From: an uncultured delta proteobacterium
GTDB taxonomy: Bacteria; Desulfobacterota; Desulfobacteria; Desulfobacterales; JAFDCJ01
Length of the DNA: 64,000 bases
Assembly: GCA_963769935.1 (NCBI GenBank)
Contig: CAVYNY010000020.1
Location: forward strand, 416,001 to 480,000
Reading direction: 5' to 3'
A model generated the notes under the pieces. The model searched no databases, was not told where the DNA came from, and saw nothing but the letters and a program-made list of their open reading frames with translations. Shown here piece by piece: positions 1 through 64,000 of the stretch. The position numbers and the translations under genes were made by a program. Within the stretch, counting starts at the first letter, position 1. Every line of letters begins with the position of its first letter.

Positions 1-329
1 CCAAGGAGATCGACACTTCCAACACTGCCCAACGTGAATATCTTCAGGAAGTGTTCAGCCACCACCATCGTATCCAGAACCGAGTCGAATTTGAAGATTT
101 TTATACGGCCCAGGTCGTGTGGGAGGAGGCCATGGCAGAGGCGATCGCGCGCAATTTAGATGACAATGCGATGGTTGTGCTCGCCGGCAACGGTCATATC
201 CAATTTAAGTACGGCATCCCCGACAGGGCATTCAAACGAACCGGTGCGTCCTTTCGAACGGTTTATCAGGCACCGGCCGGAATTGAGGTTAAAAGGGATA
301 TCGCGGATTATATCTGGGTGACGCCTTAG
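1..329 (+). CDS. ChaN/Tiki-superfamily lipoprotein, C-terminal part (runs off window start)
   Basis: Frame open from position 3; motifs AQVVWEEAMA and VVLAGNGHIQFKYGIP are typical of ChaN-family C-termini. Confidence 0.7.
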   Translation, partial: KEIDTSNTAQREYLQEVFSHHHRIQNRVEFEDFYTAQVVWEEAMAEAIARNLDDNAMVVLAGNGHIQFKYGIPDRAFKRTGASFRTVYQAPAGIEVKRDIADYIWVTP

Positions 330-590
330 GCAGAAGGTTTAAGCGCAAAGAGCACGGCGCATAGGGCATGGCGTAGAGAGATGACAGAAGTCAGATGACA
401 AAGGATAGAGGGTGAGTGGCTGGGAATGTGTGAAGGTAAGGGAAAAAATACGCAACGCTTACTCATATTGCTGTTTACCTTTAGCCTTTATCCTTTTGCT
501 TATCACCTCTCTACGATCCAAATTTATCCCGTTAAACCTTTTTGTTTTTTGTTTAACCGGGACGATCTAAACCTTCTAATCCATCCTAAC
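330..590. repeat. Composite intergenic element (purine-rich heptamers, pyrimidine-rich inverted tract, 56-bp hairpin); homologous to 4279-4600
   Basis: 513-568 is identical to 4518-4573; flanks share GCATAGGGCATGGCGTAGAGAG-like and TACTCATATT...TTTACCTTTAGCCTTTA-like segments. Confidence 0.85.
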
Positions 591-616
591 CATTTAATGT
601 AAAATATGAGGTACTT

Positions 617-1519
617 ATGACAAGCGATGCCAAAGTCTGGTTGAACGGAAATCTTATCCCCTGGCAGAAAGCCACCGTGCCGCTTTTATCGCATGGCTTT
701 TCCCGCGCTTCTGCAATTTTTGATGTTTTCGGGGTGCATGTTGGACCGGCGGGACCGGCGGCCTTCAGAATGGATGAGCACATTAAGCGGTTGATGAAAA
801 GTGCGGAGCTGTTGGAAATGCAGATGGCATATTCGGCTGAAGAAATTGCCGCAGCAGTTAAAACAACGGTTAAGGTGAATCGCCTCGGTCGTGGAATCGT
901 AAAAATGCTGGCCTATTGGGGGGAAGAGGCCGTCATCAAACTGGTGCTGGATTCCAAGCTGGACCTGGCCATCTTTACCATTCCCAAAAGCGAGGAACTG
1001 GCTTTGGACAACCCCAGGCCGCTGTCCGCCTGCTTGTCTAAGTGGCGCAAGATTCACCCTGAAACGGTGCCTGTCGGCGCGAAGGCCTGTTCCAACTATC
1101 TCAACGGCTATCTGGCGCGCCGGGACGCCAACGCTCGCGGTTTTGATATCGGCATTTTGTTGAGCACCGACGGCCTGCTGGCGGAGGGCTCCATCGAATC
1201 GATTTTTATCGTGAAAGACGGCGTTTTAAAAACACCGCCCCTGGGACGGATTCTTTCAAGCATAACCCGCATGTCCATTCTTCAGGTGGCCCCGGAAATC
1301 GGAATTCCCGTCAAGGAGTGCGCCATACCGGCTGATGAACTGTTGTCGGCCGACGAAGTCTTCACGGCCCACACCGGAATAAAAGTCGAACCGGTAAACC
1401 GACTGGAAGATCGTGAATTGCAGGCTCCCGGGCCGATAACCTCCCAGCTGATGCAGCTGATGGATAATATCATCCAGTTCAAAAATGAGCGTTTTAAAGA
1501 CTGGTTTCAGCAGTTGTAA
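617..1519 (+). CDS. ilvE: Class IV PLP-dependent aminotransferase (branched-chain amino acid aminotransferase-like)
   Basis: VWLNGNLIPW, AKACSNY (PLP Lys), EGSIESIF, ILSSITR, PGPIT motifs. Confidence 0.8.
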   Translation: MTSDAKVWLNGNLIPWQKATVPLLSHGFSRASAIFDVFGVHVGPAGPAAFRMDEHIKRLMKSAELLEMQMAYSAEEIAAAVKTTVKVNRLGRGIVKMLAYWGEEAVIKLVLDSKLDLAIFTIPKSEELALDNPRPLSACLSKWRKIHPETVPVGAKACSNYLNGYLARRDANARGFDIGILLSTDGLLAEGSIESIFIVKDGVLKTPPLGRILSSITRMSILQVAPEIGIPVKECAIPADELLSADEVFTAHTGIKVEPVNRLEDRELQAPGPITSQLMQLMDNIIQFKNERFKDWFQQL

Positions 1520-1767
1520 ACCGGGAGATAGTCGCTTTGACAGCAAACAGTTTGGTTGATTGCACGTCAACCGCTTTTACCGGCTGAATCCCGTAAGTGT
1601 CCCGGCACAGGAACCAGGCTGAATCGGTTGCAATGCTGCCAGAATCTCATCTTTCCGCCGGGCGACCGGGCAAGCCGCACGATCCCCGGCGCTTGCCAAA
1701 CAATAAACTGACCGGTTGCTTTTGCTTGCGAACGACGCAGGGCAAATTTAATCTTGTTCGGGTCTAA

Positions 1768-1836
1768 TTCCCCGCAGCTCGCTGCGATAAGATTGCCGCA
1801 AACCTCGGACAAATACCCCGCTGCTTGCGGCGGGGA
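1768..1836. repeat. Pair of REP-like palindromes
   Basis: CCCCGCAGCTCGCTGCG (1770-1786) and CCCCGCTGCTTGCGGCGGGG (1816-1835). Confidence 0.7.
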
Positions 1837-1845
1837 TGCTTTATT

Positions 1846-1898
1846 CCACAACATATTGAAAATAAAATTTGACTTTCCACGATATGTTGTGGTATAAA
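1846..1898 (+). promoter_or_regulatory. Tandem NrdR boxes overlapping the sigma70 promoter of nrdD
   Basis: CCACAACATATTGAAA (1846-1861) and CCACGATATGTTGTGG (1877-1892), starts 31 bp apart; TTGACT 1869-1874 and TG-n-TATAAA 1890-1898. Confidence 0.8.
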
Positions 1899-2160
1899 TA
1901 AATCATCATCGAAAATACCGGGTGCCCACAAAACTTGGCTTTGCACTGTTGCGCGACAGCGATTTTGCCTTTCGAATCGGCGCCGGGCCGACGTTTCCAG
2001 CGGTTTTAATTCCGACCTTAAATTACATTTCTAAAAATGTTCACCCCTGAACAGCAGTGTTAAAAACCGTCTGTCCAGCAGGGCGATGTGCGGGGACATC
2101 CGTTTGCAGCGCGGTGTGCATGCTCGGCGGAGAGAATCGTGATAGTTAACCTGAATATCA

Positions 2161-4278
2161 ATGAAAGCGAAAACTATGTCCGACGCGTTTGAAAAAATCA
2201 AGAAAAGAGATGGAAGAGTTGTTGTGTTTGATTCGCCGAAGATTACAGCCGCCATCGCCAAGGCCGGCGAGGCAACGGGCGAGTTTAAGGAAAAAGAAGC
2301 CCGGAAGCTGACCCTGCGCGTTTTAACCCTGGCCCATGAACTGCGACCGGGTCCGGTCCCGGAAGTGGAGCAGGTTCAGGACATCGTCGAAAGAGTGCTG
2401 TTGGATTCTCCCTACTATAAAACAGCCAAGGCCTACATCATATACCGTGAGCAGCATGCTCAGATTCGACAGATGGCCACCCGGGCCAACGTCGATCTGG
2501 TTGATCACTACATTCAGAAGACAGACTGGAAGGTTAATGAAAACAGTAACATGAGCTATTCGCTGCAGGGCCTTAACAATTATATTTCATCCGACGTGAC
2601 CTCGGAATACTGGCTGAACAGCATTTATCCGCCTGAAATCAGGCGCGCCCATAAAAACGGAGATATCCACATCCATGATCTGAGCCTGCTGTCTGTCTAT
2701 TGCGTCGGTTGGGATTTACAGGACCTGCTCAGACAGGGATTTAAAGGCGTCGAAGGCAAGGTAGAAAGCTCACCGCCGAAACATCTTCGATCCGCACTGG
2801 GCCAAATCGTCAATTTTTTCTACACCCTCCAGGGAGAAGCTGCCGGTGCCCAGGCAATTTCCAATTTCGATACCCTGTTGGCCCCCTTTGTTCGCGATGA
2901 CCGGCTTGATTATGCAGAGGTCAAACAGGCGCTGCAGGAGTTTATTTTCAACATCAACATCCCGACGCGGGTTGGTTTTCAGACACCTTTTACCAATATT
3001 ACCATGGATCTTTATGTACCCGCCATTCTAAAGGATCAACCTGTAATTGTGGGCGGCCGCGACCGGGAGGAAACCTATGGCGATTTTCAGCCGGAAATGG
3101 ATCTGATCAACCGTGCCTTTGCCGAAGTTATGATGGAAGGCGATGCCAAAGGCCGGGTTTTTTCTTTCCCGATCCCCACTTATAATATTACCGCTGATTT
3201 CGACTGGAGCAGTCCCAATCTGGAACCTGTCTGGAAGATGACCGGCAGGTACGGGATTCCCTATTTTTCAAACTTTGTCAATTCGGACATGTCGCCTGAA
3301 GATGCCCGCTCCATGTGCTGCCGGCTGCGTTTGGACAACCGGGAACTCTTAAAGCGGGGCGGCGGCCTGTTCGGCGCCAATCCGTTGACCGGTTCGATTG
3401 GTGTGGTGACCATTAATTTGCCCCGCATCGGATATGCCAGTCAAATCAAAAGTGAATTCTATGCCGGCCTTATCCTGCAACTGCAGCTGGCGGTGGAAAG
3501 CTTGTCCATCAAGCGCAAGGTCCTTGAGAAGTTTACCGATCAACATCTGTATCCCTACTCAGAATTCTATCTGAGAGAAGTTAAAAACGGTACCGGTCGT
3601 TACTGGAAGAATCATTTCTCGACCATCGGTATTATCGGGATGAACGAGGCCTGCCTGAATTTTCTGGGTGAGGATATAACCACTGAACACGGCCAGCAGT
3701 TTTCGTTGGAGGTCATGACGTTTATCCGCGATCATCTCTCCAAAGTTCAGGAAGAATCCGGCGAAATTTTCAATCTGGAAGCCACGCCGGCGGAAGGCAC
3801 ATCCTATCGGCTGGCCATGCTGGATAAAGAGAAATACCCGGGTATCTTATGCGCCAATGATGCTGATTTTCAAAAGGGCGCATCACCTTACTATACCAAT
3901 TCCAGCCAGCTGCCGGTGAACTATACCGATGACATCTTCGAGACGTTGCGGCTGCAGGACGATTTGCAGGCCCAATATACCGGTGGGACTGTTTTACACA
4001 TTTTTCTCGGCGAGCAGGTCAGCGATAACGAGGCCATCAAAAGCCTGATCAGAAAAATAGCGACCAATTACAAGCTGCCGTACTTCACCCTCACGCCGAC
4101 CTTCAGCATATGTCCCTCGCACGGATATCTTGCAGGGGAGCAAAGGACCTGTTCGATTTGCCACCAGGAAACGGAAGTGTATTCGCGGGTGGTCGGCTAC
4201 CTGAGGCCGGTCAAACAGTGGAACAACGGTAAACTGGCCGAGTACAGCAACCGCAAGACATTCAAGGTGGCGAGCTAG
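2161..4278 (+). CDS. nrdD: Anaerobic (class III) ribonucleoside-triphosphate reductase with N-terminal ATP cone
   Basis: IKKRDG ATP cone, SMCCRL finger loop, EATPAEG, CxxH/CxxC Zn site, YSRVVGYLRP glycyl-radical motif. Confidence 0.95.
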   Translation: MKAKTMSDAFEKIKKRDGRVVVFDSPKITAAIAKAGEATGEFKEKEARKLTLRVLTLAHELRPGPVPEVEQVQDIVERVLLDSPYYKTAKAYIIYREQHAQIRQMATRANVDLVDHYIQKTDWKVNENSNMSYSLQGLNNYISSDVTSEYWLNSIYPPEIRRAHKNGDIHIHDLSLLSVYCVGWDLQDLLRQGFKGVEGKVESSPPKHLRSALGQIVNFFYTLQGEAAGAQAISNFDTLLAPFVRDDRLDYAEVKQALQEFIFNINIPTRVGFQTPFTNITMDLYVPAILKDQPVIVGGRDREETYGDFQPEMDLINRAFAEVMMEGDAKGRVFSFPIPTYNITADFDWSSPNLEPVWKMTGRYGIPYFSNFVNSDMSPEDARSMCCRLRLDNRELLKRGGGLFGANPLTGSIGVVTINLPRIGYASQIKSEFYAGLILQLQLAVESLSIKRKVLEKFTDQHLYPYSEFYLREVKNGTGRYWKNHFSTIGIIGMNEACLNFLGEDITTEHGQQFSLEVMTFIRDHLSKVQEESGEIFNLEATPAEGTSYRLAMLDKEKYPGILCANDADFQKGASPYYTNSSQLPVNYTDDIFETLRLQDDLQAQYTGGTVLHIFLGEQVSDNEAIKSLIRKIATNYKLPYFTLTPTFSICPSHGYLAGEQRTCSICHQETEVYSRVVGYLRPVKQWNNGKLAEYSNRKTFKVAS

Positions 4279-4600
4279 ACAGAGGACAAAAGAAAGGTTT
4301 CAGGTGTCAGAGAGGAAAAGGCCTTAGGGCATAGAGCATAGCGTAGAGAGAGGACAGAAAACAGAGATCAAAGGAAAGAGGGTAAGACGGCCGGGAAGGT
4401 GGGGAAGAAATCCGCAATCCGTACTCATATTACCATTTACCTTTACCTTTAGCCTTTAACCTTTTTCCTTTTGCCTATCAACCATGAACTATCAACTCAA
4501 TCAATTCAATCAACTGAACGATCCAAATTTATCCCGTTAAACCTTTTTGTTTTTTGTTTAACCGGGACGATCTGAACGAACTTAACCATCAAACATAATT
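4279..4600. repeat. Composite intergenic element, second copy (see 330-590)
   Basis: 56-bp exact repeat at 4518-4573 plus homologous flanks and short tandem repeats. Confidence 0.85.
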
Positions 4601-4606
4601 CAAAAT

Positions 4607-5305
4607 ATGCAAATCGGCGGTCTCCAAAAAAATTCTTTGATTGATTACCCGGGCAAGTTAAGTTCCGTCATCTTTTGTGCGGGCTGCAACTTCGACTGCC
4701 CGTATTGCCATAATCCGGATTTGGTCAGGGGGCCGTCGAAGTGTTCAAATCAACTGAATAGCGGAATGGTTTGTGGTTTTCTCGATCAGCGCCGGGGGTT
4801 TCTGGATGGCGTCGTCATCTCCGGCGGCGAACCCACCTTGCAGCCCGATCTGGCGGATCTTTGCCGAAAAATTAAAGATCTTGGATTCCCTCTGAAACTG
4901 GATACCAACGGAAGCCGTCCGCGGGTGCTCAAGGGTCTGATCGATAAAGGGCTGGTGGACTACATCGCCATGGATCTCAAAACCGATCCCGTGTTGTACC
5001 GAACTTTTATCAAGCCGGACTGCCGGTCGGATCCCATTGTTGCCAGTGTCGAGCTGATCATGAAATCCGGGATTGACTATGAATTCAGAACTACCTGCGT
5101 CAAACCGATTGTAACCCGGCGGACGATTGAAAATATTCTGCAATTGATTCAGGGAGCCGGGCTTTACGTCCTGCAGCGCTTCCGCAACAGCGAAGTGCTG
5201 CATCCCGAGTTTTTTCAGTCCGGCGATTGTGAATGCGGCCCTGAGGCTTTATCGAAATTCAAGGCGCTTGCCGACCACTGGGTCGATGAATGCATCATCC
5301 GATAA
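4607..5305 (+). CDS. nrdG: Anaerobic ribonucleotide reductase activating enzyme (radical SAM)
   Basis: SLIDYPG, GCNFDCPYCHN, GVVISGGEPT, LDTNG; directly downstream of nrdD. Confidence 0.9.
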   Translation: MQIGGLQKNSLIDYPGKLSSVIFCAGCNFDCPYCHNPDLVRGPSKCSNQLNSGMVCGFLDQRRGFLDGVVISGGEPTLQPDLADLCRKIKDLGFPLKLDTNGSRPRVLKGLIDKGLVDYIAMDLKTDPVLYRTFIKPDCRSDPIVASVELIMKSGIDYEFRTTCVKPIVTRRTIENILQLIQGAGLYVLQRFRNSEVLHPEFFQSGDCECGPEALSKFKALADHWVDECIIR

Positions 5306-5681
5306 TTAATCCCCAAAAGCGATCGAACGCAATTAGACCCCACACAATGGCCGCTGTCAGCATGCTTAAAAAGGCAGCCGCCGACCCCATGTCTTTGGCG
5401 CGACCCGACAATTCATGGTGTTCCGTCCCGATGCGGTCCACTACCGACTCTATCGCTGAATTCAGCAGTTCGGTTATGAGAATCAACAGGCAGGAAGCGA
5501 CCAGCAGGGCGCGTTCGGCAGCCGATCTCCCCAGCCAAAATCCCACGGGCATCATTAGCATGATGGTTATTGTTTCAATCCGAAAAGCCAGTTCATTTTG
5601 CCAGGCCGTTTTAACTCCGGCCGACGACCAGATAAGGGCGTTTACAATGTGGCCTAAAACCGATTCCTTCGCTTCTGCCAT
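5295..5681 (-). CDS. dgkA: Diacylglycerol kinase
   Basis: ELAFRIE, ELLNSAIESVVD, HELSGRAKDMGSAA; three hydrophobic helices. Confidence 0.92.
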   Translation of the reverse strand: MAEAKESVLGHIVNALIWSSAGVKTAWQNELAFRIETITIMLMMPVGFWLGRSAAERALLVASCLLILITELLNSAIESVVDRIGTEHHELSGRAKDMGSAAAFLSMLTAAIVWGLIAFDRFWGLIIG

Positions 5682-6119
5682 GAGCACCTGCCTGTTTTAG
5701 TGTCCTAAGGGTGATTTCTGTGAAGATTTTGATCCGCCTGCGGATTTGCCACCAGGACTCAAAGACGCAAAGAGGCGTATTAACCAAAGGTTTCGCTTTG
5801 TATCTGGGTGCCTTTGTGGCAATTTTTTCCGGCTTGGCCGGATTGAATTATATCATCTTGCAATCCTCAATACTCAATTCCGGCTCCTGCGGGTTGGCCT
5901 TTTATAAACCATTTTGAAACTTCTGGCAAAAGCTGTTCAATAACTATTGTCTTGCAGGACGATCCATGGTACTGGATCAGGTCAAATTGTCAATAGACGT
6001 TTGTTAAGACACCAGCCGCCCTGCCCAGCACTAGACTGTTGATCGATTCCGGGTGGTTGCGGGTGGTATCCGGCGGGCTCCGGCAGGCTGACCCGATGGT
6101 TCGAAAGGAGGTAGAATCA

Positions 6120-6614
6120 ATGAAAAACGGCAACAAAGTCCTGGTGTTGGTTTCTGTTGTTATCGTAGCTTTCATTTTGCAGGTGATACTGATCATCGTG
6201 GATCATCACGACTCTCCCGGCAAGGCCGCGGTGGAATTCTCCCAAGCATATTTTAAGCTGAGCCCGTCTATGGCCGATCAACTTTGCAGTGAAATAACCG
6301 CCGATGAAGACGGTAATGTGGTGGGCGATTATATAAATCGGATGGCCGACGAAGCCAGAGCCAATGGTTTTGAACCCGGCTGGATGAAAATGGCCCTTTC
6401 CCACATCAAACTCACAACCAAGATGGTTAATCCAAATACGGCTGAAGTTCATATCACCTGCACCCGCAGGCGTGCCATGAATCCGGTTTTCGGGATCGTT
6501 TCCAAAATTTTTTCCCTCGGCGAAACCCACAAGGTGGTTGCGACGCTGACCGTCGTCAAAGAAGGCGGCACCTGGAAAGTTTGCGGCCAACCATATTCAC
6601 TGATTGAAGGTTAA
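6120..6614 (+). CDS. Hypothetical membrane-anchored protein (possibly NTF2-like fold)
   Basis: AAGGAGG RBS before ATG 6120; N-terminal TM helix; ends in VVKEGGTWKVCG. Confidence 0.7.
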   Translation: MKNGNKVLVLVSVVIVAFILQVILIIVDHHDSPGKAAVEFSQAYFKLSPSMADQLCSEITADEDGNVVGDYINRMADEARANGFEPGWMKMALSHIKLTTKMVNPNTAEVHITCTRRRAMNPVFGIVSKIFSLGETHKVVATLTVVKEGGTWKVCGQPYSLIEG

Positions 6615-7383
6615 TTCCCGTAAGATGCAAGCAATCTATGTCCGCCTTCGTGAGCGAGCCCGCCAAATCGTCGCCGGCTTTCCCCCGCCGGATTTCTATC
6701 GCGACCATGCTCAAGCCTATACTTATTCCAGGCAGTATTTAAAAAATGATCCGGTTTTGGCTAGATTGCACCAATTCGTGGAACTCAATCTGGAAAATGA
6801 CTTTGGTCACGGTTTGCAGCACGCGATAAAAGTGACCGAAGACGCCGGCGCGCTTATGCACATAGAAGGGCCGGCAGCCGGCTACACCGAGGTCAAATTA
6901 AAACGCCGGATGAGTATCGTTCAATGCGCCGGGCTTTTGCACGATATCAAACGTAAAAAGAAAGACCACGCCCGCCTCGGTGCCGAGCATGCCCGCCAGG
7001 TTCTGAAAAATTACCCGTTGGAACCCGATGAGATCGATGATGTTTGCCGGGCAATCCAGAATCATGAAGCCTTTAAAGAAGTCATAGATATTGGGACGCC
7101 GGAAGGTATGCTGGTATCCGACTGTCTTTATGATGCGGACAAGTTCCGGTGGGGGCCTGATAATTTTACCCATACGCTGTGGGACATGATCTCCTTTTAC
7201 AATCCCCCGCTCTCAAAATTTATGGCCCGCTATCCCGAAGGCATGGCGGGACTTGAAAAAATCAAAGTCACTTTCCGGACCAAAACCGGGGAAAAATACG
7301 GCCCCGGGTTCATTGATCTCGGTCTGGCCATCGGTAAGAAGCTCCATGATGTGATTCTGTCTGAATTTTCTGATTATCTGTAA
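6604..7383 (+). CDS. HD-domain metal-dependent phosphohydrolase
   Basis: GHGLQH...LLHD...DHA...NHE...LYDADK; start may be ATG 6625. Confidence 0.85.
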   Translation: MKVNSRKMQAIYVRLRERARQIVAGFPPPDFYRDHAQAYTYSRQYLKNDPVLARLHQFVELNLENDFGHGLQHAIKVTEDAGALMHIEGPAAGYTEVKLKRRMSIVQCAGLLHDIKRKKKDHARLGAEHARQVLKNYPLEPDEIDDVCRAIQNHEAFKEVIDIGTPEGMLVSDCLYDADKFRWGPDNFTHTLWDMISFYNPPLSKFMARYPEGMAGLEKIKVTFRTKTGEKYGPGFIDLGLAIGKKLHDVILSEFSDYL

Positions 7384-7494
7384 TCGCGCCGATTTAATCT
7401 ACTAACCTTGAAAGCAGATTGCATCTATCTGAACAGGCTGGCTGAACGGGCTGGATGTGACCATGACGATGCTTAAAGATCGACGTATTCTTGT

Positions 7495-7523
7495 TTGACA
7501 GCTATAGCGGTTTTCAATATACT
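7495..7523 (+). promoter_or_regulatory. sigma70-type promoter for the acyl-CoA ligase
   Basis: TTGACA-N17-TATACT. Confidence 0.7.
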
Positions 7524-7594
7524 GAAACCATACCAATTTTTTACACTAATCGCTGCTACCGCTACCCGTTAACCCACAGCTCAAGGAGGCAGAT

Positions 7595-9334
7595 ATGGCT
7601 GCAACGAATTGGCCCACATCCAACTGGCCGGAAGGCGTTCCCCAGGATGTAACCGATTACGATAAACCGCTGTTTTCTGTTCTGGATGACGCCGCCGGGG
7701 ATTATCCCAACCAGGTTTACACGATATTTAATGACGCCGCCCGAACGTACGCCCAGGTAAAGGATACGGCTGACCGCGTGGCAAGCTTCCTGGCTGCGCG
7801 CGGAATTCAAAAGGGCGACCGGGTCGCTGTTTTTTTGCCGAATCTACCCCATTACCCGGCTATTTTTTTCGGTATTCTCAAAGCCGGTGCGATTTGTGTG
7901 ACCTGCAATCCTTTATATAAATCCAATGAACTCAATTATCAGCTGAAAGATTCCGGCGTCAAAGCCGTCTTTTGCATGGATCATCCCCAATTTTATCCCA
8001 CGACGGTTGCCGCTATCAGGGGAACCACCGTCGAGACCGTGGTTGTTTGCGGCGTTAAATCCTACCTGCCGTTTCTCAAGGGATTCCTGGGCGGACTGCT
8101 GGGCAAAATTCCCAGGGCTGAGAAGTACGAACCCGGCCATCTGTTTTTTGATGATGTTGTGGCCGCTGCTACACTGCCGCCGCCTCCCGTCGACATAAAT
8201 CCAGCCGAAGATCCGGCGCTTATCATTTATACCGGCGGTACCACGGGAGTCCCCAAAGGGGCGGTTCTAACGCACAGCAATTTTGTCTATGATTTGACGG
8301 CCGCCAACGAGTGGATTCGCCTGGTCCATGAACCCGGCGCCAAGGCGGAAAAAGTTCGCCAGGGAGGATATCACACTTATCTCGGTGTTTTGCCCTGGTA
8401 CCATAGTTTCGGCATGACCTGTGCCCTGCTTTCCGCCTGTTCATCCGGCAGCAGGCTGATCTGCGTGCCGGACCCCCGGGCCGGGAATCCGCCGTTCACC
8501 GAAGTTTTAAAAATTGTCCAGAAACATCGTCCGACCGTTATGCCTGCCGTACCCACGATCTTCGTGGCTTTTACAAATCACGCCCATCTCGACCAGTACG
8601 ATCTGAGTTCGCTCATGGGGTGTTTTTCCGGTGGCGCACCTCTGCCGCCTGAAGTCTGCCGCCAGTTTGAAGAAAAAACCGGGGCGGTTATTTTTGAGGG
8701 CTATGGGTTGAGTGAAACCGCACCGATTGCCACAGTCAACCCGACGAATCCGGATCAGCGCAAGATCGGCACCATCGGTTTTCCGATACCCGGCACGGAC
8801 ATCAAGATACTGGACCTTGATACCGGGACCTCGGAACTGCCCCAAGGCGAAGACGGCGAGATTGCCATCTGCGGACCGCAAGTTATGCAAGGCTACTGGA
8901 ACAAGCCGGAAGAAAATGAAAAAGTATTTCGGGAGATTGGCGGGAGACGTTATTTCCTGACCGGTGATATCGGCCATATCGATGAAGACGGATACATCCT
9001 CATCACCGATCGTAAAAAGGACATGGTGCTGGTCGGCGGGTTCAATGTTTATCCGCGGGATGTGGAAGATATTCTTTTCCAACACCCCAAAGTGGGCCTG
9101 GCTGCCGTGGTCGGCGTGCCGAATGCCAAGAGCGGAGAAGTTGTTAAAGCATACATTCAGCTCAAACCGGGCGAAACTGCCAGCGAGCAGGAAATTCTTG
9201 AGTTCTGCAAGGAGAACATGGCCGGATACAAGCGTCCCAAAATCATCGAGTTCAGAAATGAATTGCCGATTTCAAATGTCGGCAAAATCCTGCGCCGGGT
9301 ATTAAGGGACGAGGAGCGTGGTAAAGCCAAATGA
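7595..9334 (+). CDS. fadD: Long-chain fatty acid-CoA ligase
   Basis: YTGGTTGVPKG, EGYGLSE, TGDIG, DRKKD, GKILRR adenylation motifs. Confidence 0.9.
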   Translation: MAATNWPTSNWPEGVPQDVTDYDKPLFSVLDDAAGDYPNQVYTIFNDAARTYAQVKDTADRVASFLAARGIQKGDRVAVFLPNLPHYPAIFFGILKAGAICVTCNPLYKSNELNYQLKDSGVKAVFCMDHPQFYPTTVAAIRGTTVETVVVCGVKSYLPFLKGFLGGLLGKIPRAEKYEPGHLFFDDVVAAATLPPPPVDINPAEDPALIIYTGGTTGVPKGAVLTHSNFVYDLTAANEWIRLVHEPGAKAEKVRQGGYHTYLGVLPWYHSFGMTCALLSACSSGSRLICVPDPRAGNPPFTEVLKIVQKHRPTVMPAVPTIFVAFTNHAHLDQYDLSSLMGCFSGGAPLPPEVCRQFEEKTGAVIFEGYGLSETAPIATVNPTNPDQRKIGTIGFPIPGTDIKILDLDTGTSELPQGEDGEIAICGPQVMQGYWNKPEENEKVFREIGGRRYFLTGDIGHIDEDGYILITDRKKDMVLVGGFNVYPRDVEDILFQHPKVGLAAVVGVPNAKSGEVVKAYIQLKPGETASEQEILEFCKENMAGYKRPKIIEFRNELPISNVGKILRRVLRDEERGKAK

Positions 9335-9660
9335 AAAAATGGATCACGGAGCATCCCTATTTTTGTACCAGTATCGTTTTCTTGATTATTATGATTGTCG
9401 GCTGGCAGGTGCTTTTCTGGCGAGCTGAAAATTTCATGTTCTTGCTGCTGCTGTATTTCATCGTCACGCTGGGTATTCGCCTCGATGATATATCCCGGAA
9501 AATGGGCAGCGGCGTGGACCGGCCCGAGGCCGGCCTCAGGGAAAAAGAAAGTATTATCAGTCTGCTGCATGATATCAAAATAACACTGCTGAGGCTGAAT
9601 ACGACGCTCAACAAGCAGTTGCGGGCTGCCGAGAAAGAAAGCGACGATTCCATAAAATAA
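9331..9660 (+). CDS. Hypothetical small membrane protein (2 TM plus coiled coil)
   Basis: ATGA overlap with the ligase stop; two hydrophobic segments. Confidence 0.65.
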   Translation: MKKWITEHPYFCTSIVFLIIMIVGWQVLFWRAENFMFLLLLYFIVTLGIRLDDISRKMGSGVDRPEAGLREKESIISLLHDIKITLLRLNTTLNKQLRAAEKESDDSIK

Positions 9661-9966
9661 AACCCAGGTCGAGCTGAAAGCTCGATTTGGGTGGCTGTTG
9701 TCTGTTGTCTGTTGTGTGTTGTATGTGGTGTGTGGTTAAGAAGAATTTCATCGAGTATAAATTTTTCGACACCCCACCGCAAATCAGGGATTAATCTGCG
9801 GCGGCGGACCGTTTTTTAACCCCAACATTCCATTCCCCACTATTCAATCCCTCCAAATGCGGATCTTCCATCCAACGGCTTTCTTCAATTTTCAAAGAAC
9901 AGTTCACTATTCTGAATATGTCATGTTTCCGGGCGGATTAATCAGGGCGAAATCCCAATTTCAGGC

Positions 9967-10025
9967 TTGACATCCGTTTTTAGAACAGATAACCTTTATC
10001 CATCAACTGATGGAAACAATTGTTT
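9967..10025 (+). promoter_or_regulatory. sigma70 promoter and probable TetR operator
   Basis: TTGACA(9967)-N17-TAACCT; inverted repeat TCCATCA-AC-TGATGGA 9999-10014; palindrome AAACAATTGTTT 10014-10025. Confidence 0.65.
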
Positions 10026-10073
10026 GAACTAACCTGTTGAAAAATGGTCGAGGGGCAAAAAGGAGGATTGTAA

Positions 10074-10703
10074 ATGCCTTCCCGTCTTGAAAGGGCCCGC
10101 AATGATCCCACTTCAATGAAAGCCCGAATCCTCGCATCTGCCCGCCGGATATTCGGCGAATACGGCTACAACGATACCACGACCCGGATGATCGCCAAGG
10201 ATGTGGGAATCGACATTTCAACCCTCTATTATCACTGGGGCGAAAAACAGGATCTATATGAAGCGGTCATCATGGACATCAGCGAGGAGGTCCAGCAAAA
10301 ATTAAACGAAGTGGAAAAGCACGTCAGCGGCCTGTCGCTGACTAGCCGTCTTGAAATCGCGATCGATATGATGTGTGATTACCTGTTTTCCCATCCGGAG
10401 GTCTCAAATCTGATCCTTTTCGGATATTTCAACAAAACCCGCCACGGCGTCACCCTTGATATCAGAATGTCGAAATATGTGTCCAACATCGCTTTTGCAA
10501 TGGGCCTTTCAACGGATAAGGCGAATGTTTCAATCCAGGCTAAAGCCCGAATTCTGGCGGTTTGGAACACGGTCCTGAATTTCATCTCCGGTGAAAATTT
10601 TTTCAGGCCCATGCTGGATACCAACCGCGACGACTACATTAAGGTCGTTAAGGAGACGTTAAAATTTATCCTGGTACCGGCGTTTACGTCGAAAAACAAA
10701 TAA
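10074..10703 (+). CDS. TetR/AcrR-family transcriptional regulator
   Basis: ILASARRIFGEYGY..TTTRMIAKDVGIDISTLYYHWGEKQDLY HTH. Confidence 0.92.
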   Translation: MPSRLERARNDPTSMKARILASARRIFGEYGYNDTTTRMIAKDVGIDISTLYYHWGEKQDLYEAVIMDISEEVQQKLNEVEKHVSGLSLTSRLEIAIDMMCDYLFSHPEVSNLILFGYFNKTRHGVTLDIRMSKYVSNIAFAMGLSTDKANVSIQAKARILAVWNTVLNFISGENFFRPMLDTNRDDYIKVVKETLKFILVPAFTSKNK

Positions 10704-10754
10704 GGGAATTGATGGCGCCACAGTTTTGTCGGGAATTCAAAATGGACAAAATTT

Positions 10755-10845
10755 AATCACGAAAGCACGAAAGGACGAAAGGACGAAAACACGAAAAGGG
10801 GACAGTATAATTTCGTGCTTTCTATATTTCGTGTTTTCGTGATGA
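10755..10845. repeat. Octamer tandem repeat (CACGAAAG-like) with inverted counterpart
   Basis: cacgaaagcacgaaaggacgaaaggacgaaaacacgaaaa followed by tttcgtgctttc...tttcgtgttttcgtga. Confidence 0.8.
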
Positions 10846-10907
10846 AAAAAAATTATTAAAATGTAAAAAAAATAAAAATTAAGACTAAAACAAAGGGAGG
10901 AAGCAAT

Positions 10908-13022
10908 ATGGCGCTCAACCTTGATGCGATCGGCAAAAAGATCGGTCCGTTCACCAAGGAATACTCCTGGAAAGACGTCGTCCTGTATGCGCTTGGCGTC
11001 GGGGCGGGGTTTTCCGACCTGGACTATTGCTATGAAAAAAACCTGAAGGTCATCCCCAGCTTCGGCATTACCACGATGTATGATTTTATGCCCCAGCTGG
11101 CAGCCACCAGCAATGTCAACCTGGCCGGCGTCCTGCACGGTGAGCAGGAACTCATTTTTCACAACCCGATTCCTGCGGAAGGGACGCTGACAACAGAAGG
11201 CAGCATCACGCATTGTTATGACAAAGGCCGGGAAAAAGGCGCTCTAGTGGTGGCCGAGTTTGAAACCTGGCACTCCAACGGCAAGAAATTGTTCACCAGC
11301 GTTGTGACAGTTTTCGCGCGTCTGGACGGCGGCTTCGGCGGTGAAAATGCGCCGGCCAAAGAGGTCGCTTTTCCGGACCGGGAGCCGGATTTCGTGGTTG
11401 AAGGCCAACCCGGTGAGGATCAACCGTTGATATACAGACTTTCCGGCGATGTCTTTCAGCTCCATGTCGACCAGGAGTTTGCCGAAATGTCAGGGTTTGA
11501 AAAGCCCATCATGCATGGGTTGTGCACGCATGGATATGCCTGCCGCGCCTTAATTGACAGCTTCATCCCCGGAGAACCTGAGAAAGCCAGGCGGCTCGAC
11601 TGCCGGTTTAAAAGGCCGCTATATCCCGGAATGCCCATCAAGACGGTCATCTGGAAAACCGCGGAGGGAAAAGCGTTGTGGAAGGTGATCAACGCTGCAA
11701 CCAACGAGGTGGTGATCGACAACGGTATCTTTGAATACGGCGACATTCCCAGGGAAAAAATTCGCTTTGACAACCGGGTGGCGATCGTCACCGGCGCCGG
11801 GGCCGGGCTTGGCCGTATCTATGCTCTGGAACTGGCGAAACGCGGCGCCAAGGTCGTGGTCAACGATCTGGGTGGTGCACGGGACGGCTCCGGCGGCGGC
11901 TCACAGGGACCGGCCGATAAGGTCGTCGATGAAATCAAGGCCTTGGGGGGTGCGGCAGTTCCAAACTACGACAGTGTGGCCACGGTCGAGGGCGGTGAAA
12001 ACATAGTAAAAACCGCCTTGGACGCTTTCGGCACGGTGGACATTGTGATCAACAATGCCGGCATCCTGCGTGACAAAAGCTTTTTGAAGATGGAGCCCGA
12101 AAACTGGCAGATCGTGCTGGATGTGCATTTAAACGGCGCCTACCATGTGTCGCGTCCTGCCTTTGACGTCATGAAGGAGAAGGGCTATGGCCGCATTCTA
12201 ATGACGACCTCGGCGGCCGGTCTATACGGCAATTTCGGTCAGACCAACTACACGGCCGCCAAGATGGGCGTGGTCGGTCTGATGAACACCCTCAAGCTGG
12301 AAGGCGAGAAATACAACATCAGGGTCAATACCATCGCACCGGTGGCCGCCTCGCGTCTGACCGGAGATATTTTGCCGCCGGATTTTTTGGACAAATTGAA
12401 ACCGGAGCTGGTGGCGCCCATGGCATTGTACCTGGTTTCGGAGCAATGCCCGGTGAGCGGCAATATTTACAATGTCGGCATGGGATATATCAACCGGGCC
12501 GCGATTGTCACCGGTCCCGGAGCGGTTGTCGGAAACGGCAAGGAAATTCCCGCGCCGGAGCAGCTTCTGGGACAATGGGAAAAGATAACTTCCCTGAAGA
12601 AGGCCAGAGAATATCGGAATGCTACCGAGCAAATCGGAGATTTGCTGACGACATTTTCACAGCCGGCAGCGGCGGCCGCTGAAGCCGGCCGGGGATTTGC
12701 GGCGGCCGCCGAAGTCTTTGATGCCATGCCGGGGGCCTTTGCGGCCGACGCCGGCGCCGGGGTGGATGTTGTGTTCCAGTTCAATCTTTCCGGTGACAAA
12801 GGCGGCGACTGGTTCAGCGTCATCAAGGGCGGACGCTGCCGGGTGGAGGCCGGCACCCATGAAAAACCGGGCTGTACCCTGAAAATGGCGGCTGCGGATT
12901 TTATTGATCTGATGAACGGTAAACTGCCGGCCATGCAGGCCTACACCTCGGGCAAACTAAAAATCGAGGGCGACATCATGAAGTCGCAGCTGATAGAGAA
13001 ACTTTTTAAATTTAGCTTTTGA
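10908..13022 (+). CDS. Multifunctional protein: MaoC/hydratase-2 double hotdog + SDR 3-hydroxyacyl-CoA dehydrogenase + SCP2
   Basis: YALGVG, LHGEQ, YRLSGDVFQLHVD, PIMHGLCT; TGAGAGLG, NNAGILRD, YTAAK; C-terminal QAYTSGKLKIEGD (SCP2). Confidence 0.88.
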   Translation: MALNLDAIGKKIGPFTKEYSWKDVVLYALGVGAGFSDLDYCYEKNLKVIPSFGITTMYDFMPQLAATSNVNLAGVLHGEQELIFHNPIPAEGTLTTEGSITHCYDKGREKGALVVAEFETWHSNGKKLFTSVVTVFARLDGGFGGENAPAKEVAFPDREPDFVVEGQPGEDQPLIYRLSGDVFQLHVDQEFAEMSGFEKPIMHGLCTHGYACRALIDSFIPGEPEKARRLDCRFKRPLYPGMPIKTVIWKTAEGKALWKVINAATNEVVIDNGIFEYGDIPREKIRFDNRVAIVTGAGAGLGRIYALELAKRGAKVVVNDLGGARDGSGGGSQGPADKVVDEIKALGGAAVPNYDSVATVEGGENIVKTALDAFGTVDIVINNAGILRDKSFLKMEPENWQIVLDVHLNGAYHVSRPAFDVMKEKGYGRILMTTSAAGLYGNFGQTNYTAAKMGVVGLMNTLKLEGEKYNIRVNTIAPVAASRLTGDILPPDFLDKLKPELVAPMALYLVSEQCPVSGNIYNVGMGYINRAAIVTGPGAVVGNGKEIPAPEQLLGQWEKITSLKKAREYRNATEQIGDLLTTFSQPAAAAAEAGRGFAAAAEVFDAMPGAFAADAGAGVDVVFQFNLSGDKGGDWFSVIKGGRCRVEAGTHEKPGCTLKMAAADFIDLMNGKLPAMQAYTSGKLKIEGDIMKSQLIEKLFKFSF

Positions 13023-13095
13023 ATTGGGATTGCCGGATGAATTAATTTCAATCCGCATTCCGAAATCCGACAATCGAGTAAAGGAGAAAATAACG

Positions 13096-15825
13096 ATGAT
13101 CGGCATTACTTCATACGGCGCATATATTCCACGGTTGAGATTGGACCGGATGGCAATCTTTCAGGCCATGGGCTGGTTTGCACCGGCGATTATGATGGTG
13201 GCCCAGGGCGAGCGATCCATGTGCAACTGGGATGAAGATGCAATTACCATGGCGGTGGCGGCCTCGCGTGACTGCCTGAAGGGGATGGACAAAACGAACC
13301 TGGATGCCCTGTATCTGGCCTCCACCACCCTGCCGTTTGCCGACCGGCAAAATGCCGGAATTGTGTCGGCGGCGCTGAATCTCCGCGAAGAATTTGTCAC
13401 GGCGGATTTTACCGCTTCCCAGAAGGCTGCGACCACGGCGCTGATCACGGCCTTTGAATCCGTCTTAAGCGGTGAGAAGCATAATATCCTGGTGACGGCC
13501 AGTGACCGGCGCGAAACGAAAACCGCCTATTTTTATGAAATGTGGTTCGGCGACGGTGCGGCTGCGCTGATGGTGGGCGATACCGACGTAATTGCCGAGT
13601 ACAAGGGTTCCTACTCGCTGTCCGCTGATTTTGTCGACCACTATCGGGGGGCCGGCCAAAAATACGACTATGTCTGGGAAGAGCGCTGGACCAGGGATGC
13701 GGGTTACGGTACCTTCATTCCCCGGGTAGTCAAGGGTCTTTTTGACAAACTGGGGATTACCATGGATGACGTCGACAAACTGGCGTTTCCCTGCTTTTTC
13801 AAAGGCGACCATGTTAAAATTGCCCGCGGGCTCGGGGCCGGGCCCGACAAACTGGTGGACAACATGCATGAAGTCTGCGGTGAAACCGGTGCGGCGCACT
13901 CCTTTATGATGTTTATTGCAGCCCTGGAACAGGCCAGACCCGGGGACCGGATTCTGATGTGCGGATTCGGGCAGGGGGCCAACGCGGTGTATTTTGAGGT
14001 TACCGAAAATATTGCCCGGCTACCCGGGCGCAATGGCGTTGCCGGAGCTTTGGCCAACAAGAAATCCATCGCCAACTACCACAAATGGCTGAAATTCAGG
14101 GATTTGATAAAAACCGAAATGGGAATCCGGGCCGAAGCGCCCACCCAAACGGCCACCACGGTCCTGTGGCGCAAAAATAAGATGATTTTGGGACTGGTGG
14201 GCGGCAAATGCCGCGAATGCGGCACCCCCCAGTTTCCGAAATCCGATATCTGCGTCAATCCCGGCTGCGGCGCTTTCTACAGCCAGGATGACTATGAATT
14301 CGCCGATGTTCCGGCCAAAGTCAAGACCTTTACCGGCGATATGCTGGCCGTCTCGGTGGATCCACCTGCGATTTACGGCATGGTGCAGTTTGAAGGCGGC
14401 GGCCGCCTGATGGCGGATTTTAGCGACTGCGAACTGGACGACATTAAAGTCGGGCTGCCGGTCAATATGGTATTCAAATGCAAGGGCGTCGACAAGGAGC
14501 GCGGGTTTGTCAACTATTTCTGGAAAGCGGTGCCGGTGCCCGGTGCGGCCGCCGAGGCGGATAAAATCCGCTTTGATGACCGGGTGGCGATTGTCACCGG
14601 CGCCGGCGCAGGACTCGGCCGTGTTTATGCCCTTGAACTGGCGCAGCGCGGAGCCAAAGTTGTCGTCAACGACCTGGGCGGCGCCCGTGACGGCAGCGGC
14701 CAAGGCTCTGCTTCTCCGGCCGATCAGGTGGTGGCGGAAATCAAACAGCGCGGGGGTGAGGCGGTGGCCAATTACGATAATGTGGCCACCCCCCGGGGCG
14801 GTGAAAATATCGTTAAAACCGCCCTGGACGCCTTCGGCCGGTTGGACATCCTGATCAACAACGCCGGTATCCTGCGGGACAAGAGTTTTTCAAAGATGGT
14901 GCCTGAAAACTGGCATGCGGTTATTAACGTCCATTTAAACGGCGCCTTCAACGTAACGCGCCCGGCCATGGCGGCTATGAAGGAAAACGGGTACGGACGC
15001 ATTGTCATGACCACTTCGGCGGCCGGCCTTTACGGCAATTTCGGACAGACCAACTATTCGGCGGCGAAAATGGCCGTGGTCGGACTGATGAACACCTTGA
15101 AGCTGGAAGGTAAAAAATACAACATCAAAGTCAATACCGTCGCTCCCATCGCGGCCTCCAGACTTACCGAAGATGTAATGCCGCCGGATTTATTTGAAAA
15201 GTCCAAACCGGAATTCGTCTCCCCCATGGTATTGTATCTTTGCAGTGAGCGCTGCCGCGAAACCGGCGCGATTTTCAACAGCGGCATGGGTTATTTTAAC
15301 CGGACGGCGGTATTCACCGGGCCAGCAACCCAGCTGGGTGATCTTGAAAATCCGCCCACTCCCGAGCGAATTCACGAGAACTGGAAAAAGATCAATTCCC
15401 TGGAAGGCGCCCGGGAAATGGAAGATGCCAATGCGGCCATCCTGGCGCTCATCATGCCCCCGGACGAAAAAGCAGACCAAGCAGCGGAATCAGCCGACGC
15501 CGGCGGCAGTGTCCAGGCAATTTTCAAAGGCATGGCCGCAAGCTTCAAAGTGGAAGCCGCCGCCGGGATTGACGTGGTGTTCCAGTTCAATATCTCGGGC
15601 GAAGGCGGCGGCGACTGGTTTTGTGTGATCAAAGACGGCAGCTGCAGAATTGAGGTGGGGGCCCACGAAAAGCCGGCCTGTACGATCAATATGGCAGCCG
15701 GGGATTTTCTGGCCATGATGGGCGGCAAGCTGCCGGCCATGCAGGCGTTTACCTCCGGCAAGCTTAAGATCGAAGGGGATGTGATGAAGAGCCAGCTGCT
15801 GGAGAAGTTGTTTAAGATAGGTTAG
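13096..15825 (+). CDS. Fusion protein: HMG-CoA-synthase-like thiolase fold + DUF35 (Zn ribbon/OB fold) + SDR + SCP2
   Basis: GITSYGAYIPRLR, DEDAITMA, GDGAAA; CRECG..CVNPGC; TGAGAGLG, YSAAK; SCP2 tail; AAGGAG RBS before ATG 13096. Confidence 0.85.
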   Translation: MIGITSYGAYIPRLRLDRMAIFQAMGWFAPAIMMVAQGERSMCNWDEDAITMAVAASRDCLKGMDKTNLDALYLASTTLPFADRQNAGIVSAALNLREEFVTADFTASQKAATTALITAFESVLSGEKHNILVTASDRRETKTAYFYEMWFGDGAAALMVGDTDVIAEYKGSYSLSADFVDHYRGAGQKYDYVWEERWTRDAGYGTFIPRVVKGLFDKLGITMDDVDKLAFPCFFKGDHVKIARGLGAGPDKLVDNMHEVCGETGAAHSFMMFIAALEQARPGDRILMCGFGQGANAVYFEVTENIARLPGRNGVAGALANKKSIANYHKWLKFRDLIKTEMGIRAEAPTQTATTVLWRKNKMILGLVGGKCRECGTPQFPKSDICVNPGCGAFYSQDDYEFADVPAKVKTFTGDMLAVSVDPPAIYGMVQFEGGGRLMADFSDCELDDIKVGLPVNMVFKCKGVDKERGFVNYFWKAVPVPGAAAEADKIRFDDRVAIVTGAGAGLGRVYALELAQRGAKVVVNDLGGARDGSGQGSASPADQVVAEIKQRGGEAVANYDNVATPRGGENIVKTALDAFGRLDILINNAGILRDKSFSKMVPENWHAVINVHLNGAFNVTRPAMAAMKENGYGRIVMTTSAAGLYGNFGQTNYSAAKMAVVGLMNTLKLEGKKYNIKVNTVAPIAASRLTEDVMPPDLFEKSKPEFVSPMVLYLCSERCRETGAIFNSGMGYFNRTAVFTGPATQLGDLENPPTPERIHENWKKINSLEGAREMEDANAAILALIMPPDEKADQAAESADAGGSVQAIFKGMAASFKVEAAAGIDVVFQFNISGEGGGDWFCVIKDGSCRIEVGAHEKPACTINMAAGDFLAMMGGKLPAMQAFTSGKLKIEGDVMKSQLLEKLFKIG

Positions 15826-16012
15826 AAAAAGGTTTAGAGGTTTGGGGCTTCGTCCTTCGGACTACGACCCCACACGCAGGGTTCAACGGTTCTGGGTTCA
15901 GAGGTTAATGGAAAAATCCCAACCCAGAACGGTGAACCTTGAACCTGTGAACGCATACAGTTAACCTTTTAACAAAAAAATTATTTTATATAATTTTTCC
16001 GGAGGAAAAATT

Positions 16013-17215
16013 ATGGCCACAGGAATAAAAGACAAGGTTGCAATTATTGGTATGGGCTGCACCCGCTTCGGCGAGCGCTGGGATGTGGGCGCCGAAGAAC
16101 TAATGGTGGAAGCCTTCAAGGAGTGCATCGAGGATGCCGGCATCGAAAAGAAGGAAATCGGGGCCGCCTGGCTGGGGACCTGTTTTGACAGCATCAATGT
16201 CGGGCGCAGTGCGCTGCCCCTGTCATTGACGCTGCGGCTGCCGAATATACCGGTAACCCGGGTTGAAAATTTTTGTGCCACCGGCACCGAAGCTTTTCGG
16301 GGCGCCTGCTATGCAGTTGCCTCCGGCGCCTATGACATCGCTCTGGCTATGGGAGTTGAAAAACTAAAAGACACCGGTTACGGCGGTCTGCCCAGCTTCG
16401 TGGGCTCCGACTCGGGCAGCCTGAACTGGCAATGGTTTCCGAACATGACGGCGCCCGGTGCCTTTGCCCAGCTGGCCAGTGCTTACGCCGCCAAATATAA
16501 GATTTCCGATCAGGATTTAAAGCGGGCCATGGCGCATGTGTCGGCCAAGAGCCATGCCAACGGTGTCCTGAATCCCAAAGCCCATTTACGCAAAGCCGTG
16601 ACCGAGGATCAGATTATGGCGGCTCCCATTATCGCTCACCCCCTGGGATTGTTCGATTGCTGCGGTGTCAGCGACGGTGCGGCCTGCGCCATCGTGACTA
16701 CGCCGGAAAAAGCCAAAGCGCTTGGCAAAAAGGATTTTATCAGCGTCAAGGCGCTCCAGCTGGCCTTGAGCTCCGGCGAGGAGATGGGATACAACGATTG
16801 GGATGGCGATCATTTCGTCACCACCAGCAAATGCAGCGTTCAAGCCTACAAGGAAGCCGGGATTGCCGATCCCAAAGAAGAGATCAGCATGATGGAGGTG
16901 CACGATTGTTTTTCCATCACGGAGCTGGTCACCATGGAGGATCTTCATATCTCCGAAAGGGGACAGGCGTATAAGGATGTCATGGACGGCATGTTCGACC
17001 GCAACGGCAAGACCCCATGCCAGGTGGACGGCGGCTTAAAGTGTTTCGGCCATCCCATCGGGGCATCGGGCTTGCGAATGCTGTACGAAATGTATTTGCA
17101 ATTTTACGGCCTGGCCGGGGCGCGCCAGATCGAAGATCCCAGATTCGGACTCACCCATAACCTGGGCGGCTTTCCGGCCATGAATGTTTGCAGCATCTCG
17201 ATCGTCGGCAAATAA
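16013..17215 (+). CDS. Thiolase / acetyl-CoA acetyltransferase (SCP2-thiolase type)
   Basis: VENFCATG (catalytic Cys), EVHDCF, GHPIGASG, HNLGG. Confidence 0.9.
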   Translation: MATGIKDKVAIIGMGCTRFGERWDVGAEELMVEAFKECIEDAGIEKKEIGAAWLGTCFDSINVGRSALPLSLTLRLPNIPVTRVENFCATGTEAFRGACYAVASGAYDIALAMGVEKLKDTGYGGLPSFVGSDSGSLNWQWFPNMTAPGAFAQLASAYAAKYKISDQDLKRAMAHVSAKSHANGVLNPKAHLRKAVTEDQIMAAPIIAHPLGLFDCCGVSDGAACAIVTTPEKAKALGKKDFISVKALQLALSSGEEMGYNDWDGDHFVTTSKCSVQAYKEAGIADPKEEISMMEVHDCFSITELVTMEDLHISERGQAYKDVMDGMFDRNGKTPCQVDGGLKCFGHPIGASGLRMLYEMYLQFYGLAGARQIEDPRFGLTHNLGGFPAMNVCSISIVGK

Positions 17216-17450
17216 GGCGAATCGATAGGCATTCGGCGAAGGTGCTCGCGGAGCGTCCCTGCGGGCTTGAGAGCTCAGGCTGAAAAAGCTCACAGCTAGC
17301 TCAAGAAAAGCAATCCACAGACTATCAGCCATCAGCGATGAGCTATCACTGGTTCCTTCTACCTAAGCGCAGCGTTCGCGTGAAACGCTCATCGAGCGAG
17401 CGCTCCTTCAGCGCAGTTCTTACGGTAAAGTATGTAATAAAACGAATTCA

Positions 17451-18593
17451 ATGGAAATACTCAGCTATACCGAGGAGCATAACTTTTTTCGTGAACGGCT
17501 GCGGTCCTTTTTAGCCGAAGAGGTGGCGCCTTTTGCCGACCGGTGGGAAGAAGAAAAGATCATACCCAAAAGTGTCTGGCAAAAAATGGGCCGGGGCGGA
17601 TTCTTGTGCACCGATGTTGCACCGGAATACGGCGGCCTGGGAGGTGATTTCTTATATTCCCTGATTGTGGCCGAGGAGATGACCAGAACCCGGCAAACCG
17701 GATTGGCAACTCCGCTGCACAGCGACATCGTCGTTCCCTATATCAGCGCTTTCGGTTCGGAAGAATTGAAGCATAAATATCTGCCCGGATGTGTCTCCGG
17801 TGACATCGTTACGGCGGTGGCCATGACGGAGCCCGGTGCCGGCAGCGATCTGGCAGGAATAACCACGGCCGCAGTGGAGGAGGGGGCTGAAGTCGTGTTG
17901 AACGGTTCCAAAACGTTTATTTCAAACGGACTCAACGCGGATCTGGTTGTGGTGGCCGCCAGGGATCCGGACGTGGAAAACCCATATGAAGCCTTGTCTT
18001 TGTACCTGGTTGAATCCGGGACCCCCGGTTTTACGCGTGGGCGTCACCTCGAAAAAATGGGTATGTGGAGCCAGGATACGGCCGAGCTTTTTTTCTCTAA
18101 ATGCCGCATCCCCAGAGAAAATCGTCTCGGTGAAAAGGGGATGGGGTTTTTGATGCTGATGGATAAGCTTCAGCAGGAACGGCTGATGTGCGCCATCATG
18201 GCGGTTGCCGGTGCTGAGTTTATTCTGGAGTGGATTACGGATTACTGCAAGCAGACTTCTATTTCGGGCAAGCCCCTTTCCAAATCCCAGGCAGTGCAGT
18301 TTGCGCTGGTGGAAATGACCACGGATGTGAAGCTTGGCCGAACATTTGTTGAAAAACTGATCGCCGATCACATGGAGAAAATGGCAATCATCGTTGAAAC
18401 TTCCATGGCCAAATATTGGACGACGGAGATGCTGAACCGGCTTGCCAACCGTGCCCTCGATCTGTGCGGCGATTTTGCCATGTCGGAAAAATGCCCCATC
18501 GTCAGAGCCTGGCGGGATGCCAGGATCATGACCATCTTTGCCGGGACGAATGAGATTATGAAGAACATTGCGGCCAAGTTTATGGGACTGTGA
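17451..18593 (+). CDS. Acyl-CoA dehydrogenase
   Basis: AMTEPGAGSD, LNGSKTFISNG, KMG..QDTAELFF, IFAGTNEIM. Confidence 0.93.
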   Translation: MEILSYTEEHNFFRERLRSFLAEEVAPFADRWEEEKIIPKSVWQKMGRGGFLCTDVAPEYGGLGGDFLYSLIVAEEMTRTRQTGLATPLHSDIVVPYISAFGSEELKHKYLPGCVSGDIVTAVAMTEPGAGSDLAGITTAAVEEGAEVVLNGSKTFISNGLNADLVVVAARDPDVENPYEALSLYLVESGTPGFTRGRHLEKMGMWSQDTAELFFSKCRIPRENRLGEKGMGFLMLMDKLQQERLMCAIMAVAGAEFILEWITDYCKQTSISGKPLSKSQAVQFALVEMTTDVKLGRTFVEKLIADHMEKMAIIVETSMAKYWTTEMLNRLANRALDLCGDFAMSEKCPIVRAWRDARIMTIFAGTNEIMKNIAAKFMGL

Positions 18594-18594
18594 A

Positions 18595-19022
18595 GACAGA
18601 GGTCGGATGACAGAGGACAGAGAAAAGATGGCAGAGGTCAGAGTCAAGAGTATAGTTGTCGGGTTTCAGCCCGCCCTGGTGCGACATATGGGATTTTTTA
18701 TTTGAGCTGCTGGTGATTCCAATAATGTCTTCCCCTTCAAATTCATACAAGGACAGGTCTGGGCCAGGGGTGTCAGCGAGGAAAAGGCGTTGGAGCAGAG
18801 AGCATAAAGCATAGCGTCGATAGAGAGGACCCGCCGCCGCCCTCCGGGCTATGGCGCGGCAAGCAGAGAACATATTAGAAACTATAGTTATTGGTTATTG
18901 GTTTGCAAATCAACTCAATCAATCAACAACGATCTCAACGATCATAACGATCTCAACCTATCAACTATGAGCTATAAACTATGAGCTATCAACTATGAAC
19001 CATGAACCATGAACTATCAACA
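18595..19022. repeat. Composite intergenic tandem repeats (ACAGAGG-like 7-mers, AACGATCTC-like 9-mers, CTATGAA/CTATCAA 7-mers)
   Basis: Directly visible arrays at 18595-18650, 18926-18957 and 18958-19021. Confidence 0.8.
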
Positions 19023-19098
19023 TTCGGATTTATAGCTGTGGATTCGATCTACTAAAATTTTAAGCAAATGATATTTTGGTGACCCACGAGGGGGCGGA

Positions 19099-20601
19099 AT
19101 GGACAAATACGACGTCGTCGTCATCGGGGCCGGCAATGGCGGGCTTACCGCGGCAGCCAAACTGGCGCAGGCAGGCCTGAATGTTTTGCTGCTGGAGCGG
19201 CACAATATTCCCGGCGGTGCTGCCACAAGTTTTTGCCGCGGGCGGTTTGAGTTCGAGGTGGCCCTGCACCAGCTGAGCGGTCTGGGTACACCGGAAAAGC
19301 CCGGTCTCCTGCGGCTGCAGCTGGATAAGCTCGGGGTGATGGATGATCTCGAATTTGTCGAGATTTCCGATCTCTACCATGTGGCCACGGCCGATGGGTT
19401 TCGCATCACGCTCAAAACGAATCGTGATGAAACCATTGCGGTGCTCAAGGACAAGTTCCCCCATCAAAAAGACGCCATCGGGCGTTATTTTGACTTGATG
19501 GCCCGTTATGCCAACGACATGATCGGCGCCTTCATCTTCAGAGATCCGGAGCCGTCGCGCCAGAAATATCCCAATCTCTACCAATTCGCTCTGCGAAATT
19601 CCAAAGAAATCCTGGATGAATATTTTTCCGATCCGCTGCTAAAAGCCGTGCTTTCAGTGTACTGGGGCTATATCGGTGTGCCGCCGACCCGTCTGGCGTT
19701 TGCTTATCTATGTATGGTTTTATTTCAGTATATGGAGTTTAAACCGTATCATGTAAAAGGCGGTTCCCAGGCATTGTCGAATGCCATTTTGAACAAATTC
19801 GTTTTAAACGGAGGAACCGTGCGCTTCAATTGCGGCGCCCAAAAGATCATCGTCCGGGACGGCCGGATAACAGGGGTGATTACCGATGATGATGACGAGA
19901 TTGCAGCCCAATATGTGGTTTCCAATGTATCGCCGGTCGCCGTCTATACCCATCTTATGGATCGCGAGCAGGTGCCGCAGGATGCGCTGGCCGAAATGAA
20001 AAGCCGCAATCTGAGCACTTCCGCTTTTACCATGTTTATCGGATTTGATTGTGAACCCGATCGGCTGGGCATTCAGGAATCCACCAATTTCCTGATGAGC
20101 TCCACGGATATTTCGGACGGTCTGCTGGACCGGATGAACCGGCTGGACATCACAGATGAGCTTTTAGTGCTCAGCTGCTACGATGTCACCGACCCTGAAT
20201 TTTCCCCTCCCGGAACCTGCCAGGCCAATGTCGTGACGTTAAAATACGGAGAGCCCTGGCTGCGGGTGCCGCCGCGGCAGTATCATGATGTGAAATTCCG
20301 CTGTGCGGACGCCATGCTGAAGCGGATTTACGAAATCTATCCGGAAGCCAAAAACCACATCGAGGAGATCGAAGTCGCAACCCCGCTGACCCACATGCGC
20401 TATCTCGGCCATCCCCTGGGCGCCATATACGGTTATGAAATGCTGACCAAGGATTCCCTTTTTTTCCAGCCGGGCTGCTACTCGCCGATTCAGGGTTTGT
20501 TTTTTGCGGGGGGATGGGCCGGCGACAATGGGTTTGAGCCGACCCTGCGATCGGGGATATCGGCAGCGAAGTCCATTATCAGGCGACGTGGGGCGGGATA
20601 A
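19099..20601 (+). CDS. Phytoene-desaturase/retinol-saturase-like NAD(P)/FAD oxidoreductase
   Basis: VVIGAGNGGL, ERHNIPGG, GGSQALSNA, EVATPLT..RY, GAIYG, GLFFAG. Confidence 0.85.
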   Translation: MDKYDVVVIGAGNGGLTAAAKLAQAGLNVLLLERHNIPGGAATSFCRGRFEFEVALHQLSGLGTPEKPGLLRLQLDKLGVMDDLEFVEISDLYHVATADGFRITLKTNRDETIAVLKDKFPHQKDAIGRYFDLMARYANDMIGAFIFRDPEPSRQKYPNLYQFALRNSKEILDEYFSDPLLKAVLSVYWGYIGVPPTRLAFAYLCMVLFQYMEFKPYHVKGGSQALSNAILNKFVLNGGTVRFNCGAQKIIVRDGRITGVITDDDDEIAAQYVVSNVSPVAVYTHLMDREQVPQDALAEMKSRNLSTSAFTMFIGFDCEPDRLGIQESTNFLMSSTDISDGLLDRMNRLDITDELLVLSCYDVTDPEFSPPGTCQANVVTLKYGEPWLRVPPRQYHDVKFRCADAMLKRIYEIYPEAKNHIEEIEVATPLTHMRYLGHPLGAIYGYEMLTKDSLFFQPGCYSPIQGLFFAGGWAGDNGFEPTLRSGISAAKSIIRRRGAG

Positions 20602-20630
20602 GAAGGCTGCTAATATGTTTCCCATCGTAG

Positions 20631-20902
20631 AAGGTGTCAGGTGTCAGCGCCGCCTGTGGCCCCGTAGCGGCCGGTTTGATCGAAGAAGAAACTGTTTTTA
20701 GTGCCTGTGCCCAGTTTAAAGATGTTGTGGGAGCGGTTTTCAACCGTGATCAACTCGGTCGAGCCAGCATCAAAATCGTGGTTGAAAACCACTCCCACCA
20801 GCCATTAACTTTAGCCTAAAAATACCGTCGAATTTAATGATGTCTCATAGGAGGCATCTAAATTTAAAGCAGTTAAACCTGACACCTGAACACTGAAACC
20901 TG
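20631..20902. repeat. MITE-like element with GGTGTCA heptamer ends and an internal REP hairpin
   Basis: ggtgtcaggtgtcag...cctgacacctgaacactgaaacctg; internal 24-bp inverted repeat 20727-20750/20775-20798; homologous to 27119-27350. Confidence 0.75.
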
Positions 20903-20973
20903 ATGTAATAGCGGTTTATTGCGATAGCTAGCTCTGAACCCAGCTTTCCGGATAATCCGGCAAAGGAGGTAAC

Positions 20974-22132
20974 ATGCGAAAAGGCATCTGGCAGGAGTTC
21001 GACGGGTACCAGGATATTGTCGAGGAAATCAGGGCAAGCCGGAAGCTGGGCGGAACGGCCGCCGCGGCCGTGGTTGCCGCCGAGGAGTACATCCGGCTGC
21101 TGCATCCCGCGCGCCTGCAGCTGCGGGTCGGCGATATTATTGAGGAAACACCGACCGCCAAAACGCTGCGTCTGATTTCCAAGGACAACTACCTGCCGCC
21201 TTTTCTGGCCGGCCAGTACATTGCCCTTTTTCTTGAAGTCGGCGGCATTCGCACCAGCCGTCCTTACAGCATATCGTCGCCGCCCAATCAGGTCGGATTT
21301 TATGATATTACGATTCGCCGGGTTGAGAACGGACTGGTTTCCAGCTATCTGCTCGACGGAATAAAGCGCGGTGATTCGCTGGTCGGTTCTGGGCCGGCCG
21401 GCAGCTTCTATTTCAATTCCCTCATTCACAAAACGACAATGGTATGCCTTGCCGGCGGCAGCGGAATTACGCCTTTCATGAGTATGATCCGGGAGATCGT
21501 CGAGTGCGGATTGGACCGTAGCGTGTATCTTTTCTACGGCAACAAGACGGCCGATGATATTATTTTCGCCGGCGAACTCAGCCGCATTGCAGAAAGATTC
21601 CAAAATATTCATTACATACCGGTCATCGAGGAGGCGGCCGAAGGCTATGCCGGCGCCTGCGGATTCATCACCCGCGATCTGCTGCGCGAAGCACTGGTTA
21701 ACATTGAAGACAAATCCTTCTTTATCTGCGGACCTCAAGGCCTCTACGATTTTTGTCTGCCCCAGGTGGAAGATCTCGGGGTGCCGAGACGCAAAATAAA
21801 ACAGGAGATGTACGGTGCACCGTCCAGCATCTGGGAGTATCCCGGCTGGCCGGCGGAGATCGGAAAAGAGGATGCCTTTTCGGTAAACGTCAGAAATGGA
21901 AAGCAGCTGAAGGCCAAAGCCGGCGAAACCCTGCTGACGGCCTTGGAGAAAAATGAGGTCCGGGTCCCCTCATTGTGCCGGTCCGGCGAATGCAGCATGT
22001 GCCGGGTGAAGATCCTGTCCGGTAAAGTGTATCAGCCCCCGGGGGTTCCCGTTCGAAAGTCCGACCGGCAGTTCGGCTATGTGCATGCGTGCATGTCTTA
22101 TCCGATCAGCCGATCTTGAAATTTTGATTTAG
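20974..22132 (+). CDS. Ferredoxin-NAD(P) reductase with C-terminal [2Fe-2S] domain (PaaE/Hcr-like); probable 1-bp indel near the end
   Basis: RPYSISS, AGGSGITP, ICGP, CRSGECSMC..C; ORF as given stops at 22119 (YPISRS), removing one C at 22110/22111 gives YPISDLEILI* ending 22132. Confidence 0.85.
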
Positions 22133-22384
22133 GAAAAAGGTGAAATTAAAAAGGACAAAGGATAAAGGAAAAAGGTGAAAGGTGTAAGGTGCAAGGTGGA
22201 GTTTAGACGGCTGAAAACTATAGATAGAGGCGAAAGGCGAACGGCGCAAGATTCAACCTTGGAGTGAAAGGTGTTTAATCCAATGTCCCGGTCTGTGAAT
22301 TCTTCATGCTCGGTTTGAAATTCAATTACCGTCATACACCTTTAACCTTTTGCCTTTATCCTTATTCCTATATACGAGGTGTTT

Positions 22385-23194
22385 ATGACTGATGAATTTC
22401 TGGTAGGCGAAAAAAAAGACAATGTTTACACCATCACCCTCAATCGTCCTGAAAAACGCAATGCCGTTAATGTCGCAATGCTGACCGGTATCTGTGAGCT
22501 GGCGGAAAAGCAGGCTGCAGATTCCGACATCCGGACCATCATTGTCAAAGGGGAGGGAAAAATCTTTTCGGCCGGGGTCGATTTTAACTCCCTTGGAGCG
22601 GAAGTGGGCGTATTTTTAGGCGATAAAGGGTCGGGCGGAGCCGGGCTGCGGGCGCTGATCTACAGGTTCCAACAGTATTTCAACCGCCTGGAAGCGGTGG
22701 AAATTCCCATTATCTGCGCCATGCACGGCCGGGCCATGGGGCTTGGCGTCGAACTGGCCTTGGCCTGTGATATTCGTTTGATGAGTGCTGACTGCCTCTG
22801 GGGCATGCCGGAATTGAAACTGGGTGTTATCGCCGACCTGGGCGGAACCTCACGACTCTCCAGACTTCTGGGGCCATCCCGTGCCATGGAAGTATTTATG
22901 ACCGCCGGGGAATACACATCTCAACAGGCTTTGGATTGGGGCCTGGTCAATTACCTGCACCCCCCAAATGATTTAATCGCCCAATCGGAAAAGATGGCGC
23001 AAAATATTGCTGCAACGGCGCCGCTGGCGGCCGGCGCGGTCAAAAGAATCATCAAACACGGGCAGGGCGTCGATCTGATGACCCAGCTCGATATGGAAGC
23101 CAGCCACAACAGTGTCCTGTTGCAGACCGCAGACTTCCAGGAAGGCCTTGCAGCCATGCTGGAAAAACGGGCCGCAAAGTGGAAAAAACGATAG
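22385..23194 (+). CDS. Enoyl-CoA hydratase/isomerase (crotonase)
   Basis: LNRPEKRNA, FSAGVD, GLGVELALACD, PELKLG. Confidence 0.9.
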   Translation: MTDEFLVGEKKDNVYTITLNRPEKRNAVNVAMLTGICELAEKQAADSDIRTIIVKGEGKIFSAGVDFNSLGAEVGVFLGDKGSGGAGLRALIYRFQQYFNRLEAVEIPIICAMHGRAMGLGVELALACDIRLMSADCLWGMPELKLGVIADLGGTSRLSRLLGPSRAMEVFMTAGEYTSQQALDWGLVNYLHPPNDLIAQSEKMAQNIAATAPLAAGAVKRIIKHGQGVDLMTQLDMEASHNSVLLQTADFQEGLAAMLEKRAAKWKKR

Positions 23195-23336
23195 GGCTGT
23201 CTCGCGTAAGTGCTGCGCGCATATGGCCCGATCCCTGGTAAGCGCCATGCCTCGCCCCAATCTTCCGATGTCTGAAAGTCAACCCTCGCGCTGCAGCCTG
23301 AAATCAAAGCATTCCCTGCGGGGTCGGAGCCATTGC

Positions 23337-24536
23337 TTACCTGGCGGCCGGAGGTTTGACGGCAGGTTCTCGGACCAGGCAAAAAATTTCGTGCAAATAT
23401 ATTCCCCACACACAATATGCGACGAATAATGGATAGTAGGCCCGGATGATGTCATAGATCGAAGCGGCAATGGGCAGCATCAGCCGATCGGACAGGATGA
23501 AAAGAGCAAAAAGAAAGGGAGCGATTTTTGTGCAGCGTATGTTTTTTATTATGTAGTAGCTCGGCACCAGGAGCAGGATATACCCGTAATCTTTAAATCT
23601 GGGATGGATCAGGGCATACACCAGGCCTACCATAAAGACTTCCATCATCGCTCTGTTTTCAATGGCCGGGCGCTTTAACCGAAGGCAGGCTTGGTAGGAA
23701 AAAAAGACCACGGCGGCTGCCAAAATAATGTACATCCCGGCTTCAAAGAAATGCGGAATCCTCATTCCCGAAATTTTGGCCAATGATTCCGCCAGGGCCG
23801 CGATCAGCTTGTTGGTTGAAGGCACCACCCCGCCTTTTTCGCCCAGCACCACCAGGGCGTTTTTTATAAATCCGGTAAACAGCTCCGGCACCAACAAATA
23901 TTGAATAAGCAGGTAGGCGAGAAAGACAGCCCCGGCGCTGAAGAAATATTTAAACCTTCTTTTATCGTCAGAAAGCAGCAGCAAAACCAAGAAGAAAATG
24001 GGTGTCAGCTTAAAACCGGCGGCAATCAGGGTGAAGAGGCAAAAAAGCTTTAATTTGCCCTTAATGTAAAAACTGAAACCAAGCCACAGCAGCGCCTGCT
24101 GCACCAGGTTGATATTGCCGGCGATCATATCCAGGAAAATGGCACTGTTAAAGGCCAGCAGGCAAAAAACATAAAACAGTGGGCCGCCGTCTTTTTTGAG
24201 AAACTCTCTTTGCCAGAAATAAATGAGGCCGATCAGTAAAAGAAATTTTGAAATAAGAAAAATCTGGAAAGCGGTTTTGTATGCGGGAATCGCAAACAGG
24301 CGATAAAAAAACAGGGTGACCGGAGGATAGGTATATAAAAATCTTGTCCGGGCTTTGGGAAACAGATTGTCGGCGTCATAGGGGTTTGAGCCGGATGCCA
24401 GAATTTTGCCCGCTTCACGGTGGGTACGAAAATCCCACAGGTATTGGTCCTGGTGGGCCGAGATATGCAATAGCAGGGTCAGACCATATGCGAGCAGCAG
24501 GGCAATAACCACTATCCCGGCGATCTTTTTGGCCAT
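23337..24536 (-). CDS. GT-C membrane glycosyltransferase (GT87/DUF2029-like)
   Basis: WDF...NPYD..FLYTYPP, GNIN, FKLTP; about 10 TM segments. Confidence 0.75.
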   Translation of the reverse strand: MAKKIAGIVVIALLLAYGLTLLLHISAHQDQYLWDFRTHREAGKILASGSNPYDADNLFPKARTRFLYTYPPVTLFFYRLFAIPAYKTAFQIFLISKFLLLIGLIYFWQREFLKKDGGPLFYVFCLLAFNSAIFLDMIAGNINLVQQALLWLGFSFYIKGKLKLFCLFTLIAAGFKLTPIFFLVLLLLSDDKRRFKYFFSAGAVFLAYLLIQYLLVPELFTGFIKNALVVLGEKGGVVPSTNKLIAALAESLAKISGMRIPHFFEAGMYIILAAAVVFFSYQACLRLKRPAIENRAMMEVFMVGLVYALIHPRFKDYGYILLLVPSYYIIKNIRCTKIAPFLFALFILSDRLMLPIAASIYDIIRAYYPLFVAYCVWGIYLHEIFCLVREPAVKPPAAR

Positions 24537-25006
24537 TTGCTTTTTCCCCTTAAAACTTGCTTGAACCAATGGATTTGAAAATTTTGAAGGTGCTGCCTAT
24601 TGTCAGGGATGTCTTATCTTTAATATTCGAATTTCGTTATCAGCGTCAAGCGCTAAGTCCGCCGATTCAATGGTTTCATTTTGTACATGAAAGCACGATT
24701 TTTTTGACACTCCAACTAAATTGCCGGGTGGCTTGTCGAGAGGCGGGCAAAGGGACTGCGCATGCTTTTCTAAAGGATTGGAACGATGGTATAATAGTGG
24801 TTGAGCGATTTTGAACGGGATGGTATTGTATCACAAAACCGGTGTTCGAACTGCCGGCTGCCGGGACAAAGTTCTGGCCTGATAATTACCAAAACCGCAA
24901 CCGTTCGCGGGTTCAGAGGTTCCGGCGTTGAATTTGCGGGAATTAGTTTTAAGATTGCCTTTAATGGTGAATCCCGAACCGATGAAACCATACTAAAAGG
25001 AGTGAT

Positions 25007-25792
25007 TTGAGAATGAACTATGAAAAAGTGGTTGTCGAAATTGATGAAAAATATGTGGCCGAGGTCACGCTGAACCGTCCGGAGAATTTAAACACATTCG
25101 ACAGCATAATGGCCGCGGAACTTTATGATGCGCTGTTCGCGCTGGATGCCGAAAAAAGCGTCCGGGTCATCCTTTTGAAAGGCGCCGGCAAGGCCTTTTG
25201 TGCCGGTATCGACGTCAATGAGCTGGCCGGTAAATCGACCATGGAATATCGCGACTGGATCGAACGGATGGAACGCCCCCTGGTGGCGATATCCCAAATG
25301 AAAAAGCCGGTGATTGCTCAGCTGCAGGGTGTTGCGGCCGCCAACGGCATGGGGCTGGTAGCTGCTGCGGACCTGGCGATTGCCGCGCAGAATGCCCGGA
25401 TGGGACTGACGGCCATTAACGTGGGGCTCAATTGCGTCGGACCCGTCATTCCGGTCGCCCGCTGCGTCGGACGCAAGAAGGCCCTGGAATTGTTGTTGTA
25501 CGGGAATTTGATTCCGGCTTCGGAGGCCCTGGCACTGGGCCTGATCAACAAAATTGTACCCAAGGAAGAACTCGAAAGCGAGGCGCGCCGCTGGGCGCAG
25601 GAGCTGGCCCAAAAAAGCCCCCTGGCGCTTCAAATTGCCAAGCGTTCGTTCTACCATGCCGAAGACATGGACTATGAGAAGCAGTTTGCCTACATGAACG
25701 AGGCGTTTGCGCGCTTGTGCTCCACCGCCGATGCCAAGGAGGGCGTTCAGGCGTTTTTCGAAAAACGCAGACCGCAATGGCAGGAAAAGTAG
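25007..25792 (+). CDS. Enoyl-CoA hydratase/isomerase (crotonase)
   Basis: LNRPENLN, FCAGID, AAANGMGLVAAAD, EGVQAFFEKR; lacks the usual catalytic Glu pair. Confidence 0.88.
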   Translation: MRMNYEKVVVEIDEKYVAEVTLNRPENLNTFDSIMAAELYDALFALDAEKSVRVILLKGAGKAFCAGIDVNELAGKSTMEYRDWIERMERPLVAISQMKKPVIAQLQGVAAANGMGLVAAADLAIAAQNARMGLTAINVGLNCVGPVIPVARCVGRKKALELLLYGNLIPASEALALGLINKIVPKEELESEARRWAQELAQKSPLALQIAKRSFYHAEDMDYEKQFAYMNEAFARLCSTADAKEGVQAFFEKRRPQWQEK

Positions 25793-25803
25793 GAGGTGTC
25801 AAC

Positions 25804-27111
25804 ATGTCCCAAAATTATGATGCCATTGTTATCGGTGCCGGAATCATTGGATGTTGTGTGGCTTTTGAGCTTGCGAAGAAGGGATATAAAACCCTCAACG
25901 TCGACAAATTGCCGGAAGCGGGTTCCGGTTCGACCTCCAATTCCTGTGCGGTTATTCGGCTGCACTATTCAACTCCGGACGGCGTGGCCATGGCCCGGGA
26001 GAGCTATTTTTATTGGCTTAACTGGGAAGCGCATCTCGGCGTCAAGGACCCCAGGGGTATGATCCGTTATATCAACCACGGCTGTCTGGTCACCAAAACC
26101 GAAAAAAACAAACATCTGAAGAATGTCATGGCCAGTCTGGATGAATTGGCGGTTGGGTATGAGGAGCTGGACGCGGCCGGCATCAGGCAGCGGTTTGCGT
26201 TTCTCGATACCCGCCAGTACGGCCCGCCCAAATTGCCTGACGACCCCGGTTTCGGCCAACCAACCGGCGATGCCATCGGGGGGGCCGTCTACATTCCTGA
26301 ATCGGGATATATCAGCGACCCGATGCTTTCCACCCATAACGTGCAGGTCGCGGTTGAAGCCAGGGGCGGTGAATTCATTTTTAATGCCGAGGTGACGGAT
26401 ATTCTCAAAGAAAATCATCGGGCAGCCGGAATCAGATTAAAGGACGGCTCCCGGATCAAGGCCCCGATTGTAATTAACGTGGCCGGACCGCATTCATTCA
26501 TCATTAATCGGCTGGCAGGCGTTGAGGAAGGCATGAATATCAGGACCCGGGCCCTGCGCCAGGAGGTTGCCCATGTTCCGCCGCCCTCGGGATTGGATTA
26601 TGAGGCCGCGGCACCGCTGATATCCGATGGCGACACCGGATGCTATTCGCGGCCGGAGGCGGGCAACCACGTTCTTATCGGTTCGGAAGACCCGGATTGC
26701 GATACGCTGGATTGGGTTGACGACCCGGATAACTTTAATCGCAACTTTACCGATCAGTGGCGGACCCAGGTCATGCGGGAGGCTCAGCGAATTACGAATC
26801 TGCCGATACCCAACCGGATGCAGGGCGTTGTCGATCTTTATGACTGCACGGATGACTGGCTCCCGATTTACGACCGGTCGGACCTGCCGGGTTTTTACAT
26901 GGCTGTCGGGACATCCGGCAATCAGTACAAAAACGCGCCGGTGGCGGGCGCCCTGATGGCCTACCTCATCGAGCAGGTCGAGGCCGGGCACGATCATGAC
27001 AAGGATCCGCTTCAGTACGCCCTGAAGTATGTCAAAAGAAATCTTAACCTCGGCTCGTTTTCTCGCCTGCGTGAAATCAATGCCGACTCCAGTTTTTCCG
27101 TGATCGGATGA
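25804..27111 (+). CDS. FAD-dependent oxidoreductase (DAO / sarcosine oxidase beta-like)
   Basis: IVIGAGIIG, GSGSTSNS, LYDCTDDWLPIYD, GTSGNQYK; AGGAGG RBS. Confidence 0.85.
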   Translation: MSQNYDAIVIGAGIIGCCVAFELAKKGYKTLNVDKLPEAGSGSTSNSCAVIRLHYSTPDGVAMARESYFYWLNWEAHLGVKDPRGMIRYINHGCLVTKTEKNKHLKNVMASLDELAVGYEELDAAGIRQRFAFLDTRQYGPPKLPDDPGFGQPTGDAIGGAVYIPESGYISDPMLSTHNVQVAVEARGGEFIFNAEVTDILKENHRAAGIRLKDGSRIKAPIVINVAGPHSFIINRLAGVEEGMNIRTRALRQEVAHVPPPSGLDYEAAAPLISDGDTGCYSRPEAGNHVLIGSEDPDCDTLDWVDDPDNFNRNFTDQWRTQVMREAQRITNLPIPNRMQGVVDLYDCTDDWLPIYDRSDLPGFYMAVGTSGNQYKNAPVAGALMAYLIEQVEAGHDHDKDPLQYALKYVKRNLNLGSFSRLREINADSSFSVIG

Positions 27112-27118
27112 ACATAAG

Positions 27119-27410
27119 GGTTTCGGGTGTCAGGTTTCAGGTGTCAGCGCCGCCGCCGGCCAAAACAACGGCCGGTCTGATCGAAAAAGAAACATAATAG
27201 TTCACCGCAGAGCCCGCCGCCTCTGGCCCATAGGGCCTACGCCCCGGTGGGAGAACGCCGAGAAAGAAAAGTTAAATTAATCTCTGCGCTCTCAGCGGTG
27301 AGACACTTCGAAAAAATGGCATCGAATTTAAGGAAGTTTCATACGAGGCTTCAAGTGTCAGCCCGGCCGCCATGCGCTAAGCGGATAGTTTAATCGAAGA
27401 CAAAACTATA
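27119..27410. repeat. MITE-like composite element (two partial copies) with nested inserts
   Basis: ggtgtcaggtttcaggtgtcagcgccgcc...gatcgaaaaagaaac matches 20631-20692; a degenerate third copy starts ~27352. Confidence 0.7.
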
Positions 27411-27661
27411 TTAAGTACCTGACCACAGGTGACGCCTTCTGAATTTCCATGTCCATTGGCGAAAACAAGTTTGGAGTTTGGAATTTCGGGCATTGTAATT
27501 GTAATTTGTTTGAATTTTGGAATTTGTTATTTGAGATTTTTCAAGTTCCGGCACCTCAAGCTGATTTTATTACCTTGAAACATGTTGCCGGGTAAAGTTT
27601 TTTTAGAACTTACAAAGTCCTGTGCGGCCGGATTTTCCAGCTACCGGCCGGCAACCCATAT

Positions 27662-28996
27662 TCAAGCCAGAAAAGTTACGCCGCCGGAATCCTCCCGGGC
27701 GGCCCATGCCGAGCCGGTCGGATAGATATGCTTTGCCTCGAAATCCGGCTGCATCTCAAGACCCCAACCGGGAGTTGTCGGCGTTACGTACGCGCCTTGT
27801 TCGAGCCTTACCGGTTCGATAAAAACTTCATCCTGCAGAAAGTGGACATGTTCCACGACCTGATCATCCGAATGGGCGGCAACGCAGATCTGATCCCACA
27901 GGGCATAGTGCCGGATCATGGTGCAGAGGCCGATGCCGCCGCCATGAGGACAAACCGGGATTTTGTACTTGGCCGCCATGAGGATCACCGCCAGAACATC
28001 ATTGACGCCGGCCAGCCGGGTTGCATCGATCTGGCAATAACGGATGGCACCGCTGGCCAGCAGTTGCTTGAATATCACCGGAGATGGCACCTGCTCCCCG
28101 GCGGCGACCCCGATGCCGTATTTTTCCATTGCCTTGGCGATTTTCAGATAGCCCAGAATGTCGTCCCGGGCCGTAGGTTCTTCGATCCAGGTGGGATGAA
28201 ATCCGGCCAGTTGCTGCATATACCCGATGGCCTCGTCCACTCCCCAGACCTGATTGGCATCCAGCATCAGACCGGCGTCCTCTCCGATGGCCCGGCGAAT
28301 GAATGCCAGCCGGCTCAGGTCGTGCTGCAGATCATCACCGACTTTCATCTTAAAGCAGTTCAAGCCGACGGCTCTCATTTGTTCGATCGTGTCGAGGATC
28401 TGGGCGTCGGTTAAGCCCAGCCAGCCGGCGGTTGAATATGCTTTTGGCCCGCGCTGCAGCAAGCGGGATTCGCGTTCCCGGCGGCCGTCCCAATTGGCTT
28501 TCAACATATCGATCGCTTCGGCGGGAGTGAGCGCATCGCGCAAGTAGCGCCAGTCGATGCACTGGACGATTTTTTCCGGCGGAAGATCGACCAGGAGTTT
28601 CCACAACGGTTTGTCTGCCTGTTTGGCCCAGAGATCCCACATGGCATTGATGATGCTGCCTGCAGCCATGCGGAATACGCCGTCAGCCAACCACCGCAGC
28701 TGATGATGATCCACCAGCAATCGGTGAAAAGCACCCGGATCAGCGCTGAATTCCTCCAGGCCGGCTCCAACAACGAGCCGGGCCAGATCCTTCACCCCGT
28801 GGGCGATCCAGTCATTGCCGGCGCCCAGGGTGAAGGCCAACGAATATCCCGTGAATTCGGAGTTGGTTTTCAATTTAACAACTGCGGCTGAATAATTCGG
28901 CTTTTTGTGAAATGGGTCCGAGCCCAGCAAGGTGTCCGAAGTCGGGACTCTGAGATCGATGACACTGACATTTTCAATGATTGTTTTTTGCTGCAT
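27662..28996 (-). CDS. Enolase-superfamily acid-sugar dehydratase, L-fuconate dehydratase/ENOSF1-like
   Basis: DLRVPTS..GSD, YSTAGWLG, KMKVG, DANQVW, WIEEP, GEQ, VCPHGGG. Confidence 0.85.
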   Translation of the reverse strand: MQQKTIIENVSVIDLRVPTSDTLLGSDPFHKKPNYSAAVVKLKTNSEFTGYSLAFTLGAGNDWIAHGVKDLARLVVGAGLEEFSADPGAFHRLLVDHHQLRWLADGVFRMAAGSIINAMWDLWAKQADKPLWKLLVDLPPEKIVQCIDWRYLRDALTPAEAIDMLKANWDGRRERESRLLQRGPKAYSTAGWLGLTDAQILDTIEQMRAVGLNCFKMKVGDDLQHDLSRLAFIRRAIGEDAGLMLDANQVWGVDEAIGYMQQLAGFHPTWIEEPTARDDILGYLKIAKAMEKYGIGVAAGEQVPSPVIFKQLLASGAIRYCQIDATRLAGVNDVLAVILMAAKYKIPVCPHGGGIGLCTMIRHYALWDQICVAAHSDDQVVEHVHFLQDEVFIEPVRLEQGAYVTPTTPGWGLEMQPDFEAKHIYPTGSAWAAREDSGGVTFLA

Positions 28997-29012
28997 GATC
29001 CAACTTAAGGGT

Positions 29013-29435
29013 TCAGCCCTGCCAAATTTCCGGCTTGGGCATATTCATCATGTAATATTCGATGCGGTACGGGCTTATCCTGCATACCACATAATTCGGA
29101 TCGTCGGGACCGCTGAAAATGGACCGCAAGAGGTCGTACCACTGCGCATTTTTTGTTGCGGCATCTCCCAATATTTCAGCCCGTCCCTGCACCTGAAGCC
29201 AGGATACCGCTTTTTGCGGATCGGTGACGCCAAGGGTGAGATGCACCTCCGGATTCTTAACAATCTGAAGCGTTTTGCGCGAATTCAGAAAGGTGGCAAA
29301 CCAGATATTCAACTGATCATCGGCCCTAACCACAACGTAGCGCGTCCACGGCTTGCCGTCTTCGGTTATCGTAGCGAAGGACGCCAGTGTATGTTCCTTC
29401 ATCTTTTCAAATATCTTTTCTTTCAAATCACTCAT
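29013..29435 (-). CDS. Pyridoxamine 5'-phosphate oxidase-like FMN-binding protein (general stress protein type)
   Basis: FATITEDGKPWTRY, SRK..QI..NPEV, FSGPDDPNY. Confidence 0.85.
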   Translation of the reverse strand: MSDLKEKIFEKMKEHTLASFATITEDGKPWTRYVVVRADDQLNIWFATFLNSRKTLQIVKNPEVHLTLGVTDPQKAVSWLQVQGRAEILGDAATKNAQWYDLLRSIFSGPDDPNYVVCRISPYRIEYYMMNMPKPEIWQG

Positions 29436-29584
29436 GGCAGCTCCTCAGTGATAGTAGTCCATTGAAATTGGGATCAGAAAATTAAACTAACCTGGATTTG
29501 CAGAAAGTCAATGTCAATTAATAATCGGAGAAGCTGATTTACCGGCATCGGTAACAGATGATGGTCTGAGATAATGGGGGTATT

Positions 29585-29610
29585 CCCCTATTGACATGGC
29601 CCCTGTCAAT
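29585..29610 (+). promoter_or_regulatory. -35 box inside a 7-7-7 inverted repeat upstream of PilZ gene 1
   Basis: CCCCTATTGACA; ATTGACA-N7-TGTCAAT. Confidence 0.5.
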
Positions 29611-29714
29611 GATGAATGTAAAGACATTGCACGACTGTGGTTTGGGACCAGCGTGGCGGTGTAAGTCGCCAAATGGTTTCTGATGCTGGACTAATTAATT
29701 GCAGGAGATTGACC

Positions 29715-30011
29715 ATGAAATATAGTGCTGATCGCAGAGACAATAAACGGCTAAATCACAAAGATACAGCCCTGCTTACAGACGAAAATTCAGATTTTTA
29801 TTGTTATGGGCAATTAATTAATTTGAGTGGCGGCGGCATGTATTTTGAGACGGAATGCAATATTAAACCGGGAAGAGAGATCAACATTCGATTTGAGAAT
29901 CCTCCGTTTAAATCGGCGCCTAAAAAATATATGGTTACGGTTCAATGGTGCAAGCGCCTGTCAGATTTTGAATCCATCGGCACCTATGGCGTCGGGGTCA
30001 AGTACAGTTGA
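29715..30011 (+). CDS. Stand-alone PilZ-domain protein
   Basis: RRDNKR and NLSGGG c-di-GMP motifs, VQWC, GVGVKY; AGGAG RBS. Confidence 0.85.
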   Translation: MKYSADRRDNKRLNHKDTALLTDENSDFYCYGQLINLSGGGMYFETECNIKPGREINIRFENPPFKSAPKKYMVTVQWCKRLSDFESIGTYGVGVKYS

Positions 30012-30375
30012 ATTTATTGGCGCTGTCATAATTCCATCTTGATCCGGCATTGTCGTAGATGTAACGATTTCCAAAGCCGTACGGCCGTCTGTTGACGGCC
30101 TGGGTTTTACCCCCACTTAGCAGACTACCTCCGAAAACCGGGGTCAATCCCGACAGCATTATTGATGTTCCGACAATTAAAGATACAAATAATTTCACCG
30201 CAGGCCATCCCCGGAAACAAACCCCGTCAACATATTCCAACCTCGAAAACCTGGCCCTGTAGGCCAGAATTCTTTATTAAACGCCGTTGGCAAACGACCT
30301 ATGCGGTCATTATTATAGGTCGTCTGGTTTCTGAGTTGAATCACCTATATAAAGAGACAGGATGCCGCATACGGT

Positions 30376-30669
30376 AACAAAAATTTCGGTTTGACCGGGC
30401 CCCAGCTTGTCATACTCCAGGAATTGTCAAATGGAGAAATGACGGTTTCCGAGCTGGCCCGCAGGATCAGTTTAAGCCAGGGAACTGTAACCGATATCAT
30501 TCACAGGCTGGAAAATAAGCATCTGATCATTAAAAGGCGCGGCAATCGCGATAAACGTCGTGTGCTGGTAGCTTTGTCTGAAATGTGCAAGGACCTTCTG
30601 GTTTCGGCGCCGCCTCCGCTTCAGGAAAAATTTATGAATTATTTTTCACAGATCGAAGAGTGGGAACAA
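30376..30669 (+). pseudogene. Internal fragment of a MarR (EctR-like) regulator
   Basis: NKNFGLTGPQLVILQE..SLSQGTVTDIIHRLE..DKRRV..APPPLQEKF..EEWEQ; no N-terminal helix or RBS, homology ends after EEWEQ. Confidence 0.7.
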
Positions 30670-30722
30670 TTTCTTTTCTTCCATAGTGTAGTGATAGCCA
30701 ACCAAAGGGTGCGACACTTAAG

Positions 30723-31019
30723 CTATAAATACTTGGTTCCAATCCCAAATGAAAGCATAGACTCCTTTTCTGACAGCCGTTTGCACCACTGCACAGTCGC
30801 ATAGTAATCTTTAGGCGAAGATTTGTAGGGTGGATTGTCATATCGAATCTTGATTCTTCTCCCCGGTGTCAGAGCGTTTTCTGATTCAAAGTACATGCCA
30901 TTGCCGCTGACATTTCCAATTTGGGCATACACATAATATTTAGCGTTTTCGTCTGAAACCATGATAGTTCCCTTTTGATTGATGCGCTTATCTTTTCTTC
31001 TTTCAGAACCGCTTTTCAT
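30723..31019 (-). CDS. Stand-alone PilZ-domain protein (paralog of 29715-30011)
   Basis: RRKDKR, NVSGNG, NPPYKSSPK, VQWCKRLS; GGAGG RBS. Confidence 0.85.
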   Translation of the reverse strand: MKSGSERRKDKRINQKGTIMVSDENAKYYVYAQIGNVSGNGMYFESENALTPGRRIKIRYDNPPYKSSPKDYYATVQWCKRLSEKESMLSFGIGTKYL

Positions 31020-31519
31020 ATATTGCCTCCCCCATTGTTAGAGGTCTCTCAAACGACCAGGCATCGATTCCAACCGCAGCAGACTGGCTGGAGTTTATTG
31101 AGGTGAATTTAGTCTCATCACCATGTGATCATCTGTCAATAGGGGGAGCCACCTAATTTCACGGAGATTTACCCTGAAAGTGCGAGATTGATGAGGCGTA
31201 TGATGCAAAGACTCGCAGCAAGCCATTACCGACGGGGGAAGCTCTCCGCCTGGTGTGAACTCGGGAAACCGGTATGCCTAACGAAAAAGGAAGCAACGAT
31301 GCCCCCTAAATCACAAAATAGTTATCCAATGGAGTCGAGGCTGCTGTGCTTCCTTAGGTATATGGTAAAGCAACATGAGTTTGTGTCAAGATTCTCTAAA
31401 GCTATTTAAACGGAGTAGGCGCAAGACCATCGTTTACGGTGATTTTTTTGAAGAAGGCGGTGTTTTTCTCGGACCCGCCCTTTAGTGGGCGAAGCCTGAT
31501 TTTTTAAGCCACTATTATA

Positions 31520-31577
31520 TTGACAGGTGGATTTGGGCATGCTACAAATTAGCTAACTAACTATTTGATAGCTAATT
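31520..31577 (+). promoter_or_regulatory. sigma70 promoter with MarR-type operator
   Basis: TTGACA(31520)-N17-TACAAA; inverted repeat AATTAGCTA 31547-31555 / TAGCTAATT 31569-31577. Confidence 0.65.
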
Positions 31578-31592
31578 AACGGAGACCAGGAT

Positions 31593-32105
31593 ATGGTCGA
31601 TACGAAAGAGGACTCGCGCAAGCTTACGCTCGCGCACCTGCTGGCGCAGGTCTGCCGCCTGGTGGGCAGTCGCAGAAGAATGAAGCTGGAAAGCATCGGC
31701 CTTCACCACGCCCAGGGGTTGATCCTCTTTCAGCTCTGGCAGGAAGATGGAATTTCCCAGAGTGTGCTTGCACGGGCCTTGCATATTACGCCGCCGACGG
31801 CAACCAATACCTTGAAGCGCATGGAACGGGACGGCTGGGTCAAACGCCGCCGAGAGGAATCAGACCAGCGGATTGTCCGGGTCTATCTGACCGAGAAATC
31901 AAGAAGGCTCCGCGAAGAAGCCCGTGCATCTTTCAGAGAATTGGACGGTGAGATGACATCGCTGATGACCGAACAGGAATGCGAAGCACTCAGAGAAGCG
32001 CTTCTAAAGGTTCACCGCTACCTGGCCAAGCTGGCGGCCGCGGGGGCCGATCGATTTTGCTCCGCACAGGCAGGATCCCGCGAATGTGAGGAGAAATACC
32101 GGTGA
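31593..32105 (+). CDS. MarR-family transcriptional regulator
   Basis: LWQEDGISQSVLA..ITPPTATNTLKRMERDGWV.R...DQRIVRVYLT. Confidence 0.9.
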   Translation: MVDTKEDSRKLTLAHLLAQVCRLVGSRRRMKLESIGLHHAQGLILFQLWQEDGISQSVLARALHITPPTATNTLKRMERDGWVKRRREESDQRIVRVYLTEKSRRLREEARASFRELDGEMTSLMTEQECEALREALLKVHRYLAKLAAAGADRFCSAQAGSRECEEKYR

Positions 32106-33874
32106 AATCCCTCATGCGCCTTTATGTATATCTGCGGCCGTACCGGATTCAGGCTGCAGTCGCTCTGATTCTGCTCTTTGCCATGGTCGCGGCGGACTTG
32201 CTCATCCCGCATCTGACGCAGCGGATTATCGACCAGGGAATCGTGCCGCACAACCTGCATGTGGTTGTTACTACCGCCCTTGTCATGGTGGGCGCCGCGA
32301 TTTTTTCGGCCGGCCTGGCCGTTGCCAACAACTACCTGTCGGTAAACGTTGCCATGGGCTTCGGCGCTGACATCCGCAGCGCCATGATTCGCAAGGTCCA
32401 AAACTTTTCATTCGGAAACCTCGACAGACTCCGGACCGGCAATCTCATCGTCCGGTCGACGAGCGACGTCAATCTGGTGCAGATGATCGTGATGCTGTCG
32501 CTCCGTATCCTTACCCGGGCGCCGATCTGGGCCTGCGGTGCGATGGTCCTGCTAGTTCTCACCAACCGCCGCTTCGCCTATATAATGGCAGTGTTCGTGC
32601 CGCTGATCGTATTGCTGGTTTGGGTTTTCGCCTTCAAGGCCCGGCCGCTGTTCCTGCGGGTTCAGCAGCGACTCGACCGGCTGAACATCGTTTTGCAGGA
32701 GAACCTTGCCGGAATGCGCGTCGTCAAGGCATTCATCCGCACCGAGCACGAGGAAGCCCGTTTCGACGAAGCCAATCAAGCGTTGATGGACCGGACGATC
32801 CAGGTCGCCCGCCTCATGGCGATCTTTTCCCCCTTCATGCTGTTGATGGTTAACCTGGCGATCATCGCTGCGCTTTGGATCGGCGGTCGAACGGCGATGG
32901 CCGGCCAGATGTCGGCCGGCGAAGTTGTGGCAGCCATAAACTATCTTTCTTTTGCTCTTTTTCCGATCCTCTTGCTTACCGGAATGCTTGGTCCCATCTC
33001 GGCGGCGGATGCATCGGCCAGCCGGATTTTGGAGGTTCTCGACACCGAACCGCAAGTCCGTCAGATGCGATCGACATCAAAGCTCGTGGATCCCCAGGGA
33101 CGGATCGTCTTTGAGGGCGTTTACTTCAGCTATTCCGGCAACAGTGCCGAGCCGGTGCTGTCGGACGTTACCTTCACCGCCGAGCCTGGGGAGACGGTTG
33201 CCATCGTGGGTGCAACCGGTTCCGGAAAATCGACCCTGATTCATCTTATCCCGCGCTTTTACGACGTGACAGCCGGGCGGATCACCTTCGACGGAGTCGA
33301 CGTGAGGAATTTGGACCTCGGCTCTCTGAGAGGCGCTATCGGGATAGCCCTCCAGGAATCGGTACTTTTCAGCGGGAGCATACGCGACAACATCCGTTAC
33401 GGGCGAACGGCGGCCGGAGAAGAGGAAGTGACGGCGGCGGCAAGGGCGGCCCAGGCCGACGAGTTCATTGCCGAGCTTCCCGGGGGATATGATGCCGTGG
33501 TCGGCCAGCGGGGCGTGACGCTCTCCGGAGGGCAACGCCAACGAATCGCAATCGCACGGGCGCTGCTGGTCAAACCCAAAGTCCTTATCCTTGATGATTC
33601 GACCAGCGCTTTGGACATCGAGACCGAAGTTCGCCTGCAGGACGCCCTTGATCAGCTGATCGCCGGGTTGAAAAATGCCACGACCCGCTTCATCGTCGCT
33701 CAACGCATCAGCACGGTGCTTCTTGCCGACAGGATTATTGTTCTCGACCAGGGACGGATCAGCGCCATCGGCTCTCACCGGCAGCTGCTGGACACGAGTA
33801 CCGTGTATCGGGATATTTATTGCTCCCAGCTCGGGGAACCGGCTGCGGATATGGCAGGGCGTCATGACGGGTAG
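32102..33874 (+). CDS. ABC exporter, TMD+NBD, chain 1 of a heterodimer (degenerate site)
   Basis: GATGSGKS, LSGGQRQR, ILDDSTS (Asp replaces catalytic Glu), AQR instead of AHR. Confidence 0.92.
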   Translation: MKSLMRLYVYLRPYRIQAAVALILLFAMVAADLLIPHLTQRIIDQGIVPHNLHVVVTTALVMVGAAIFSAGLAVANNYLSVNVAMGFGADIRSAMIRKVQNFSFGNLDRLRTGNLIVRSTSDVNLVQMIVMLSLRILTRAPIWACGAMVLLVLTNRRFAYIMAVFVPLIVLLVWVFAFKARPLFLRVQQRLDRLNIVLQENLAGMRVVKAFIRTEHEEARFDEANQALMDRTIQVARLMAIFSPFMLLMVNLAIIAALWIGGRTAMAGQMSAGEVVAAINYLSFALFPILLLTGMLGPISAADASASRILEVLDTEPQVRQMRSTSKLVDPQGRIVFEGVYFSYSGNSAEPVLSDVTFTAEPGETVAIVGATGSGKSTLIHLIPRFYDVTAGRITFDGVDVRNLDLGSLRGAIGIALQESVLFSGSIRDNIRYGRTAAGEEEVTAAARAAQADEFIAELPGGYDAVVGQRGVTLSGGQRQRIAIARALLVKPKVLILDDSTSALDIETEVRLQDALDQLIAGLKNATTRFIVAQRISTVLLADRIIVLDQGRISAIGSHRQLLDTSTVYRDIYCSQLGEPAADMAGRHDG

Positions 33875-35708
33875 AGCAGCTCAAAAGCAACCACCTCCGC
33901 GCCTGACCGGATTGCAGGGGCCGGGCGGAAGAATCGGCGGCCCGGGGCAGACAATGGATCGGGCCAGGGACGCAAGGGGAGCGCTGCGCCGTCTGATGCA
34001 CTATCTGCGCCCGCATCAAAGCACCCTCGTCCTGGCCGTCCTGACAGCCGGTTTTGCAACCGCCCTTGCCATTGCCGGGCCTTACCTGATGGGACGCGCT
34101 ATCGACCAGCTTGTCGGCGGAAGCCTTGCCGCCCTCCTGCGGTTTACCCTCCTCATGGTGGGGGTATATGTGTTTTCAGCGATAGCACAGCTTGCCCAAG
34201 GTGTTCTGACCGTCGGTATCGCCCAGAAGGCCATGCGGGCGCTGCGGGCCGATCTCTTCAGCCATATACAGACGCTGTCCCTGCGGTTTTTCGATTCCCG
34301 ATCGCAAGGGGATCTGATGAGCCGGCTGACCAACGACATGGATGCGATCAGCCAGGTTCTAACCTATAACGCGGCCCAACTGTTCACCGGAATCCTGACC
34401 CTCGTCGGCATTCTGGCGATCATTTTTGTTCTCAGCCCCTGGCTGACCTTGAGCTCGATGATTGCCTTTCCTCTGATGATCGGCCTCGTAGGTATGGTGG
34501 GGCGAAAGACACGATCGGCATTCCGCAGCTACCAGGCGCGGTTGGGTGCGCTGAACGCAGTGCTTGAGGAGACTTACAGCGGACAGCGGGTCGTCCTCGC
34601 CTTCGGGCAGGAAGAGAGCGTTCTGAGCCGCTTCGACCAGGCGAATGATGCAGTCCGATCGGTCGGCGTGCACGCCATGTCCCTGGCGCTTCTCGTGATG
34701 CCGATGATGGGAATCCTGTCGAATTTAAACGTGGCCATTCTTTGCGGCATAGGGGGATGGCTGGCGATTCGGGGGATTGTGACAATCGGAACGATCGCTG
34801 CTTTCATCACTTACTCGCGGCGTTTCGCCGAGCCGCTGCGCCAGCTGAGCAACTTGTACAACCAGATCCAGGCTGCATTGGCCGGAGCGGAACGAATCTT
34901 CGAGATCCTGGACACCGCTCCGGATCAGACCGATCTTCCCATGGCGCTTGAGCTGCCCAGGGTAGCCGGAGAGGTGCAGCTCGAGCACGTCGCCTTTTCC
35001 TATGTGCCCGGCGTCCCCGTGCTGAAAGACGTCTCCATCCATGCCCATCCCGGAGAGCGGATCGCGCTGGTTGGACACACCGGCGCCGGGAAAACAACCC
35101 TGGTCAACCTGCTTTCCCGCTTCTATGATCTTGATGAAGGGACGATCCGGATCGATGGCGTCGACATTCGCGCGGTGTCGCGGGACAGTCTCAGGCGGCA
35201 GCTCGGAGTGGTCCTTCAGCAGTCGTTTCTTTTCAGCGAGTCTGTGACGGAGAACATCCGCTACGGCCGGCTCAACGCCACTGATGAGGAGGTTTTTGCG
35301 GCTGCCGGGCTCGCCCATGCGGACGGTTTTATCCGCCGGCTGCCCCAGGGCTACGATACAGTCCTTGCGGAGCGGGGTGCGAATCTCTCCGAAGGCCAGC
35401 GCCAACTCATAACAATCGCCCGGGCGATCCTGGCCGATCCGGCCATCCTCATCCTGGACGAGGCAACCAGCTCCGTCGACACCCGCACCGAGCTGCACAT
35501 TCAGAAAGCCCTCCAGGAACTGATGAAGGGACGCACCAGCTTCGTCATCGCACACCGGCTCTCTACCATCGCCAATGCCGATCAGCTGATCGTGATTGAC
35601 CAGGGCCGGGTGGTGGAACGGGGGAGCCACGCAGAGCTTCTGGCCCTGGGGGGCGTTTACTACCGCCTGTACACGAGTCAATTTCGGGATCGGACAACTG
35701 TGGAATGA
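33864..35708 (+). CDS. ABC exporter, TMD+NBD, chain 2 of a heterodimer
   Basis: GHTGAGKT, LSEGQRQ, ILDEATS, IAHRLST; ATG 33864 overlaps the chain 1 end. Confidence 0.92.
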   Translation: MTGRAAQKQPPPRLTGLQGPGGRIGGPGQTMDRARDARGALRRLMHYLRPHQSTLVLAVLTAGFATALAIAGPYLMGRAIDQLVGGSLAALLRFTLLMVGVYVFSAIAQLAQGVLTVGIAQKAMRALRADLFSHIQTLSLRFFDSRSQGDLMSRLTNDMDAISQVLTYNAAQLFTGILTLVGILAIIFVLSPWLTLSSMIAFPLMIGLVGMVGRKTRSAFRSYQARLGALNAVLEETYSGQRVVLAFGQEESVLSRFDQANDAVRSVGVHAMSLALLVMPMMGILSNLNVAILCGIGGWLAIRGIVTIGTIAAFITYSRRFAEPLRQLSNLYNQIQAALAGAERIFEILDTAPDQTDLPMALELPRVAGEVQLEHVAFSYVPGVPVLKDVSIHAHPGERIALVGHTGAGKTTLVNLLSRFYDLDEGTIRIDGVDIRAVSRDSLRRQLGVVLQQSFLFSESVTENIRYGRLNATDEEVFAAAGLAHADGFIRRLPQGYDTVLAERGANLSEGQRQLITIARAILADPAILILDEATSSVDTRTELHIQKALQELMKGRTSFVIAHRLSTIANADQLIVIDQGRVVERGSHAELLALGGVYYRLYTSQFRDRTTVE

Positions 35709-35803
35709 ACCCCTAAAACTGCACAGATCACAGCAATGTGATCAGAGTGTTTTGACCAGGCTCCGGGGTTAATTCAAGCATCAATTCAAATTCGCAAGGA
35801 GGA

Positions 35804-35908
35804 CGGTAACCAATAGCGGAATGCAGCGGCCTTAATTCAATTCAATCTTGCAAGGCCATTTCGTAAAACCACCGTTTTCATGCCGTCTGCTCGACTGGTT
35901 TGTGCGGT
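35804..35908 (-). other. Degenerate attC-like site downstream of rsgA
   Basis: Minus strand ACCGCAC-AAACC-AGTCGAGCAGACGGC...GCCGCTGC...GTTACCG. Confidence 0.4.
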
Positions 35909-35915
35909 GCTCATT

Positions 35916-36974
35916 TCAGTCCTTCATCTGCTTTTTTGCGGATTTGATGAAGCGTCCGAATGCTCTGTCCTTCTTCCGTTTGTCCAGGTACGACAGCTCA
36001 TGGAACTCCGACTCCTTCTTTAGCTTCAGGTAGCTGGAATAGCGATCCTCATTCAATACACCGCTTTTGACTGCAGCTCGGACTGCACAGCCGGGCTCCT
36101 GTTCATGGCAACAGTTTGCATAGCGACAATTTAAGGAAAGGTCGACAATATCTTCAAATTCTTGGTTGACCCCGTCGCTCACACCTAGAAGGCCTAGTTC
36201 TCGCATTCCGGGCGTATCAATCAACATGGAGCCTTGATCAAGAACGATAAGCTGGCGGCGTGCAGTGGTATGTCTTCCTTCTCCCGTTCCACTAACGGCC
36301 TTTGTGTCAAAGGCGTCCTGTCCTATCAGGCGATTGATGAGAGTTGTCTTGCCGACCCCCGATGAGCCGAGCAGGCAATATGTTTTTCCCGAGACTATCG
36401 CCTGTTGAAATTCGTCAAATCCGATGCCCGTGATATTGCTGAGGGCAAGTACCCTGGCGGTGATCGCGGCTGACTTTATGGCTGCAAGTTTCTGTTCCAG
36501 TTCTTCGGGAGTGTTCAAGTCCGTTTTGGTAAGAACAACAATCGGCTCAACCCCCCCGTCTACTGCCATTACCAGGTACCGATCCATCCTCCGCACATTG
36601 AAGTCAACGTGGCACGACTGGACAATGAAGGCGACGTCGATGTTGGCCGCAATCATCTGGAAATCCACTTTTTCACCGGCAGATTTGCGGCGCAGAAAGG
36701 TCTTTCTCGGAAATACTCCATGGATAATTGCTGCAGAATCGTCGTTGTGGTATGCCACGGTTACCCAATCACCGACACACGGCAGGTCAACCGAGGATTC
36801 AACCTGGAAATAGAACTTCCCAGCGAGTTCAGCCGGGACTTCCCTGATTTGATTTCTGATGAGGTAAGAGCCGCGGTCAACTGCCGATATGCGCGCTATA
36901 CTGCGGCCCTCTTGACGCAAGTCGCTGACTTGTACCTCAAACCATTTGTCGAAACCGAGATCACTCAATTTCAA
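35916..36974 (-). CDS. rsgA: Ribosome small subunit-dependent GTPase A
   Basis: LTKTD, GSSGVGKT, GRHTT, DTPGMRE, CRYANCCHEQEPGC. Confidence 0.93.
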   Translation of the reverse strand: MKLSDLGFDKWFEVQVSDLRQEGRSIARISAVDRGSYLIRNQIREVPAELAGKFYFQVESSVDLPCVGDWVTVAYHNDDSAAIIHGVFPRKTFLRRKSAGEKVDFQMIAANIDVAFIVQSCHVDFNVRRMDRYLVMAVDGGVEPIVVLTKTDLNTPEELEQKLAAIKSAAITARVLALSNITGIGFDEFQQAIVSGKTYCLLGSSGVGKTTLINRLIGQDAFDTKAVSGTGEGRHTTARRQLIVLDQGSMLIDTPGMRELGLLGVSDGVNQEFEDIVDLSLNCRYANCCHEQEPGCAVRAAVKSGVLNEDRYSSYLKLKKESEFHELSYLDKRKKDRAFGRFIKSAKKQMKD

Positions 36975-37291
36975 AAACCAACCTTATCTGACTCCCCACC
37001 ATTAGGTGGTTCGGCATCGGCCATTTTAACCCGTCAGTTGGAGTCTAAGTAAGTCTTGCATGAGTTTAAAATGGCTTCATCCCAAACTCAAGTCAACCAT
37101 CAACGTCGGTGCCCACACCTTTGACTGCGGCGTGTGGTAATGTCTGCGCGATCCGTAAGCATGACATCTCCAATGTATTTTAATTACGGTTTCGACTGTG
37201 CAGTTAGCCCGCAGGTGTCAGGCCGCACTTCGCGGCGCTCAGCTCGTCGAGCGCTTTTCCCGGTCGGTGCGGAAAGCCGGTGGATAGATAG

Positions 37292-37702
37292 CTATGTCTT
37301 ACGAGTGCCGGACTTCAACGCATGCGCGCCGCTGCCGAGCAGCGCGAGCGTGAAGCAGGCAACTGCCCAAAACACCGGATATTCATACCCGCCGCCTTTC
37401 GCAGTAAAGAGCCATCCATGAGTGCCATGACCCAGGTAGGCTGCAAACAGCAAGTGCACTCCGAGCAAGACCGCGACCCATCGAGCGTAGACACCCAGGA
37501 TGAGCGCGAGCCCGCCGATGGTTTCGTACAGCATGACCACCCAAGCGAACCAGTCTGGCAAACCCAGTGAGACGAAATATTTTCCGGTGCCCGCCATCCC
37601 GAACACGAAGGCCTTGAGATACAGGCCGTGCAGAATGAACAGCAGACCCATGCTCACGCGCAGCAGCAACGCCCCATAGGGGGCCAATTTATGGTCGATC
37701 AT
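37292..37702 (-). CDS. DoxX-family membrane protein
   Basis: LLLRVSMG.LFILHG, E..GGLALILG, GGGYEYP. Confidence 0.9.
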   Translation of the reverse strand: MIDHKLAPYGALLLRVSMGLLFILHGLYLKAFVFGMAGTGKYFVSLGLPDWFAWVVMLYETIGGLALILGVYARWVAVLLGVHLLFAAYLGHGTHGWLFTAKGGGYEYPVFWAVACFTLALLGSGAHALKSGTRKT

Positions 37703-37830
37703 GTTTTCCTCCTTTCAGTTAGAGCGCAGCTTTTCTATCGTGCCAGCGATGCGATGTTCCTATTTGTTGGTTGGCATTCGCTGAGATTGCCGGCCTCTTC
37801 ATTGTGGCGGGCCCTGAGCGCGCTAGCGAC

Positions 37831-37912
37831 CCGGCCATCTGACTTTCACGTCTGCATGAACCTTTACGCAAAACCGCATGCTATATCCGGTCAGGTTCAG
37901 CGATTTGGCCTA
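37831..37912 (-). other. Truncated attC-like site overlapping the vapC 3' end
   Basis: Minus strand CGCTGAACCTGACCGG...GCGTAAAGG..GAAAGT..TGGCC aligns with the 38620-38725 site; distal arm missing. Confidence 0.6.
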
Positions 37913-38321
37913 TGTATTCAGTACGAAGACCCGTATTCATGGCGGCCGTAAATTGCCTTCGGTCTGAGGTTGCAAAGAGATCAGCCTGCCATTCAAGAGC
38001 ACACGCAACATGAAGGGCGTCCAATGCGCGCAAAACATTGCTCTCCAATAGCTTTACCGAACGGGAGACGACGGCAGGTGTGATCTGTAAAACAGTTGCG
38101 TCACGTACATCATCCAACAATTGTTTCTTAACCGCCCGATAGTCCGCGATGGTCAAGACCCGTTCTCTCAGACGACGGTTGAGTCCAGAAACGATCTCGG
38201 GTACCAGAATGACGCAAAAAGCCAACTCGGAGGCGTTCTCCAAAAGACGATCCAGTTTGTCGCTGCCAACTTCTTGGACATACCTTTTGGCAAAGGATGA
38301 TGAATCGACTGTCAGTTTCAT
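37881..38321 (-). CDS. vapC: PIN-domain toxin
   Basis: VDSSSFAKRYVQE.GS, EIVS, LRALDALHVACA, TSDRRQ. Confidence 0.9.
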   Translation of the reverse strand: MKLTVDSSSFAKRYVQEVGSDKLDRLLENASELAFCVILVPEIVSGLNRRLRERVLTIADYRAVKKQLLDDVRDATVLQITPAVVSRSVKLLESNVLRALDALHVACALEWQADLFATSDRRQFTAAMNTGLRTEYIGQIAEPDRI

Positions 38322-38551
38322 GTGGCCGTCTCACGCTCTTCCAAAATAGCAGATGATAAGTCGCTTCCTTTAGTGCGTAAGCGGATTCCGGGTTGTTTCC
38401 ATGCGGGGAGTCTTTGAACACTGTCGGAAAATGGAACTATTTCAGCTACAGGTTTCCCCCGACGGAGAAGGACAAGCGTCTCACCGTGTTCAACTTCGGT
38501 TATGAAACCGGAAGCCCTTTTACGGAAATCGGTGAAAGAAATTGTTTTCAT
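38318..38551 (-). CDS. Phd/YefM-family antitoxin
   Basis: MKTISFTDFRK..S..I.EVE.GE...RRGKPVAEIVP; ATGA overlap with vapC; GGAGG RBS. Confidence 0.9.
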   Translation of the reverse strand: MKTISFTDFRKRASGFITEVEHGETLVLLRRGKPVAEIVPFSDSVQRLPAWKQPGIRLRTKGSDLSSAILEERETAT

Positions 38552-38568
38552 TGCCGTACCTCCATAAG

Positions 38569-38607
38569 TGTACATTCAACTGTACATCATAGGGGGTGTT
38601 TTGTCAA
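38569..38607 (-). promoter_or_regulatory. Promoter/operator of the phd-vapC cassette
   Basis: TTGACA-N17-TACAGT on the minus strand; two TGTACA palindromes at 38569-38574 and 38581-38586. Confidence 0.7.
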
Positions 38608-38619
38608 GGTTGGTAATGG

Positions 38620-38725
38620 GATCAACGTCTTGAGCTAACCTGCGGGCCACCCAACTTTCGAGCTTGCCCAGACTCTTACGTAAAGTCGCATATTTTTCCC
38701 GGTCAGGTCAGTGACTGGGTTAGGC
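38620..38725 (-). other. attC site (best preserved)
   Basis: Minus strand GCCTAAC (RYYYAAC)...CTGACCTGACCGGG...CCCGCAGGTTAG...GTTGATC. Confidence 0.75.
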
Positions 38726-38822
38726 AACGATGCCATATTCTTCCATTAGCCGATGTGAGTCTTAAGGCGCTCCTAATATTGCTTTTGATTTGAAATTATT
38801 TTTTCTCCCTCACTTGCTTAGA

Positions 38823-39224
38823 TCAGATTTGTTCTTTGGTGACCGCTGTCAAATTCATTGTTAGCAGGACACCAGGTTTTGGGAGTTCCTTAACTCCAAA
38901 TACAGTTCGAGCAGGTCGGTGTTCCCCCATCCTCCCGACATATGCGAGGTTCATATTTTCAAAATCTTGCATATCTTTGAGGAACACATTGACATGGATA
39001 ATGTGATCCAAATTAGACCCTACAGATTCAAGCATGACCTTGAAAGAGTCAAGAATTTGCTTTGTCTGCGAGGTAACGTCCGGGCCAGCAAGCTCACCGG
39101 TTGTAGGATTAACTCCGGCTGTGCCGCCGATGGTGATGAATTGGCCTACCTTAGCAATATGATTGTATGGGCCAATAGGGCGAGGAGTGTTTGCCGGTGT
39201 GAAAGTTTCTACTCTAGATAGCAT
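38823..39224 (-). CDS. RidA/YjgF-family protein
   Basis: PRPIGPY, QTKQILD, NVFLKDMQDF..MN..Y, PARTV; GGAGG RBS before ATG 39224. Confidence 0.88.
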   Translation of the reverse strand: MLSRVETFTPANTPRPIGPYNHIAKVGQFITIGGTAGVNPTTGELAGPDVTSQTKQILDSFKVMLESVGSNLDHIIHVNVFLKDMQDFENMNLAYVGRMGEHRPARTVFGVKELPKPGVLLTMNLTAVTKEQI

Positions 39225-39274
39225 TTTGCCTCCCAATTGGATTGTTGAATATACCCTTAAATTTTGTATGATAT

Positions 39275-39336
39275 ATTGTCCGTTGCTAATATCAACCGCG
39301 CGGCTTTTCGGCGTCGACTGAATTAGCTGGTTATCC
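39275..39336 (-). other. attC-like site with degenerate R' box
   Basis: Minus strand GGATAAC-CAGC-TAATTCAGTCGACGCCGAAAAGCCGCGCGGTTGATATTAG-CAAC-GGAC; similar to 40019-40076. Confidence 0.7.
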
Positions 39337-39354
39337 ATAAATGCTAAAATGTAT

Positions 39355-39390
39355 TTGACAAAACCACCCATGGTGTGTATAAATACACAC
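39355..39390 (+). promoter_or_regulatory. hicAB promoter and operator
   Basis: TTGACA-N17-TATAAA; inverted repeat GTGTGTAT-AA-ATACACAC 39373-39390 immediately before the ATG. Confidence 0.75.
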
Positions 39391-39579
39391 ATGAATAGCC
39401 GGACGATTATCAAAATGCTCGAAAAGGATGGTTGGTATAAAGCCGATCAATCCGGCTCGCACATTCAGTTCCGGCATTCATCGAAAAAAGGTCGGGTTAC
39501 AGTTCCGCACCCCAAAAAAGATATACCAATTGGCACACTTAAAAGCATCGAACGCCAATCAGGAATTAAGTTCAAATAG
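39391..39579 (+). CDS. hicA: HicA toxin (mRNA interferase)
   Basis: LEKDGW...GSHIQFRH..KKGRVTVPHPKKDIPIGTLKSI. Confidence 0.92.
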   Translation: MNSRTIIKMLEKDGWYKADQSGSHIQFRHSSKKGRVTVPHPKKDIPIGTLKSIERQSGIKFK

Positions 39580-40005
39580 GTGATTAACATGGCTAATTAT
39601 ATTGCTGTCGTCCATAAAGATCCAAAGAGTGATTTCGGCGTATCCTTTCCGGATTTTCCGGGATGTGTAACCGCAGGTAGCACAATTGATGAGGCCAAGG
39701 ATATGGCCCATGATGCTCTTTCTCTGCATTTAAAAGGTATGCTGGAAGACGGTGAGAATATTCTAGCTCCTTCAAAGCTTGAAGACATCATGGATGATCC
39801 AGACTATTCGGATGCCATTGCAATTCTCGTAGTTTCAGTATCTGAATCAAAACCTCGATCGGTACGCGTAAATATAACTGTACCGGAAGATATGCTTCGT
39901 AAAATCGACAATGTTGCTAAAAAACGAGGTATGTCACGATCATCCTTTTTGGTTCATGCCGCTCAAAACGCTATTTCCGCCAGTCAGGACAGCCATTCAC
40001 TATAA
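39580..40005 (+). CDS. hicB: HicB antitoxin with C-terminal ribbon-helix-helix
   Basis: FGVSFPDFPGCVTAG.T.DEA; RVNITVPE..L.KID..A..RGMSRS; start may be ATG 39589. Confidence 0.92.
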   Translation: MINMANYIAVVHKDPKSDFGVSFPDFPGCVTAGSTIDEAKDMAHDALSLHLKGMLEDGENILAPSKLEDIMDDPDYSDAIAILVVSVSESKPRSVRVNITVPEDMLRKIDNVAKKRGMSRSSFLVHAAQNAISASQDSHSL

Positions 40006-40018
40006 AATTTTCCTGCCA

Positions 40019-40076
40019 GGATCCTGAATCTAATCAGCCGCGACTTTTTGCGTCGGCTGAATTAGCCTTGTTCGGC
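40019..40076 (-). other. attC-like site with degenerate R' box
   Basis: Minus strand GCCGAAC-AAGGC-TAATTCAGCCGACGCAAAAAGTCGCGGCTGATTAG-ATTC; extra bases lie on the left arm. Confidence 0.7.
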
Positions 40077-40125
40077 GCCTTCAAATTTTATGTACTACAT
40101 TCTTTGAATATCAACCGGGGAACTT

Positions 40126-40400
40126 TTAAGCTGTTGCTTCACGGATTGGTCTAACTCGTTCAATTTTTTTCATTCGTTTCGGCGAATGTAATGCGGTCCA
40201 TAAATCATTTCGTTGCTGTAAATTGAGCCAGAAATTCGGAGTATTGCCGGATAGTTTTGCCAAATGATTGCTGGGTGGACTTCTCAGATCAGCATCATTC
40301 GTTGCATCATCCATCAGTTGTAACTTCCTAAACAATCGTGAACGAATGTCAACGGTGATAACTTTTTGACTGAATGTCCTCTACGAAAAAGTTTCGCATT
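40126..40400 (-). pseudogene. higB/higA remnant fused by an internal deletion
   Basis: HigB-like [11 protein letters not shown]/frameshift/[25 protein letters not shown] joined to HigA-like GNTPNFWLNLQQRNDLW. Confidence 0.75.
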
Positions 40401-40409
40401 CAATTATAC

Positions 40410-40860
40410 GGTGTCAAACCGGCCCTCGAAGAACACCTTGTGTATGTCAAACGGCTTCATCAGGACGGTTTGGCCCGAGGACACGGCAGGGTATATCTAC
40501 CTCATGCGCTCGCAAAAAAATATCCGAATGCAGATAGACAGTCGGGGGTGGCAGTACGTGTTTCCCGCGAAAACATTGTCCAAAGATCCGAGATCCGGGA
40601 TGATAAGAAGACATCACCTGCATGTCAGCAGTATTCAGAAAGCCATTCGAAAGGCCGCAAATTTGTGTGCAGTTGTCAAGCCCGTCGGGTGTCATACTTT
40701 GAGGCACAGCTTTGCCACCCACCTGCTGGCGGAGGGCTATGATATCCGTACAGTGCAGGAGCTATTGGGGCACAAGGACGTCAGCGCCACCATGATTTAC
40801 ACACATGTTCTAAATCGCGGGGGAAAAGGAGTAAGAAGCGCCCTGGACTTTACGGCATAA
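40410..40860 (+). pseudogene. intI: Integron integrase, 5'-truncated and frameshifted
   Basis: [18 protein letters not shown] then WQYVFPA..SKDPRSG..RRHH (IntI-specific insert), [34 protein letters not shown]; extra C at 40543. Confidence 0.92.
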
Positions 40861-40956
40861 TTTAAGTGTGCCTGACTTAGGAATATACATTTAACCTTAC
40901 ATTATTTTACGAAATGATGCTTGAACCTAAATTCGAGCCAAAGTGCTCAATGGATG

Positions 40957-41655
40957 TTATAAATTATTCTTTTCTAAAATTCGCCGCAGGTCCGCAATGT
41001 GGCGGGCCGGATATACACCGGTGGGGCATACCCGGCTGCAGTTTAAGGCGCGTTCACACAGGTGTTGACCGCGCATGCTTCCCGCCAGCGACATCAGATC
41101 TTCTTCGTTTTGCGGCGCTTTCTTCAGTTCGCAATTTACAGCGGCGAGTACAGCCGGTCCTAAGAATCCGGCATTTTTCTCCGTCACCGGGCAGGCGGAA
41201 ACGCAGGCGCCGCATTCGATGCAGTTTTCGAAGCGCGTAAATTGATGGAAGCCTTGAGGCTGGTTGGTGCTTTTTACTTGCTCGGACTTTTTCAAATAAC
41301 GCCATTCTTCGGACAGATCTGCGTATAATCGGGTCATGTCCACGACCAGATCACCGATGGGGCTAAAACCCTCTAGGGGGGTGAGGGTGATGGTGTCGCC
41401 TTCCAACTCGTGAATTTTCGTGATGCAGGTTAAGCGTTCCTGACCATTAATTTTGCAGGCACAGGTGCCGCAGGAAGAATGATGACAGGAGTGGCGGTAC
41501 ATCAAGGTTTTATCCTGCTCGAGACGAATCTTTTCAAGAGCATCAAGGATACTTGTGTCGGGGTCCACTTCGACGGTGAATTCCTGTAACCGCGGCGGGT
41601 CGATATGGTTCGGTTTGTAGCGCAGTATTTTAAATGTTGTTTTTTTAATTGGCAT
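40957..41655 (-). CDS. Succinate dehydrogenase/fumarate reductase-type iron-sulfur subunit
   Basis: SCHHSSCGTC..C [2Fe-2S], DLVVD, CIECGACVSACP, CERALNCSRVCP. Confidence 0.85.
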   Translation of the reverse strand: MPIKKTTFKILRYKPNHIDPPRLQEFTVEVDPDTSILDALEKIRLEQDKTLMYRHSCHHSSCGTCACKINGQERLTCITKIHELEGDTITLTPLEGFSPIGDLVVDMTRLYADLSEEWRYLKKSEQVKSTNQPQGFHQFTRFENCIECGACVSACPVTEKNAGFLGPAVLAAVNCELKKAPQNEEDLMSLAGSMRGQHLCERALNCSRVCPTGVYPARHIADLRRILEKNNL

Positions 41656-41679
41656 AATATCGGTTCTAGAGCTTTTTTT

Positions 41680-41950
41680 GGGACACGGATTTACACACGA
41701 GATCTGCACGGATTTTTAGAGTGCTTTTACCACCCGCTTCAGGCTTCGCTCTTCGAGCTACGACCCGACAGATCGCTCGAGGCATTGAGAGCACGGAGGT
41801 ATTCATTTTTTTTGACTTGCAGGAAGACGACTGCAAGTCAAAATCAAACTGCCTGCCGAGGAAGTTCATTGTATAGACTCATAAACTTACCAACTCAAGA
41901 ACTTATCAGCTATTTTATTGTCTGCGCCAGTTGGCGTCCGTCGGCGGTTA
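41680..41950. repeat. Nested REP/MITE-like intergenic element
   Basis: REP 41742-41766 (similar to 15846-15870) interrupts a motif complementary to 60806-60832; hairpin TTTTGACTTGCAG...CTGCAAGTCAAAA. Confidence 0.7.
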
Positions 41951-43117
41951 AATGCGAGGCCCTTTATAAAACAACCGGTAGTGAAGCAACTTTGCGGTTT
42001 TGGTCCTGCAGGCTATGTTGCGGCCGGTTTTTTTGCAAATCAAATCCGCCGTTTTTTCGGCCATGGCCCGCAAAGTGGTGGCTTTGCCCCCGATGATCGA
42101 CACCAACCCTTCCAGCTGATCCCTTTGATAGTGATCAAAGCAGTCAAAGGTGCGGCTGATCCGCTGCGGATTTTGGGGTGCTTGCTGCACCAGCAAAGGC
42201 CGCGGCGCACACCAGATCGAATGAATGGCGGCCGTTTTAGCAGACGGAACCATCTCGGCGCACTGATCCACAATTTTTGTCACATGCTCCGGCGGATAGT
42301 TAGTTGTATCCGGGTCCTGTGCCAGCCAGAGGGTGGTTCCGAGCACCGAAAGCCGGCGCTGGGGAACGATGATGTCGGCTTCATCGGCCGGGTTGAGCCG
42401 GTTGATAACCATGTTTGCCAACCGGCCTTTTACGGCCACCATGACGCCGGGGCCGGGCTGGAGCGGCAATCGAATTCCAGCCAGGTCACAAATATTCCCC
42501 GACCAGGCGCCGGCGGCATTAACTATGATATCCCCCTTGACATCATACTCGCGGTGAGTCTGATGCTCGAATATACGGACACCGGTAACCGTTCCGTTGG
42601 TTTTGTGAAAGCCGACGACTTCTGAGAAGTTGTGCAGCCGGGCACCATTGGCGGCGGCCGTGGCATAAAAATGCATGGGCAGACGCCAGGCGTCCATGGT
42701 AGCGTCCGGTATCCGAACGGCAAGCTTTAAATCCGAATTTAGCGCCGGCTCTACAGCCAAAGCCTGTTGGGGGGTCAATTCTGCGACCGGAATGCCGCAG
42801 TCCCGGCAGCTTGTCAGGAAGACGTCGCGATAATTCAAATCCGTTTGATCCAGCGCCACGAAAAGCCCGTCGTTTTGTTCAAAGGCCTCCGGTGCAATTT
42901 TGCGCAGGATTTTATTTTCCTGAATGCACTCGCGGGCGGCTGCCGGATCGTGGACGGCATAGCGGGCGCCGCTGTGCAGCAGGCCGTGGTGCCGGCCGGT
43001 GGTGCCGGATAAAAATTCCCCCCGTTCGAAAAGCGATACCTCAAACCCTCTCAGCGTCAGGTCGTGGGCCAAGGCCGCCCCGGTTCCGCCGCCGCCGATG
43101 ATCACGATATGTTCCAT
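41948..43117 (-). CDS. FAD-dependent oxidoreductase, glycerol-3-phosphate dehydrogenase GlpA-like (no C-terminal Fe-S domain)
   Basis: IIGGGGTG, SGTTGRHHGLLHSGARYAV, NAAGAW, ISRTF, GGKATTLRAMAE. Confidence 0.85.
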   Translation of the reverse strand: MEHIVIIGGGGTGAALAHDLTLRGFEVSLFERGEFLSGTTGRHHGLLHSGARYAVHDPAAARECIQENKILRKIAPEAFEQNDGLFVALDQTDLNYRDVFLTSCRDCGIPVAELTPQQALAVEPALNSDLKLAVRIPDATMDAWRLPMHFYATAAANGARLHNFSEVVGFHKTNGTVTGVRIFEHQTHREYDVKGDIIVNAAGAWSGNICDLAGIRLPLQPGPGVMVAVKGRLANMVINRLNPADEADIIVPQRRLSVLGTTLWLAQDPDTTNYPPEHVTKIVDQCAEMVPSAKTAAIHSIWCAPRPLLVQQAPQNPQRISRTFDCFDHYQRDQLEGLVSIIGGKATTLRAMAEKTADLICKKTGRNIACRTKTAKLLHYRLFYKGPRI

Positions 43118-43279
43118 TAAAAAAAAATGCCTAAATTGTCTAAAATGCCTAAAATTAAGGTGTTCCGGCTATTTAAAATCATAGAATTCCACAATTTCAG
43201 CTCATTCTTGCCCGCCAGTTTTTAGGCGGGGCAGTCATTTTAAATTTTAGTTCATTTATAACCATAGGGATATAGGCTT

Positions 43280-44734
43280 CTATTTGCCATGATACGATTC
43301 CAAGAGCGCCGCCACAAACTTCCACAGCTTGCCCAGCGAAGGAATATGAAGTGCTTCATTGGGCGAATGCGGATCCTTTAAATCCGGGCCGAAGGATATC
43401 ATGTCCATCCCTGTGTATTTATCACCGATGACGGCACACTCCAGCCCGGCATGAACCGATTTAACTTCGGCTTCCTGATCGAAAACCTGCCGATAGATCT
43501 TCCGACAGCGCTCAAGCACCGGAGACTGCATATCCGGTGTCCAGGGGGGATATTCATTGCGCGATTGGGCGTCCGCACCGGCCAGGGCCGCCGCTGCCGC
43601 AACGGCAGCCGTCGCCTCATCCAGCCGGGAAGCTGTCAGGCTGCGCTGGCTCGTTAAAATTTTCAGGGACCCATCTTTGATCTCAACCCATGCCAGGTTG
43701 TTGGAGGTTTCGACCAGGTTTTTGAAAACCGTCGACATCCCCATGACGCCGTGGGGCAGGCATAAAAGCAGGTTAACTGCGGCCCGGGTATCCGCCGCAC
43801 CCAGGGCTGTTTTCTTGGCTGCCGCCGAATCCGCCGGCGACAGGGAGACGGCCAAAGCCGATTCGATGCCTTTATATTCAGTCTGTAAGATCGCTTCGAA
43901 TTCCAAGACCGTTTTGCCCAAAGCTTCCGATTTGGCCGCATCACACGCAAACACCGCCTCGGCATCCCGGGCAATCGCATTGTGGGCGGTTCCGCCTTTC
44001 ATGGATACCAGGCGGATATCACAGGCTGAGGATAGTCGCTGCAGGCTGCGGGCAATGAGTTTATTGGCGCTGGCCCGCTGCTTGACAATATCGATGCCTG
44101 AATGCCCGCCGTGCAGTCCGCTGATTTTCAATTTGAAAAATTGATGGCCGTCGGCAACCTTTGTCAGAGCTACTTTACGGGAAATATGGGTCTCGCGGCC
44201 CCCTGCGCAGCCGACCGTAAACACACCCTCGGTTTCCGAATCCACATTGAGCAGCACCCGGCCATCGATGAATCCGGGTTCGAGCTTTTTGGCACCGTTC
44301 AAGCCGCTTTCTTCGTCCACCGTGAAAAGCAGTTCCAGGCCCGGATGGGCCAAACCGTCATCGCCTGCCAGGGCCAGAGCCAGGGCGATGGCGATGCCGT
44401 TGTCGGCCCCCAAGGTGGTATGGTCCGCCCGCAGCCAATCCCCGTCCATGATGTGGCGGATGGGATCTTTGGAAAAATCATGCGGCGCGTCGGGAGATTT
44501 TTCGCAGACCATGTCCATATGGCCCTGAATTACAATGACCGGCGCATTTTCATAGCCTGCCGTCGGCGGCACCTTCATCAACAGGTTGCCGGCTGCATCC
44601 TTTTTCACCGCCAGCTGTTTTGCTTCCGCCCACTGTTCCAGCCACAAACCTATCTGCGCTTCATTTTTGGAACAACGCGGGACGGCATTGAGCCGCTCGA
44701 AGTAATTCAATATTGTGTTTACTTTTTCCTCCAT
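43280..44734 (-). CDS. pepD: Aminoacyl-histidine dipeptidase (M20C)
   Basis: QGHMDMVCEK, TTLGADNGI, FTVDEE, GGHSG, HAGLEC, HSPNE. Confidence 0.93.
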   Translation of the reverse strand: MEEKVNTILNYFERLNAVPRCSKNEAQIGLWLEQWAEAKQLAVKKDAAGNLLMKVPPTAGYENAPVIVIQGHMDMVCEKSPDAPHDFSKDPIRHIMDGDWLRADHTTLGADNGIAIALALALAGDDGLAHPGLELLFTVDEESGLNGAKKLEPGFIDGRVLLNVDSETEGVFTVGCAGGRETHISRKVALTKVADGHQFFKLKISGLHGGHSGIDIVKQRASANKLIARSLQRLSSACDIRLVSMKGGTAHNAIARDAEAVFACDAAKSEALGKTVLEFEAILQTEYKGIESALAVSLSPADSAAAKKTALGAADTRAAVNLLLCLPHGVMGMSTVFKNLVETSNNLAWVEIKDGSLKILTSQRSLTASRLDEATAAVAAAAALAGADAQSRNEYPPWTPDMQSPVLERCRKIYRQVFDQEAEVKSVHAGLECAVIGDKYTGMDMISFGPDLKDPHSPNEALHIPSLGKLWKFVAALLESYHGK

Positions 44735-44968
44735 TAAATTTCTCCTATATCGTTTTTGCCATTGGAACAATGCCTTTATAAAGCTTATGGGTGTTTGCGC
44801 GCCGCATGTCAAGATCTACTTATTTTAAATCGCCGGCGGTTTGAATTTGAGGTGCAGCTTGATTTATCCGGGTAGATTGCATTACAATAATATAACTCGT
44901 AGCAGGATACCTGTCTTGATTTTATGCGGGTCCTGTTTAATGTTACAGGTAAGATTGGAAAATCGCCC

Positions 44969-46045
44969 ATGAGAGTGGAATGTCCGAACTGCCGGATGGT
45001 CAGTGCGGTCCGAGAAGATCGGATTGTGACATCGCATAATTCCATTAGTCTGTCCTGTCCCACTTGCAGGTTTTCAATGGTGCTGCATTTACAATCCAAC
45101 TTGGACAGGACCGACAGCCCGCCGGAGATTCAGAACCTGTCGGCAGATCAGCTAACATCCGGCCCACCGGCGAAAGATACCAGGAATCGGCGGCATATCA
45201 CGGCACTTAAAGCCAAAATTTTGCGCAGCCTGGTCAATCTGCCGTCCATGCCCCATATAATTCTCAAGGCACGGGAAATTTTATCGGATCCTGACTCCAG
45301 TCTAAGGGATCTATCCCGAGTTATTGAAATAGACCAGGCGCTGGTGGCTAAGGTGCTGACCCTGGCCAACTCAGCTTATTACGGGGTCAGCGGCATGGTG
45401 TCCTCAATTCAGCATGCTTCGGTTTTGCTCGGCCAGAAGATCCTGGGTCAAATGATTACGATATCGGCATCATCAGTGCTGCTCAACAAAAAGCTGAGAG
45501 GCTACGGTATTGCTCCCGATGATATGTGGCGGCATTCACTGGCCTGTGCTTTTGCTGCTAAAAGGATTGCTGAGAGGAATAATGATGGTCTGATCGATGA
45601 TGCCTTCACCGCAGGGCTGTTGCATGACGCCGGAAAAATAATTCTCGATCCGTATGTGATAAAACGCAAGGACGAATTCGAGCCGTTTGCCGGCCAAATT
45701 AATATGCCGCTATTCGAGATCGAAAAAGCGGTTTTCGGGTTCGATCATGCCGAGATCATGTCCCGGGCATGCCGGCTCTGGCGGTTTCCCGAGATCCAGG
45801 TAACGGCGATCCGATATCACCATGAGCCTTCCTGCGAGGAAGAAAATGAGCTGGCCTGCATGATCCACCTGGCTGACGTTCTGGCTAAATCAGCAGGGTT
45901 TGCTGCGGGACAGTCTGCAACCCTGGATCAAATCGCCCCCGAAATTCTGCAATTTCTACACATCAGGGCCCAAGATCTGGTTGTTGTCGCTGATGCTGTG
46001 AAGGAAGATTTGCAAAAAATAAAAGAGGAGTTGAAGGAGGTCTGA
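44969..46045 (+). CDS. Zinc-ribbon + HDOD-domain signalling protein
   Basis: CPNC/CPTC; LPSMP, DQALVAKVL.LANSAYY, WRHS, GLLHDAGK, FDHA, YHH. Confidence 0.88.
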   Translation: MRVECPNCRMVSAVREDRIVTSHNSISLSCPTCRFSMVLHLQSNLDRTDSPPEIQNLSADQLTSGPPAKDTRNRRHITALKAKILRSLVNLPSMPHIILKAREILSDPDSSLRDLSRVIEIDQALVAKVLTLANSAYYGVSGMVSSIQHASVLLGQKILGQMITISASSVLLNKKLRGYGIAPDDMWRHSLACAFAAKRIAERNNDGLIDDAFTAGLLHDAGKIILDPYVIKRKDEFEPFAGQINMPLFEIEKAVFGFDHAEIMSRACRLWRFPEIQVTAIRYHHEPSCEEENELACMIHLADVLAKSAGFAAGQSATLDQIAPEILQFLHIRAQDLVVVADAVKEDLQKIKEELKEV

Positions 46046-46096
46046 TTTTGCTTCAGCCTGGAGCCGGCCAGGCAGCTTCTCCGGTGGAGGCGGATA

Positions 46097-47257
46097 ATGT
46101 CGCTATTTGATCTAACCGAATTCTTTAGGCTTTCATCGGCGTTGCACTACAATCTGAGTGCGGCTTCTTTGAATCGATACACCGTCCTGATGTATATCAT
46201 CGGTGACAAACGCCTGGCCGCCGACGATAAGAAAGACCGGGAATACAAAGCTGTTTTGATGGAAGCGCTGGGATATCTTTTCAGTGCCTACAGTCAAAAG
46301 CGCCGGCGTCTGGGGCCCATGGCCGTTTTGCATCCCCTGCGCGCGGCAGCCATATTCACTCGATTCTTCGACGATTTCAACCTGATAAACCTCCTCACGC
46401 TGCTCTTTCATGATGTTCTCGAAGATGTTAAACCGGTCCAGTTTGAAGTTCATAAATGGAAAAGCATGGAAGAGCAGTTTTACAATCTCATGGAGCGGAT
46501 AGATCCGGCCGATGAATCCAAGCTGACCGCCAACCTGGTGTTCCTGACGCGGGTTGAAGGCGAATCTTACTATCATTATATCGGAAGGCTGCTGGACAAT
46601 GCCCGGAATTCCCCCGAGCTTGTTGCGGTGAAACTGGCAGACCGGTTGGACAATACGCTGGATATGCGCATCGACCTTGAAGATGCTCTGGCCAGAATAG
46701 ATTTTTTCGAGACCATCTTTCAGGTCCTGTTTGTCGCCAACTATCCGGGCTACAAACCCAAACTGGAGCACGCTCCGACGACGGCCATCAACGGCGCCAA
46801 GAGGCTGTATCAGCTTTTTAAAAATGCCGTCCTGTTGTCCCTAATCCGGCAGCATACGCCGCCGAAAGATCAGCGCACGGTAAAAATCCTCTTCAATGCC
46901 GTTGCCGAGGCAAGCTTGAAAGAAGCCCAGCGAACCTTGATCCACCTGATAAGCTACCATGTCAAAGACCTGCACGACCAGCGCAGCCTTGTTCTGGAGG
47001 CCATGCATTATTGCTACAGCGGCCGCAGCGACCTGGTTACCAGACCCGGCGGCAGTCAGTTGCTGGATGGAATGTTTTCGACCTACTTTAAGCACACCTC
47101 CAGTAAGATCCGCAATAAACAGCTGGATGTCTTATACCGGAACAAGCCCTTGATGCTGGAGGCATCGGTGGCCTTTCTGGTCATCTTTTTAAGTTTTCTA
47201 AACGACGAAACTTTCTATATCAAGGGTATCAGCGCGAGAGGCATCCGGGCGAGGTGA
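46097..47257 (+). CDS. HD_4 (RelA/SpoT hydrolase-like) domain protein with an uncharacterised C-terminal extension
   Basis: LHPLRAA, LFHDVLED, VAVKLADRLDN. Confidence 0.7.
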   Translation: MSLFDLTEFFRLSSALHYNLSAASLNRYTVLMYIIGDKRLAADDKKDREYKAVLMEALGYLFSAYSQKRRRLGPMAVLHPLRAAAIFTRFFDDFNLINLLTLLFHDVLEDVKPVQFEVHKWKSMEEQFYNLMERIDPADESKLTANLVFLTRVEGESYYHYIGRLLDNARNSPELVAVKLADRLDNTLDMRIDLEDALARIDFFETIFQVLFVANYPGYKPKLEHAPTTAINGAKRLYQLFKNAVLLSLIRQHTPPKDQRTVKILFNAVAEASLKEAQRTLIHLISYHVKDLHDQRSLVLEAMHYCYSGRSDLVTRPGGSQLLDGMFSTYFKHTSSKIRNKQLDVLYRNKPLMLEASVAFLVIFLSFLNDETFYIKGISARGIRAR

Positions 47258-47264
47258 TCGGGCT

Positions 47265-47550
47265 TTGGCGAAATGACGAATGTCGAATGAAGGGATTCTA
47301 TCTTTATTTTAGATTTTGAATTAGGGATTTCGGATTGGATCAGCAAAGAGCATAGGGCTTAGCGCAAAGAGTATAGGTCTAGCAGGCAATAAATGAGCAA
47401 CATCCTATTGCACCCAACGAACCCAACGATCTAAACCATCCCAACGTTCCAAATTTATCCTATGAATTATACGAAGTATCAGCGAAGCGAATTTCATCGG
47501 GACCATCCAAACGAACTAAACGAACTTAACGCCATGCGCTAGGCGATGCC
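47265..47550. repeat. Composite intergenic tandem repeats with a REP-like hairpin
   Basis: CGAATG-type and GCATAGG 7-mers, AACGAAC(C/T) 9-mers; CCAAATTTATCC...CGGGAC flanks shared with 513-568. Confidence 0.7.
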
Positions 47551-47729
47551 GTTGTGGTTGTTCCATCCTGCAACCATGATTTTCCTCTGATTCATAAGCA
47601 TTTGATAATAAGGTTAATTTGTGTATTTTCTTGCAAAAAATAGGAATTCCGCATAAAATTATTTTTAATTCCTTGAACATCCGGGCTCCCCGAAACTCCC
47701 TGATGTCGTCAGATCGGTAAACCAATACA

Positions 47730-50700
47730 ATGCATCAACAAGAACTCGTCAATTTGCTTGAATTTACAGGCAAGGACCCTACCAGGCTGGTCTTTGAGGA
47801 TGAACTCACCAGCGTGTACAACCGGCGATTCCTCTTCCAGTATTTTCAGTCCAGAATATCATGGGAGGATCTGTCGAAGGATCCCCTTTCGCTGATTATG
47901 ATGGACGTTGACAATTTTAAAGGCGTCAACGACACATACGGGCATCAGGTCGGTGACAAGGCCTTGGTCTGGGTGGCCGATATCCTGCGCGATGTGGCCG
48001 GAGATGACGGCTTGCCCATACGCTATGCCGGCGATGAATTCATGGTGTTGTTTTTGCATTGCGACAAGCAAACGGCACTCAAGCTGGGCAATCGTTTAGT
48101 CAACAAAGTGCGTTCGGAGGCTTTCAGGTTTGACGGCAACCATAAGACACTGCCGATCACCCTGAGTCTCGGGGTCGCCTCGGCCCCCGAGGATGCGAAG
48201 ACCGGTAAAGGCTTGATTCAACAGGCGGACGTTGCCCTTTACTTTGCGAAAAGCAGCGGTCGGGACTGCCTGGTGAATGCCAGCGAAGTTGTCCAGGAAG
48301 CCGTATTCGACAAAACCGCCATCAACCAGCTTAACGAAGTCAAACTGGTCGGCCGGGGACCTCAGCTGTCCCAGGTGAGCGAGGCGTTGAATAAATTCGG
48401 CCAGAAACAAAATCAGATGTTGATTGCCGAAGGCTCAGCCGGACTCGGCAAAACCGAGTTTTTAGATACCGTGCGGCGCAGTCTGGCCCGCACCAAGGCC
48501 TGGCGCATAAAGGTCAGCGGCGACCAGCAGGAAATGTTTCGCCCCTATTACCTGATGACCAGCATCCTGGTCAACCTGCTTAACTACCGCGGCGACCAGG
48601 GAACCGCCATCATCAACAGCTTGAGTAAAAGCCATCAGGCCTATATCGGCAAAATTCTGCCCCAGCTGACCACGGAGTCAGCACCTGCGGAAGATGAGGA
48701 TAATAGTTCCAGCCGCAAAGGCATATTTACGGCCCTGGCGCATTTGTTTATAAAGGCCGCCGCCAATCGCCCCGTTATCCTGTTTCTGGATGATCTGCAT
48801 CTGGCCGACGAAGCATCCCTGATTATGCTGCGTCAGCTGCTGTTGCTCAATAATTTCCCCCTTTTCATCTGTGGTGCGGCCGAAAGCATTCAGGAATCCG
48901 ACCGGGCCGAGAACAAGATTCCCCTGCACCGATTTTTCGAAATATACCAAAAGACGCTCGGTATCCGGACGATAACCCTGACACCGCTGACCGCCGCTGA
49001 TATCACCAAACATATTCAAGGATTATTTCCGAATATAAAGCTGCCTCCGGAGTTTGATCAGGAGATTGTCCGCATCAGCCAGGGCAATCCGCTTTTTATC
49101 AGTGAATTGCTGCGTAAACTGGTGCTTGATCGTAAAATCACCCTGGTGGGGCAGAAATGGACCCTTGAACAGCTGGAAGAAGGGTATCTTCCCAAAACCC
49201 TGGAAGATATTGTGACCCAAAAAATTGCCGCGCTGGATGAAGAAAGCCGCCTGATTCTGGATCAAGTTTCAGCCTTGGGGGGGGATGTCTCCCTGAGTAT
49301 GCTGGTGGGAAGTTCCGATCAGATGGAAACCAGGGTTTTAGAATTTATCGATCAGGCGCGCGCCCAGGGGCTTGTCAGCACGAATTTTCAACTCAACGAT
49401 GAAATTATTACGATCCTGGGAAAGCAGGTGCTGGCTATCACCTACGGTGCCATCCAGCCGGATCGCAAACATCAATTGCACGAACGCATCGGCAATTACC
49501 AGGAGACCCTTTATGAGCGCCAGCTGCTGCCTTCTGCGGCCACCCTGGCCTACCATTTCAAGCGTTCGACCAATCAGCAAAAAGCCGTGCGCTACGAAAA
49601 AATCCAGGCCATTGCCAACAATCGCAGTTTTAACGGTCAGGAGGCCGTGGCTTACACCGTTGAGGCCCCCGGGGAGACCACTGAAATTGATGTTCCTCTA
49701 AAGCCCGAAGACCTGAAGCGCGTGCCCGAAATCATTCGCGATTTTATGGTGGCCGTGCGCAATTTCAAACTCTACCCCCCGGGCAGTAAATCAATTGAAA
49801 TGATCAATCAGCAGTTTAAGGCCTCCCTCGATCAAATTCTGTCCGGCAACGAAACCTTAAATATTGTTCAGGTAAAGAACTCCATTCTGATAAACGGTCA
49901 AAAGATCGATGTTTCCGAATATAAGTTGGTGATGGATACCTTTTTGAAGCTGCTCAATCGCGTTGAGCTCAAGGGCCTTGCGTTTCACAGCGGCGTCACC
50001 GAGCAGGAGCTTGAAATACTGCTGCAGACACTTGGCAAAACCGATAAAAAGACATTTGATGCCGGCTTCTGGGACAATTTCTCCACCGAACACCGGATCA
50101 GCAACATCGAATTAAAACAGATCCAATATGCCGTAAAAGTCAAGGCCGTCGCCGGCGCCGGGCCCGGCCCGGCCGCCGCCCCGGGGCAAACGCCGGCCGT
50201 TTCAGCACCGACCGAGCAGCTGACATTGCCGCTCGGCCACCAGGAGATGAAAGCGATTCCGGAAATTCTGCGTAATCTGGTTGCTGCGGCGCGCGTGATA
50301 AAGCTCTATCCGATAAAAAGCAAGTCGGTTGCCAACACCATCAACAAACTTCTGGAGAACCTGCAGCGATTTTTTACCACCCAGCGGGTTCTGGCTTTTT
50401 CGCGCGCCGGCGATACGCTGCTGGTCAACGGTGAGAAGCTGGATACTTCAGGCGCTTCGGAGTTTCGAGGGCTCGCCGACAATTTTCTGACATTGCTGGG
50501 TGAGATCGGGCTGGAGAGTATCACCTTTCTGGAAAGTATTTCCGTGCACCAACTGGAAACATTTATCGGGGTACTGGGCGATTTCCCCGAATCGGAAGTT
50601 AATACGGACTTCTGGAAGGTTCTGGCTGAAGAACAGGGCCTGACTGCGATTTTATTTGACCAGCAGTTGTATGAAATTCAAGTAGCGCATAGCCTGTCGG

Positions 50701-51992
50701 CCGGGGCGACCCCCGCGGCCGGCGGTGAACCTCCCATGATGATGCTCAAGGGCATCCGGGACGAACCCATTGCGCCGGAGCGCTTTGAAAAATACCTGGA
50801 TGACCTGCCTGAACAGGTCAATGATTTATTTTTCGATGGTAAGCCGGCCTTAATCGAGCAGGCGGTCTATCGGGTCTACTTGGGATTGCAGGAGCGCGAG
50901 CTGATCATGCGCAAGAAAGTCATCGACGTTTGGCGCCTGATACTGAACCGCTTGACGCTGGCCTATCAGCATGATTTTGCCAAAATCCTGGCCGATCCGC
51001 TTCTGACCGATTTCGACGTTGAAAAAGAACCCAAGATTATTGTGGAGATGGCCTCGCTGTTGAGCCGGTTGGTGACGCTTTTTATTCAGTTTGTTGAATA
51101 TCCGCTGGCATCCCGTATTCTCGGGCATCTTGACAAACGGTTTCAAAAGTTTAAGCAAGCGAAGGATTCCAATGCCCAGCTGCTGGTGCGCAGCATGAAT
51201 CGGCAACTGGAACCCATGGCCCAGGAGCTTCTGATAGAGGATCTCAAATCCGCCGACGCTGCCCGCCAGCGCAATGCCGCTCAGCTTTTGGGCAGCTTGC
51301 GGTATGTGGCGGCGCCGATGCTGATGGAGATTATTCAGCGCGAAGATAATTATCGCGCCCGGCAAATTGCCGTCATTTTGCTGGAGAAACTGGGACCCAA
51401 AGCGGTTGCGCGTCTCAAGCGGTTGCTGGTGCTGGAAATCAGTGCGGAGGAGCGGGCACGGATTCTGGATGTTATTGATGCTCTGACCTCGGATTTGAAA
51501 ACCGAGTTGTTCCATGCCTTGGGGGATGAAGATCCCAACGTGCGGCGCGCAGCCTATCGACTGGCGGGGCGCCTGAACGACAGCCGGATGGTGGAATGGC
51601 TGCGTGAATTTATGCAAAGTCAGAAGCCCGCCCTGGCGGCCAGCGCCGTCAAATGCCTGGGTAAGCTCAAGCCGCCGGATGTTGAAGTCGAATTGATTGC
51701 CCTGTTGAATTCCACCGGCGACGATCAACTGCGCATTGCCTGCTGCCGGGTGCTGGGTCAAATTGCCAAGCCGGTCAGCATCGATGTCTTGTTCAAGCTT
51801 TTGCTGCCCAAAAGGTCTTTCCCTCTTCGTAAAAATCATAACTCCCGGGTTCGGGCGGCGGCCGCCTTTGCGCTGGGGCAAATCTCCCACCCCAAAGCCG
51901 TGGAGAGCCTCGCCAGATTCGTTGAAGACCGCGACCCCCGCGTGCGTGAAATTGCGCGCAAAGCGACGCAATCACCCGCCTCCCCAAGCTAG
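47730..51992 (+). CDS. 1420-aa GGDEF + AAA-ATPase + HEAT-repeat protein
   Basis: DELTSVYNRR, DVDNFK.VND.YGH..GD, RYAGDEF; GSAGLGKT, FLDDLH.AD, GNPLF; two KLYP..SKS repeats; HEAT motifs DEDPNVRRAA, VRAAAAFALG, DRDPRVREIA. Confidence 0.85.
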   Translation: MHQQELVNLLEFTGKDPTRLVFEDELTSVYNRRFLFQYFQSRISWEDLSKDPLSLIMMDVDNFKGVNDTYGHQVGDKALVWVADILRDVAGDDGLPIRYAGDEFMVLFLHCDKQTALKLGNRLVNKVRSEAFRFDGNHKTLPITLSLGVASAPEDAKTGKGLIQQADVALYFAKSSGRDCLVNASEVVQEAVFDKTAINQLNEVKLVGRGPQLSQVSEALNKFGQKQNQMLIAEGSAGLGKTEFLDTVRRSLARTKAWRIKVSGDQQEMFRPYYLMTSILVNLLNYRGDQGTAIINSLSKSHQAYIGKILPQLTTESAPAEDEDNSSSRKGIFTALAHLFIKAAANRPVILFLDDLHLADEASLIMLRQLLLLNNFPLFICGAAESIQESDRAENKIPLHRFFEIYQKTLGIRTITLTPLTAADITKHIQGLFPNIKLPPEFDQEIVRISQGNPLFISELLRKLVLDRKITLVGQKWTLEQLEEGYLPKTLEDIVTQKIAALDEESRLILDQVSALGGDVSLSMLVGSSDQMETRVLEFIDQARAQGLVSTNFQLNDEIITILGKQVLAITYGAIQPDRKHQLHERIGNYQETLYERQLLPSAATLAYHFKRSTNQQKAVRYEKIQAIANNRSFNGQEAVAYTVEAPGETTEIDVPLKPEDLKRVPEIIRDFMVAVRNFKLYPPGSKSIEMINQQFKASLDQILSGNETLNIVQVKNSILINGQKIDVSEYKLVMDTFLKLLNRVELKGLAFHSGVTEQELEILLQTLGKTDKKTFDAGFWDNFSTEHRISNIELKQIQYAVKVKAVAGAGPGPAAAPGQTPAVSAPTEQLTLPLGHQEMKAIPEILRNLVAAARVIKLYPIKSKSVANTINKLLENLQRFFTTQRVLAFSRAGDTLLVNGEKLDTSGASEFRGLADNFLTLLGEIGLESITFLESISVHQLETFIGVLGDFPESEVNTDFWKVLAEEQGLTAILFDQQLYEIQVAHSLSAGATPAAGGEPPMMMLKGIRDEPIAPERFEKYLDDLPEQVNDLFFDGKPALIEQAVYRVYLGLQERELIMRKKVIDVWRLILNRLTLAYQHDFAKILADPLLTDFDVEKEPKIIVEMASLLSRLVTLFIQFVEYPLASRILGHLDKRFQKFKQAKDSNAQLLVRSMNRQLEPMAQELLIEDLKSADAARQRNAAQLLGSLRYVAAPMLMEIIQREDNYRARQIAVILLEKLGPKAVARLKRLLVLEISAEERARILDVIDALTSDLKTELFHALGDEDPNVRRAAYRLAGRLNDSRMVEWLREFMQSQKPALAASAVKCLGKLKPPDVEVELIALLNSTGDDQLRIACCRVLGQIAKPVSIDVLFKLLLPKRSFPLRKNHNSRVRAAAAFALGQISHPKAVESLARFVEDRDPRVREIARKATQSPASPS

Positions 51993-52018
51993 GACAAGCC
52001 GAAATTGAATAATTTATA

Positions 52019-52813
52019 ATGGACAGAAGAGACATTTTACTGCCGACTGAAAGCGTCTCGATCGATTCGAATGTGTTGCGCGAAACTTATCAGATCCGGT
52101 CCTATGAAGTCGATTGTCGCAATCGACTATCAATTCTTGCCCTGTTCAGCTTCATGCAGGAGGCTGCCAGCAAACATGCGGCAGCACTGGGTGTATCGAT
52201 CCACCAGCTGATATCCGAAAATTTTACCTGGCTGCTTTCCCGCCTTAAAGTTAAAATTGCTTCCTACCCCGGCTGGAACGATCGAATCCAGGTCAGCACA
52301 TGGCCGTCGGGGACGCAACAATTGTTTGCCCTGCGGGATTTTGAAATAAGAGACGGCGACAACCGGGTAATCGCGGCCGCAGTTTCAGCCTGGCTGGTGA
52401 TTGATCTTCAAAAACGCCGGCCGGTCCGCATTGCACCTTTTGTAGAGCGGCTCAAGCCGATTGAGGGCAGCCATATCCTGCCCGACAGGCTGGATAAGCT
52501 GGCGGCATTAAGACAACACGATCATGAAAGGGATTTTGTCGTCCGGTATTCGGATTTGGATATCAACCAGCATGTGAACAATGTGAGTTTTGTGGAATGG
52601 GTCGTTGAAGGTGTGCCGCCGGCCGTCTTAAAGACCTCGGTGCCGGCCGAGATAGAGATCAACTTCCTGGCGGAAGCCTTTTATGATGACCGGATCCTGG
52701 CAACCTGTCACCCCCTCGACCCGAATATTACCGAATTCCGACACAGCCTCACCCGCCGGCAGGACGGCCGCGAACTGGCGCGCGCCAGAACAGTATGGCG
52801 AGAGGTGGCTTGA
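52019..52813 (+). CDS. Acyl-ACP thioesterase (FatA/FatB-like)
   Basis: IRSYEVD, MQEAA..HA, VRYSDLDINQHVNN. Confidence 0.9.
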   Translation: MDRRDILLPTESVSIDSNVLRETYQIRSYEVDCRNRLSILALFSFMQEAASKHAAALGVSIHQLISENFTWLLSRLKVKIASYPGWNDRIQVSTWPSGTQQLFALRDFEIRDGDNRVIAAAVSAWLVIDLQKRRPVRIAPFVERLKPIEGSHILPDRLDKLAALRQHDHERDFVVRYSDLDINQHVNNVSFVEWVVEGVPPAVLKTSVPAEIEINFLAEAFYDDRILATCHPLDPNITEFRHSLTRRQDGRELARARTVWREVA

Positions 52814-53557
52814 GTTGATCGAGTTGCGGGTTTCCGGTTTGCGGGGCGAAGACCCCAATGGGCCGGAACCTGAAACCTGCCTTCCGGCCTCTACTTTCCA
52901 CTTTTTTCCCGCTGTCATTTGTTTTCTATTTCAAGTATATCACCGGCCCTGAGTCGTACTGGTCCGCCACGAAGAGTTGAACAAGAAGTCAAGTAGTGGA
53001 ATGCGAGTTGTGGGTTACGAGTTGCGGGGCGCGAACTGAGGGATGCTTCGAGATCATCGCTGATAGAGCCTATTTGGTTTATTAAGTTTATTTCTTCAGC
53101 ATTTAAAAAGAATTTGCACGCCCTAAGAATTTCACCATCAGCCACGCTATCTATCAAAAATGCAATGATCGCACTCCCGAATTATAGTATGCGAGAGTGC
53201 GATCTTGTCTATTCTTCTATCCCGGTCCGTACTGTAATCAAAAGCATAATCTTCCGCACGCAATCCCGCTGCCACAAAATCGCTCGGATCGCAGTCGACT
53301 TTAACGACAGCATTTCTCGAAATGTTACCACTTTGGAAAATCAAAGAGGGTGAGTCGATATAACTAATTGATTTAAAACGATCTCTTGGCATAATCCTTA
53401 TTGATGATGGTTTGAACGTATTATGATTATTTAAGTTTACAGGCAAATGGGCGATATAACATTGGTAGTCCAAGCCTGCTTAAGTTGGACTATCAATCCA
53501 TGGAAAAGGCCGGAACTATATCGCTAAGAAACTAATAATTGGGGAGAACAGCAATCC

Positions 53558-54043
53558 ATGAATCGCTCCATCGAATTCACCATAAAGCCAAAATGGGATG
53601 AGATCGAAAACGTCAGGAATCAGAGTACCAATTTTTTGGCCTCTCAAGGCATGTCAAATGACTCTGTACAAGCCTTTGCCATGGTTATCAGTGAGCTTGT
53701 TGAAAATAGTGTTAAATACGGAAGATTTACATCAACTCAAAGTGAAGTGATCGTCACTGTTAAGATTTCCGAAAATATGATCATCGCCGAAGTAATAAAT
53801 CCGGTTGATGGATCCGTTTACCACCACCTGAGAAAATTAGATAAGACTTTGCAATGGATTCGGGGATTTCAAGATCCGTTCCAGGCATATGTTCAAAGAA
53901 TTAGAAAAATATCCAGAAAGCCGCTGGATGATGAATTTAGTGGTTTAGGCCTAACGAGAATAGCATATGAAGGTCAAGCAATCCTTGATTTTTTTCTGAC
54001 CGAAGGCAATCAGTTGAATGTATCGGCGATTTCACACTTTTAG
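53558..54043 (+). CDS. Anti-sigma-factor-type (GHKL) Ser/Thr kinase
   Basis: MVISELVENSVKYG (N box), SGLGLTRIAYEG (G box); GGAG RBS. Confidence 0.75.
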   Translation: MNRSIEFTIKPKWDEIENVRNQSTNFLASQGMSNDSVQAFAMVISELVENSVKYGRFTSTQSEVIVTVKISENMIIAEVINPVDGSVYHHLRKLDKTLQWIRGFQDPFQAYVQRIRKISRKPLDDEFSGLGLTRIAYEGQAILDFFLTEGNQLNVSAISHF

Positions 54044-54051
54044 GAGACAAC

Positions 54052-54426
54052 ATGGGAAAACAAGAATCATATGCCAAAAATTTATTAAAAATTGAGATCT
54101 TAGAAAATGAGGACTCAATAACGACATCCTGGACCGGAAAAAGCATCGACCGCAATCCAGGCCAGTTTATTAACCCAATTTTAGTAAAGCTTGTCAATAA
54201 AAGCAATGAAGAGAATAAACGGATAGTCTTGGACTTTCGAAAGATTGTTTATATGAACTCTTCAACAATTACACCACTAATCAAAATTCTTGAAAGAGCC
54301 AATAGAGGCAAAATATATATTACCGTTGAATACAATAAGAATTTGAAATGGCAAGATCTAAACTTTTCGGCATTAAAAATATTTCAGACAAAAGATAAGC
54401 GAGTCGAAATCAAAGGAATAGAATAA
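54052..54426 (+). CDS. STAS-like / anti-sigma-factor antagonist
   Basis: IVLDFRKIVYMNSSTI (phospho-acceptor motif), LKWQ; AGGAG RBS. Confidence 0.72.
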   Translation: MGKQESYAKNLLKIEILENEDSITTSWTGKSIDRNPGQFINPILVKLVNKSNEENKRIVLDFRKIVYMNSSTITPLIKILERANRGKIYITVEYNKNLKWQDLNFSALKIFQTKDKRVEIKGIE

Positions 54427-54430
54427 TAAG

Positions 54431-55820
54431 ATGAATCTACATACCACCGATCTGAAAGGCGACCTTATCGAGGGCGAAGCGGTTATTCCGATTGAGATAC
54501 AGTTTAAATCCAAATATTCATTTTTAGTGAAACCTTTGAATGGATACAAGTTCAAGGATGGAAATGAGTATTCCAACATTGTCATTCAAGCTCACAATGA
54601 TTCTTTTGAACTTGGATGCTGCCGGGTGTTGACTAAACGGAATAATGGCGGAAATATAGGAAGACTAATTTTTATAAATGATATTTACGATCTTGAGAGC
54701 CTAGTTCACCATCATAAATTGGTGAAGATCCAGGATGAGTTTCTTAATCTTTCACTCCTTTTGGAACGCAAAGACCAGGTTAGTGAATTCTTCAAAAACT
54801 TTGTATCAAATTTAACCTATGATTTAAATGTATATAAGTATACATTCGATAGTCTTGATGCTGAATTTGCCTGTGAATCCGTCGAAGTAAAAAAGTCCTT
54901 GGAGCAAGCCATCTTGAGAACCGAAGGGGCCGCATTTTTCAATTTTTTAGACGAAAAAACGAAGAGCTGGAAAATATAGTGAAAGGATTCAACAAATCAG
55001 AACACGAGGTTCATGGCTTTTATTTCAGAGAACCCAGCTTTGGAATACTACAACGGGTGCCCCTTTCATGGCACGGACAAATCTGAAGCCTCGAGGTTAT
55101 GCCGGAGATTCAGAAATGATGAGCATGATATACGCCAACGACTACAGGGGTGAATCGACAATTTTCAAGCTGATGCATAAGCATCGCTCAAACAGCCGGC
55201 TGTGCAGGCTGTCAGAAATAGACGACATGCAATAGTAAAAATAATTCGTCAAATAAAAGCGAGAACTAGAAGAAACGATATTCCAAGACTAAAAATATTA
55301 TCAGTTGCCGTGGGCTCAAAAGAGCTCGAGGAGCGCTTTCGACCACAGATGATTGCAGCAAACTTAGTTTTGCGTTGCTTGATCAAGATTGAGCGCGCTG
55401 CTTGAAGCAAAAGAAAGGATTCGCTAAATTGAGGGAAAGTTAAATACAAAACTCGAAGTCGATTTCCTCAACGAATCGGTGCGCACATCGCTTGCGATGC
55501 CGCAGATAGATGCAAAATGGGGGCAGTTCGATTTTATCTATTCAATGGGGCTTTTTGACTACCTTACACCACCCGCGGCATCGATGGTTCTCGGAAAGCT
55601 ATATCAGTTGCTCAAGCCCGGGGGAGAAACGGCGATCGGCAATTTCCATGCCTCAAACCCCAACCGGTATTATATGGAATACTGGCTTGATTGGGTTCTT
55701 TACTATAGAACGGAAGAAGATTTCACGAGTTTGTTAAAAGGCGTTTCAACCGCAGAGATTAAATTATTCTTCGAAGACAACGGGGTGCAAATGTTTCTTC
55801 ATGTTAAAAGGCTGGAATGA
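54431..55820 (+). pseudogene. PhcB-like class I SAM-dependent methyltransferase, split by several frameshifts (error or decay)
   Basis: Across frames: HGFYFR/QLW, NLKPRGYAGDSEMM..IY, QAVRNRR, KILSVA, LLDQD, FDFIYSMGLFDYL, LLKPGG..IGNFH, MEYWLDWVLYYR. Confidence 0.72.
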
Positions 55821-55905
55821 TTCCTTTCTTGATTGCATTATGGGAAAAGCGATCATGTTGAATGCTGGATCTGTTTGAAACGCTGAATTTGCTGGGGACT
55901 CATAA

Positions 55906-57265
55906 TTGCAGGGTATAACGAACCATAGACGTTCAGATGATTTTAATTTCGGTGAAGAGGATTTTAACAATTATCTGAACAGCATCATTCACAATTGGCT
56001 GGGCACATTGACGACATTGGGCTATACGCTCGTGCCGGCATTCTTCCTTCTGGACTACTTTACGATGCCGAAGGAACTGCTGCCAACTTTCGGGGTTTAT
56101 CGGCTGATTTCGACCTTATATGTCTAATCGAATATTACATCATTTGTGATATCAAACCGAGCGTATATTCATACGATCACGGTTATTTTGTTTCGCGAAA
56201 TATCGGCGGAATCATTGCCCTGATGACCGTAGACCTCGGAGGATTTAACTCGAATCATTATGCCGGACTTAACCTCGGAATCATAGGGGTTAACCTGCTC
56301 CTGCCATGGAAGAGCAGGCACTCGGCAATCAACAGCCTGATTATAATTATGTTGTATGTCGTATTTAATTTAATGGCGGATAATAATTTTAATCCTGACA
56401 TATTGGCAAACAATTTATTCTTTTTGACGTCGACCGCTATAATAGCGGTAAGCATCAATCATGTGAAGCATAACCTTATTAGAAAAGAGTTCGATCTGCT
56501 GGTTGAATTGAAGAAGGCGCGTGACGCGCTTTGGAGCGAGATGGAGCTTGCCAAGCGCATACAGACAGCATTGTTGCCCAATAAACAGAGAATAAAAGGC
56601 TTCGATATCGCGAGTGTCATGCTCCCTGCGAAGGAAGTCGGCGGTGATTATTACGACATTATTGAAACTCCAGAGGGTGGAAAATGGATTACAATAGGAG
56701 ATGTTTCAGGGCATGGGGTTGATTCGGGTTTAATTATGATGATGGCGAAAACATGCATCAGTTCGACAGTGACAAGCAATCGAAATTGTCAGCCCTCTGA
56801 ATTGCTTATTTTCGTAAACCAAGTTATAAGAGAGAACATTTCAAGGCTAGGGTCTGACGATTACATGACCATGATGGCTATCCGCTTTAACGAGTCTAAG
56901 ATGACTATCGCAGGCAAACATCAAGACGTGATTATCTACCGATCGGCCTTAAATAAAACTGAAACAGTCCCGGTAAACGGTACCTGGCTCGGAATTACCG
57001 ATAAAATTGAAAATTATCTTACAGATATAAATAAAAATATCGGAGACGGTGACATCGTTTTGTTGTTCACCGACGGTGTTACGGAAAGTATCAACCAAAA
57101 CGGTGAAATGTACGGCCAGGTAAGGTTAGAACAGTCTCTCAATCAATATGCCGATCTGCCGACAAACACATACTGGAGAAAATTGTTGAGGATGTGAAGG
57201 ATTTTCAAGAAGAGCAGTATGACGATATGAGCCTGGTAATAGTAAAAAAACGACGATCACATTGA
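55906..57265 (+). CDS. Membrane-bound SpoIIE/RsbU-type PP2C phosphatase (frameshifts at ~56120 and ~57170)
   Basis: About 6 TM helices; AKRIQTALLP, EVGGDYYD, IGDVSGHG, LFTDGVTE; terminal QYDDMSLVIV in a shifted frame ending 57265. Confidence 0.85.
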
Positions 57266-57310
57266 TGACCCCATGTTAGACAAGGATTTTATGCTTTGGG
57301 AAAATCATTT

Positions 57311-59621
57311 ATGATATCAATGATAAATGATTCAGATGAATTCCAGATGAATTTGGTCACTTTGTCTTTTCATCAAGAATTCGAAAAAAAATTCCGCCGG
57401 GAGTATTTCAGAAAATCCCTAAAATATGTCCGCAAATCCATGCTCCTGGCAATTTTCTTCTATGGATTATTTGGCATCCTGGATGCTTTGATTGTTCCTG
57501 AAATCAAAGAACAAATCTGGGTAATTCGCTACGCAGTTTTTGTGCCCTATGTCTTTTTGATGTTCCTGTTTTCTTTTACCGGTTATTTTGCAAGGCACTG
57601 GCAGATCTGTGTTGCTACTATTATAGTAATTGCTGGATTGGGTATTATCGAAATGATTCTAATTGCACCCTATCCGGCGAACTATCTTTATTATGCCGGT
57701 TTGATTCTCGTTATAATCTTCGGCTATACATTTTTTAAACTCAGGTTTATTTGGGCAACCTTGGCAGGCTGGATAAGTCGTCATCGCATACGATGCGCTG
57801 CCGGATGGGTAATTGATACACCGATTCACATATTCTTAAGCAACAATTTCTTCTTTCTGTCGGGTAACATCATCGGTATGTTTGCATGTTATTCGATCGA
57901 GTTATATTGCCGCAAGGTGTTTATTAAAACCCGTTTGCTAAAAGCTGAAAAAAGGAAAGTCAAAGCCTCGAATCGTGAGCTTGAAAAAAGAGTCAGGGAA
58001 CGTACGACGCAATTGGTCGATATAAACAATGAGCTGCGAAATGAGGTGACTGAAAGAAAAATAGCCGAGAATGCTGCAAGAGAAAGCGAGTTGAAATTTA
58101 AATGCTTAAGCGAAAACTCGCCGGAAATTATTTATACACTCGATTACAATGGAAGCTTCAGCTACGTTAATCCCGCCTGGGAAAAAGTGCTCGGGTACAG
58201 CCGCTCAGAAGTGCTCAGGAAATTTTTTGTTGATTTTGCATCTGAAAAGGATGTCAAAAAATATATTGGAATGTTCAAACGGATCCGAAACAACAGGGAT
58301 ACGATCATTGATGTCGTCGGGTCCTTGACGCATAAGGATGGTTCAGAGCGCTTGTTTAACCTCAGCGGGGCGCCCAATTTGAACTCAGATGGTCAGGTTG
58401 TCGGCATGGTCGGACTCATTAAAGATATCACCGAACAACAGAAGCTCCAAATGCAGCTTATTCAAGCTCAAAAAATGGAAGCTCTCGGCACGCTTGCTGG
58501 GGGAATCGCCCACGATTTCAACAACATCCTAACCGCCATTATAGGATATGGTGAGCTTGCCTCCATGGATGTCTCTGATGACGAGGTACTGGCAAATAAT
58601 ATTTGCAATATGTTAAAAGCCTCCCAGCGAGCCAAGGAATTGGTTGGGCAGATACTCGCTTTTAGCCGCCAGACCCAGGAAACTCTGAAACCGGTTGAAA
58701 TCAAAAATATAGCCGGGGAAGTTTTAAAGCTGCTAAGAGCTTCGCTGCCCAGCACTATTGAAATCCGTCCCGACATAGACCCGGAGTGCGGAATTGTGGA
58801 GGCTGTTCCCTCCCAAATACATCAGCTGTTGATGAATCTTTGTACGAACGCTGCCGCGGCAATGGCGGCAGATGGAGGATTGCTTGCAGTAAGTCTTAAA
58901 AATGAAAAAATCGACCGTTTTCAGGCTAAAATGTGTCAGAATATAGAGCCCGGCCTTTATGTCGTCTTAACCGTTAAGGACACCGGGCAAGGGATGGCGC
59001 CTGAAATAATGGGAAAAAATATTTGATCCGTACTTTACCACAAAAGAAAAAGGCAAAGGGACCGGACTCGGATTGGCTGTCGTGCATGGCATTGTAAATA
59101 GGCACCATGGGGGGATCACCGTTGAAAGCCAGGTCGGGGTCGGCACCACATTCCGCGTATATTTGCCGGTTCTGGAGTTGGAACTAACCACCGAAAGGGA
59201 AGAACCAAACCAGAATTTGCCTGAAGGCCATGAATGTATCCTCTTTGTGGATGATGAGGAAGATATTCTCGATACCGGATCACGAATGTTATCCCGGCTT
59301 GGATATGAAGTTGTTACCAAATCAAACAGTATTGAGGGACTGGATTTATTCAGGGAAAATCCTGAGCGGTTTGATTTGGTGATAACCGATATGACCATGC
59401 CTAAATTGACGGGCGACAAATTGGCCCGTGAGCTGATGCAGATTCGACCTGATATACCGGTTGTTCTTTGCACCGGATATAGTGAAAATATAAATGAGGA
59501 AACGGCCAAGAAGATCGGCATCAAAAAGCTCAGTATCAAACCATTTGGAATTCGGGATTTAGCAGAGACAGCCCGCAGGGCGATAGACGAAGCCAAGGCT
59601 CAGAATTCAGTAATTGTCTAG
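57311..59621 (+). CDS. Membrane PAS hybrid sensor histidine kinase with receiver domain (frameshift at ~59012)
   Basis: TM region, PAS (VNPAW), [22 protein letters not shown]; removing one G restores [32 protein letters not shown]. Confidence 0.88.
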
Positions 59622-59794
59622 TTTCAGCATGGCCGAGAAGCCATGACCACCCGTCGATTTCGGGGTTAATGATCCTGGATTTTTCCCGGAATCGTGCAGC
59701 CTGCTTTAAGCATTTAATTTAGCAATCCATGAATGCCCAACAGAAATCAAATTATTCCGCCTGCCAGCTGCCGAATTCTAATACTTCTATCCAT

Positions 59795-60604
59795 CTATTT
59801 CAAGTATATGACCGGCCCGGAGGTGTACTGGTCCGCCACTGTCAGCCGGGCGCTGCAGCGGGTGAGGGCCTGGGAGACTTCTTCGAGTGCTTTATAGGGC
59901 GTGTTGTTGATTTCACTGAGATGGGCCAGGATGACGTGCTGCAGCTTCTCATGCTGCAATTCATGGAGCAGTTTTCTGGAGTCGGAGTTGGAAAGATGCC
60001 CGGTCCGGCTTTGAATGCGCTGTTTCAGCGGCCAGGGGTAGGGTCCGGTCTCCAGCATTTGCGGATCGTGATTGGCCTCGAGAATCAGCAGCGCACAATG
60101 TTTTAAATGCTCCTTTACCATGGCGGTTGCGATTCCCATGTCGGTTGCGATGGCCATTCGGGTTCCGTTGCTGCCGACGGTAAAGCCGGCCGGGTCCTCG
60201 GCATCGTGCGATATTGAAAACGGATGGATGGCAAGATCGCGGATGTTGAAGGTGGTTCCGCATTCAAACGGCCTGATTTCATGCGGCCTGCCGATTTCAG
60301 CCGCGGCGCTGTGCGTGTGCTGATTTATGTAGACCGGCAGTTTATAGCGCCGGGAAAGGATGCCAACCCCCCTGGTGTGATCGCTGTGCTCATGGGAGAC
60401 GATAATGGCATTCAGCTTTGCCGGATCCAGCCCCCGGGAGGTCAACCGGCGCTGAATCTCCTTGCCGGACAGCCCGGCGTCGATCAGGATGGATGTGTGA
60501 CCGTTGCTGATATAAGTCGCATTGCCCTTGCTGCCGCTGGCCAGGGTGCAGACGGACAGGGAATATTCCTGGGGTTCGTCATGTTTTGGAGTATCAGAGT
60601 TCAT
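59795..60604 (-). CDS. MBL-fold metallo-hydrolase (YycJ/WalJ-like)
   Basis: LASGSKGN, SHEHSDH, SHDA, TDMG, LEANHD, GHLSN, AHLS. Confidence 0.9.
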   Translation of the reverse strand: MNSDTPKHDEPQEYSLSVCTLASGSKGNATYISNGHTSILIDAGLSGKEIQRRLTSRGLDPAKLNAIIVSHEHSDHTRGVGILSRRYKLPVYINQHTHSAAAEIGRPHEIRPFECGTTFNIRDLAIHPFSISHDAEDPAGFTVGSNGTRMAIATDMGIATAMVKEHLKHCALLILEANHDPQMLETGPYPWPLKQRIQSRTGHLSNSDSRKLLHELQHEKLQHVILAHLSEINNTPYKALEEVSQALTRCSARLTVADQYTSGPVIYLK

Positions 60605-60654
60605 CAGTCCTGTTTTATGATTTATGATTGGGACAATTTTTATTAGGATTTAAT

Positions 60655-60836
60655 TTTCACCGCAAGGACAATCCGTCTGAAAAGCAGGAAATTGGCTGCG
60701 CGTGGCGGAAGGAAACAAAACACAATAACAATTGCCCGAAGGGCTTGGGTTTATTTCTTTTCGGCCTCTCACCGAAAAGAAATAAGAAAAATACCCACTG
60801 CGCCCTTTGCGTCTTGAGCGAAGCGGGCGGTGAATC
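60655..60836. repeat. MITE-like intergenic element
   Basis: TTCACCGC...GCGGTGAA ends; internal hairpin TTATTTCTTTTCGG...CCGAAAAGAAATAA. Confidence 0.6.
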
Positions 60837-61011
60837 CATTTTTAAAGGTCGTTATAAATAACGCAAATAACAAATTATTGAAAGCTTAAACTTAGTGTTG
60901 TTGACTGATATATTATTCAACGTTATTAAACTAATACATTTTAATTATTTGTTAAATACCAAAAAGCGGTCAGATAAAAATAATAAAAATCTAAAGTAGA
61001 GACTCCTGACA

Positions 61012-61476
61012 ATGAATACTCTTGAAATTGAAACAAAAGCCGTGAACCCTCTGATTGGAGACACAATTCCGCTTCCCGCCTATGCGACTGAAGGATCGGC
61101 TGCCATTGATTTGAGAGCCTGCATAGCGGATGAGATCGAGATTCAGCCCGGAGAAACAGCATTGATCGGCAGCGGAATTGCGGTTAATATAAAAGATCCG
61201 AATATCGTCGGTATTATCGCACCGCGTTCGGGTTTGGGGATAAAGAAGGGGGTTGTGCTGGCCAATACGATCGGCGTTATCGATTCCGATTACCAGGGTG
61301 AAATTAAGATCGGACTTTTTAACCGGGGGAAAGCCACCTATATTGTAAAGCCCGGTGAACGCATATGCCAAATGCTGTTTATACCTGTAATTAAGGCTGT
61401 CCTGAATTTAGTTCAGGATTTCAGCAATGAAACAGCTCGGGGGCAAGGGGGTTTCGGCCATAGCGGGAAAATTTAA
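61012..61476 (+). CDS. dut: dUTP diphosphatase
   Basis: GSAAIDLRA, PRSGLG, GVIDSDYQGEI, GERICQ, RGQGGFGHSG. Confidence 0.95.
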   Translation: MNTLEIETKAVNPLIGDTIPLPAYATEGSAAIDLRACIADEIEIQPGETALIGSGIAVNIKDPNIVGIIAPRSGLGIKKGVVLANTIGVIDSDYQGEIKIGLFNRGKATYIVKPGERICQMLFIPVIKAVLNLVQDFSNETARGQGGFGHSGKI

Positions 61477-61512
61477 GTGGGGATCGGCAGACAGTTAGGG
61501 CCTAAAGAGAGG

Positions 61513-61542
61513 GCGGCGTTTCAGACTGTGTTGAAACGCCGC
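61513..61542. terminator. Hairpin between convergent dut and katG
   Basis: GCGGCGTTTCA-N8-TGAAACGCCGC; no clear U-tract. Confidence 0.5.
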
Positions 61543-61673
61543 GCTCATATGTTGCTGACAGCCTCCGTGAGCATTCAAACCATCCGTCCGTTCGTGGCGG
61601 TTGTCGCTTCCTGATCATCCGATTTGCAGTTCAGAATACGCTTCGGAAGCCCACGAAGATCTTTATGCTGCGA

Positions 61674-63896
<2,223 letters not shown>

Positions 63897-64000
63897 TTAT
63901 GCACCGTGGTGCTATCAACATAAGGCACCGGTGCCCATCTATCTAATTAATTTTATCGAAATAAAAAATATTATAGGAGAATGACTATCAATCAATGGCA

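Follow-up and report, generated by a model that had tools for sequence, protein, structure and literature searches.

The phc system of Ralstonia and Cupriavidus (PhcB, PhcS, PhcR, PhcQ, PhcA) is one of the closest described relatives of the locus studied here. The papers that we found place it in Ralstonia and Burkholderiaceae relatives. According to two of them, PhcB makes a quorum signal that is sensed via the adjacent sensor (PMC6989110, PMC7694676); PhcB is required for the supernatant signal (PMC6989110) and the signal type co-varies with PhcB and PhcS (PMC7694676). Another close system is SiaABCD of Pseudomonas aeruginosa, i.e., a four-gene unit of a membrane PP2C, a GHKL kinase, a SiaC-family STAS protein and one enzyme (PMC7278518), which is the diguanylate cyclase SiaD. 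The acceptor residue of SiaC is Thr68.

We analyzed a window of 64,000 nt from the genome of an uncultured delta proteobacterium, i.e., the whole stretch of DNA considered here. Its positions 53558-59621 hold five co-oriented genes (kinase, STAS, methyltransferase, PP2C, hybrid kinase), the first four of which we refer to as the cassette. As in phc, a methyltransferase gene is directly followed by a gene with a membrane sensor, both homologous between the systems. The enzymes have the same length (463-468 aa) and share the KPxGYAGD, RNR, GLFDYL and W-x4-YR motifs. While the phc sensor is part of a histidine kinase followed by PhcR/PhcQ, the adjacent sensor of the cassette is carried by the PP2C and PhcR/PhcQ are not core members. 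Furthermore, the cassette adds a kinase and a STAS protein, and its methyltransferase falls into a separate clade. Compared to SiaABCD, the four components correspond, with a methyltransferase instead of the diguanylate cyclase; no diguanylate cyclase is encoded between the repeats that bound the locus (see below) and none recurs in 80 related loci. In contrast to Thr68 of SiaC, the predicted acceptor of the cassette STAS is a serine. The PP2C resembles SiaA in its catalytic domain only (52 and 84 bits vs. a cut-off of 700) and is thus no SiaA equivalog.

The likeness to the SpoIIAB/SpoIIAA/SpoIIE and RsbW/V/U switches consists of the STAS motif with its putative acceptor serine, a weak kinase match and the SpoIIE-type PP2C. 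Unlike SpoIIAB/RsbW switches, the cassette includes a candidate signal synthase, and no conserved sigma-factor-like family recurs beside it among the 80 loci. The sensor can also be likened, by description, to CqsS and LqsS, which bind lipophilic autoinducers according to PMC4821796, whose main text has 0 occurrences of PhcS or phosphatases.

Genomic context

The five genes lie in an AT-rich block of 6.9 kb flanked by a 46-bp direct repeat, the copies of which are 91% identical. GC content is 0.416 inside the repeats vs. 0.519 and 0.555 in the flanks. Only 8 and 4 bases, respectively, separate the second gene from the first and the third from the second. The left repeat copy (52925..52970, no strand assigned) duplicates the 3' terminus of an MBL-fold gene and is likely the left attachment site, while the right copy (59794..59839, no strand assigned) is the current 3' end of that gene and likely the right attachment site. 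Just these two copies exist genome-wide. In a metagenome contig the site is empty, i.e., 52955 is joined to 59825. That is, both marks of an integrated element are found, namely a direct repeat that restores the end of the target gene and an empty site. In this genome, an insertion of 6.9 kb placed the cassette at the 3' terminus of the MBL-fold gene. The flanking repeat had not been part of the earlier note on this DNA, which had described five co-oriented genes in an AT-rich block; all five are present, with three of them frameshifted as assembled and the hybrid kinase accessory.

The insertion point is the 3' end of a host hydrolase gene (59795..60604, minus strand, Lactamase_B_2), which belongs to the flank; of 22 further genomes in the genus, 19 contain it. 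On the left, outside the cassette, lies a host acyl-ACP thioesterase gene (52019..52813, plus strand). We rejected it as the cassette's substrate supplier, since it also adjoins the MBL-fold gene in relatives that lack the cassette; likewise, no thioesterase-like family recurs beside the cassette in the 80 loci. The island encodes no integrase of its own, and its four short terminal ORFs show no PHROGs match. The remaining space is occupied by the five genes. Scans for promoters and terminators gave no excess over chance (15 vs. 16.5 and 6 vs. 6.3, respectively).

The PhcB-family methyltransferase

The methyltransferase gene (54431..55820, plus strand) is broken at seven places as assembled and split over three frames, in which KPRGYAGD, AVRNRR, GLFDYL and MEYWLDW are all found. 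Intact relatives have about 465 aa with an N-terminal beta domain, a helical middle and a Rossmann fold. Pfam Methyltransf_25 is matched at its cut-off and the AlphaFold model of an intact homologue has a pLDDT of 91; Pfam, this model and fold searches agree on a class I SAM-binding Rossmann fold. A profile comparison (HHalign) with 65 PhcB-group sequences yields a probability of 100 (E 1e-46, 427 columns), where the PhcB and PhcS references are Cupriavidus, Janthinobacterium and metagenome sequences, none labelled R. solanacearum. Among the 120 matches listed, many homologues carry the JGI name 'extracellular factor 3-hydroxypalmitic acid methyl ester biosynthesis protein', which is an automatic label. 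Judged by profile homology, the enzyme is a PhcB-family protein in the broad sense, which bears out the earlier reading of its motifs as recalling PhcB.

Within this family, the cassette enzymes are distant from PhcB. Identity is 28% over the C-terminal 285 residues, the N-terminal domains alone reach a probability of 1.6 against the PhcB profile, and 40/77 conserved core positions of the cassette clade are conserved in the PhcB group as well, while 37/77 differ. In a FastTree phylogeny, the PhcB group forms a separate clade (support 1.0) with the cassette enzymes elsewhere and PilZ-bearing clades in between; the mean distance of cassette enzymes to PhcB is 4.5 vs. 1.5 within the cassette clade, on a weak backbone. 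This position outside the PhcB clade makes a 3-hydroxy fatty-acid methyl ester a putative product, and the true one may differ.

In several members of the family, a PilZ or cNMP domain is found at the N-terminus, which points to methyltransferase control by binding partners. For the cassette enzyme, the PilZ-like label of the N-terminal beta domain rests on these relatives, since the fold searches barely probe it. The nearest structures include various small-molecule methyltransferases as well as 3ocj, an uncharacterised protein of Bordetella (Z 18.9, rmsd 3.1, 248 aligned). At the sequence level, the methyltransferase profile matched none of the solved structures. A single-sequence structure model of PhcB (pLDDT 39) was set aside.

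The membrane sensor

The phosphatase gene (about 55906-57265, plus strand, start codon approximate) encodes a SpoIIE-type PP2C (E 1e-23) with an N-terminal PhcS-like multi-pass membrane domain. Comparing 76 of these PP2C membrane domains with 56 PhcS domains, i.e., disjoint sets, results in a probability of 98.6 (E 1e-15, 184 columns), and three reversed as well as three shuffled controls all stay below 0.5. A first profile comparison (E 3e-48) was discarded because its sets could share members. When the six-frame translated 8-Mb genome is searched with a PhcS-domain HMM, the cassette PP2C is the sole significant match (E 7e-6; next 0.055). Residues common to both domains are LD, P and YYxGL.

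The fifth gene (57296..59621, plus strand) encodes a hybrid histidine kinase with a related membrane domain, PAS, HisKA, HATPase and REC. The earlier note had considered the phosphatase and/or the kinase as signal sensor; in the comparison with PhcS, the PP2C domain matches more strongly than that of the hybrid kinase (98.6 vs. 95.5). The hybrid kinase occurs in 39/70 full cassettes and is accessory rather than core.

The sensor is also related to other membrane domains. In human adenylyl cyclase 5, its profile matches the first of the membrane domains (E 9e-6, 184 columns), i.e., it resembles the six-helix receptors of class III adenylyl cyclases, and lies near the MASE8, MASE2, MASE6 and MASE11 clusters. 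No Pfam or NCBIfam family fits the domain, with AC_N matching weakly in 4/25 members. Six membrane helices are assigned from homology, because a hydropathy scan called 4 to 5. Given the breadth of this domain family, the likeness to PhcS leaves the ligand unfixed.

Kinase and STAS protein

Both switch genes are intact. The GHKL anti-sigma-type kinase (53558..54043, plus strand, 161 aa) shows a weak HATPase_c_2 match, the N-box ELVEN at residue 46 and SGLGL at residue 128. Its profile matches SpoIIAB weakly (E 0.007), and DUF6272 (the SiaB family) is hit under its cut-off (E 0.002) with the GHKL N-box present. The STAS protein (54052..54426, plus strand, 124 aa) is SiaC-like, i.e., it scores 26.6 bits for Pfam SiaC (PF09345, cut-off 24.5). 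Its YMNSS motif (residues 67-71) aligns with the DSS motif of SpoIIAA and TM1442, and Ser70 and Ser71, invariant across 49 sequences, are the predicted phosphorylation site. The best NCBIfam matches of kinase and STAS are the slr1658 (kinase homologue, 47.5 bits, E 1e-12) and slr1659 (36 bits, E 7e-9) superfamilies, though well under the curated cut-off of 100.

Some related loci lack STAS and PP2C. In 3/4 distinct forms of this kind the kinase has lost the N-box asparagine, and a cognate STAS was found in 0/5 of the genomes that carry them. We note that a degenerate kinase gene is retained where STAS is lost, a retention that a pure kinase-on-STAS role leaves unexplained. A comparison of 73 full-cassette with 5 STAS-less enzymes revealed 8/113 changed positions, mainly in the catalytic domain, and no clear binding surface. 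We also rejected a kinase-methyltransferase fusion (L047) as evidence for binding; in this single case the STAS is missing along with the C-terminal part of the kinase and the N-terminal part of the methyltransferase, which suggests a deletion or a misassembly. Longer forms of the kinase did not turn up when searched for, although the weight of this result is low.

Conservation of gene order and synthase-sensor pairing

The order kinase-STAS-methyltransferase-PP2C is found in 70/80 related loci, i.e., it is kept in other genomes as the earlier note had proposed to check. The loci come from records of Desulfobacterota, Calditrichota, Marinimicrobia, Spirochaetota, Myxococcota and Gammaproteobacteria. 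Named isolates of Saccharospirillum and Aquisalimonas carry intact copies (L049, L051, L072). No conserved output gene flanks the cassette in the 80 loci.

The pairing of synthase and sensor extends beyond the cassette. Among 250 sampled genomes of the phylum, 22 carry the methyltransferase, 23 the sensor and 16 both, compared to about 2 expected by chance (uncorrected for kinship); in 7/23 sensor-bearing genomes no methyltransferase match was found. A sensor accompanies the PhcB-family gene at 17/22 loci of this sample. Paired sensors are linked to kinase (including hybrid), GGDEF, HD-type or PP2C outputs. Of these 22 loci, we fetched 20 distant ones, in which the sensor is adjacent or fused in 15, with no nearby sensor in the remaining 5; the other two genomes show the adjacency by coordinates. 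Within the sampled Leptospira genus, 9/22 genomes carry the methyltransferase.

Integrity of the assembled copy

Breaks were located against intact homologues. The methyltransferase has seven (near 54960, 55034, 55186, 55315, 55335, 55391 and 55427), the PP2C two (near 56117 and 57166) and the hybrid kinase one frame change (near 59010) in addition to a short self-compensating stretch (near 57775-57800).

The window copy could be a decaying island, in which the genes for the methyltransferase, the phosphatase and the hybrid kinase have truly become pseudogenes and an intact paralogue on another contig (C36) serves the cell. In accordance with this, about 11 breaks fall within 54960-59020 compared to 3/29 flagged match rows in about 30 kb of sequence beyond the island, contig C36 holds an intact paralogous methyltransferase and hybrid kinase, and the empty site occurs in a near-identical population. 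However, all breaks but one are indels of one to three bases, kinase and STAS are intact and the catalytic motifs are kept. Moreover, contigs of two independent studies, shallow (depth 3 to 20) and in one case just about 90% alike, have letters absent from the window at 55309, 55314, 55332 and 55390/55391 and both disagree with it at two bases beside its single stop. An island present in a minority would also have thinner read cover and thus more errors. We therefore consider decay somewhat unlikely; the frameshifts are probably consensus or sequencing errors. Whether the copy is a pseudogene is independent of the question of mechanism.

Proposed mechanism and alternatives

The analysis supports the interpretation given in the earlier note: of the refuting outcomes named there, the two open to computation, i.e., a lack of PhcB kinship and a lack of shared gene order, did not occur. 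The locus is best read as phc-type signalling wired like SiaABCD, with a signal synthase in the place of SiaD. With moderate confidence, we propose that the PhcB-family synthase, the PhcS-like PP2C sensor and the kinase/STAS pair couple a likely lipophilic, methylated signal to a predicted phosphorylation switch. The enzyme would methylate a fatty-acyl substrate with SAM as PhcB does, perhaps using a different substrate, and the product would bind the membrane domain and alter PP2C activity. STAS Ser70/71 would be phosphorylated by the kinase and dephosphorylated by the PP2C. By analogy to SiaABCD, STAS or kinase might in turn control the methyltransferase, which would result in post-translational autoinduction; this step is conceivable, if a little short of probable. 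Where present, hybrid kinases with the related membrane domain would relay the signal to gene regulation.

Alternatively, the synthase-sensor pair might handle a lipophilic molecule without producing a fatty-acid methyl-ester density signal, i.e., the enzyme might methylate another metabolite or inactivate an incoming lipid cue. The separate clade with its 37/77 differing conserved positions, the small-molecule methyltransferases and 3ocj as nearest structures, and the breadth of the sensor family all fit this view. We nevertheless consider it unlikely, given that the sole family member known to us to be characterised makes a quorum signal read by an adjacent sensor (PMC6989110, PMC7694676), that synthase-sensor adjacency holds across distant clades and that the PhcS profile picks out just the cassette PP2C in the genome. 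That the methyltransferase is a CheR-like adaptation enzyme modifying the receptor or the STAS protein, with no diffusible signal, is quite improbable: the genes are tightly linked, several homologues show weak sub-threshold CheR Pfam matches and an 852-aa ORF (L222) fuses sensor, PAS, GGDEF and methyltransferase, but the CheR matches score under the Pfam threshold and are mostly confined to about 45 residues within the SAM-binding fold, the same-genus L221 has separate ORFs such that the L222 fusion may be an artefact of assembly or read-through, and a supernatant signal depends on PhcB (PMC6989110).

Implications

In the literature searched (few subscription journals, no supplements), we found no published description of the cassette. 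The same search returned no papers on a PhcB methyltransferase in Leptospira, none tying Leptospira to 3-hydroxypalmitic acid quorum sensing and none combining three or more of PilZ, methyltransferase domain, Myxococcus and PhcB; among the matches listed, none joined PhcB with PP2C, STAS or anti-sigma. Nor did we find a description of a quorum receptor that acts as Ser/Thr phosphatase and belongs to a switch by which its own synthase may be gated.

The PhcB-family synthase and PhcS-type receptor seem to travel together and to serve different outputs, namely histidine kinases, diguanylate cyclases, HD-type hydrolases or PP2C/STAS. We tentatively suggest, as a possibility we would not yet call likely, that phc-type signalling is both widespread and modular and forms a family of quorum systems based on lipid signals, in which the PP2C/STAS switch of the present variant toggles the synthase by phosphorylation. 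For Desulfobacterota, spirochaetes, myxobacteria and marine Gammaproteobacteria, the pair would represent a candidate signal class, none having been found for these groups in the literature searched. The kinship of the sensor with adenylyl-cyclase membrane domains, for which no modulator is yet mapped to a binding site according to PMC12414865, would allow the question of their ligands to be approached through a bacterial protein. The intact copies in the named Saccharospirillum and Aquisalimonas isolates make the hypothesis testable. If true, it would provide candidate quorum signals for Desulfobacterota, myxobacteria and some Leptospira, as well as post-translational autoinduction through phosphorylation of a synthase switch.

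Gene content and order of the cassette

The five co-oriented genes reported in the earlier note are present at 53558-59621 of the window, as is every motif it quoted, and the block has a GC content of 41.6% vs. 52-56% in its flanks. The GHKL-type kinase (161 aa) and the SiaC-like STAS protein (124 aa) are intact. Relative to intact homologues, the methyltransferase shows seven breaks (54960-55427), the membrane PP2C two, and the membrane PAS hybrid kinase a single break as well as a compensated stretch. The named homologues closest to the cassette are Desulfobacterales records.

With the C-terminal methyltransferase piece as query, we obtained 214 related stretches and analysed the best 80. 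The order kinase-STAS-methyltransferase-membrane PP2C is found in 70 of these 80 loci, i.e., the gene order seen in the window is conserved, in records from several phyla. Since many loci are kin, these are not 70 independent events. A kinase with a related membrane domain accompanies 39/70 full cassettes; histidine kinases and antisense frames aside, any given neighbour family is seen in at most five of the best 80 loci. The other ten include three loci truncated at a contig end, two without STAS between kinase and methyltransferase, one split enzyme, two reduced methyltransferase-kinase-HK forms and one solitary methyltransferase. A kinase-methyltransferase fusion in one of the ten was set aside, as it looks like a deletion.

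Some loci show peculiarities of their own. One holds a 188-aa free-standing copy of the membrane domain between methyltransferase and PP2C (L022:8366-8932), and a single Spirochaetes contig carries two cassettes (L059, L067). In the genus of genomes G061 and G072 (also that of locus L094), 9/22 genomes encode the methyltransferase, two of them twice, with the G072 copies 13 kb apart.

Relation to PhcB and PhcS

For PhcB we took as references Cupriavidus proteins, one of which its source names PhcB, together with metagenome loci sharing 55% identity or more with these; one such metagenome locus, when examined, showed a phcBSRQ-like four-gene layout. Profile alignment of the methyltransferase with PhcB yields a probability of 100 over 427 columns, which confirms the family likeness proposed earlier. 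Taken by themselves, the N-terminal domains fail to align, and of 77 conserved core positions 40 are common to the cassette enzyme and the PhcB group while 37 differ. In a FastTree tree of 299 core domains (shorter fragments omitted, backbone weak), both groups form separate clades with PilZ-bearing clades intervening. As judged from sequence, the cassette methyltransferase thus belongs to the PhcB family without being an orthologue of PhcB. That family comprises 1668 representatives at E <=1e-30. The predicted fold of an intact homologue (pLDDT 91) has a beta domain at the N-terminus, followed by a helical middle part and a Rossmann domain; the closest structure is 3ocj, an uncharacterised Bordetella protein.

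The proposed comparison of the membrane domains with the PhcS sensor likewise favours kinship. For 76 PP2C membrane domains vs. 56 PhcS domains (disjoint sets) we found a probability of 98.6 over 184 columns, and for those of the hybrid kinases 95.5, while six reversed or shuffled controls all stayed below 0.5. Searching the whole genome with a PhcS-domain HMM gave a single significant match, namely the window's PP2C. PP2C sensor and PhcS have in common, among other residues, LD and P following helix 1 as well as YYxGL.

Synthase-sensor pairing beyond the cassette

Among 250 genomes of the phylum, 22 encode the methyltransferase, 23 the sensor and 16 both, where about 2 would be expected under independence, an excess inflated by kinship. 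At distant loci, the sensor adjoins or is fused to the methyltransferase in 15/20 cases (not in 5/20), and in two further genomes it lies directly downstream by coordinates. The paired sensors of distant loci carry hybrid-kinase, GGDEF or HD-type domains as outputs. The same pairing occurs on a Pseudanabaena plasmid; a Rhizobium case is weak. Membrane sensor, PAS, GGDEF and methyltransferase are fused in a single ORF of 852 aa (L222:5625-8183), but this may be an artefact because they are split over two ORFs at locus L221 of the same genus.

Several distant enzymes have N-terminal PilZ or cNMP-binding domains (L206:4881-6404, L212:5712-7370, L216:5875-7281, proteins P0418 and P0426), which suggests that second messengers may control these family members. 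The three closest non-cassette methyltransferases of the phylum sample (L203, L204, L205) form one family, L203 with a PilZ match; within about 5 kb of them we found no sensor, kinase or STAS gene, and sensor matches lie elsewhere in those genomes.

Reduced forms without STAS

In the core-domain tree, the reduced form nests within the cassette clade. The N-box asparagine is missing from its kinase in 3/4 distinct cases, and none of five reduced-form genomes yielded a cognate STAS (best E 6e-5 vs. 5e-55 for the window gene). The window's genome itself holds an intact second locus on another contig (G000:C36:44113-48404; L189:4114-8408). There, the paralogous methyltransferase is unbroken (51% identity with an intact cassette enzyme) and stands with a hybrid kinase carrying a related membrane domain and a kinase in which the N-box asparagine is missing; STAS and PP2C are absent, and the locus has a similar neighbourhood in genomes G020, G017 and G013. 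A third such hybrid kinase (G000:C35:148578-150944; L190:5579-7948) has no family methyltransferase within the 13 kb examined. The ORFs divergent from it presumably belong to polyketide synthase genes, judging by their N-termini.

Island and sequence breaks

The cassette block lies between two copies (52925-52970, 59794-59839; 91% identical) of a 46-bp direct repeat, which duplicates the 3' end of an MBL-fold gene (59795-60604). Metagenome run X1 provides a 281-base empty-site contig, one letter different, in which 52955 is followed directly by 59825 and the 6869 bases between them are missing. Near-identical pieces of the island interior occur in this run too, so both forms are present in one sample. 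We found no integrase within the island.

The flanking MBL-fold and thioesterase genes share a contig in 9/22 other genomes of the genus, separated by 0.2-0.4 kb (four), 1.1-1.3 kb (two) or 5.7-7.7 kb (three). Cassette and second repeat copy are absent from all seven loci examined among these nine. In the three relatives with wide gaps (L177, L178, L179) the slot holds different cargo, which by N-terminal sequence ranges from genes for an amino-acid ABC transporter to small heat-shock and DnaJ-like genes and a mixed assortment.

Outside the island, 3/29 match rows show a frame change or stop (about 30 kb, vs. relatives' proteins, some genes counted twice); compared with this, the island is unusually damaged. 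Contigs of two public studies, shallow and in one case only about 90% alike to the window, have letters at four places where the window has none, and both differ from it at two bases beside the single stop. The breaks are probably consensus errors.

Elsewhere, the window encodes a zinc-ribbon + HDOD protein with an HD-domain protein after it (44924-47257). A 1420-aa protein (47730-51992) combines GGDEF, AAA ATPase and HEAT repeats, and its gene is followed by that of the thioesterase. Between these two genes, relatives have an opposite-strand 153-aa gene that the window lacks; the HD-domain gene lies near the thioesterase gene in relatives, too. The GC-rich stretch 61012-63869 holds what we take, by sequence recognition, to be a dUTPase-like ORF and a 731-aa catalase-peroxidase-like gene.

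Proposed mechanism

The methyltransferase would make a lipophilic methylated product that would bind the PP2C sensor, and kinase and phosphatase would act in opposition on the predicted STAS serine, which lies in a motif that can be aligned with SpoIIAA. We lean towards a phc-like signal read by a partner switch. Relatives of the sensor domain include the first membrane domain of human adenylyl cyclase 5, and it falls near MASE clusters; it is thus a member of a broad family of receptors, and homology does not fix the ligand. A different lipophilic substrate, or inactivation of a signal, is the less likely reading of the enzyme, and protein methylation is improbable. Overall, the methyl-ester quorum synthase coupled to a partner-switch cascade, as the earlier note had it, is supported as a hypothesis, with homologies, gene order, pairing and island established. 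We found no published description of the cassette in a literature search with limited coverage of subscription journals; annotation tables in supplements may mention its genes.

Compared to phc and Sia, the cassette would join synthase and receptor of phc type to a switch resembling Sia. The STAS protein of SiaABCD, when unphosphorylated, binds and activates an enzyme of the same operon (PMC7278518). Given this precedent, and because the methyltransferase is the only other invariant gene, we tentatively propose it as the target of the switch; the loop might then constitute post-translational autoinduction, with the hybrid kinases as outputs.
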